DNA from: an uncultured Actinomycetes bacterium
GTDB lineage: Bacteria; Actinomycetota; Actinomycetes; S36-B12; CAIYMF01
Reading direction: 5' to 3'
DNA: 32,000 nt
Assembly (NCBI GenBank): GCA_963843975.1
Contig: CAWJMG010000001.1
Coordinates: forward strand, 300,001-332,000
Part shown: piece after piece, positions 1-32,000 of the stretch
Layout of the letters: every line of letters begins with the position of its first letter
Numbering within the stretch: position 1 is the stretch's first letter
Notes under the pieces: model-generated
The model's input: the letters and a program-made list of their open reading frames with translations, nothing else
Told to the model about the DNA's origin: nothing
The model's database searches: none
Made by a program: the position numbers and the translations under genes

Positions 1-366
1 TGTGCATGCTCGACGGGCGAGGGCGTCTATTGGCCCATGCAACTACAGGACAACACGCCCCTCGACGTCTGCTTCCTTGCCGTTGGCGTGCAAACCGTAG
101 TGAGCACTTGCCGGCCTGTAGGCGATGTAAGCGCGCTGTTGTTTGCTCTGGAGTTCCATCACGAGGTGCTATCGGGCGTCAACCCATGGTCTGCCTACAG
201 CAGGGCGCGTCACGTACTGCGAGCGCCCTACGCCTCCTCAGTAGCACCAGCGATCGCTAAGCGCCTAGATGGCTTGCTGCCGGATTGGAGGGAGCGATCC
301 CTTCAGTCAGACGAGGACGACTGGCTCGCGTTCCGCATTGCTGGTCGTCACTGGGCTGAGCGTTAG
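1..366 (+). CDS. hypothetical protein, 5' end outside window
   Basis: Frame 1 is open from nt 1 to TAG 364-366. Tracked ORF 37..366 is its ATG-bounded part and ends ...DEDDWLAFRIAGRHWAER. Looks less GC-rich than the backbone by eye. No motif recognised. Confidence 0.35.
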   Translation, partial: CACSTGEGVYWPMQLQDNTPLDVCFLAVGVQTVVSTCRPVGDVSALLFALEFHHEVLSGVNPWSAYSRARHVLRAPYASSVAPAIAKRLDGLLPDWRERSLQSDEDDWLAFRIAGRHWAER

Positions 367-662
367 GCTGCCTCAGGTTGGGGCAGGGACCGAAGGACGA
401 TGACCCCGGACCTTCCACGGCAATGGTGCCCTCCAGGCCCGGACAATCGACGTCTCCGCAAGCCGTGGTCAGGCATTCTCCCAACTGCCGTCGGCGTGAT
501 CTCCCTGGCGGCCAGGAACGGCGATGGCCAACCGATCACCCCTCCAGCGGAGTTTCAGTCCAGGTCCGGGACCACGGGCAACGGACGAACGAACCACTAC
601 CGCCCGCGTCATCGCGCCACCAATGCCGAATGAGCCTCGGGTAGCGCAGAGCACGAGCGTAG

Positions 663-894
663 GGCGGCTTCGCCGCGGGGGCTCGAGGCGACGCGGCGGT
701 CCTCCCGGTGCAAGTGGGACCTCCACACACCGCGGCAGAATGAATGGCTCGGCAGGAATCTGCGGTGCCATTCCCGGAACAGGTGATCGGGTGTGTGGAG
801 GTGCCGCGACGAGGCCGTCAGCGGCGTCGCTTTGCGCCGAGGGATCCGACCCCGAGGAAGACTCCTCCCGAATTCGAGGGACCTCGCCGACCGC
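663..894. repeat. diverged copy (left part) of the sequence module that lies immediately downstream of ssrA; split by the IS256 insertion
   Basis: GGCGGCTTCGCCGC 663-676 = 11014-11027. GCGGCGGTCCTCCCG 693-707 = 11046-11060. GTGGAGGTGCCG 795-806 = ssrA 3' end 11162-11173. TCCTCCCGAATTCGAGGGACCTCGCCGACC 863-892 matches 11053-11082 at 28/30. Confidence 0.6.
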
Positions 895-2331
895 GGTCAC
901 GTCCCACCGCGTGGTGTAACTCGAGCCGGTCGTGATCGGCTTCGCGGTGGTGCTTGTCTGACTATGACGCCATGAGTTCGGGGACCGCCACCTCCTTGGT
1001 CGAGTCGAGGGTGGCGGCGCCGATCTGGGCCATCGAGTTCTCGGACAGGTAGCGGCGGTCGGAGACCTGCCATTCGTCGTGGGTCTCGATCAGGACCGCG
1101 CCGGCCAGGCGCAGCAGCGCCTTCGGGTTCGGGAAGACACCGACGACGTCGGTGCGGCGTTTGATCTCCTTGTTCACCCGCTCCAACGGGTTGGTCGACC
1201 AGATCTTCTTCCAGTGCGCGGGCGGGAAGTCCGCGAACGCGGTCACGTCGTCAGCGGCCTCGCGGAGCATCGCCTCGACCTTGGGGAACTGGCGGCCGAG
1301 CATGGTGGCGATGACGTCGAGCTGGTCGCGGACGTGCTCGGCGTCGGGTTGGGCGAAGATCGTGCGGACCGCGGCTGCGACCATCTCCTGCGACGCCTTG
1401 GGGACCTGGGCCAGGACGTTGCGCAGGAAGTGGACCCGGCACCGCTGCCAGGACGACCCGATCATCACCGCGGCGATAGCCGCCTTGAGGCCGGTGTGGG
1501 CGTCGGAGATGACCAGCTTCACCCCGTGCAGGCCGCGGGCCTTCAGCGAGCGCAGGAACGCGGTCCAGAACGCTCCCTCTTCGCTGTCGCCGACGGCGAA
1601 GCCCAGGACTTCCCTTCTCCCGTCAGCACTCACCCCGGTGGCGACCACGACGGCTTGGGACGCGACCCGCGACCCCTTGCCGCCCTTCCCACCACCGATG
1701 CGGGCCTTGCAGTAGGTCGCGTCGAGGAACACGTAGGGGAACTCGTCCTCGGACAGGTCCCGGTCAGCGAACGCTGCGACCTCGGTGTCGAGGTCCGCGC
1801 AGATCCTCGACACCTCGGACTTGGAGATCCCGGTGTCCGCACCGAGTGCCTTGACCAGGTCGTCGACCTTGCGCACGCTCGTGCCGGTGACGTAGGCCTC
1901 CATCACGACCGCGAACAGCGCCTGATCGATCCGGCGGCGCCGCTCGAGCAGCGACGGGAAGAACGACCCGGCCCGCAGCTTCGGGAGCGCCAGCTCGACG
2001 TCCCCGGCCTGGGTCGTGAACACCCGGTCGCGGTGACCGTTGCGCTGCACCACACGGGACTCGGTGCGCTGGTGACGCTCGGCGCCGATCACCGCGGTCG
2101 CCTCGGCCTCGATCAGCTCTTGCAAGATCACCTGCACGGCGTCGCGGATCATCTCCACGGACTCGCCGGCCTTCAACGCATCCAACACTTCGAGCAGGGC
2201 AGACTGGGACAGGGCCATCGTGTGTAGTTCCCTTCGCGAGTTCCTTGGTCGGTTCTCACGAAGCCTCACACGATGGCCCCTCAACGCTCAGGAGGCCCGC
2301 CCGGAGTTACACCACTCGACGGGACGTGACC
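895..2331 (-). mobile_element. IS256-family insertion sequence (1437 bp), apparently intact
   Basis: 28-bp imperfect terminal inverted repeats: GGTCACGTCCCACCGCGTGGTGTAACTC at 895-922, and the reverse complement of 2304-2331 (GGTCACGTCCCGTCGAGTGGTGTAACTC), 25/28 identical. Perfect 8-bp direct repeat CCGACCGC at 887-894 and 2332-2339, the size expected for an IS256 target duplication. Contains a single transposase ORF. Confidence 0.9.
962..2218 (-). CDS. IS256-family (mutator-type) transposase, 418 aa
   Basis: Translation MALSQSALLEVLDAL... shows the family-typical blocks ...FLDATYCKAR..., ...VISDAHTGLKAAI..., ...WQRCRVHFLRN..., ...STNPLERVNKEIKRRT.... ATG at 2218 is preferred over the tracked upstream start 2284, whose extra 22 aa are Arg-rich. 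TAG at 962-964. Confidence 0.93.
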   Translation of the reverse strand: MALSQSALLEVLDALKAGESVEMIRDAVQVILQELIEAEATAVIGAERHQRTESRVVQRNGHRDRVFTTQAGDVELALPKLRAGSFFPSLLERRRRIDQALFAVVMEAYVTGTSVRKVDDLVKALGADTGISKSEVSRICADLDTEVAAFADRDLSEDEFPYVFLDATYCKARIGGGKGGKGSRVASQAVVVATGVSADGRREVLGFAVGDSEEGAFWTAFLRSLKARGLHGVKLVISDAHTGLKAAIAAVMIGSSWQRCRVHFLRNVLAQVPKASQEMVAAAVRTIFAQPDAEHVRDQLDVIATMLGRQFPKVEAMLREAADDVTAFADFPPAHWKKIWSTNPLERVNKEIKRRTDVVGVFPNPKALLRLAGAVLIETHDEWQVSDRRYLSENSMAQIGAATLDSTKEVAVPELMAS

Positions 2332-2414
2332 CCGACCGCTGTAGCGAACGAGCCCCACAATCGAACGAGCCCTGACACGCGTGTGTCAGGGCTCGTTCGC
2401 AACGGGGGTGAGTG
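2332..2414. repeat. diverged copy (right part) of the ssrA-downstream module, including a perfect 15-bp-stem hairpin
   Basis: Same architecture as 11083-11164. It has a half-arm copy (GAACGAGCCCC 2346-2356), then the hairpin GAACGAGCCCTGACA / TGTCAGGGCTCGTTC (2363-2377 / 2384-2398), then GGGGTGAGTG (2405-2414 = 11155-11164). Similarity to the ssrA locus stops at 2414. Confidence 0.6.
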
Positions 2415-2462
2415 TCGTGTTAACCGTTCCTCTGACCAGCACGGATGAACCAGTTCGCCACG

Positions 2463-2774
2463 TCAGGCAGGGTGGTTCTGGGCTTCGTTCAGGGTCGCCC
2501 GGGGCCGCCAGTCGCCAGCGGTGATGTCGCCCTTGACGTGCTCGTCGGCGTCGCAGAGGTCGGCAAAGTACTAGGCGAGCTCGAGATGCTGGGCAGGGGT
2601 TCAGTCGGGGTCGAGGCCCCGGTGCCGCGCACCGTCGCGGAGAGAGATGACCGCGTCCAAGTCGAAGTTGCTGCGCTCGTGTGCGTGGTGGGCAGGCATG
2701 ACGGCGCGCTGGTAGCCATCGAAGTCCTCGGCCGCGTCTACGTCTAGAGGACGTTGCCCGTATCGAGTCCTTCC
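2463..2774 (-). pseudogene. decayed gene remnant with two in-frame stop codons, product unknown
   Basis: One minus-strand frame has strong GC3 bias and a protein-like translation: ...DVDAAEDFDGYQRAVMPAHHAHERSNFDLDAVISLRDGARHRGLDPD*TPAQHLELA*YFADLCDADEHVKGDITAGDWRPRATLNEAQNHPA*. In-frame TGA at 2601-2603 and TAG at 2571-2573; terminal TGA at 2463-2465. It is absent from the ORF track because it is broken into short pieces. Confidence 0.3.
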
Positions 2775-2850
2775 TCACATCACTCCTTGACGCGAACTCC
2801 TCCTAGAAGTGGCTTGCGCAGTCCCGGAGACTGGGCTCGAGGAGGTCAAG

Positions 2851-3730
2851 ATGAGTTCGAACGGGAAGCTGTCCGGGTCTGAGCGCCAGGCAATGCTGCG
2901 CCTTGAGCCGTACTTGGGTCGCCTGGACCGCCTGGACGTCCCGGGAACCTCGGGGCTCCCGGACTTCATGGTGGCCGAAGGGCCGGAGGCCGGTGGCGCT
3001 CTCGAGGTGACGGAGTGGCTGGATTCCGATCGCGCAAAGCAGCGCGGTCCGATCGCCAACCAGAACGATTGGCAGATCTCCACTCGATGGGCCTGGTCAG
3101 TAGGGCTCCACAAGAAGGCTCAGGTCCGCAAGGTCCTCGGTGACGCTCGACTCGAGGCCGCTCTGGTCGACGCCGAACAACGAGGGCAGCGCCAGCTGCT
3201 TCGCTCCACGACTTCCGATGCCGTGCGAGAAGCTCTTCGACGACCTGCGCATCGACCACGTGTTCGGCTTCGTGGCCAAGCCCGGCCGAGAGGGTGCTGT
3301 ACGGGCTACGTGGGGTTCGTCGGCGGGCTGGGGCTGGGACGGAGCGGGCGTCGGCCAGTGGCTGGTGGGAGAGTTGCTGGTGTCCGCCTTGGTGCGCTCC
3401 AAGGTAGAGAAGCTGGTGCGGTCAGGCCATCAGCCGGCGCACCTTTACGTCGGGCTGGACGCACAGCTGCCCGCCGGGTACGGCGTGACCTCTGCGCTGG
3501 ACTCTGCCGTGCAGCCCGGCGGCGAACCGTTGGCTCTCCCTCAGGTCCCGTTGCCGGACGGCTTGGACACGTTGTGGATCTGGCCGAACACGCCGGAGCC
3601 GGGCCTGCGCCTTGAAGCCGACGGAACGTGGGAGATCGTGTTCGAGACCAAGGCGGCGTCGCAGCAGCTTTGGGCTGTTGCGACGAGCTGGGTCGATTTG
3701 AGCGGCCACACGACCGTAGGCTCAGGCTGA
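2851..3730 (+). pseudogene. hypothetical protein, reading frame broken by an apparent +1 nt insertion near 3222-3232
   Basis: ATG 2851 is preceded by GGAGG (2841-2845). Frame 1 is protein-like up to ...LLRSTTSDAV and then turns Arg/Gly-rich. Frame 2 (tracked ORF 3140..3730) is protein-like from ...EKLFDDLRIDHVFGFVAKPG to the TGA at 3728-3730. The span is 880 nt (3n+1). No family recognised. Confidence 0.5.
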
Positions 3731-4996
3731 CGGCTCTTGGCTGTCGACCATGAGCTCGGCGTGCACGCCGTCTGACCGACCCAGGGCCCGCAGAAGCCGG
3801 CCCACGAGTCGGTAGGTCAGCTGCCCGGACGCCTGCTCCATCTCCTCGGTCGTGACGACGCAGTAGTTACGGAAGTCGCCGCCGCCAACGGCGTACGCCT
3901 GTGGCCGGACTCGGAAGTTCCATCTGCTGTGCTCGAAGGCTGCCAAGCCCTCGATGCCAGTCGCGGCGGCACCGAGCAGCCACGGCCCTCGATAGCCGGT
4001 CTCGCGACCAACGTGCAGGGCCATGAGGATCAACTGTCGGGTGTACGCGACAGCCATGACATCGAAGATCTGCTGCACGGGGGTCTGGTCGCCATCTCGC
4101 AGGCCGTCGCTGAAGCGACCCGCGAAGAGCCGCAGCTGGCCGTCTTCGCTGAGTTCGACCTCCACGATGTCTTCCGGGTGGCTGTGACCGATGTCGGGGT
4201 TGAGCGTGCGGTCGGGGTTGAGCCCGTGGCTGGCGAACGCCGCCCCGTCCGGCCGTCGGGCCGGCTGGTTGGCGTCTCGCAGCTCAGGCACGAAGAGCTG
4301 ATGGCCGAGCGGAGAGACCTGCAGAGCGGCTGTCATCATCGCCCGGAAGCGGCTCTGCCAGTCGGACCCGTGCACCAGCGGGAGCGCCATCTCCAGCGTG
4401 GGCCGAACCGGTGAGGCGACTGCGAAGAAGTGGGCCTGCTCCCGGGTCGCCTCGGGTACGGGATCGCGGGCGATGAGCTCATCGAGGAGCTGCGCGCCCG
4501 CCTCCCCACGCAGGTGAAGCTGGGAGTGCAGCCGCGTCACGTCGGCGTCCGAGAGCCGGATCTTGGTCTTGTCGCCGCGACCCATGTACACGTGCTGGAC
4601 CATGTGCGGCGCCCGCGGCGACGCGGGCACATGGACGACGACGTAGCCGAGGCCCGGACCTCCGCCGGGGATGACCTCGGTCCGCAGGTACAGCGGTGGG
4701 TCGATGGCAGTCAGCGCGATCTGCTCGATGCGTTCGGGTAGACCGGCCAACTCAACGGGAGCCGGCTCCAGCCGCCCTTCGTTCTCGGCAACGCCGAGGA
4801 TCAAGGTGCCGCCGTCGATGGCGAACTGGGCCAGGTCGCGTGCGAGCTCTCGGTTGGCTGACTGGCCGCCTTCGACGGCCGACTTGAACTCGAGGTAGTG
4901 ATTCTCCTCGACCAGCCCGGATGCCAGGGCGTCACGAAGCTCGGCTTCGTTACGCGGTCTCCAGCGGGGTGTGCCGGGGCCCGTATAGACGGTCAC
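3722..4996 (-). CDS. AlbA_2/Schlafen-like domain protein with an uncharacterised C-terminal ~300 aa; fourth gene of the type I R-M operon
   Basis: 424 aa. The N-terminus ...[22 protein letters not shown]...[15 protein letters not shown]...[10 protein letters not shown]... fits my recollection of the AlbA_2 (PF04326) signature. The GTG start (4996-4994) overlaps the hsdR TGA (4995-4993) as GTGA. Confidence 0.75.
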
Positions 4997-7900
4997 GCTG
5001 CTTCCTCACTGGCGATGACTTCAGCCTGTTCGAGTACGAGTTGCGTAGCGGTGGGCTCCTGGTCGGGCGGGTAGCCGTACTTGAGCAGGAGCCGGCGGAT
5101 GGTGGCGCGGAGCTTGGCGCGGACCTGTTCCTTGACGTTCCAGTCGGTCTTGGCGTCGCGGCGGACGATCTCGACGAGCTCGTGGGCGATCTTCTTCAGG
5201 GTGTCGTCGCCCAGTTCCATAACGGCGGACTGGTTGGCACAGATGGCGTCGTAGAAGGCGAGCTCGTCGTTGTTCAGACCGAGCTGGGTGCCGCGGTCGG
5301 CCTCGGTCTTGAGAGCCTGGGCGAGGGCGACCAGTTCGGCAACGACCTGGGCGGCGTCGAGGGTGCGGTTCTGGTAGCGGAGCAGGGATGCTTCGAGCAT
5401 CTCGGAGAACTGCTTGCCGGTGACGATGTTGCGCTTCCCGACGCGGCGGATCTCGTCGTTGAGGAGCTTCTTGAGCATCTCGATCTGCAGGTTCGGGTTG
5501 TTCGCGGTCTTGAACTTGGCGATGAACGACTCGTCGATCAGGGACAGGTCGGGCTTGGCGATGCCGGCTTCCGCGTAGATGTCGATGACGCCGGTGCCGG
5601 TCATGGCGTCGGACAGGATCTGACGCACGGCGGTGTCGAGGGCGGCGTTGGGGTCGCCGTCCTCCCGGTCGGATCCTTCGATCTTGGAGATCTGGGCGCG
5701 GACTGCCTCGAAGAAGGCGACGTCGTCGCGGATCTTCAGGGCGGCGTCCGAGGGGACGCACATGATGTAGAGCTTGACCAGGTCGCGGGTGTTGGACATG
5801 AACCGGCACTTCAGGCAGGGCTGGTCCTTGGTGCAGGCGTCCTTGCCGGTGCCTGGGTGCTTGGACAGCAGGTATTCGACGGTTCCGGTGAGCGTGTCGA
5901 GGAAGGCCTTGGGACCGCCGGCGGCGAGCTTCTTGCGCCAGTCGTAGCCGTGCAGGATGGTCACGACGACGTCGTGCTTGGCCTTCATGCCGGGGATGGC
6001 CTGGGCGGCGATGTCCTGACCGAGCTCCTGGTTCTCCTGGTCGCGCTGGGTGTAGTCGGCAAGCGCGGATTTGAGGTCTTCGGCGATGCCGAGGTAGTCG
6101 ACGACGAGGCCGGCGGGCTTGTCCTTGAAGGTGCGGTTCACTCGGGCGATGGCCTGCATGAGGTTCGCGCCCTTCATGGGCTTGTCCACGTACATGGTGT
6201 GCATGGAAGGGGAGTCGAACCCGGTCAGCCACATGTCGCGGACGATGACCAGCTCGAGCGGGTCGTTGGGGTCCTTGGCGCGGGACTTCAGGTCGCGCAA
6301 GGCCTGCTTGGAGCGGATGTGGGGCTGCATGGTCTGGTCGTCGGCAGCGGAGCCGGTGATGACGACCTTGAGGACACCGGTGCCGTCATCGTCGGTTGCC
6401 CAGTCGGGGCGCAGCTTGGCGATCTCGTCGTAGAGGGCGACCGCGATGCGGCGCGACATGGTGACGATCATGGCCTTGCCGGCGAGGACCTCGCGGCGCT
6501 TCTCCCAGTGCTCGACGATGTCGGCGGCGAGCTCCTTGATGCGCTTCTCCGACCCGACGATGGCTTCGATCTGCGCCCAGCGGGTCTTCAGTCGCTCTTT
6601 GGCCTCCTCCTCCGTGCCGGACGTGGCGAGGGCGAACGCTTCGTCGAGCTGGGCGAGGGTGGACTTGGGGAGCTCGATCTTGGCCAGACGCGGCTCGTAG
6701 AGGACCTTGACGGTCGCTCCGTCGGCGACGGCCTGGGTGAGGTCGTAGACGTCGATGTAGTCGCCGAAGACCTGCTTGGTGGACTTGTCCGCCGACTCGA
6801 TCGGAGTGCCGGTGAACCCGATGTACGTGGCGTTCGGAAGTCCGTCGCGCAGGTGGCGGGCGAACCCGTCGATGAAGTCGTAGTTCGACCGGTGGGCCTC
6901 ATCGACCATCACCACGATGTTCATGCGATCCGACAGGGTCGGGAACGCCGTGCCAGCGTCCTTCTCCTCCTTGGAGAGCCCGAACTTCTGAATGGTGGAG
7001 AAGATGATCCCGCCCGACTGACGCTTCGCCAGCAGAGCCTTCAGGTCGTCGCGGCTGGTCGCCTGAAGGGGCTTCTCCGGCAGCGGAGCCCCGGGGCGGG
7101 AAGCGGCGAAGGTGTCGTCGAAGAGCTGGTCGTCGAGGTCGTTGCGGTCGGTCAGGACGACGATGGTGGGGTTCTCCATCGCCGGGTGGCGCATCATCTT
7201 GCCGGCGTACCACTCCATCTCCAGGCTCTTGCCTGAGCCCTGCGTGTGCCAGACGACACCGGCACGACCGTCGCCCTCGACCGCTTCCACGGTGGAGATG
7301 ACGGCCTTGTTGACGGCCCAATACTGGTGATACTTCGCGGTCTTCTTCACCAGCACGCTGGTCTTCAGGCCAGCGGCGTCGGTCTTGGACTCGTCGCTGT
7401 AGACGGTGAAGTTCCGGACCAGGTCGAGCAGGCGCTCCGGATTGAGCATGCCCTTGATGAGCACCTCGATCTGCGGCGTCGACGCTGGCGCGAGGTTCAT
7501 GCCGTCGATCGTCTTCCAGGGCGCGTAGTGCTCCCAGCCAGCGGTGAACGTCGCGGCGCGGGCCTGGACCCCGTCGGAGATCACGCTGACCTGGTTCCAG
7601 GTGAACGCGTCAGGGATCTGCTTCACATACGTCTGGATCTGGTTGAACGCACCTTTCAACGTCGCGTTCGACGTGCCGGCCCGCTTCAACTCGACGAGGA
7701 CGAGCGGAAGGCCGTTCACGAACAGCATCACGTCAGGCCGTCGTTCACTCTTCCCGATGATCGTGAACTGGTTGATCGCCACGAGGTCGTTGTTCGACCA
7801 GTCATCCCAATCGACAAGGCGGGCACGCACGCCACGAATCGACCCGTCAGCCATGCGGAACTGAACCGGAACGCCGAGCGTGAGGAGCTCGTAGGCACGC

Positions 7901-8157
7901 CAGTTCTCCGCCATCACCGACTGCGACTCAGCACGAAGCGCAGTCTTGACGACCTCGTCTACCGCGTCAGCGGGAAGGTCAGGGTTCAGACGCGAGACGG
8001 CATCACGCAGACGGCCGCGGAGGATCGGATCACGGTAGTCCGTGCGCTCAGCACCCGGCTCCCCCGGTGCAATGTCCGGGCCATAGACGAGCGCCCAGCC
8101 TTCTGACTGCAGATAGTCGAGGACTAGGAACTCAAGCTCGGACTCCGTCGGGATCAT
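4993..8157 (-). CDS. hsdR: type I restriction endonuclease subunit R (HsdR), 1054 aa
   Basis: N-terminal nuclease region ...[23 protein letters not shown].... Helicase motif I ...[10 protein letters not shown]... and DEAH box ...VMVDEAHRS.... ATG 8157 ([10 protein letters not shown]...) is chosen instead of tracked start 8244, which would overlap hsdS by 85 nt. Confidence 0.95.
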
Positions 8158-8159
8158 GC

Positions 8160-9278
8160 TCACGCAGCAACATCCCCCACCCGTACACGCCCCGACATCA
8201 ACAACGGCAGCAGCTCGTCGCGGGTGGACGCGAGCTCGCTGCATTCAACTTCGAGCACCTGCGCCGTGTTCCAGAGCGGGTGGATGACACTCATCAGCCG
8301 AGCCAGGTCGGATTCGGGAAGGACCTTGATGCTCCGCCGTAGAGCATTCTCCCTATTGAGGCCAGGTACTGCGGAATCCGTGTTCATCCCCGAGAGCCCA
8401 ACCGACTCCAGTGCGAGGAACGCGTACAGCATGGGAAGCTCAGTCTGCACATAGAAGGCCGTGTCAATGGGGAAGAAGTCGGCATCAACCCAGGTGACCG
8501 ATCCAACTGTCCCCTTACGGCCGACGACCACGCCTGGCCCCGACACCAATGACTTGTCATGCGAGTCGACGATCCCGGCGCTGCTCACAACTGGGAAACG
8601 GCCCGGTCGTCGTTCTCTCGCTGGAAGCGCCTTGCCGTACTTGAAGTCGATCACATCTCCCGCAACGACTGACGCGCCACATGCCACCGCTGACTCATAG
8701 GTGCTGCGAACTAGCGCTCGCAGATCCGCAATAAGCTGCCGGTCCACCTCGATGAGGTCATCCAGTGCTCCTAGAACCCCCGCGATACGACGCTGCTCGT
8801 CTAGGGGAGGAAGCAACACAGGCAGTGCGGACAGGATCTCGGTGTTCAGGTTCGGCATCGTCGCACCGACCGCCCGAGCGATAAGCCAGTCGTGAACGAG
8901 AGGTGACCCGAGCCAGTACGAAAGCCAGGTCGGATCCGCTGACTGGCCAGGACGCACCAGCAAGCATCCCGTTCCGCACAGCCAACCCGCTTGTGGGCCT
9001 CGAATGAGTGCCCGCTTGGTGATGTCACCTCGCCGGGAGTAGACGACGTCTCCGGCGCGAACCTTGTGTCGAGACAGCCTCTCGACGTGCTCGGTCGCGA
9101 CACGGGCGATGCCGGCCTCTTCCACTCGGTTCTCGCCGATGTTCGTCGGCATCACGACCGGCGTCCCCGCGGCGATGTAGTCACTCGCGTGGAGCTGGCT
9201 TCCGAACGGCCCCGTCTGAATCGAACCGCCAGCAGCGCACATCTCCCCGAGAGTGGTCCAGACAGCCGGGCTAGTCAT
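8160..9278 (-). CDS. hsdS: type I R-M specificity subunit (HsdS), 372 aa, two target-recognition domains
   Basis: Central conserved helix ...[27 protein letters not shown]... and C-terminal repeat ...[20 protein letters not shown] 9278 overlaps the hsdM stop (TAG 9271-9273) by 8 nt. The stop at 8160 lies 2 nt before the hsdR start. Confidence 0.92.
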
Positions 9279-10881
9279 CCGACGGCACTTCCAGTGAGAG
9301 AAGCACGGTCATGACGTTCGACTGGAGGCTAGCGCGAGCCTCGAATCCCGTAGAAACCGCAGCGCGGAGACGGGTGATCTTCTCCTCGAGGGGCTCTCCA
9401 TCGTCCTCGGCATCTTCAGCCCCGACGTATCGCCCTGGGGTGAGGACATGGTCGTGCGCACGGATGTCTTCGATCTTGACGGAGGCGCAGAAGCCGGGGA
9501 CGTCCTTGTACTCACCAGCCTCGGATTCGCCGCGCCATGCATTGAAGGTGCTGGCGATCTTGGCGATGTCCTCATCGGAGAGTTCGCGCACAGTTCGGGT
9601 GGCCATCGCGCCGAGGTTGCGAGCGTCGATGAACAGGATCTCGCCCTTGCGGTCACGCTGGTTGTGCTCACTCTTGACCTTGCGGTTGGACTTGTCCTTG
9701 GTCAGGAACCAGAGGCAGACGGGGATGCCGGTCGTGTAGAAGAGCTTGTCCGGCAGGGCGACGATGCACTCGACGAGATCGTCTTCGACGAGGTTCTTGC
9801 GGATCTCGCCCTCACCTGAGGTCTTGGAGGACAGGGAGCCGTTAGCGAGGACCGTCGCCATGGTTCCTGTCGGTACCAGGTGGTGGAGCATGTGCTGGAT
9901 CCACGCGAAGTTCGCGTTGCCGGCCGGCGGGGTGCCGTACTTCCAGCGCGGGTCGTCGCGGAGGTGTTCGCCGCCCCAGTCGGAGATGTTGAAGGGCGGG
10001 TTCGCGATCACGAAGTCAGCACGCAGGTCCGGGTGCTGGTCGTTGCCGAACGAGTCGCCCCACTGCGCGCCAAGGTTCGCGTCGATGCCGCGCAGGGCGA
10101 GGTTCATCTTGGCGAGCCGCCACGTGGTGGGGTTCATCTCCTGGCCGAAGACGGAGATGTCGTTGCGGACACCCCCGTGGGCCTTCACGAACTTGTCCGC
10201 CTGCACGAACATGCCGCCCGAGCCACAGGCGGGGTCGTAGACGCGGCCGTTGAACGGTTCGAGCATCTCGACGAGCAACTGCACGACCGAGCGTGGTGTG
10301 TAGAACTCGCCGCCGAGCTTGCCTTCTGCGGAGGCGAACTGGCCAACCATGTACTCGAATACGCGACCGAGAACGTCGAGGCCCTCGTGCTCTGCGGCGG
10401 TGAGGTCTTCGCGGGAAAACGTGTCGATCAGGCCACCGAGGGTGGCAGGCGTGAGCTCGCGGCGGGCGTAGTTCTTCGGGAGGACACCCTTGAGGGAGTC
10501 GTTCTCCTTCTCGATGGCGTCCATTGCCGCATCGATGCGTGAGCCGATGTCGGGCTGCTTGGCGGCCTTGCGGAGGTCCTCCCAGCGGTGACCCTCGGGG
10601 ACCCAGAAGACGCCTTCGGATGTGTACTCGTCGCGAGCCTCGAGGATGGCCTGCTTGGCCGCCTCAGACGGCATGTAGTAGTCGGAGTCGGGGTCGTCGA
10701 CGAGCGTCGCGAGCTGCGTCCGGCGCTGGTTGAAGACGTCCGAGACGTACTTGAGGAAGATCAGCCCGAGCACGACGTGCTTGTACTCGGCAGCGTCCAT
10801 CTGGCTGCGAAGCTTGTCCGCTGCCTGCCACAGGGACGCTTCGAGTCCCTGGCTTTCCTGGTTCTTGCTCCTCGGTGGCAC
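9271..10881 (-). CDS. hsdM: type I R-M N6-adenine DNA methyltransferase subunit (HsdM), 536 aa
   Basis: HsdM N-terminal domain (...[32 protein letters not shown]...). SAM motif ...[12 protein letters not shown]... and catalytic ...VIANPPFN.... GTG start at 10881. Confidence 0.95.
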
Positions 10882-10968
10882 GCTTCCCCCGCTGCTGGAT
10901 CACGCTGGCTCTATCGAACTCAGAGACACCGTACCGACGACATCCCACGACGCACGGCACCTTGTCCT

Positions 10969-11164
10969 GAGGTGCCGGGATCCGTCCCGAGGGGCGCAGC
11001 CCGACGACCAGCCGGCGGCTTCGCCGCAGTGGGGGTCGTGGCGGCGCGGCGGTCCTCCCGATTCCGAGGGACCTCGCCGACCCCTGCCCTTCGAGGAGCC
11101 CAACACAACGACGAGGAGCCCCGGCGCCGTAGCGCAGGGGCTCCTCGAAGTGCAGGGGTGAGTG
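10969..11164. repeat. ssrA-downstream flank module (copy adjacent to ssrA)
   Basis: GAGGTGCCGGGA 10969-10980 repeats ssrA 11165-11176, followed by a degraded T-arm-like stretch. Also contains GGCGGCTTCGCCGC 11014-11027, the 30-mer 11053-11082, the half-arm CGAGGAGCCC 11092-11101, a hairpin at 11112-11147, and GGGGTGAGTG 11155-11164. Paralogous to 663-894 plus 2332-2414. Confidence 0.6.
11112..11147 (-). terminator. hairpin immediately downstream of the ssrA 3' end (putative ssrA terminator)
   Basis: Perfect 11-bp stem CGAGGAGCCCC / GGGGCTCCTCG with a 14-nt loop, starting 16 nt after the tmRNA discriminator base. On the minus strand it is followed by TCGTTGTGTT. Confidence 0.55.
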
Positions 11165-11524
11165 GAGGTGCCGGGAATCGAACCCGGGTCCTTCGTTGGC
11201 GATCAGGGTCTTCTCCGGGCGCAGCCTGCTGTGTTTTTCTCGGCCCCGACAGTCACGCAGGCAAGCTGTCGACGGGCTCAGTCACTGTTTGATGTCCTGC
11301 GTCACCCCGTGACCGGGATGGCAGTAAGTCCCCTAACTGACGCCAGGAACCGGAGCGGGAACGCCCCCGGGCTGACGGACTTCAGGCTCGCTTAGGCAGC
11401 GAGGGCGAAGTCAGTGCGCTGAGAATTGGCACTTGTATTTAGGTGCTGGATCGTTTGCGAGATAACCAGCATCCTCGGCCCGCTTCTCCCATCACGACAG
11501 ACGAAGTCGAAACCGATCACCCCC
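11163..11524 (-). ncRNA. ssrA: tmRNA (SsrA), 362 nt, tag peptide ANSQRTDFALAA
   Basis: Minus strand starts GGGGGTGATCGGTTTCGAC.... It ends ...GGACCCGGGTTCGATTCCCGGCACCTCCA, a tRNA-Ala-like T-arm. The 7-bp acceptor stem includes a G3:U pair. Tag ORF GCC AAT TCT CAG CGC ACT GAC TTC GCC CTC GCT GCC TAA lies at 11430..11392. The terminal CCA is not encoded (CTC follows the discriminator A). smpB is 5.5 kb away. Confidence 0.95.
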
Positions 11525-11668
11525 TGTGCAGTTGTGATCCCAGTGTAGGGGCCAGCTCCGACCGGGCGACATCCCGAATGCCAGCGTCCGCCTGTGGACG
11601 ACACGCCGTACGACGACGCCTGTGGACAACTCCGCTCGAAAGCCGGTGCCGTTGTTGGGCTTTGGGGG

Positions 11669-11699
11669 TTGACGACTGTCGGAGGGTCGTGATTAGATT
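11669..11699 (+). promoter_or_regulatory. candidate promoter of the HNH gene, possibly giving a leaderless mRNA
   Basis: TTGACG (11669-11674), a 19-nt spacer, then TAGATT (11694-11699), ending 5 nt before ATG 11705. No Shine-Dalgarno in between. The spacer is longer than optimal. Confidence 0.3.
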
Positions 11700-11704
11700 C
11701 GTAC

Positions 11705-13087
11705 ATGCGTTCGACTCTGACTGACCTCCCCTTGGAGCAGAAGGCTGCCCGCGCGGTCTCCGCTCTGATGGAGGCCACGGAGCTGGTCGCCGAGGCTGCA
11801 CGTGAGGGGGCGTTCGCCGCGGCCCCTGCGGCCGTTCAGCCGGCCCTGGCCATAGCCGTGCTGCGCTCGGCCGACCAGGCCAAGGCCGCCGCCACCGCGG
11901 CGATCGCCGCGGTCGACTCCTCCGGCTGGTTGCCCGACGGGCAGGTGTCCCTCGCGCGCTGGATCGAGAAGGTCGCTGGCCTGCCCAGCCGGGAGGCCAA
12001 CGGCCTGCTGGGGCATGCCCGCGCCCTGACCGACGACTACTCCGGTCTGCTCGACGCCTGGCTCACCGGCGAGGCGTCGGGCTCGATGGTCAGCACCCTG
12101 CGCCACGGCATCGACAAGGCTCTGCGCCGCGTGCCCCGTGACGATCGCGCAGCCAAGCGCGCCGCCCTGGAGTCGACGTTCCTCGACTACGCCGACCGCA
12201 GCACCGCCGACCGCGTCGCCCAGGCCCTGAAGAACTATCGCGCCAAGGTCGACCCCGACGGCGCCAACCAGGCCGAGATCGACGCGAACGACGAGCAGCA
12301 CATCCGCTTCACCCCCGTGGGGGAAGGCGTCGTCGTCAAGGGGTGGCTGTCCAACGAGACCTACGCCCAGATCCGCACCGCCCTCGAGCAGGTCGTCGAC
12401 GGCTGGTATCGCAACAACGAGCTCCCCGACGAAGACCGCATCGACTGCGACGGCGACACCCGCGCCGCCGACCGCAAGAAGCGCCAGCGCCAGGCCCACC
12501 TGCACGCGTTGGCCCTCGCGCAGATCTGCACCGACGCCCTCGAGTCCGGAAGCCTCGGCACCCACCACGGCCTCCTCCCCCGCATCGCCCTACGTGGCAG
12601 CCTCGACCGCCTCGGCGTCGGACTCGGAGGCGAGATGCTCCTGCCCGGGCACGACACCCCCGCGATGGTCATCCCTGAGGCGTTCCGCCGCTTCCTGTGC
12701 GACGCCGAGATCAGCCCCATCATCACCGCCAACCCGGCCAACGGCCTCCGACCGATCGACCTGGTCCTGCGCGAGGCAAACGAGCCATTCCTCTACGTCG
12801 GCCGCGACTACCGCGTCGTCCCACCTCGCCTGCGCCGGGCCCTGGAGCACCGCGACGGGCACTGCGCCTTCCCCGGCTGCGGTGTGAACGTCCGCCGCTG
12901 CCGCGCCCACCACGTGCAGCACTGGGAGCACGGCGGATTGACCGATCTCGACAACTGCGTGCTCCTCTGCGAAACCCACCACAGATCAGTGCACGAAGGC
13001 GGCTGGACCGTCACAGCGGTCGGCTGCGATGCCCGCCTTCCCGGCTACTGGCAGTTCGACCCGCCACCCGACCGACGCCGGCCCTGA
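11705..13087 (+). CDS. DUF222 domain / HNH endonuclease family protein (actinobacterial 13E12-type), 460 aa
   Basis: C-terminal HNH motif ...DGHCAFPGCGVNVRRCRAHHVQHWEHGGLTDLDNCVLLCETHHRSVHEGGW.... The long Ala-rich helical N-terminal region is typical of DUF222 proteins. Confidence 0.88.
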   Translation: MRSTLTDLPLEQKAARAVSALMEATELVAEAAREGAFAAAPAAVQPALAIAVLRSADQAKAAATAAIAAVDSSGWLPDGQVSLARWIEKVAGLPSREANGLLGHARALTDDYSGLLDAWLTGEASGSMVSTLRHGIDKALRRVPRDDRAAKRAALESTFLDYADRSTADRVAQALKNYRAKVDPDGANQAEIDANDEQHIRFTPVGEGVVVKGWLSNETYAQIRTALEQVVDGWYRNNELPDEDRIDCDGDTRAADRKKRQRQAHLHALALAQICTDALESGSLGTHHGLLPRIALRGSLDRLGVGLGGEMLLPGHDTPAMVIPEAFRRFLCDAEISPIITANPANGLRPIDLVLREANEPFLYVGRDYRVVPPRLRRALEHRDGHCAFPGCGVNVRRCRAHHVQHWEHGGLTDLDNCVLLCETHHRSVHEGGWTVTAVGCDARLPGYWQFDPPPDRRRP

Positions 13088-13154
13088 CCGCATGCACGCG
13101 TCAGGGCGCACCACCCGTCACCAGCCGAGTCGGCTCATAGCTCCTCCACCACAC

Positions 13155-13209
13155 CGCAACGCCGCACAACCGTTGCGCCTCAGGGCGTCCGACGGTGTGC
13201 GGCGTTGCG
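13155..13209. terminator. bidirectional hairpin between the convergent HNH and FGGY kinase genes
   Basis: CGCAACGCCGCACA(A)CCG at 13155-13172 pairs with CGGTGTGCGGCGTTGCG at 13193-13209: 14 perfect bp plus 3 bp after a 1-nt bulge. Located between stop 13087 and stop 13223. Confidence 0.55.
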
Positions 13210-13222
13210 CGCGTTCGGGCGG

Positions 13223-14820
13223 TCAGCCGTTGAGGCGGTGGTACAGGCCCTTCAGCGTCCCGGCCATCTTGCGGTACTCGGCGTACCCAGTCTCGTGCGC
13301 CGGCTCTCCCGACGGTGTGAAGCGCTGGGCCACGGGCACGAGCGCAGGGACGTCGTCGAGGGTCAATTCGCCGAGGCAGATGCGCGCCCACAGCGCGACG
13401 CCGCGCAGCTGCGCGTGCCTCGGGTCGGCCACCTGGTCGACGGGCACGCCGAGCACGTCGGCGTGGATCTGGCACCAGAGGTCGCTCTGCGCTCCCCGCC
13501 GAGGATGCGCACCGACGGCACCTGCCGCTTCAGGAACTTCTGGTACGAGTCGAACAGCCAGCGCGTGTTGTACGCGACGCCCTCGAGCACCGAGCGCACG
13601 AGCATCGCGCGGTCGGTGCGCAGCGACACGTTGAGCCAGCCGGCGCGCAGGTTCTTGTCCTCGAGCGGGCTGCGCTCGCCGTTGAGCCACGGCATGAACA
13701 GCACGCCCTCGCTGCCGGCGGGCGCGGTCGCGGCGAGCGCGAGCAGCTCCTCGTACGAAGGCGACAGCGCCTCGGGCGCCATGCCCTCGCGGCCGATGCC
13801 GCTGCCACCACCGGTGAGGCCGTCGTGCGGCGCGATGATCTGCTCGCGCAGCCACTGCAGCGCGGCACCGCCGGTCTCCTGGTTGTTGCCGACGAGCGGG
13901 AAGTCGGCGTCGAGGCCCGGGATCGTCGCGATCGAGTGCAGCACGTCGGTGCGCTTGAAGGGCACCCGCGCCGAGATCCACGCCGTCGTCGAGATCGCCA
14001 CGTGCGTGTCGTACGGCTTCACCGCGCCCGAGCCGACGATCGCCGCGTGGACGTCGGGGATCCCGCTGATCACGGGAGCGCCTGGGGCCACGCCGATCTC
14101 GGCCGCGACCTCGGCGGTCAGGTGGCCGAGCACCGAGCCGGTCGGGATGAGCTCGGGCAGCTTGGCGTAGTCGCGCTTGGCCCGGGCGACGAGCGAGTCG
14201 ACGTAGCCGATCGGCGCACCCGGGCGGTTGTCGGTGAGCCAGGAGGCCGTCATCGACGCCGGGGTCGCAGCAGCTCGGCCGGTGAAGCGCAGGCCGAGGT
14301 AGTCGACCGGCTCGAGCAGCACCTGCGTGCGGTCGTAGACCTCGCGCATCGTGCGCTGCAGCAGCAGCGAGTGGCCGGTGGGGTCAGCGCCGGACGGCGA
14401 CGGCGCACCACCCGTCGTGCGCACGAACGGCAGCACCTTCTGCGGCGCGTAGCCACCGACGCTCACCGGGCCGCCGACCACCTCGCGCACCAGCGGCCGC
14501 GCACGCGAATCGGCCCAGAGCAGCACCGGGCCCGAGGGCTCGCCGTCCGCACCGACGGGAACAGTCGAGGCCCACTGGCCGGTGATCGCGACGGCGTGCA
14601 GCGCGTCACGGTCGGCCTGCGCCTCCTCGACCACCTCGCGCACGGCCTCGAGCAGCCGCTCCCACCACTCGGACGCGTCCTGCGTCGCCGAGCCGTCGAG
14701 GCCGATGTGCACCGACACCGGGCGCAGCGCCGTACGCCGTACCTCGCCCTCGAGCGAGACGACCGCGACCTTCGGCCCGCCGTTGCCGAGGTCGACCGCG
14801 AGGATCCAGCGCTCCCCCAT
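13223..14820 (-). pseudogene. FGGY-family carbohydrate kinase (xylulokinase-like), frame broken by an apparent -1 nt deletion in a G-run
   Basis: N-terminus MGERWILAVDLGNGGPKVAVV.... The tracked ORF 13363..14820 goes out of frame after ...VRILGG. The conserved continuation GAQSDLWCQIHADVLGVPV...GLYHRLNG* is in the frame of ORF 13223..13981. The junction is the run CCCC at 13494-13497 (GGGG on the coding strand). The span is 1598 nt (3n+2). Confidence 0.85.
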
Positions 14821-14821
14821 G

Positions 14822-16237
14822 TCAGCCCGCCGGCGCCGGCGCGACCTCGTGCATCGCGTCGAGGACGCCGCTCATCACGGTCTGCAGCGTGGCGTTGCCC
14901 TGCGGCGTGCCGCCGAATCCGTACATGGCACCGGACTCCGCAGGCTGGCCCTGGCGCTCGACGGCGTACGCCACGGCGGTCTTGAGCGCGGCGATGTAGC
15001 GCTCGACCGTGCCGTCCTGCGTGTTCGGCCGCGTGATGCAGAAGTGCAGCGCGGGCGGGAGCTGCAGCGAGTTCATGCGCCAACCCTGGGCCTTGAGCGA
15101 GTCGTTGACCAGGTAGATGTCGAGATCGCTGCCCTCGGGTGCCTTGAAAGCGACGAGGAACGTCGGGTCGCCGATCACCTCGAGCTCGGGCACCTCGGCA
15201 CGGATGCCGGCGGTGATGCCGGTCGCCGTCCGCATGATGCCGTCGGCCGCCGCGAGGTAACCGCTCTCGCCCGTGGCGAGGATGGCCGCCCAGGTGGAGG
15301 CGATGATGCCGCCGCTGCGCGAGCCCGCCAGGCCCGGCGAGAGGTAGAGGCCGCCCGGCCAGTCGGGGTAGGTGAAGTACTGGTTCTTGCGCAGGTCGCG
15401 GTCGCGGTAGAGCAGGACGCTCGATCCCTTGAGCGCGTAGCCGTACTTGTGGGTGTCGGCGCTGATGCTCGTGACGCCGGGCACGCGGAAGTCCCACAGC
15501 GGGACGTCGTACCCCAGCTTCTCGACGAACGGCAGCAGCCAGCCGCCGAGGCAGCCGTCGACGTGCATGCCGATGCCGTGGCTCTGCGCGAGCGCCGCGA
15601 TCTGCTCGATCGGGTCGATGAGGCCGTGCGCGTAGTTCGCGGCGCTGCCGACGAGCGCGATCGTCTGGTCGTCGATGAGCGCGGCCATCGCGTCGACGTC
15701 GACGACGTACGCCTCGGTCAGCGGGGCGTGCCGGACCTCGATGCCCATCCAGTGCGCGCCCTTGTCGAGCGCGACGTGCGCGGTGACAGGAATGACGACG
15801 TTGGGTCGGGTGACGCCGCGGGTCTCGCGCGCGTGCTCGCGGTAGGAGTACAGCGCGGTGATGAGGCTCTCGCTGCCGCCGCTGGTGACGACGCCGACGC
15901 CGCTGCCGTGCAGCAGGTCGGAGGTCATCGCGATGATCTCGGCCTCGAACTTCGTGGCGCTCGGGTACATGTCGCGCTGCAGCACGTTGGCGTGGCTGAA
16001 CAGCGAGAAGACCTCGCCGAGGAACGCGTAGTGGTCGTGGTCGCCGCAGTAGAGGCTGCCGCTGACCGTGCCCTTGTCGCCCTGCTCGTCCTCGCGGTGC
16101 GCCATGTCGGCGATCTGCTCGTGGATCTCGGCGCGGTCGACCGGCTCGCTTGGGATCGTGCGGTAGGCCGTCGTCGACTTCCGGTACGGCCAGAAGCCGT
16201 CGAGCATGGCGTCGAGGCCGGGGTCGTTGTCGCTCAC
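14822..16237 (-). CDS. PLP-dependent group II decarboxylase-fold enzyme of the sphingosine-1-phosphate-lyase family, 471 aa
   Basis: PLP-lysine block ...GVTSISADTHKYGYALKGSSVLLYRD... is near-identical to the SPL/Dpl1 signature as I recall it (ISxDTHKYGFAPKGSS). The GTG start (16237) overlaps the tetR stop as GTGA. The stop lies 1 nt before the kinase start. Confidence 0.85.
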   Translation of the reverse strand: MSDNDPGLDAMLDGFWPYRKSTTAYRTIPSEPVDRAEIHEQIADMAHREDEQGDKGTVSGSLYCGDHDHYAFLGEVFSLFSHANVLQRDMYPSATKFEAEIIAMTSDLLHGSGVGVVTSGGSESLITALYSYREHARETRGVTRPNVVIPVTAHVALDKGAHWMGIEVRHAPLTEAYVVDVDAMAALIDDQTIALVGSAANYAHGLIDPIEQIAALAQSHGIGMHVDGCLGGWLLPFVEKLGYDVPLWDFRVPGVTSISADTHKYGYALKGSSVLLYRDRDLRKNQYFTYPDWPGGLYLSPGLAGSRSGGIIASTWAAILATGESGYLAAADGIMRTATGITAGIRAEVPELEVIGDPTFLVAFKAPEGSDLDIYLVNDSLKAQGWRMNSLQLPPALHFCITRPNTQDGTVERYIAALKTAVAYAVERQGQPAESGAMYGFGGTPQGNATLQTVMSGVLDAMHEVAPAPAG

Positions 16238-16899
16238 GCGCTCTCCAGTCGGTTGTGCCGTGCAGCTGTGGGCCGGGTGGCTGTGCTTCGGGTCGCTGTG
16301 CTTCGGGTGGCTGTGCTTCGGGTGAAGCCGTCGAGGATCAGGTCGAGGACGGCGATCGCCTCGTCGGCGGCCTTGCGGCGCTGCTTGGCCGTGGCGACGC
16401 GCGCACCGAGGTCGCGGATCGCGCCGTACAGCGCAGTCGTGACGGCGTCGACGTCGAGGGCCGCGATCTGGCCGGCATCGCGCGCTGCGGCGACGCCGTC
16501 GCGCATGCGGTCGTACGAGCGGCCGAGCACCGAGCCGTGCGGCGTACCTGCGTCGGCCATCACGCGAGGGCCCTCGAGCACGGTGATGCGCGCGAAGTCG
16601 TCACGGGTGCAGAGGCGTAGGAACACGACCGCGCTCTCGCGCAGCGCGGCGAGCGGCGACTCCGACGCCGCGAGCGCATCGACGCGGCGGTGCAGCTCGT
16701 CGTCGACGTCGCGGTAAACGACGGCGAAGAGCTCGTCCTTGCCGTCCGGGAAGTAGTGGTAGAGCGCACCGCGTGCCATGCCCGCGCGGCGCAGGATCTC
16801 GGCGACCGTGGTGCCGTCGTACCCGCTCTCGGTGAAGCACGCGCGCGCAGCGGCGACGAGCGTCGCGCGCGACGCCTCGGCCTGCTCCCGCCGTCCCAT
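16234..16899 (-). CDS. TetR/AcrR family transcriptional regulator with a repeat-encoded C-terminal extension, 221 aa
   Basis: N-terminal HTH ...ATLVAAARACFTESGYDGTTVAEILRRAGMARGALYHYFPDGKDELF.... The C-terminus ...GFT RSTAT RSTAT RSTAT RPTAA RHNRLESA is encoded by the 15-bp tandem repeat. Confidence 0.9.
   Translation of the reverse strand: MGRREQAEASRATLVAAARACFTESGYDGTTVAEILRRAGMARGALYHYFPDGKDELFAVVYRDVDDELHRRVDALAASESPLAALRESAVVFLRLCTRDDFARITVLEGPRVMADAGTPHGSVLGRSYDRMRDGVAAARDAGQIAALDVDAVTTALYGAIRDLGARVATAKQRRKAADEAIAVLDLILDGFTRSTATRSTATRSTATRPTAARHNRLESA
16260..16324. repeat. 15-bp tandem repeat (3 near-perfect units plus degenerate flanking units) inside the 3' end of tetR
   Basis: GGGTGGCTGTGCTTC (16275-16289), GGGTCGCTGTGCTTC (16290-16304), GGGTGGCTGTGCTTC (16305-16319). 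A degenerate unit lies at 16260-16274 and a partial unit starts at 16320. In frame, 5 aa per unit. Confidence 0.9.
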
Positions 16900-16918
16900 G
16901 GGTGCAGACGCTATTTCG

Positions 16919-16937
16919 TTGACCGACGGTCGGTCAA
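16919..16937. promoter_or_regulatory. perfect 9-1-9 palindrome, candidate TetR operator
   Basis: TTGACCGAC g GTCGGTCAA, 20 nt upstream of the tetR ATG (16899-16897), in the 138-nt gap between tetR and the smpB stop. Confidence 0.55.
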
Positions 16938-17037
16938 TGGGAACCGCCGTACGTCGGCGACGCGGCTCGAGTTGTGGACGCCAGAGTGCCCTTGAAGGGC
17001 ACTTCGTGACCCTAAGGGGCGAAAAGCGCCCGCGAGG

Positions 17038-17526
17038 TCAGTCCCTGGTGGTGGTGCGGCCCTTGAGGCGGCGGCCCATCTCGCGCTGGACCTCGCGCTT
17101 GGAGTCGCGCTCGGCGATGCTCTGGCGCTTGTCGTAGTTCTTCTTGCCGGTGGCGAGGGCGATCTCGACCTTGGCGTAGCCGTTCTTGAAGTAGAGCGAC
17201 AGCGGCACGATCGTGCGGCCGCCGTCCTTCACCTTCGCGCCGAGCTTCTCGATCTCGTCCTTGTGCAGCATGAGCTTGCGGACGCGGCGCGGGGCGTGGT
17301 TGGTCCAGGTGCCCTGCGAGTACTCCGGGATGTGGACGTTGTGCAGCCACACCTCGCCGTCGCTCACCATCGCGAAGCCGTCGATGAGCGACGCGCGGCC
17401 GGCGCGCAGCGCCTTCACCTCGGTGCCGGTGAGCACGAGGCCGGCCTCGTACGTCGCCTCGATGTGGTAGTCGTGCCGCGCCTTCTTGTTCTGCGCGACC
17501 ATCTTCGTGCCCGTCTCGCGTGCCAT
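17038..17526 (-). CDS. smpB: SsrA-binding protein SmpB, 162 aa
   Basis: [41 protein letters not shown]...[21 protein letters not shown].... ATG 17526 is chosen; the tracked ORF start 17607 adds 27 non-conserved residues. Confidence 0.95.
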
Positions 17527-17527
17527 C

Positions 17528-18700
17528 TCAGCCCCGCCCTGCCAGGTCGCTCGCCGCGACGAGACCGCGCAGCACCTCGAGCGCGCGCTGCTCGGCCGTG
17601 GCCGCACCGAGGCGTGAGGAGACGACGACGTCGGGGTCGATGCCCACGCCGTCCAGGGACTTCCCGGACGGCGTCAGGTAGCGCCCGACGGTGATCTCGA
17701 TGGCCGAGCCGTCCGAGAGCTGGTGCGGCTCCTGCACGCTGCCCTTGCCGAAGGTGCGCGAGCCGACGATCACTGCGCGGTTGCGGTCCTGCAGCGCCGC
17801 GGCCACGACCTCGGCGGCGGACGCCGTACCGGAGTCGACGATCACGACGACCGGCACGGTGGTGTCGCCGTCGCCGACGGCGTCGAGGTGGCGCACGGGC
17901 TCGCCGCGCTTCTCGTACGAGACCACTGCTCCCCCGTCGAGGAACGCGCTCGCGACCTCGACGGCCTCGGTGAGCAGGCCGCCCGGGTTGCCGCGCAGGT
18001 CGAGCACGACGCCCGCCGGCGCTGTGCCGTCGAGGGATGCCGAGGTGATGGCCTTGCGCACCGCGGCACCGACGCCGCGCGTGAACGCCTGCACGCGCAC
18101 GACCTCGACACCGCCCTTGATGCGGCTGACGACGACGTCGTCGGACGCGAGCTCGCCGCGGGTGACGGTGAGGTCGAGGTCGTTGCCGTCACGGGCGACG
18201 ACGAGGCGCACAGCCGAGCCGGCCTCGCCACGCAGCGAGGAGGCCACGCCCTGCAACGAGTCGCCGACCGGCGACCCGGCGACGGCCTTGATCCGGTCGC
18301 CGGCGAGGAGCCCCGCCTGCTCGGCGGGAGTTCCCGGCTGGACGGTGCCGACGAGCACCTGGCCGTCGTCTGCCGAGCGCAGCCAGACGCCGATGCCGGA
18401 GTAGCGGCCGTCGAGGCCCGCCTGGAACGAGTCGAACTCCGCCGGCCGGTAGTAGGCGCTCCACCGGTCGCCGAGCGCCTTGAGCATGCCCTCGACCGCC
18501 GCGCGGTCGAGCTGGTCGCGCGACACGGGCGTGGCGGCGTCAGCCATGATCTTGGTGGCGGCCTCGTCGAGCACGCCCGCGCTGGTCGGCTCGGTCGTCG
18601 CGTTGCTGCCCACGACCCCCGTCAGGACGCCCGCGCCGTACGACGCCGCGACCACGCCGACGACAGCCGCGACGCGGCCGGTACGACGGATGAGGGACAC
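17528..18700 (-). CDS. S41 family C-terminal processing peptidase with PDZ domain, 390 aa
   Basis: N-terminal membrane anchor ([22 protein letters not shown]). PDZ block ...GIGVWL...[23 protein letters not shown].... S41 blocks ...[12 protein letters not shown]..., ...[10 protein letters not shown]..., ...TFGKGSVQ.... GTG start at 18700. Confidence 0.9.
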
Positions 18701-18733
18701 GAGGGTCGAGTCTAGGCGCTGGAGAGCGCGGAC

Positions 18734-20006
18734 TCAGACCTGGTTGTAGCAGGCGATGATCGCCTTGGGCCCGCCGAACCAGCCCAGCGGGTTGTAGGGC
18801 ACACCGTTGATGTGCACCTCCCAGTGCAAGTGAGCACCGGTGGAGAAGCCGGTCGAGCCGACGTAGCCGATGACCTGGCCCTGGCTCACGATCTGGCCGA
18901 GCGACACCGCGACCGACGACTGGTGCGCGTACATCGTCTCGACGCCGTCGCCGTGGTCGACGATCGTGTGCAGGCCGTAGGCGCCGGAGTTCTGGACGTA
19001 GACGACCTTGCCGGCGGCGGCGGACTGGATCGCCGTGCCGTAGCCCGCGCTGAGGTCGATGCCCGTGTGGCAGGAGCGGTAGCCGTAGACGGGGTGCACG
19101 CGCCAGCCCACCTGGCCGGAGGACGTGGCGCCCGGGATCGGCCACGCGAGGTTGCCGGTGGGCGTGCCGGTGAAGCCGCTGCCGTTCTGCGCGCGCTCGC
19201 GGGCGAGGCGGATGAGGCGCGCCTGCTCCTTCTTGAGCTCGGCGTACTGCGCCTTGACCTTGTCGCGCTGGTTGTCCGCGACGGCGACCGCGGCGGCACG
19301 GGATGCGACGAGCGCATCGACCTTGGCCTTGGCCTCGCGGGCGCGGTCGGCGATCCGACCGGCCTTGGCGAGCGCGTCCGCAGCCTCGGCGCGCTTCTTC
19401 TCGACCTTCGCCACGGCCTGCTCGGCCTGCACGCTGGCGAGCGCGAGATCGGCCTTGGCGGCCTGCAGGTTGGCGAGGGTCTTGTTCTGCGAGCGGGAGA
19501 CCGCGCGGATCGCCTCGAGCTGGTCGGCGAACTCGCCGGGCGTCTGCGCCGACAGCACGGCGGCGAGCTCGGCGTACGGGCCCTGGGAGTAGACGGCCCG
19601 GGCGAGGTCGCCGATCTGGCCGTTCATGCAGCTCGATGTTGGCCTCGGCCTCGACCACGCGCTGCTCTGCGGCGAGGGACGCGGCAGTGGCCTGCTCGAC
19701 GGCGGCCGCCGTGGCGGCCTCGTGCTGGCGGGCTCCCGAGAGCTCGGCGCGGGCCTGGGCGAGCGCGGCGCGGGCGGCCGGCAGCTGGGTGCGGGCGGCG
19801 GCGAGGTCCTTGGCGGCCTTCGCGACGGCGACGTTGGCCGAGGCCAGGTCGTCCTCGGCGTTGTTGATCTTGTCGTTGATTTTGTCCGCGAGGGCGGGCG
19901 ACGCGACGGGCGACCCGGCCATCCCGCCGAGCAGCGCGGCGCACACCACGGCCACGACGAGACCGGCGCGCGGACGCGCTGCCCTGCCTCGACCGATCAG
20001 CCGCAC
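18734..20006 (-). pseudogene. secreted coiled-coil M23 (LytM) peptidase of the EnvC/PcsB type next to ftsEX, frame broken by an apparent +1 nt insertion near 19628
   Basis: Signal peptide and coiled coil (MRLIGRGRAARPRAGLVVAVVCAALLGGMAG...EANIEL) are in the frame of ORF 18540..20006. The continuation MNGQIGDLARAVY...HTGIDLSAGYGTAIQSAAAGKV...GAHLHWEV... is in the frame of ORF 18734..19627. Removing one nt at CTG-C-ATG gives ...ANIELMNGQIG.... The span is 1273 nt (3n+1). Confidence 0.85.
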
Positions 20007-20063
20007 CGGCGTGCTCCTCGTCGTCGGGGCCGAAGTCCGGCCGACGTGCTGGGCGCCTCACGA

Positions 20064-20099
20064 GCGTGTGACTCGTGTGACTGGTGTTACTGGTGGTGC
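20064..20099 (-). promoter_or_regulatory. four tandem 9-bp units of a GTCACA-type direct repeat upstream of the M23 peptidase gene
   Basis: The minus strand reads GCACCACCA GTAACACCA GTCACACGA GTCACACGC, 58-93 nt upstream of start 20006, in sense orientation. Confidence 0.5.
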
Positions 20100-20188
20100 A
20101 TATGTCCGCTTCAGGCTAGTCCGCTCCGACGCCGTACCCAACCCCCGCTCCGCTGACCGGGCGGGATGTGGCACGGGTCACACCGGTG

Positions 20189-21097
20189 TCAGACCCGAAG
20201 GTACCGGCGGAGCGTGAAGAACGCCGTCACGCACGCAAGTCCGACACCCAGCGCGAGCAGCACCAGGGAGGCCGACAGGACGGCGTCCCAGCCGATGAAC
20301 GGCGTGATCGTGAACTGCGGCGTGAGCCGCTGGTCGATCAGGAAGATCTTGACCGCGACGAGCGACAGGCTCGCGAACAGGGCGCCGACGGCCGCACCGA
20401 TAGCGGCCTCGAGCAGGAACGGCATCTGGATGTAGAAGTCGCTCGCGCCCACCAGGCGCATGATCCCGGTCTCCCGCCGTCGGTTGAACGCCGCGACGCG
20501 CATCGCGTTGGCGATCAGCAGCACGGTCACGAGGATCATCGCGCCGGCGATGATCAGGGCGAGCTGCTGGAGGCCGCCGAGCACCTGGAAGAACTTGTCG
20601 AGCAGGCTGCGCTGGTCGATGACGTTGTCGATGCCCGGGCGGCCGTCGAAGGCGCTCGCGATGACGTCGTACTTCGTCGGGTCGGCCAGCTTCACGCGGA
20701 ACGACTCGGGCAGGGCGTCGGGGCTGGCGTTCTGCGCGATGGGGGAGTTCTTGAACTGCTCCTTGAAGCGCGCGTACGCCTCCTGGCTCGACTCGTAGTA
20801 GATCTCCTCCACGAGCGGCTTGAGGGTCTCGAGGTCGGCCTGGATCTCTTCCTTCTGCGCCTGCGTGACGGCGCCGCCGGAGCAGCTCGCGGCGTCGGAG
20901 TTCTTGGTGCACAGGAAGATCGAGACCTGCACCTTGTCGTACCAGTAGTCCTTCATGACGTCGACCTGGTCGCGCACGAGGAGTGCGCCGCCGAACAGGC
21001 CGAGCGACACCGCGAACGTGATGACGAGGGCGATCGTCATCGTGAGGTTGCGGCGCAGGCCGATGCCGACCTCGCTGAGGATGAGACGCGCGCGCAT
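20189..21097 (-). CDS. ftsX: cell division permease-like protein FtsX, 302 aa
   Basis: [37 protein letters not shown]..., then a large extracellular loop and three C-terminal TM helices. ATG at 21097. The tracked 550-aa ORF 20189..21841 is an artefactual read-through from the broken ftsE. Confidence 0.93.
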
Positions 21098-21150
21098 GTC
21101 GGGGTGCCGGTTCCTTACGTCGTGGGGCGGGAGCTGATCGGGACGTGCGG

Positions 21151-21841
21151 CTAGCGGGCGTACCCGTAGACGCCACGGCTCTGGTCGCGCACGACGTGCC
21201 CGCCCTCGAGCTCGATGACCCGCTTGCGCATCTGGTCGACGATGGCGGCGTCGTGCGTCGCCATGACGACCGTGGTGCCGGTGCGGTTGATCCGGTCGAG
21301 CAGCTTCATGATTCCGACGGACGTGCTGGGGTCGAGGTTCCCTGTGGGCTCGTCCGCGATGAGGATCATCGGCCGGTTGACGAACGCGCGGGCGACGGCG
21401 ACGCGCTGCTGCTCGCCGCCGGAGAAGCTCGTCGGGCATGCGGTCGTGCTTGCCCTCGAGGCCGACGAGGTCGAGCACCTCGGGGACGACCTTGTTGACG
21501 TGGCTGGTCGGCCGCCCGATCACCTCGAGGGCGAAGGCGACGTTCTGGAAGACGGTCTTGTTCGGCAGCAGGCGGAAGTCCTGGAACACGGTGCCGACCT
21601 GGCGGCGGAGCGCGGGGACCTTCCAGCGGGACAGGTGGCCGAGGTCCTTGCCGGCGACGTGGATGGAGCCGCTCGTGGGGCGCTCCTCCTTCAGGCACAG
21701 CTTGAGGAAGGTCGACTTGCCCGAGCCCGAGGAGCCGACGAGGAAGACGAACTCGCCCTTCTCGATCTCCACCGAGATGTCGTCGAGCGCAGGACGCGTC
21801 TGGCTCGCGTAGAGCTTCGTGACGTGGTCGAACCGGATCAC
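21151..21841 (-). pseudogene. ftsE: cell division ATP-binding protein FtsE, frame broken by an apparent +1 nt insertion near 21422-21426 (likely sequence error)
   Basis: [11 protein letters not shown]...[10 protein letters not shown] (Walker A) ...[10 protein letters not shown], then out of frame. The expected [31 protein letters not shown]...VYGYAR* is in the frame of ORF 21151..21369. The coding strand reads GAGCTTCTCCGGCGGCGAGCAG, where GAG CTT TCC GGC GGC GAG CAG is expected. The span is 691 nt (3n+1). Confidence 0.92.
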
Positions 21842-22094
21842 GGGGTGGACTCCTGTAAACGGCTGCGGCGCCTAGGGGAAGGCGGCGTTCCGGCGAGTCT
21901 ACGTTCCGTTCCGGCATGCCCCGGCCACCCGCGGCTCCGGGGCGTGGCGACGTCCGTCTCGCGAACAGGAGTCACGCCTGCACGCTGAGTACGCTCGACA
22001 TCGCGGTGGGCAACCCCTCCCGCCGGGCCTCGGCCCCGCGGTCAGCCCGCCGGCCTGCCGCACCGGACCCCCCTCGGTGCGGGACCACCAGGTA

Positions 22095-22130
22095 CGAGAG
22101 CCCCGGGATTCCCCCCTCCCGGGGCTCTCG
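22095..22130 (-). terminator. GC-rich hairpin downstream of the LAxTG protein gene
   Basis: Perfect 14-bp stem CGAGAGCCCCGGGA / TCCCGGGGCTCTCG with loop TTCCCCCC. A second 8-bp-stem hairpin lies at 22058-22082. There is no clear U-tract. Confidence 0.4.
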
Positions 22131-22216
22131 GCACGAGGGCCCCGGCCGATCACGGCAGCGCGATGCTGACGGGGGTGACGGGCGGGTGCTGGGTGCGGAG
22201 CGGGTAGCGGCGCGCG

Positions 22217-22601
22217 TCAGGCGCGGGCGGTGCGCCGGCCTGCGGCCACGAGGCCGCCGCCGAGCAGCAGGAGCACGCCGCCGGACAGGCCGTACACGAG
22301 CGTGGTCGAGCCGGTGTGCGCGAGAGTCGGGGTGCTCGCGGGCTTGGAGCCGCCGGTGCTCGGGATGTTCTCGGGGTTGCCCTGCGTGCTCGCCTTCGTG
22401 GTTGACGGCGTGGGCGTGGGGTCGGCCGGCTCCTGCTGGCAGTCGGTCGCGGGGGAGCTCGGGGGCGCAGGTGGCACCGCCGGGAGGCTCGTCCGGGATC
22501 GTGCCCGAGGCGCTGGCGGGGCCGGCGAGGAGCACGGGGCCGAGCACGACGCTGGCGGACATGGCGAGGAGTGCGGCGGTACGCCGACGCTGCGGGGTCA
22601 T
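22217..22601 (-). pseudogene. small secreted LAxTG (sortase-anchored) surface protein, frame broken between signal peptide and sorting signal
   Basis: ATG 22601 is preceded by GAGGAGG. The signal peptide MTPQRRRTAALLAMSASVVLGPVLLAGPASASG is in the frame of ORF 21972..22601. The Pro/Thr-rich stalk and sorting signal ...TPTLAHTGSTTLVYGLSGGVLLLLGGGLVAAGRRTARA* are in the frame of ORF 22217..22477. The span is 385 nt (3n+1). The switch point lies somewhere in 22440-22500. Confidence 0.7.
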
Positions 22602-22650
22602 GGCCCCTCCTCATCGCCCGGTGCGGGCCTCGGTGGTCCTCTGGCTGCTC

Positions 22651-22686
22651 TTCACTCGAGTCACACACGTCACATGCGTCACTCAG
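22651..22686 (+). promoter_or_regulatory. four tandem 9-bp units of the same GTCACA-type direct repeat upstream of the LAxTG protein gene
   Basis: The plus strand reads TTCACTCGA GTCACACAC GTCACATGC GTCACTCAG, 50-85 nt upstream of start 22601, on the opposite strand to that gene. Confidence 0.5.
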
Positions 22687-22826
22687 TAGGACGAGCGTAG
22701 CCGCAGATCGTCACTCTGGGGAGCCCCTTGTCACCCGTCCGGCCCTCGGCCGGACGGTCAGGTGACGCAGCGTGAGCAGCGGAGCCCTCGAACGGCCTCG
22801 TTCGGAGCAGCGGGAGGGGGCAGGGG

Positions 22827-23921
22827 CTACTGCGCCGTACGGCGCCAGCGGATGCCGGCCTCGATGAACTCGTCGATCTCGCCGTCGAGCACCGCCGCGG
22901 TGTTGCCCGTCTCCACCTCGGTCCGGAGGTCCTTGACCATCTGGTACGGGTGCAGGACGTAGGAGCGCATCTGGTTGCCCCACGAGCCGGACGAGTCGCC
23001 CTTGAGGGCGTCCATCCTGGCCTGCTCCTCCTGGCGCTTGCGCTCGAGCAGCTTGGCCTGGAGCACCATCATCGCGCTGGCGCGGTTCTGGATCTGGCTG
23101 CGCTCGTTCTGGCAGGAGACGACGATCCCCGTCGGCAGGTGGGTGAGGCGCACGGCCGAGTCGGTCGTGTTGACGCCCTGGCCGCCGGGGCCGCTCGAGC
23201 GGTAGACGTCGACGCGGATCTCGTCGTCCGGGATGTCGATGTGGTCGGTGGTCTCCACGACCGGCAGCACCTCGACGCCGGCGAACGACGTCTGACGGCG
23301 GCCCTGGTTGTCGAACGGCGAGATGCGCACGAGGCGGTGCGTGCCCTGCTCGACCGACATCGTGCCGTACGCGTACGGCGCCTTCACGGCGAAGGTCGCG
23401 GACTTGATGCCGGCCTCCTCGGCCCATGAGGTGTCGTAGACCTCGAACGGGTAGCCGTGGCGCTCGCAGTAGCGCGTGTACATGCGCAGGAGCATCTCTG
23501 CGAAATCGGCGGCGTCGACGCCGCCGGCCTCGGCGCGGATCGTGACGAGGGCCTCGCGCTGGTCGTACTCACCCGAGAGCAGCGTGCGCACCTCGAGCTC
23601 GCCGATCGCCTTCGTGAGCTTGTCGAGCTCGCCCTCGGCCTCGAGCCGGGTGTCGTCGTCGCCCATCTCCTCGGCGAGGTCGAACATCACGGCGAGGTCG
23701 TCGACGCGGCCGCGCAGGCTGGTGAGGCGGTTGATCTCGCCCTGGACGAACGACAGCCGCGACGTGACGGTCTGCGCCTTCGCCTGGTCGTCCCAGAGGT
23801 CGGGCGCGCTCGCCTCGGCCTCGAGCCCCTCGAGCTCGACCCGCATCGAGGGCACGTCGAGCACCTTCTCGATGCTCACGAGAGTCGCGTCGAGCTCCTT
23901 GAGCGCTTCGTTCGGATCCAC
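22827..23921 (-). CDS. prfB: peptide chain release factor 2, uninterrupted reading frame
   Basis: ...[16 protein letters not shown]... (SPF) and ...[19 protein letters not shown]... (GGQ). Start uncertain: GTG 23921 ([14 protein letters not shown]...) best matches RF2 N-termini as I recall them. Alternative GTGs lie at 23930 and 23978. Confidence 0.93.
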
Positions 23922-24096
23922 GGCAGCCACGGGGTGAAGGGTAGTCGGCGCACGGCCGTGCTCGCGCCGCGCCGTCACGCGCCGGAGTCGGTTGCTCGTA
24001 TCGCGTGAGATTCCGTGTCGTCCGGGGTCGGATGCGTGCCTGCGCCCCTACCGTCCGGAGGCACGGGGGCTGTGCGGTCCCCAGGGGAGGGTCCAC

Positions 24097-25020
24097 ATGC
24101 ACCGTCGTCCTACCCGTCGGCTAGGGGTGGCGGCCGCCGCCGCGTCCGCCGGCCTCGCGCTCGCGCTGCTGCCCGTCTCGCCCGCGTCCGCCCTCACGGC
24201 ACCCGACTGGCCCGCCTCGCGGGTGCCGCTCGGCTGCCCCATCACGACCCTGGCCGAGACCGCGGGCGGCTTCCAGCTCACCTACACGGACACCACCCCC
24301 GTGACCATCACCGGCTGGACCTTCAACGGCTCCACGCGACGCGTCGTGCTGAAGCCGGGCACCAACGCGACCACGTTCCGGATCACGGCGAGCCAGCCGT
24401 GCAGCGGCGTGGCGGGGGTCCTTCCCATCCTGCGCCAGTCGATCAACGGCGCGCCTCCAGGCACACCGTCGGGCCTCAGCATCGAGCAGATCAGCACCAA
24501 CGCCTTCGACGCCGTCTTCGGCCTCAACGGCACGGCGACGTCGTCGACGACGGGATGGCTCGAGCTCCCCTTGATCGGGACGGCCCAGCGGTACTCCTCG
24601 TTCGTCCTCGACCAGGACTTCGCCCTGGTGTCCAAGGTCGACTCCGCCACCACGACCTGGACGACCGGCACCTGGTCCCAGCAGCGCGTCTACATCGTGC
24701 TGTCCTCCGCCCAGGTCTCGTCGGCGAGCAAGACGTCCGTCGCCAAGGGCGGCAGCGTCACCTTCGGCACCACGGTGAAGGTCGCCGGGCCGTCGACGTA
24801 CCTCCCGGCCGCCGGGGTCTCGGTGAAGCTCCAGACCAAGCTCCCCGGCAAGCCCTGGGTCACCCGGGCGACGAAGACCACCACCAGCACCGGGCGGGCG
24901 AGCTACACGTTCAAGCCAGGCGCGACGCAGCAGTGGCGCTGGGTGCTGGCCGAGAACATCACCACGTCTCCGTACTGGGCATCGTCGACGTCGATCGTGA
25001 AGACGATCAAGGTCACCTGA
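24097..25020 (+). CDS. secreted hypothetical protein (beta-rich, Thr/Ser-rich), 307 aa
   Basis: ATG 24097 is preceded by GGGGAGG. The signal peptide MHRRPTRRLGVAAAAASAGLALALLPVSPASA-LT contains an RR pair and may be Tat-type. No catalytic motif recognised. Confidence 0.7.
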   Translation: MHRRPTRRLGVAAAAASAGLALALLPVSPASALTAPDWPASRVPLGCPITTLAETAGGFQLTYTDTTPVTITGWTFNGSTRRVVLKPGTNATTFRITASQPCSGVAGVLPILRQSINGAPPGTPSGLSIEQISTNAFDAVFGLNGTATSSTTGWLELPLIGTAQRYSSFVLDQDFALVSKVDSATTTWTTGTWSQQRVYIVLSSAQVSSASKTSVAKGGSVTFGTTVKVAGPSTYLPAAGVSVKLQTKLPGKPWVTRATKTTTSTGRASYTFKPGATQQWRWVLAENITTSPYWASSTSIVKTIKVT

Positions 25021-26523
<1,503 letters not shown>

Positions 26524-26550
26524 TTGCGCGCACTCGACGCACTGCGAGGG

Positions 26551-27576
26551 ATGATGAGCCACCCGGCAGAAGTTGTGGATCGAGAAAGTGCTTCGGCGGC
26601 GCTTGCACGGGCGTCGCTGTCCCCGAATGTCCAGGCGCTTGCTAACGCATTCGACCCTGCAATTGGACTGGCGGGACTGGTCCAGCATGTCGAGACAACG
26701 GTGCTGCCAAGGGCTTCGCCGCCGGACCAAGTCCAACTGAAACGCATACTCGATGCGTGGCGTCACTTGCCGTCACAGAGCCACGGGGGCCGAGAGTCCT
26801 TGTTGGGAAGGCTCCTGCGCGTATCCAACGGATGGGACATGCGTTGTGGGTCAGAGAGAGATGCGATTCCTCGCTGTTCAGACATGTTCACGGACGCCGT
26901 GACAGAATCAGTATTCGCAGTAGCGGACGAATGGCGACTCGTTGAACCATCGCATCCGCCGCTGGTGGGGTCTGCGGACGCCCTGGTAGTGCTCGGAGGC
27001 TTGGCGCAAGCCACTCGCCTTCGGGTTCGCCGAGGTGTCGATCTGATCGAATCAGGGGTTGCCCGTGAACTCATCGGGATTGCCTGCGCACGACCGTTGG
27101 GCCGCGATGAGGACCAGCTTGGTCGCGGTGCCGCGACTGAGTTCGACGTCATGCAAGAGGAACTCGAGAACTACGCGGGGATCCCAAGAGAGTCTTGGTC
27201 CCCGCGCTCGGTTGGTGCCGGGACGATGAAGGTGAGCCTGGCGGCGCCGTTCGTGTCCGTCGGCTTGGCGCCGGCCGACCCCCGGCGAAAGCGCGCCAAC
27301 ACGAACGACACCCTTCGCTGGCTCCTCGCCGCACGGGAGTTCCCGCGTGACACGCGATTGATCCTATTGACTTCGCAGCCGTACGCGACCGCCACCTCAG
27401 TCGCCGTTCGTGGCGTGCTGCCACCTTGGATGGCAGTCGACGTAGTCGGGATTCCGTCACAACTTCCGACTGACGACACCGCCCCAACTCGACCTCTCCC
27501 GCAATACTTAGTCCAGGAAATGAAGACGGTCGTCGATGCGCTCAGTTACCTTGTCGGACGTGTTGAACAAGATTGA
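26551..27576 (+). CDS. hypothetical protein with C-terminal DUF218/YdcF-like region
   Basis: ORF 26524..27576; ATG 26551 (MMSHPAEV...) is preferred over TTG 26524. ...ADALVVLGGLAQATRLRVRRGVDLIESGVARELIGI...RANTNDTLRWLL...TRLILLTSQPYATATSVAVRG... resembles the DUF218 pattern from memory (VLGG ... SxNTxEN ... VTSxxHxxR). The assignment is weak. It starts 28 nt after the argG stop, where GC visibly drops. Confidence 0.6.
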   Translation: MMSHPAEVVDRESASAALARASLSPNVQALANAFDPAIGLAGLVQHVETTVLPRASPPDQVQLKRILDAWRHLPSQSHGGRESLLGRLLRVSNGWDMRCGSERDAIPRCSDMFTDAVTESVFAVADEWRLVEPSHPPLVGSADALVVLGGLAQATRLRVRRGVDLIESGVARELIGIACARPLGRDEDQLGRGAATEFDVMQEELENYAGIPRESWSPRSVGAGTMKVSLAAPFVSVGLAPADPRRKRANTNDTLRWLLAAREFPRDTRLILLTSQPYATATSVAVRGVLPPWMAVDVVGIPSQLPTDDTAPTRPLPQYLVQEMKTVVDALSYLVGRVEQD

Positions 27577-27598
27577 GCCAAACAGTTCGGAGTAGGTC

Positions 27599-28714
27599 GT
27601 GACTCGTGTCAGTGACTGGTTCACCGACACCTCCACGTCCGCCACCCTCTTCATCGCGGTGGTGGCAGGCCTGTTCGCGGTGTACCAGCTTCGAGCGATG
27701 CCCGCAGAGCGTCGCCGACGCATTCTCAACGGCATGATCGAGCTTTGGAAAGTCAGCCGAGACTCGCGGGCACGACTGCTTTCCAACGGTGACCCCCTGC
27801 TCCTTCAGGGATACCTGCAGGTCAAGAGCCAAGTCACCCGAGCTGCAGCTTTCGAGTCGACGAACGAAGAGGGCGATGACCGGGCAATGCCGCGGCGTCG
27901 GGATCTCGAAGTAGAGGCTCGCTACTGGGGTGGGGCACGGAGCGGGATCTCCTATACCGCCGCGCACGAAGTGCTCGCTTCGGAGCTGAAGTTTCGCTCC
28001 CTCCTCTGGTCGGTTGAGCAGATCCAGCTGGCGGAGGACGGTGAGCCTTCCGTGGCCGACAAGACGATGGTGGCGACCGCCCGTCAGCTAGTGAACGATC
28101 TGACCGACTTCCTGGTCGACTACGAAAGTGGCGCCTACCCGAACCGGCAGCTCTTCGGCACGCTGCATCGGTCCATCGCCCCCACGGCTTGTGCGCTCAC
28201 TCCGTACGTCTGGGCTGGAAGCCTGCGGGGACGCTGGGGGCGACGGGTCCTCCGAATGAGCATCTCAGCTCAGCACTTCAATGACGTCACCGCCATTCAC
28301 AGAGTCTTCGACCTCTACTGGGATTGGCGTGTCGACGGTGGCATGCGAGCAGATGTGTTGATACATCCGGCGCAGACTCGTGACGTCTTCGGCCATGAAT
28401 TCCCCGCAGCAGACCAACCGCGGTCTCCTCTGGCGCTCGCCCTTCTTCGACTGAGGGTCCGTGCCGCCTATTGGAAGGTCGTTTCGGTTCTCAATCCAAG
28501 GCCGAGGTGGTGGTTCAACTCCTACGGTGGCTGGCGCCTCTACCGACATTCGCAATCCGAACAGAAACTGGCTGCGGCGTTGAACTTCGCCCGCGAGGAG
28601 GGCATCTCGGCGCTCGACCTCGAGTGGACCCTAAAGGACCTAGGGACTCAACTCGGCGAACGAGTCAAGACCGAACAACGGAGATACCGAGACCAGGGCG
28701 CATCCGGTGCGTGA
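27599..28714 (+). CDS. hypothetical protein with a single N-terminal TM helix, 371 aa
   Basis: GTG 27599 lies 6 nt after GGAG (27589-27592). TM segment TSATLFIAVVAGLFAVYQL, followed by a Trp/Arg-rich, mostly helical soluble part. No motif recognised. Its stop overlaps the next gene start by 8 nt. Confidence 0.65.
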   Translation: MTRVSDWFTDTSTSATLFIAVVAGLFAVYQLRAMPAERRRRILNGMIELWKVSRDSRARLLSNGDPLLLQGYLQVKSQVTRAAAFESTNEEGDDRAMPRRRDLEVEARYWGGARSGISYTAAHEVLASELKFRSLLWSVEQIQLAEDGEPSVADKTMVATARQLVNDLTDFLVDYESGAYPNRQLFGTLHRSIAPTACALTPYVWAGSLRGRWGRRVLRMSISAQHFNDVTAIHRVFDLYWDWRVDGGMRADVLIHPAQTRDVFGHEFPAADQPRSPLALALLRLRVRAAYWKVVSVLNPRPRWWFNSYGGWRLYRHSQSEQKLAAALNFAREEGISALDLEWTLKDLGTQLGERVKTEQRRYRDQGASGA

Positions 28715-29793
28715 TCTGCCCTGGGGCACAGGAGCACCTTGGCTCGAACTAGTCGGAACTGAGTGCGCCGCTGTGGCCGCTGCGGCGGTGTCCCACCTAG
28801 GCAAGCGACATCGTGTCACACGCGAGCTGACCGCTGGGAGCATCGACTGCTCGACCTTGGTGAGCCAGTCTCATTGGACTGGCGCAGGCATCCAGACGCC
28901 GTTCATTTCAGAGTCCCAACGTCTGGCAGCGACCTCCTTGGAAGTCGACTGGTCCGACCGGCTGCCGGGCGATGTCGTGATCGCCTACGAGTCGGCCAAG
29001 CTCTCTCCGGGGGGCCGCCACAATCATTCGTACGTCTACCTAGGCGGGCAGCGAAACCAGGGCGACTGGGTCGTCCAATCGCGTGAGCGTGAGGGCGTCG
29101 TCCTGACGCCTGCAAACCGGATCCGAAGGGACGGAGGCGTCCGTCGCTTCTGCCCTCACCCGCATGAGAAGTTTGGGGATGGTCCTTGGCGCGCTGCCGC
29201 GCTCCACACGCCGAAGCTTCGGGCGGCTAGGAGCACGCCTAGGCCGTTCGAGGCGCCGACACACCGGAACGGATATCTACGTTCCCGCTGGCGCGCTCGC
29301 TAGCAGCCCCATTGCCGGCCAAGTCGTAGCCATACAGAGGCGACCGTCCGGCGATCGAGTCGTGATTGATGGTGGAGACCTTCTTGCAGTCATGGCCGGC
29401 CTGGACGAGCTCGCGATTGACGTGGGCGACCGCCTCCTAGCGGGGAGCCCAGTCGGTCGAGTCGGCTTTGTGCCTGATGACCCGGAGTGCAACAAGCTTG
29501 AGGCGACCTGCCAATGGCCACGACTTCACCTAGAAGCATGGGCTCGTTCTGAGAGCAGCCCACTTCCCGCAGCGCGAGTGAACGCAGATGAACGCGTACC
29601 CGCTGATTCCGGTTTGGACTGGACCCAGTTCCGAGCGATCAATCCGGTGTATGCAATGAAGCTCGGGCAGGTGGCTTGCCCACTCGACGCAGCCGCTCTC
29701 GGCGAGGCTCCACCTAGAGGGCCTTTGAGCACGAGGGCTGCCATGCCCCTTCTCTCAGAGAAGCTCTCACAAGCAGTTCTTCGCGGGAGTTGA
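28707..29793 (+). pseudogene. two-domain peptidoglycan hydrolase, NlpC/P60 (C40) plus LytM/M23-like, no signal peptide; frames joined by an apparent +1 nt insertion in 29107-29195
   Basis: ORF 28707..29303 carries the NlpC/P60 Cys block ...AGSIDCSTLVSQSHW..., the His block ...HNHSYVYLGG... and ...DWVVQS..., then an Arg-rich tail. ORF 29164..29793 carries the M23-like blocks ...SFGRLGARLGRSRRRHTGTDIYVPAGALASSPIAGQVV..., ...IDVGDRLLAGSPVGRVG... and ...PRLHLEAW.... The ORFs overlap by 140 nt in different frames. The span is 1087 nt (3n+1). Two separate overlapping genes cannot be excluded. Confidence 0.65.
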
Positions 29794-29917
29794 CTGACAG
29801 TTTGAACCCACCGTCTAGGTGGTCTGGGCACGCATCGCTCCCGGCTGCGAAGGACAATGTCCGGGGCGATGGCTGGCAAGCGAAGGCACCCCGCTGACTT
29901 AGGAGCATGGACGGCTG

Positions 29918-30700
29918 ATGGCACCCACCGACTCATCCGATTCCGCCGCCGCCACCACCACGGTGTCGGAGACCAATCCCTCAGCCGAGAAGTGGGACGC
30001 GGTCGCGATGGACTTCATGTTGGCCGAGTACAAGTCCCTCCGCGACGAGTCCTCGCAGTCCAGGTCCGCGCAACAGGCGATCCAGCAGTGGAGTCTCGCC
30101 GGGGTCTCGGCGATTCTCGTCGGCGGCCTTCTGCTGACCGGCAAGAACTTCGACCTCCAGCAGGCGGGGCCACCCAGCACTGCCTTTCTCGTGCTCTTTG
30201 GTGTGGTGCTGCCTGCCCTCGCAACGGTTTCATGTATGGCATGGCTCGGTGAGCTGGTCCGAATGGAGCGGTGCGGAAGATACCTGCGCGGATTCGAAAG
30301 GGACCTCTCCAAACGCCTCAACGGACTCGTGTCGCCAGCCGCGCGAAACCCCCTTAGGTGGGAGACGGCCATCTCGCAGGGCGCGGCCAGCGACAAGGGA
30401 CTGGGTCGGGGCAAGCAGCGGGTTGGATACCTAGGCAGCCTCCTCATGTACCTCGGTGCAGTCTCAGCTTCGTTGTGCTTCTACGTCGTAGGCGTTCAAC
30501 AGCGTCAAGAACCGGCGAATGCGTGGGTCCACTTGCACCTAGCGCTGTTTGCTTGGCCTGCGGTCATGGGCTCGGTGTTCTTGGCGATTGTCGTGTCGGT
30601 CGTGCGATCCATTCAGGAGCTAGGGGCTGAGGTGTTGGAACTGCCGGAAGTCGAACTCCAGAAGCCGGATGGCGACAAGGACAAGAGAGAAGACCAATAG
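29918..30700 (+). CDS. integral membrane protein, four predicted TM helices, 260 aa
   Basis: Hydrophobic segments WSLAGVSAILVGGLLLTG, AFLVLFGVVLPALATVSCMAWLG, VGYLGSLLMYLGAVSASLCFYVVGV and LALFAWPAVMGSVFLAIVVSVV. The C-terminal tail is acidic/lysine-rich. No family recognised. Confidence 0.65.
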   Translation: MAPTDSSDSAAATTTVSETNPSAEKWDAVAMDFMLAEYKSLRDESSQSRSAQQAIQQWSLAGVSAILVGGLLLTGKNFDLQQAGPPSTAFLVLFGVVLPALATVSCMAWLGELVRMERCGRYLRGFERDLSKRLNGLVSPAARNPLRWETAISQGAASDKGLGRGKQRVGYLGSLLMYLGAVSASLCFYVVGVQQRQEPANAWVHLHLALFAWPAVMGSVFLAIVVSVVRSIQELGAEVLELPEVELQKPDGDKDKREDQ

Positions 30701-30781
30701 CCATGCGAAGCGAGAGCAGTCACCCTGCTGTTCGAAGCGCCCTCACACTGATCTCCAAGGTCTCCGCTGCACAGTTCGACT

Positions 30782-31411
30782 GTGGCATCGAGAACACAGC
30801 AATGGGCCCTGGTCGCCCTTTCGTTCGGGCAACGAGACTTCGATCTGGAGCCCGGCCCGATCAATCGGCGCCTCGGTTCAATCGCAGCGAGGTACGTGCG
30901 CGGGCTGTCATCACCAACGCTCGTCGTGGCTCAGTGGGAGATCGCGCTCGAGATGGGTCGCCAAGGCGTTCCGGTCGACTTTGCCGTCTATCCCGAGGAG
31001 GGAGTTGACTACATCGACACGGGTGACGTTTGGCGGCAGGCCCGCCAGTTCCTCGACGCACACGACATCGAACGAGTTGCCCTGTTGGCCCACCCCTTTC
31101 TTCACCGCTCGCTCGCTCGGCACATCATTCGCCGCGACGGCTACATGGTGCAGACACTCAAGACCGGCATGGTGGGATTCGATCCCGATGCTCGCAACCG
31201 CCAGTGGTGGACCCGCGGCCCCGTCCGATTGATGACCTACAGCGCCCTTCGGGCGGCCGGGATCTCTCGCCAGTTTCACCCAACACCGGTGGAGGGTGTA
31301 GCGGCATCCGCTCCTGGCTCGGTAGAAGCGGCGACCGACCACCGGGGGCATATTCGAGCGCAGGAACGGTCAATCACCAGAAGCCAGCATCGGCCAGCCG
31401 AGCAAGATTGA
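30782..31411 (+). CDS. hypothetical protein, second DUF218/YdcF-like protein of the cluster
   Basis: ...WALVALSFGQRDFDLEPGPINRRLGSIAARY...TLVVAQWEIA...YIDTGDVWRQARQFLDAHDIERVALLAHPFLHRSLARHIIRRDG.... Start uncertain. GTG 30782 has no SD. An ATG at 30703, 2 nt after the upstream stop, opens a protein-like 33-aa stretch in the neighbouring frame, so another +1 frame disruption near 30795-30805 is possible. Confidence 0.55.
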   Translation: MASRTQQWALVALSFGQRDFDLEPGPINRRLGSIAARYVRGLSSPTLVVAQWEIALEMGRQGVPVDFAVYPEEGVDYIDTGDVWRQARQFLDAHDIERVALLAHPFLHRSLARHIIRRDGYMVQTLKTGMVGFDPDARNRQWWTRGPVRLMTYSALRAAGISRQFHPTPVEGVAASAPGSVEAATDHRGHIRAQERSITRSQHRPAEQD

Positions 31412-31499
31412 AGCCGGCAGAGGACTGGAGGCACGGCGTCTATTGCGGTCTCGTCACATACCTTCGAGAGCGTCCTGCATTGAGGCGTGGATCTCTTCT

Positions 31500-31600
31500 G
31501 GCCGCGTCCCGTCGAGTGGTGCAACTCCGGGCCTGCCTCCTGAGCGTTCAGGGGACATCGTGTGAGGCTTGGTCAAAACCCGCCAAGCAACTCGCTGTCA
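31500..31600 (+). mobile_element. solo terminal fragment of a second IS256-family element (terminal repeat plus ~70 nt of subterminal sequence, no transposase)
   Basis: GGCCGCGTCCCGTCGAGTGGTGCAACTCCGGGCCTGCCTCCTGAGCGTTCAGGGGACATCGTGTGAGGCTT aligns to the reverse complement of 2262-2331, the transposase-proximal end of the intact IS. By-eye identity is close to 90 percent over about 75 nt and decays by about 31600. No transposase-like frame follows. Confidence 0.7.
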
Positions 31601-31899
31601 ACGACGGCTGTCTCCACTCGTACGCAGAACAACAGGCCGAACTCGTTCCATCAAAGGGCTCGGCCTCGGGATGGTCGAAGAGGCTCTGCAGCGGGCCGTA
31701 GCCGGTAACAAACTCGGAGATCTCGCACCCCCACGCCTTTGCCTCGGCGACGAGCGCTGGGCGCGAGAAACCTCCAAGCGGGACTCGCCGTGGTGGGAGT
31801 CATATGTCGTTCGCCCCCGTGGCTCTTTCGCGCGCGACAGAGTGGGGTTACCTGCTTTCGAAGGCACGGGAAGAAGCAACCAAGGGGGAACGGATCCAC

Positions 31900-32000
31900 A
31901 TGAACAGAAGACTCGCCGCCGTGGCACTGACCGCCATAGCAAGCATCACGCTTGTCGCTTGCGGCACGTCCACTAGCAGCGGCAGCAGCGCGCCTCCCGC
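31900..32000 (+). CDS. lipoprotein, 3' end outside window (possibly a solute-binding protein)
   Basis: ATG 31900 is preceded by AAGGGGGAA. MNRRLAAVALTAIASITLVACGTSTSSGSSAPP is a signal peptide with lipobox LVAC. It is not in the ORF track because it runs off the window. Confidence 0.7.
   Translation, partial: MNRRLAAVALTAIASITLVACGTSTSSGSSAPP

Follow-up and report, generated by a model that had tools for sequence, protein, structure and literature searches.

The window analyzed here is a 32,000-nt stretch of DNA from an uncultured Actinomycetes bacterium (GCA_963843975.1 CAWJMG010000001.1:300001-332000), and its principal features are listed in Table 1. Genes coding for HsdM, HsdS and HsdR, each with its characteristic domains, form a single type I restriction-modification (R-M) operon on the minus strand in the order hsdM, hsdS, hsdR, and are followed in the same operon by a fourth gene encoding a 424-residue protein. 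The C-terminal domain of the hsdR product is HindI-like.

Table 1. Coordinates of the features in the 32,000-nt window
Feature	Coordinates	Strand	Basis
Distal diverged copies of ssrA 3′ end and flank	678..892	.	789-809 vs 11156-11176 (90%), 863-892 vs 11053-11082 (93%), 678-707 vs 11031-11060 (90%)
Mutator/IS256-family transposase, within island	962..2284	-	Transposase_mut 4e-133
Convergent orphan gene G5, frameshifted near 3210-3235	2851..3730	+	tblastn of intact 288-aa L082 protein
Fourth gene, prokaryotic Schlafen (pSlfn) protein, 424 aa	3722..4996	-	GTG start in GTGA overlap with hsdR stop; Pfam, AF2, Foldseek, family conservation
C-terminal alpha/beta domain, unrecognized fold, residues 177-424, putative sensor/regulatory module	3725..4468	-	AF2 pLDDT 91.7, pTM 0.91
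Long linker helix, residues 150-176	4469..4549	-	AF2 secondary structure, H150-176
Schlafen/AlbA_2 nuclease domain, residues ~15-149	4550..4954	-	Pfam residues 31-145; Foldseek
Catalytic motif E31-N-H-Y-L-E36-F-K38, Ex4(E/D)xK	4883..4906	-	Conservation in 108 homologues
hsdR, restriction/translocase subunit, 1054 aa from ATG 8157	4993..8157	-	HSDR_N, SWI2_SNF2, T1R_D3-like, T1RH-like_C 9e-110 (Pfam); TIGR00348 7e-176
hsdS, specificity subunit, 372 aa, two target-recognition halves	8160..9278	-	Methylase_S (Pfam); PADLOC Specificity_I models on both halves
hsdM, type I methyltransferase subunit, 536 aa	9271..10881	-	N6_Mtase 1.5e-110, HsdM_N 2.2e-29 (Pfam); PADLOC MTase_I 1.8e-199
tmRNA (ssrA), 3′ end toward operon island	11160..11524	-	ARAGORN; Rfam RF00023, 135 bits

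The hsdM and hsdS genes overlap by 8 nt (ATGACTAG), with the hsdM stop (TAG) at 9273-9271 and the hsdS start (ATG) at 9278, and only 2 nt separate the hsdS stop (TGA, 8162-8160) from the hsdR start (ATG, 8157). A longer hsdR gene starting at ATG 8244 was rejected; that start would create an 85-nt overlap with hsdS, and HSDR_N aligns from residue 4 onward of the protein initiated at 8157. The hsdR stop (TGA, 4995-4993) and the start of the fourth gene (GTG, 4996-4994) share the sequence GTGA, a Shine-Dalgarno-like GAGGAAG lies 6 nt 5′ of the GTG, and this start is assigned because no other in-frame start codon lies ahead of the conserved residues W12 and P14. Re-reading the ORF layout reproduced exactly the overlap, gap and GTGA junction of the original prediction. 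The metagenomic orthologues L090 and L093 share both the GTGA junction and this HsdR C-terminus, and the coupling is therefore conserved there and not a chance overlap. Scans for promoters and terminators in the operon gave none beyond shuffled expectation.

The locus adjoins ssrA, is lower in G+C and carries an insertion sequence; neither the fourth gene nor hsdR was found in the 24 same-genus genomes searched, and the locus is clearly accessory. An exact repeat of the tmRNA 3′ end that could act as an att site was sought, but none was found at ≤3 mismatches over 23 nt, only the diverged copies listed in Table 1; these likely mark the far edge of an island of ~10 kb. Convergent with the fourth gene, and overlapping it by 9 nt at its 3′ end, is the orphan gene G5, to which residues 1–125 of the intact L082 protein align in frame +1 (2851-3225) and residues 109–288 in frame +2 (3176-3715). 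G5 also lies 3′ of the fourth gene in L082, L090 and L093, it has no Pfam match, and no homologues beyond these four loci were found in 5.8 billion proteins, which rules it out as a general partner of the family.

The fourth gene codes for a prokaryotic Schlafen (pSlfn), related to the antiviral Schlafen enzymes that cut RNA in humans; the protein has a Slfn/AlbA_2 domain recognized by both profile and fold, an Ex4(E/D)xK motif, and a fusion to a further domain. The match to SLFN_AlbA_2 (PF04326) spans residues 31–145 and scores 25.5 bits against a cut-off of 25.3, a margin of 0.2 bits that we count against the interpretation given below; the same family is matched by 70 of 108 homologues, with a best E-value of 3e-9. 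The full-length AF2 model has a pLDDT of 92.9 and a pTM of 0.91, and its N-terminal domain matches SLFN11-N (7fex), a RecG-like AlbA_2 domain (2kyy) and the SAMD9 tRNase (9o0d), each with a Foldseek probability of 1.00. The Ex4(E/D)xK motif has been defined as catalytic, and its mutation in RorSlfn5 and CbCash abolishes both defense and tRNA cleavage (PMC13056530, PMC13462974). Across the homologues E31 is present in 107/108, whereas D/E36, K38 and H33 within the motif are found in all 108. No PADLOC or NCBIfam model matched the fourth protein, and a whole-family profile found nothing among PDB sequences.

Residues 177–424 are confidently predicted to fold as a separate domain of ~250 residues. 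A Pfam search with 73 members of this C-domain gave no match, nor did a profile search against PDB sequences, and the best Foldseek match in the PDB (E = 0.13, TM ≤0.32) is too weak for naming the fold; the weak matches (E≥0.13) are to two-layer alpha/beta folds of the AdoMetDC, TBP, urate oxidase and MoaC types. Among viral folds (BFVD) nothing was significant, the best match having an E-value of 0.015 at a probability of 0.16. SLFN_AlbA_2 is the sole Pfam family in any of the 108 homologues, and the absence of HATPase and HTH modules is therefore confirmed family-wide. The original prediction had described an AlbA_2-type N-terminus followed by a region lacking HATPase-like or HTH parts and resembling nothing familiar; the former proves to be a true AlbA_2/Schlafen domain with its catalytic residues intact, and the latter description holds by sequence and by fold. 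The two halves differ in conservation, with a family mean pairwise identity of 58% in the N-domain and 38% in the C-domain, and this effector/sensor pattern of a conserved nuclease with a variable second domain has been reported for pSlfn5 (PMC13056530).

The family is large, with about 900 clusters at 50% identity, mostly from Actinomycetota and including relatives in Streptomyces, Nocardia and Mycobacterium, and more than 95% of its wider membership lies away from R-M genes. Linkage to R-M was seen in 3 of 80 species-level loci and in none of 42 metagenome or viral loci, and relatives are encoded on only three phage contigs in IMG/VR. Clustering of four genes per side in the 80 loci revealed no conserved partner; the commonest neighbor is a Ser/Thr kinase in nine closely related Streptomyces loci, while other members adjoin integrases, relaxases, transposases, Abi-type genes, NERD, toxin-antitoxin pairs and PD-T4-6/Stk2-like kinases. 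Many have ordinary housekeeping neighbors, which also counts against our interpretation.

The window's own clade (support 97/96) behaves differently, and in eight of its ten informative loci the gene is the 3′-terminal member of a type I operon and lies on the same strand; the other two members have no R-M neighbor and adjoin NERD or unknown genes. A search of metagenome contigs for further clade members yielded 39 loci, all ≤48% identical and none R-M-linked. The R-M partners within the clade belong to at least four unrelated lineages, between which HsdM or HsdR are 24–38% identical, with HsdR C-termini that are either HindI-like or EcoEI-like and with gene orders (X being the fourth gene) of M-S-R-X, R-S-M-X and M-S-R-YgjP-MazE-X; in one exchange the fourth protein is 81% identical, HsdM is 27% identical, and the gene order differs. 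The adjacency has therefore survived partner swaps. Among three loci of the Nanopelagicaceae type, identity is ~90% for HsdM and HsdR but just 57–73% for the fourth protein, which by this measure is diverging far quicker than its R-M partner. There is an independent R-M-linked case in Streptomyces (L071). Furthermore, 17 AlbA_2 matches in the same phylum lie in ORFs of 1035–1321 aa, and each of the five checked (L141-L145) proved to be an HsdR that ends in a Schlafen domain containing Ex4ExK, i.e. a Rosetta-stone-type fusion. That this particular clade has been retained beside type I R-M suggests a link that goes beyond co-location, and this too weighs against the interpretation that we prefer. 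The original prediction held the gene to be an accessory effector rather than a passenger, and would have abandoned this if orthologues were mostly away from R-M genes. That is so for the family at large, which also lacks a conserved partner, and not for the orthologous clade, where the gene stays 3′ of type I operons despite partner exchange; the wording itself is too strong, as characterized pSlfn proteins act as single genes (PMC13056530) and two clade members have no R-M neighbor.

On balance, we think it probable that the product of the fourth gene is a single-chain Schlafen nuclease directed against phage, which provides a second line of defense in an R-M operon on an acquired island. 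The N-terminal domain would be a metal-dependent RNase using E31, E36 and K38, with tRNA loops as its most likely target by analogy with RorSlfn5, CbCash and human SLFN11. The fast-evolving C-domain, joined to it through the long helix, may act as a sensor that holds the nuclease silent until a phage-derived cue appears, whereupon tRNA cleavage would stall translation and abort the infection. Against this reading, about 30% of published pSlfn genes have no defense neighbors, and five of the seven Enterobacterales pSlfn systems tested were unprotective against the phage panel used (PMC13056530). The gene would have arrived by horizontal transfer, as part of the ~10 kb island next to the 3′ end of ssrA, and is presumably co-transcribed with the hsd genes; as it is the last cistron of the hsdMSR operon, we propose that the cell makes its first line of defense, aimed at DNA, together with its second, aimed at RNA.

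PrrC and RloC are anticodon nucleases linked to type I and type III R-M loci, and it is possible, if unlikely, that the R-M system has a genuine accessory effector of this sort in the fourth protein, with a C-domain that binds the type I enzyme, or free HsdR or HsdM, and keeps the Schlafen nuclease latent until a phage anti-restriction protein, an inhibitor of the Ocr/ArdA/Stp type, disables or remodels the complex, releasing the nuclease to cut tRNA. Such a guard would account for the position of the gene in most of the clade and for an adjacency that outlived exchanges among unrelated R-M lineages, yet R-M genes are out of reach in 77/80 species-level and 42/42 metagenome or viral loci, as they are in the two clade members beside NERD or unknown genes. 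Similarly, translational coupling would set the stoichiometry with HsdR, but it is not kept in L082, L008, L009, L096 and L083, where 30–50 nt or two genes intervene. The Streptomyces L071 case and the HsdR-Schlafen fusions in the same phylum are further points in favor of a guard, although it is hard to envisage one C-domain recognizing HsdR or HsdM proteins that are only 24–38% identical, the PrrC/RloC type of NTPase module is absent, and defense genes commonly nest inside hsd loci without functional dependence. A bolder version, which we consider frankly unlikely, makes the window's clade a Schlafen-based PrrC counterpart, in which a tRNA nuclease docks through its novel-fold C-domain on a conserved surface of the type I enzyme and fires when that enzyme is disabled by a phage anti-restriction protein, the HsdR-Schlafen fusions being its covalent version.

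The frequent presence of the family on mobile elements, and the tail-to-tail arrangement of G5 and the nuclease gene in four loci despite differences in R-M partner, would also fit an addiction or stabilization module, whose toxin-like nuclease penalizes loss of the island or the R-M operon and is perhaps neutralized by a neighbor; candidates are G5 and, in L083, a MazE-like protein, encoded there by a 65-aa MazE/AbrB-like gene immediately 5′ of the nuclease gene. We regard this as quite improbable. In the window the nuclease gene is intact but G5 carries a frameshift, and unless this reflects an error in the assembly, G5 cannot be needed here as an antitoxin; moreover, G5 has no homologues beyond the subclade, and a conserved small partner is absent across the family. 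That the protein binds nucleic acid without being catalytic, e.g. to regulate the hsd operon or as an accessory factor that binds DNA, is very improbable. Its homologues are named 'AlbA family DNA-binding' or 'helix-turn-helix domain-containing' in their source annotations, and structure entry descriptions ascribe DNA binding to the AlbA_2 domains of SAMD9 and SLFN5; however, the catalytic triad is invariant over the 108 homologues but for one E31, no member has an HTH or other additional Pfam domain, and most have no adjoining R-M genes to regulate.

Most probably, then, the fourth gene serves as a second line of anti-phage defense and belongs to a class whose first descriptions date from 2025–2026, and it is therefore a good new example and not a new kind of system. 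Schlafen tRNases connect bacterial and human antiviral immunity, and the few bacterial members studied have Ig-like, DUF262 or Csx15 partner domains. A protein of ~420 residues with a confident model, an intact active site and an unrecognized partner fold offers a tractable route to a new phage-sensing mechanism. In addition, the R-M-attached clade and the HsdR-Schlafen fusions provide a concrete means of testing whether back-up nucleases that target RNA widely 'guard' restriction enzymes, an idea that has so far come mainly from PrrC and RloC.

Several known systems invite comparison. The common bacterial proteins of the COG2865 type (AlbA_2-HATPase_c_4-HTH) differ in having C-terminal GHKL-type ATPase and/or HTH modules, which are absent here by Pfam in the 108 homologues and by the C-domain fold search. 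Human SLFN11/13/14 and the SAMD9 tRNase share the N-domain fold and the same acidic-acidic-lysine motif, but have two-lobed nuclease cores with helicase or other large modules, and are only 10–16% identical in sequence. As with PrrC and RloC, a probable tRNA-targeting nuclease gene is embedded within a type I R-M operon, here as the last cistron joined through GTGA, and could plausibly act as a back-up when restriction fails; in contrast, it follows hsdR whereas theirs lie between hsdM and hsdS, its product has an unrelated fold and no match to their families, and neither an ABC/Rad50-like NTPase nor their nuclease domains were found in it with Pfam, NCBIfam or PADLOC. The HsdR-Schlafen fusions have the same module order, an HsdR body and then an Ex4ExK Schlafen domain, which in the window are separated by GTGA only, although the fused domains are about 150 residues long, lack the extra C-terminal domain and have remote sequence similarity to the window's N-domain (BLAST E 0.09–1.3). 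Among the pSlfn proteins of published surveys are anti-phage tRNases whose sensor domains are unannotated, one group being R-M-associated (PMC13056530, PMC13462974). The defense nucleases RorSlfn5 (Slfn with an Ig-like sensor) and EcoSlfn7 (DUF262-Slfn) of Perez Taboada et al. (Nat Microbiol 2026; PMC13056530) resemble the fourth protein in their near-N-terminal Ex4(E/D)xK, single polypeptide, fused non-nuclease domain, conserved nuclease with variable second domain, and acquired defense-type island; it departs from the characterized members in its actinobacterial host and in a C-domain that is not Ig-like, DUF262, HisKinase or HTH, and it would belong to the 'unannotated' (17%) or possibly the 'TBP-like' (1.5%) class, both left uncharacterized in that study. 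The best-fitting description for the window's clade is that of the R-M-associated Schlafen 'Cluster 4' (PMC13462974), described bioinformatically only and compared here by description; R-M linkage in the present family is limited to one clade, but there the Schlafen domain, the unknown C-terminal domain and R-M as the nearest defense system (8/10 clade loci) all agree.

Four ORFs occupy the minus strand of this region (see table), and the first three constitute a complete type I system, recognised as such by Pfam, NCBIfam and PADLOC, with a HindI-like C-terminal domain in HsdR. The junctions proved to be as originally predicted in every detail: hsdM and hsdS have ATGACTAG in common, an 8-nt overlap, hsdS and hsdR are separated by a gap of 2 nt, and the hsdR stop falls within the GTGA at which the fourth gene starts, with a GAGGAAG upstream of this start.

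Coordinates of the features discussed (positions in the window unless a locus or genome is named)
Feature	Position	Strand	Remark
hsdM, hsdS, hsdR and fourth-gene ORFs	10881-3722	-	
hsdS stop	8162-8160	-	TGA
hsdR start	8157	-	ATG
hsdR stop	4995-4993	-	TGA
Fourth (Schlafen) gene	4996-3722	-	424 aa; GTG start at 4996
G5, orphan gene	2851-3730	+	~290 aa; tail-to-tail with fourth gene, 3' ends overlap by 9 nt
G5 frameshift	near 3210-3235	+	split between two reading frames
Diverged copies of tmRNA 3' end and flank	678-892		three pieces
Copy of tmRNA 3' end	789-809		19/21 with 11156-11176
Region matched by the diverged copies	11031-11176		
tmRNA gene (ssrA)	11160-11524		
DUF222 and HNH endonuclease gene	11705-13087	+	460 aa; other side of tmRNA gene
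Genes between hsdR and Schlafen gene in L083	5540-6497		YgjP-like/SprT-like metallopeptidase; 65-aa MazE/AbrB-like
Second AlbA_2 match, same genome outside the window	G000:C1:1120456-1120803	-	51.6 bits, stronger; 591-aa open frame

The predicted AlbA_2-type N-terminus of the fourth protein is recovered as a Pfam SLFN_AlbA_2 match at residues 31–145, with a score of 25.5 bits that only just reaches the gathering threshold of 25.3; PADLOC and NCBIfam scans of the protein gave zero matches. The protein belongs to a large family in which conservation spans the full length. A word-indexed search gave 184 matches, nearly all of 400–450 aa, and an exhaustive profile search at E ≤ 1e-30 gave 908 clusters at 50% identity; most members belong to Actinomycetota, and a few to Chloroflexota, Dormibacterota, Gemmatimonadota and others. 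Database names for the homologues include 'AlbA family DNA-binding', 'ATP-binding' and 'helix-turn-helix domain-containing'. Despite these names, 70 of 108 family members match PF04326 and none matches any other Pfam family, in agreement with the earlier reading that HATPase and HTH parts are lacking.

With the family alignment, AlphaFold2 gives a two-domain model of very high confidence (pLDDT 92.9, pTM 0.91) consisting of an alpha/beta N-domain, a long helix (residues 150–176), and an alpha/beta C-terminal domain. Foldseek matches of the whole model to the PDB are confined to the N-domain, and include the pig SLFN11 N-domain (7fex), DIP2311 (3lmm), the AlbA_2 domain of a RecG-like protein (2kyy), the SAMD9 tRNase domain (9o0d), and SLFN5 and SLFN14. 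The Ex4(E/D)xK motif reads E31-NHYL-E36-F-K38, and in the family alignment E31 is conserved in 107/108 members, and D or E at position 36, K38 and H33 in all 108. This motif is the Mg2+ active site needed for tRNA cleavage and phage defence by the bacterial Schlafen nucleases RorSlfn5 and CbCash (PMC13056530, PMC13462974; both 2026). Together, the fold match and the conserved motif identify the fourth protein as a prokaryotic Schlafen (pSlfn) whose intact nuclease site is apparently active.

The C-terminal part is, as had been proposed, unlike known domains. Modelled alone with 73 homologues, residues 177–424 again give a confident fold (pLDDT 91.7, pTM 0.91). No Pfam family is matched in any of the 73 members, nothing matched among PDB sequences, nothing significant among viral-protein structures, and the best match among PDB folds had E=0.13, probability 0.33 and a TM of about 0.3 (AdoMetDC, TBP and urate-oxidase-type sandwiches). 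The C-domain is also the more variable, with a mean pairwise identity of 38% versus 58% for the nuclease domain, the same contrast of variable sensor and conserved effector reported for the pSlfn5 family (PMC13056530). In the pSlfn survey the fusion partner is unannotated in 17% and 'TBP-like' in 1.5% (PMC13056530), and the present family probably falls in one of these two bins.

The original prediction presented the gene as a candidate accessory of the R-M system; linkage to R-M genes is seen in the window's clade but not across the family, whose members lie mostly away from R-M genes. Using phmmer searches at E<1e-5 from three or four diverse sets of queries, and genes called in the fetched loci by a simple GC3-based script, we find hsdM-S-R directly upstream in only 3 of 80 loci on one-genome-per-species contigs, two in Nanopelagicaceae (L008 and L009) and one a truncated copy in Streptomyces (L071); none of 42 further loci is linked (39 metagenomic, many on short contigs, and 3 viral). 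Family-wide, the Schlafen gene is thus not tied to R-M, and there is no conserved partner gene. Immediate neighbours are heterogeneous, and include PD-T4-6/Stk2-type Ser/Thr kinases, integrases, TrwC relaxase, Replic_Relax, transposases, and single AbiJ, AbiTii or Abi_C genes, as well as housekeeping genes. In a Streptomyces subclade (L012, L015, L024, L025, L027, L029, L043 and others) family members are flanked by Ser/Thr kinases of ~500–530 aa, which match the PADLOC models for PD-T4-6/Stk2/mad6, and by a helicase with a DEAD/HA domain, perhaps an alternative defence setting for the family. The relative L084, on a 15-kb JGI contig, has a 49%-identical homologue amid many small unannotated genes and adjoining a large serine recombinase, a setting suggestive of a prophage or an integrative element.

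In the maximum-likelihood tree the R-M-linked copies fall within one clade (support 97/96), with the exception of L071, which is placed within the Streptomyces copies. Including members found later, this clade is R-M-linked in 8 of 10 informative loci (the window, L090, L093, L082, L083, L008, L009 and L096), although its members are related and the count corresponds to roughly four to five independent partnerships with R-M systems rather than ten; the two unlinked members are L094/L095, behind a NERD gene, and L097. L090 and L093 have the same HsdR C-terminus and GTGA junction as the window. The partners are mismatched in both directions. In L082 the fourth protein is 81% identical to the window's, yet HsdM shares only 27% identity, HsdR is of EcoEI type at its C-terminus, and the genes run R-S-M-X (X being the Schlafen gene); in L083, with HsdR 30% identical to the window's, the order is hsdM-S-R, YgjP, MazE-like gene, X. 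Conversely, HsdM and HsdR of the Nanopelagicaceae-type loci L008, L009 and L096 are ~90% identical and X only 57–73%, which suggests that the Schlafen gene evolves much faster or has been replaced. From this mismatch we infer that the adjacency has outlasted exchange of either partner, and goes beyond inheritance of a single cassette. In L083 the antitoxin-like MazE/AbrB-like gene is directly upstream of the nuclease. By our own estimate chance adjacency is unlikely: in a 4–8 Mb genome with one type I system, the probability that a random gene falls within 10 kb of that system is well under 1%.

Fusions within HsdR itself provide a second line of evidence for a tie to R-M. Across 301 genomes sampled from the phylum, ORFs of 1035–1321 aa contain 17 AlbA_2 matches, and all five examined (L141–L145, from five genomes) are HsdR proteins of 1167–1198 aa ending in a Schlafen/AlbA_2 domain of ~150 residues with Ex4ExK intact. 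These domains bear only a remote resemblance to the N-domain of the window protein; the fusions illustrate a design that recurs, not shared ancestry.

We somewhat favour a stand-alone pSlfn, in which the C-terminal domain would sense a phage cue, the nuclease would respond by cleaving tRNA, and co-expression with the R-M system would provide layered defence. The HsdR fusions and the clade-level linkage are what would be expected if the Schlafen protein were under physical control of the type I enzyme, as a guard like the R-M-linked anticodon nuclease PrrC; we consider this unlikely, given the family-wide independence from R-M, the diversity of the R-M partners, and the unconserved coupling, with gaps of 30–50 nt or intervening genes. 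It is improbable that the gene is an addiction or toxin module, and slightly more so that its product is a non-catalytic binder or regulator.

The operon lies directly past the tmRNA gene on its 3' side, in an acquired island of ~10 kb. Besides the R-M genes and the Schlafen gene, the island carries G5, decayed ORFs and an IS256/Mutator transposase, and it is bracketed by diverged repeats of the tmRNA 3' end and flank. The R-M genes have a G+C content of 62.6–64.5%, versus 70–73% for native genes beyond ssrA; neither hsdR nor the fourth gene was found among 24 same-genus genomes searched, and no integrase was seen within the island. The distal repeat pieces differ in order from the proximal ones. 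G5 appears frameshifted in the window, whereas L082 has an intact copy, and L090 and L093 carry the gene too; it has no Pfam match, and no homologues beyond these loci in 5.8 billion proteins. We note that G5 accompanies the Schlafen gene also in a locus with a different R-M partner.

The interest of the locus lies in a C-domain of unrecognised fold and in a clade that tracks type I operons. The kind itself is not new, because pSlfn tRNases that act in defence and have diverse sensor domains, many of them unannotated (PMC13056530), and a Schlafen cluster with unknown C-terminal domains beside R-M systems, noted bioinformatically (PMC13462974), are already published, and an Enterococcus Schlafen with an unannotated C-terminus confers broad abortive-infection defence (PMC13552941); the window locus is a new and uncharacterised member of this kind.

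Follow-up and report, generated by a model that had tools for sequence, protein, structure and literature searches.

Vancomycin-type precursor reprogramming employs the VanX dipeptidase, the membrane-anchored VanY carboxypeptidase and a ligase, and YkfC operates with LdcA/YkfA and YkfB in cytoplasmic muropeptide recycling. The MurD2/MurL pathway is rare and belongs to some Proteobacteria and Micromonosporaceae-type actinobacteria (PMC8788868). Here, we describe a locus that bears partial resemblance to each of these. Within the window, i.e. the whole 32-kb stretch of DNA analysed, whose numbering is used throughout, the 5.3 kb located 3′ of argG constitute a horizontally acquired composite island rather than one five-gene system.

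The stretch 3′ of argG is compositionally foreign. Windowed GC drops at 26.5 kb from ~0.70 to 0.61-0.64, and GC3 is 0.59-0.76 across all five genes as compared to 0.97 in argG and 0.84-0.95 in other backbone genes, returning to 0.81-0.91 rightward in the lipoprotein and Tad genes. This bears out the lower GC noted after the argG stop by a preceding analysis (the sequence-only reading) and sets the stretch apart from the backbone; the single backbone-side exception, hsdS (GC3 0.71), is located within another island. The five ORFs are co-directional, and their spacing agrees with that reported earlier (a 22-nt gap, an 8-nt overlap, and gaps of 124 and 81 nt). On the left, ArgG shares 94% identity over 473 aa with ArgG from a Nanopelagicales MAG, last residues included, indicating its C-terminus to be intact. 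The initially proposed start of gene 1 at 26524, right after the argG stop, proved to be a mechanical ORF opening, as an independent gene call begins at the position given in the table. On the right, a spacer of ~490 bp precedes an Ltp-type lipoprotein gene, the full version of which in locus L001 (5452/5548-6129) matches Lipoprotein_Ltp over three stretches (E 6.1e-32). The solo IS256-type terminal repeat previously placed at this edge found no support: Pfam gave no match for the three longest of the 13 segments without a stop codon (35 aa or more; six frames, 31380-32000), blastn against 72,556 plasmids in the search for an IS256 end was likewise without a match, and neither inverted nor direct repeats of note were seen.

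Table 1 Features of the island and its flanks, in coordinates of the 32-kb window.
Feature	Coordinates	Strand	Description
argG (argininosuccinate synthase)	25096..26523	+	left backbone flank; Pfam Arginosuc_syn_C 5.6e-32, Arginosuc_synth 7.2e-18
gene 1	26554..27576	+	340-aa soluble protein with divergent DUF218/Rv3785_N-like Rossmann-type domain; GC3 0.65
gene 2	27599..28714	+	371-aa single-pass membrane protein of an uncharacterised family; cassette core
gene 3 N-terminal part, NlpC/P60 domain	28707..29303	+	frame 0; homology stops at ~29219; 8-nt overlap with gene 2 stop
frameshift site	29217..29220	+	1-nt insertion in AAG CTT C GGG, within the invariant PKLGRLGARL motif
gene 3 C-terminal part, M23 (LytM-type) domain	29218..29793	+	frame +1; callable alone from ATG 29164 or 29179; GC3 0.59
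gene 4	29918..30700	+	260-aa membrane protein, 3-4 transmembrane segments; cargo
gene 5	30782..31411	+	209-aa soluble Rossmann-like protein; cargo
right-hand spacer	31412..31899	.	degenerate ORF fragments only; GC 0.627
Ltp-type lipoprotein gene start (MNRRLAAVALTAIASITLVAC...)	31900..32000	+	runs off the window; right flank; GC3 0.81

We compared the neighbourhoods of 15 distinct gene 2 loci and 4 distinct gene 5 loci (L numbers denote individual loci). Genes 4 and 5 were never encountered beside genes 1-3, nor beside each other, and because the five genes never co-occur in the other loci examined, the five-gene unit put forward by the sequence-only reading is refuted on its own terms. Genes 1, 2, and 3, by contrast, form a rare mobile cassette that also occurs in other actinobacteria. 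Gene 3 lies directly 3′ of gene 2, mostly overlapping it, in 11 of the 15 gene 2 loci and is translationally coupled to it; a gene 1 relative is found nearby in eight, and L014 displays a 1-2-3 order identical to that of the window. Four loci harbour gene 2 without gene 3, and two have gene 3 alone. Only three loci among 185,579 species genomes carry the cassette, and its GC3 is below that of the flanks wherever this was measured (L002-L005, L012, L015, L026). No plasmid or known-defence-system relatives of the cassette were found, and PADLOC, NCBIfam, and PHROGs returned nothing specific, in line with the earlier statement that no described system matches.

Genes 4 and 5 are cargo in their own right, linked to glycosyltransferase and sugar-polymer genes. 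Gene 4 does encode a membrane protein as anticipated, with three to four helices predicted in place of four. It has 348 cluster representatives as relatives at E 1e-3 or better, and all seven long relatives scanned (437-489 aa) contain a C-terminal GT2 glycosyltransferase; neither the other 14 gene 2 loci nor the gene 5 loci contain it. Gene 5 has 15 relatives, the closest of which reside within operons of the order GH8, cellulose-synthase-like GT2, PMT_2, gene 5, GT2, and others adjoin PadR-PspC or MNT-HEPN genes. Its assignment as a second DUF218/YdcF-like protein found no support: none of 16 family members matched DUF218, hhalign against the gene 1 family returned 0.2% probability, and the AF2 model (pLDDT 84) has a generic Rossmann-like fold, its PDB matches being generic alpha/beta domains (TM 0.38 or lower).

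For gene 1, which opens the conserved cassette, a DUF218/YdcF-like identity stands as a weak likeness that scores below the Pfam cut-off (E 0.064, 13.5 bits versus 27.6 bits). DUF218 is matched by two of seven family members (best E 1.6e-4), and the records for its relatives in L003, L004, and L026 carry the annotation PF27209 Rv3785_N. With DUF218 proteins (SanA, ElyC, YdcF) and Rv3785 of M. tuberculosis—named in lists only and uncharacterised, according to a literature search—gene 1 shares the pattern VVLGG...RANT.D...TT..Y..YQ. It differs from these proteins in its sub-threshold DUF218 scores, and from SanA and ElyC, both of which have a transmembrane segment, in that no such segment is predicted for gene 1.

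The single N-terminal transmembrane helix previously ascribed to the gene 2 product was confirmed and maps to residues 11-29, followed by RAMPAERRRR. Acidic residues precede the helix and an RxxxERRRR stretch follows it; by the positive-inside rule, the large, conserved helical domain of 340 aa is therefore predicted to be cytoplasmic. The family is small (21 relatives among 5.8 billion proteins) with 25 invariant residues. Gene 2 gave no match to Pfam, NCBIfam, PADLOC, or PHROG, nor to the PDB at the sequence level, and its AF2 model (pLDDT 86, pTM 0.83) had no structural neighbour in the PDB and BFVD (E above 0.1, TM 0.21 or lower).

Gene 3 had been read as an NlpC/P60 plus LytM hydrolase devoid of a signal peptide. 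Both homologies are real, and no signal peptide was found in gene 3 homologues either; in the window, however, the two domains occupy separate ORFs in different frames. The N-terminal part matches NLPC_P60 (E 4.7e-4, 20.5 bits, under the 23-bit cut-off) and RipC (E 2.1e-4), and is 45-52% identical to its counterparts in L002-L005 across aa 18-171 (tblastn). The C-terminal part matches Peptidase_M23 (E 2.2e-9, 37.8 bits, above the 28.7-bit cut-off), and the gene 3 profile matches M23 structures and PrgK. The family is invariant at D47-C48-S49 and H105-N106-H107, and neither the Cys and His of the NlpC/P60 active site nor the zinc-binding HxxxD...H residues of M23 vary. HxxxD is present as HTGTD, and HxH is reduced to x-L-H in five of five family members. 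Where the gene is intact, homologues consist of one ORF of 344-372 aa and read PKLGRLGARL in one frame, whereas the window requires a +1 shift. In an independent Logan assembly, the length here is unchanged, with C for T at 29218; gene 3 is thus frameshifted in two assemblies, and all four base differences between them fall within the M23 part. As the 1-nt insertion splits gene 3, the cassette in this window is probably inactive, unless the sequence is wrong at the inserted base.

Four loci connect the cassette to peptidoglycan precursor synthesis genes. In L003, L005, L012, and L026, a murD-like ligase gene adjoins the cassette, in most cases accompanied by murL and/or pgeF and with the gene order varying; in L026, murL, the ligase, pgeF, x451, gene 2, gene 3, and gene 1 make up one co-directional overlapping array. 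In the gene 2 tree, the four loci are spread over two deep clades. The linkage could stem from an insertion hotspot, and mur genes are missing from the DNA examined at 11 of the 15 gene 2 loci. Tentatively, and with somewhat less than even confidence, we favour the view that the cassette is a mobile module which, tethered to the membrane on its cytoplasmic side, acts on the peptides of peptidoglycan precursors. The membrane-anchored gene 2 product would hold or regulate the gene 3 product at the inner membrane face, where the latter might cut cytoplasmic stem peptides, be it of UDP-MurNAc-peptides, lipid I/II, or imported muropeptides. In this capacity, the cassette would serve as an accessory to the editing, remodelling, or turnover of precursors, with a possible functional tie to PgeF and to the route through MurD2/MurL (L-Glu to D-Glu), comparable to van reprogramming or YkfC recycling. 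In its favour, we count the pairing of genes 2 and 3, the mur/pgeF link, the rarity of the MurD2/MurL pathway together with a lone gene 3 relative in Dactylosporangium, the foreign GC3, the missing signal peptide, the charge pattern around the gene 2 helix, and the invariant active-site residues. Weighed against it were the mur-less loci, the roughly six loci with defence-type or mobile-element neighbours, the x447 motif (see below), the separate occurrence of genes 2 and 3, the missing first His of the M23 HxH, and the fact that neither structural nor sequence relatives of gene 2 indicate any activity. A role in quality control for an essential pathway would sit oddly with the rarity of the cassette.

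The main rival, possible and given somewhat lower credence, takes genes 1-3, sometimes joined by the x447 protein, to be a new anti-phage or abortive-infection system. The gene 2 product would then be a membrane-anchored sensor or switch unleashing the gene 3 peptidase upon infection, which—in some versions aided by a nuclease-like partner—would destroy wall or precursors from inside, leading to death or arrest. Consistent with this are the rare and patchy distribution, the foreign composition in every host examined, the modular content (gene 2 may or may not be joined by gene 3, gene 1, or x447), the decay of gene 3 in the window, and, within the same 32 kb, the adjacent Ltp-type lipoprotein gene and a type I R-M system. 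Elsewhere, neighbours of defence or mobile-element type are common and include an OLD/GajA/AriA-like ATPase (L004); AAA_33, Hypoth_Ymh (PD-Lambda-3_B, E 3.5e-9), and an AAA_15/21 ATPase directly 3′ of gene 3 (L015); a PycC-like cyclase-STAND protein, a mad3-like UvrA (E 1e-96), Lsr2, and IS110 (L002); a PDC-S60-like protein of 1080 aa (L016/L020); a C5 methylase, Vsr, and an integrase (L021); a transposase (L014); and a trypsin-NACHT protein with APH/TCAD9 (L009). However, these defence neighbours all differ and hence indicate only that the cassette occupies variable regions, PADLOC models match none of the five proteins, and the association with murL, the murD-like ligase, and pgeF is statistically more specific (4/15 loci). 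Moreover, the x447 family is a recurrent partner whose possible nuclease mark is a D...E-A-K motif seen by eye, for which Pfam and the PDB provided no support.

Alternatively, the genes may have no collective function at all and represent a decaying patchwork of unrelated foreign genes whose hydrolase is already a pseudogene, which we consider doubtful. The gene 3 frameshift in both assemblies, the clustering of their differences in the M23 part, the lack of any association of genes 4 and 5 with genes 1-3 elsewhere, and the 490-bp spacer with its broken ORF fragments would fit this explanation. Yet genes 1, 2, 4, and 5 are intact, full-length, and retain family-conserved residues, the gene order recurs in L014, and the frameshift may reflect a sequencing error.

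Polymorphic toxin systems commonly use NlpC/P60 and M23 as toxin domains, and together with the tight coupling of genes 2 and 3 this speaks for gene 3 encoding a toxin that is exported to degrade peptidoglycan, with gene 2 (or gene 1) encoding its immunity protein. We regard this as highly improbable: gene 3 lacks a signal peptide, a recognisable secretion or trafficking domain, and consistent secretion-system neighbours, and gene 2 is far more conserved than typical immunity proteins, with many invariant charged residues. It is the predicted topology of gene 2 that disfavours this explanation, as the bulk of the protein would reside in the cytoplasm, the wrong side for immunity to a wall hydrolase. 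Least probable, and largely refuted already, is the earlier suggestion of a lysis cassette outside any prophage, in which a cytoplasmic endolysin (gene 3) would be freed by holin-like genes 2 and 4: the endolysin-type domains without signal peptide, the weak PHROG matches to minor tail, endolysin, and metallo-endopeptidase families, and the adjacent membrane proteins are offset by the absence of gene 2 and 3 relatives from 50,697 phage genomes and IMG/VR, of the gene 2 fold from BFVD, and of capsid or tail genes from every locus examined, by gene 4 being GT2-fused in its relatives and never accompanying genes 2 and 3 elsewhere, by the frameshift in gene 3, and by gene 2 not being holin-like, given its single helix and its 340-aa conserved, predicted cytoplasmic domain.

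Returning to the favoured precursor-peptide module, its relation to known systems is one of partial likeness. FtsEX-RipC and FtsEX-EnvC/PcsB likewise pair a membrane component with an NlpC/P60 or M23-type factor, and the gene 3 profile weakly matches RipC (PDB 8idc, E 9e-4); the hydrolases there, however, act outside the membrane and require FtsE and FtsX, while both cassette partners are predicted to be cytoplasmic and come without ABC components. Conjugative-element hydrolases (PrgK, Tn916-like Orf14/CTn1-Orf17) share the mobile DNA and the M23 and/or NlpC/P60 domains, and gene 3 has weak profile matches to them (PDB 8s0u, 4hpe, 9ubf), but they are membrane-anchored or secreted and reside within type IV secretion clusters; no conjugation genes occur in the window or related loci. 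YkfC is an NlpC/P60 gamma-glutamyl peptidase that also lacks a signal peptide and is encoded beside other wall-peptide enzymes, yet it has SH3b domains, neither an M23 domain nor a membrane partner, and is chromosomal and housekeeping, unlike the rare and mobile cassette. MurD2/MurL and PgeF adjoin the cassette in the four loci above, all acting on UDP-MurNAc-peptide intermediates (PMC8788868); none is encoded in this window, and 11 of 15 loci have the cassette without them. Lastly, the cassette is unrelated in sequence to VanX, VanY, VanA, and VanH, adds an NlpC/P60 domain, has no two-component regulator, and its gene 2 product is not a peptidase. What it has in common with vancomycin-type reprogramming is a mobile cassette, a LAS-group zinc peptidase (HxxxD...H) that we infer to act on wall precursors at the cytoplasmic side, a membrane-anchored partner, and, in four cassette loci, an adjacent amide ligase in the form of the murD-like gene.

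The five open reading frames that follow argG (genes 1–5) are co-directional and tightly packed, with a 22-nt gap, an 8-nt overlap and gaps of 124 and 81 nt in the ORF list, as the sequence-only reading had described. Its impression of a lower GC content right after argG was likewise borne out, with window GC falling from ~0.70 to 0.61–0.64 at 26.5 kb. GC3 was 0.97 in argG and 0.84–0.95 in other backbone genes, ranged from 0.59 to 0.76 in all five genes, and returned to 0.81–0.91 in the lipoprotein and Tad pilus genes right of the island, as read from L001, a Logan contig overlapping the window. Compared with 94%-identical proteins from Nanopelagicales MAGs, argG is unbroken to its last residue. 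The drop in GC and GC3 next to an intact argG thus indicates a ~5.3-kb island of foreign composition that starts directly after this gene.

Positions of the island genes, their surroundings and features of related loci (window coordinates unless a locus is named)
Feature	Sequence	Position	Strand	Detail
argG	window	25096–26523	+	ORF list
Gene 1	window	26524/26554–27576	+	ORF list
Gene 2	window	27599–28714	+	ORF list
Gene 3, NlpC/P60 ORF	window	28707–29303	+	ORF list
Gene 3, M23 ORF (other frame)	window	29164–29793	+	ORF list
Gene 4	window	29918–30700	+	ORF list
Gene 5	window	30782–31411	+	ORF list
Stop-free fragment	window	31551–31799	-	83 codons
Lipoprotein, start in window	window	31900 onward		three Lipoprotein_Ltp repeats (E 6e-32)
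Lipoprotein, full gene	L001	5452/5548–6129		
Tad/Flp pilus set (Tad, TadE, T2SSF)	L001	6269–8534	-	window-equivalent 32621–34886
Type I restriction-modification system	window	4993–10881	-	complete
hsdR	window	4993–8244	-	E 1e-30 to EcoR124 HsdR
hsdS	window	8160–9278	-	GC3 0.71
hsdM	window	9271–10881	-	E 1.7e-162 to PDB 3khk
tmRNA gene	window	11160–11524	-	Rfam 135 bits
x447 family member	L004	5808–7151		
x447 family member	L011	1109–2470	-	
x447 family member	L026	2876–4231		
Gene 3 relative, Dactylosporangium cerinum	L009 (NZ_JBHSIU010000041.1)	9890–10936		
Operon with gene 5 relative	L006, L022/L023	around 6001–7486		

The right border of the island had been assigned to an IS256-type terminal repeat, for which we found no support: inverted and direct repeats did not exceed chance, blastn returned no match in the plasmid collection, and a six-frame translation of 31380–32000 contained 13 stop-free segments (≥35 aa), the three longest of which had no Pfam match. 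A search for att-like direct repeats flanking the island returned chance-level 12-nt matches only, no tRNA gene was detected near it (the only RNA gene being a tmRNA at 11.2 kb), and a promoter and terminator scan yielded nothing beyond shuffled expectation. The next gene rightwards encodes a lipoprotein of the Lipoprotein_Ltp family, which takes its name from a prophage superinfection-exclusion protein; with its intermediate GC3 of 0.81, it may be part of either the island or the backbone. Past the window end, a Tad/Flp pilus set with a backbone-like GC3 of 0.82–0.91 marks the right-hand backbone. The minus-strand fragment at 31551–31799 (…ISEFVTGYGPLQSLFDHPEAEPFDG…), which is followed by a frame break and has no Pfam match, may be a gene remnant; its GYGPL…DP stretch resembles the N-terminal region of CpaF/TadA-type ATPases.

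Another lower-GC block, at 5–11 kb, holds a complete type I restriction-modification system (window GC 0.62–0.66) and directly adjoins the tmRNA gene, whose ARAGORN-predicted tag peptide is ANSQRTDFALAA. Islands are classically inserted at tmRNA genes, and the restriction-modification block probably represents the window's second island.

To define which of the five genes travel together, 15 distinct loci carrying gene 2 were gathered and scanned with local profiles. The proposal of a single five-gene system failed here, as none of the 14 gene-2 loci outside the window carried gene 4 or gene 5, and gene 4 was missing from all gene-5 loci. This lack of co-occurrence elsewhere, a test set beforehand, refutes the five-gene unit and leaves a conserved three-gene subset. 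Gene 3 lies directly downstream of gene 2, mostly overlapping it, in 11 of the 15 loci, eight contain a relative of gene 1, and the order 1-2-3 is identical in L014. Given that gene 2 proteins share 30–45% identity between loci, genes 1–3 constitute a cassette of recurrent adjacency across divergent genomes. In the gene-2 tree, a separate clade (L016/L020, L017–L019 and L021) is devoid of gene 3. The GC3 of genes 2 and 3 is below that of the flanks in every measured locus except Dactylosporangium; the cassette thus appears foreign in all its settings.

The product of gene 2 has 371 aa and a single transmembrane helix; only 21 relatives, none of them named, were retrieved among 5.8 billion proteins. 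In this family, acidic residues precede a conserved N-terminal helix and RxxxERRRR follows it; 25 positions are invariant, and many of these are occupied by charged residues. Based on the positive-inside rule and the family alignment, the 340-aa domain of gene 2 should be cytoplasmic. Structure prediction returned a confident model (pLDDT 86, pTM 0.83) of long helices and a four-stranded sheet, with no significant Foldseek neighbour in PDB or BFVD, and the sequence profile had no match in PDB. Many of the top Foldseek matches were alpha-pore-forming toxins, but all had E >0.1 and TM 0.1–0.2; we discounted a ClyA-type pore former because the resemblance comprises long helices only. Gene 2 thus defines a protein family with a confident predicted structure that lacks a significant neighbour in these two databases.

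Gene 3 had been read as an NlpC/P60+LytM hydrolase lacking a signal peptide. Both domain homologies hold, as does the missing export signal, which is absent from the gene 3 homologues as well; the single ORF does not, the NlpC/P60 part being encoded in frame 0 and the M23 part in frame +1. The C-terminal part matched Peptidase_M23 with 37.8 bits (E 2.2e-9), above the gathering cut-off of 28.7, and the N-terminal part matched NLPC_P60 with 20.5 bits (E 4.7e-4), below the cut-off of 23, an assignment also backed by profile matches to RipC and to NlpC/P60 proteins in PDB. Within the gene 3 family, the NlpC/P60 catalytic residues are invariant (D47-C48-S49 and H105-N106-H107), as are the M23 HxxxD motif (HTGTD), the last His of HxH and an extra C-N pair. 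The HxH motif itself is incomplete, reading R/L/K-L-H in five of five family members, with the first His absent. Weak profile matches comprised M23 and NlpC/P60 enzymes, RipC, Tn916-type hydrolases and PrgK.

In related loci, gene 3 is one ORF of 344–372 aa, and the two parts in the window meet exactly at the invariant motif PKLGRLGARL, where the sequence reads AAG CTT C GGG CGG, a 1-nt insertion at 29217–29220. An independent Logan assembly (ERR12037365) shares the extra base, with C rather than T at 29218, and the frame break is thus present in two assemblies. The only other difference in 5,648 shared bases is a 3-base change at 29762–29764, through which a 9-mer around AAGCT is turned into its reverse complement. 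All four base differences fall in the M23 part, and both changes touch AAGCT/AGCTT, a confinement consistent with a pseudogene that is decaying in a heterogeneous population or with a sequence that is prone to errors locally; the differences may stem from strain heterogeneity or from a systematic error of sequencing or assembly. Raw reads that cleanly show AAGCTCGGG or AAGCTTGGG would indicate an intact gene 3 and an assembly error, and consistent 13-nt reads a real pseudogene. A programmed +1 frameshift at CTT-C-GGG lacks a slippery or rare-codon context and was judged unlikely. The cassette is probably inactive in the window, barring an error at the extra base.

The sequence-only reading had further assigned genes 1 and 5 to DUF218. 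Gene 1 reached 13.5 bits against PF02698 (E 0.064; cut-off 27.6), with DUF218 matches in two of seven family members (best E 1.6e-4), and its sequence had no match in PDB. A word-index search returned the query alone; its relatives, recovered from the loci by local profiles, are recorded as Rv3785_N. None of the 16 members of the gene 5 family matched DUF218, and hhalign gave a probability of 0.2% for gene 5 against the gene-1 family, arguing that the two are not paralogues. The predicted fold of gene 5 is a generic Rossmann-like domain (pLDDT 84), whose best 50 PDB matches included GT-B halves, cysteine hydrolases and UDP-GlcNAc 2-epimerases, at TM ≤0.38. The closest of its 15 relatives sit, apparently translationally coupled, inside operons of the order GH8, cellulose-synthase-like GT2, PMT_2, gene 5 relative and GT2, a setting that suggests an accessory protein, not described so far, in an exopolysaccharide pathway of actinobacteria; others adjoin PadR-PspC or MNT-HEPN genes. 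Gene 4 has 348 cluster representatives as relatives, and all seven long ones scanned carry a C-terminal GT2 glycosyltransferase; the plasmid search gave one weak, uninformative match, to a Hymenobacter plasmid protein annotated as hypothetical. Genes 4 and 5 hence look like separate cargo tied to glycan genes.

In four related loci (L003, L005, L012 and L026), the cassette adjoins a murD-like ligase, usually together with murL and/or pgeF. The arrangements vary, L026 having murL, ligase, pgeF, x451, gene 2, gene 3 and gene 1 in one co-directional overlapping array, and the four loci split between two deep clades of the gene-2 tree. The MurD2/MurL pathway, an uncommon alternative way of supplying D-Glu for peptidoglycan, is known from some Proteobacteria and Micromonospora-type actinobacteria (PMC8788868). 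Other neighbours are defence or mobile-element genes: an OLD/GajA/AriA-like ATPase (L004); AAA_33, Hypoth_Ymh/PD-Lambda-3_B and, directly after gene 3, an AAA_15/21 ATPase (L015); a PycC-like cyclase-STAND protein, a mad3-type UvrA-like protein, Lsr2 and IS110 (L002); C5 methylase, Vsr and integrase (L021); and a transposase (L014). In L016/L020, gene 2 is followed by the gene for a TPR/HEAT protein of 1080 aa, which at its N-terminus matches PDC-S60, a candidate in PADLOC (E 1e-13). The only match from a cultured organism, Dactylosporangium cerinum, has a gene-3 relative with a host-like GC3 of 0.87 and no gene 2, flanked by a 1286-aa trypsin-NACHT protein on one side and an APH/TCAD9 kinase-like gene on the other.

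Three of the 15 gene-2 loci (L004, L011 and L026) join the gene 2-gene 3 pair to a family of ~450 aa, x447, which is translationally coupled to it. x447 had no match in Pfam or PDB; by eye, its conserved C-terminus contains a D...E-A-K motif akin to PD-(D/E)xK nucleases.

What might such a cassette do? Either reading that we take seriously would put the gene 3 peptidase on the cytoplasmic side of the membrane, a place where peptidoglycan peptides occur only as precursors and recycled fragments. Tentatively, and short of calling it probable, we place first an accessory module for precursor editing, remodelling or turnover, since the mur linkage is highly specific and recurs, rearranged, in two clades. 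Second, and doubtful in comparison, is a new abortive-infection or defence cassette, a reading based on how rare the cassette is, on its foreign composition, on its modular set of genes and on its defence-type neighbours; a search of six ORFs against the PADLOC-DB 2.0 defence families gave no match at E ≤0.1. The two readings are not fully exclusive, because a precursor-destroying cassette would make a plausible suicide effector. Rather unlikely as it stands is a specific proposal along these lines, namely that genes 1–3, in some loci with x447, form an unrecognised actinobacterial immune system, in which a membrane-anchored sensor of new fold triggers destruction of precursors (in some cases, of DNA) and thereby aborts phage infection. 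If true, a cytoplasmic stem-peptide peptidase would be a class of defence effector for which we found no description.

The sequence-only reading had also likened the genes to a lysis cassette outside any prophage. This is unlikely: genes 2 and 3 had no relatives in phage genomes, IMG/VR, BFVD or plasmids, so that a phage origin was rejected too, gene 2, at 371 aa with one helix, does not resemble a holin, and gene 4 is not a partner elsewhere. A toxin-immunity pair is disfavoured by the topology and the absence of an export signal.

In the window, then, the 'five-gene system' is a composite, its hydrolase is broken and its IS256 boundary is not supported. Real leads are provided by the conserved cassette, by a gene 2 without significant structural neighbour and by the link to MurD2/MurL. 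Should intracellular peptidoglycan precursors be the target of the cassette, it would provide a mobile means to edit or sabotage wall synthesis; precursor quality control of the MurD2/MurL route and a new abortive-infection effector would both be experimentally tractable. We found no description of genes 1–3 together in database families or the literature. The domains of gene 3 are known ones; new to description are the gene 2 family, its pairing with gene 3 and the cytoplasmic setting of the two.
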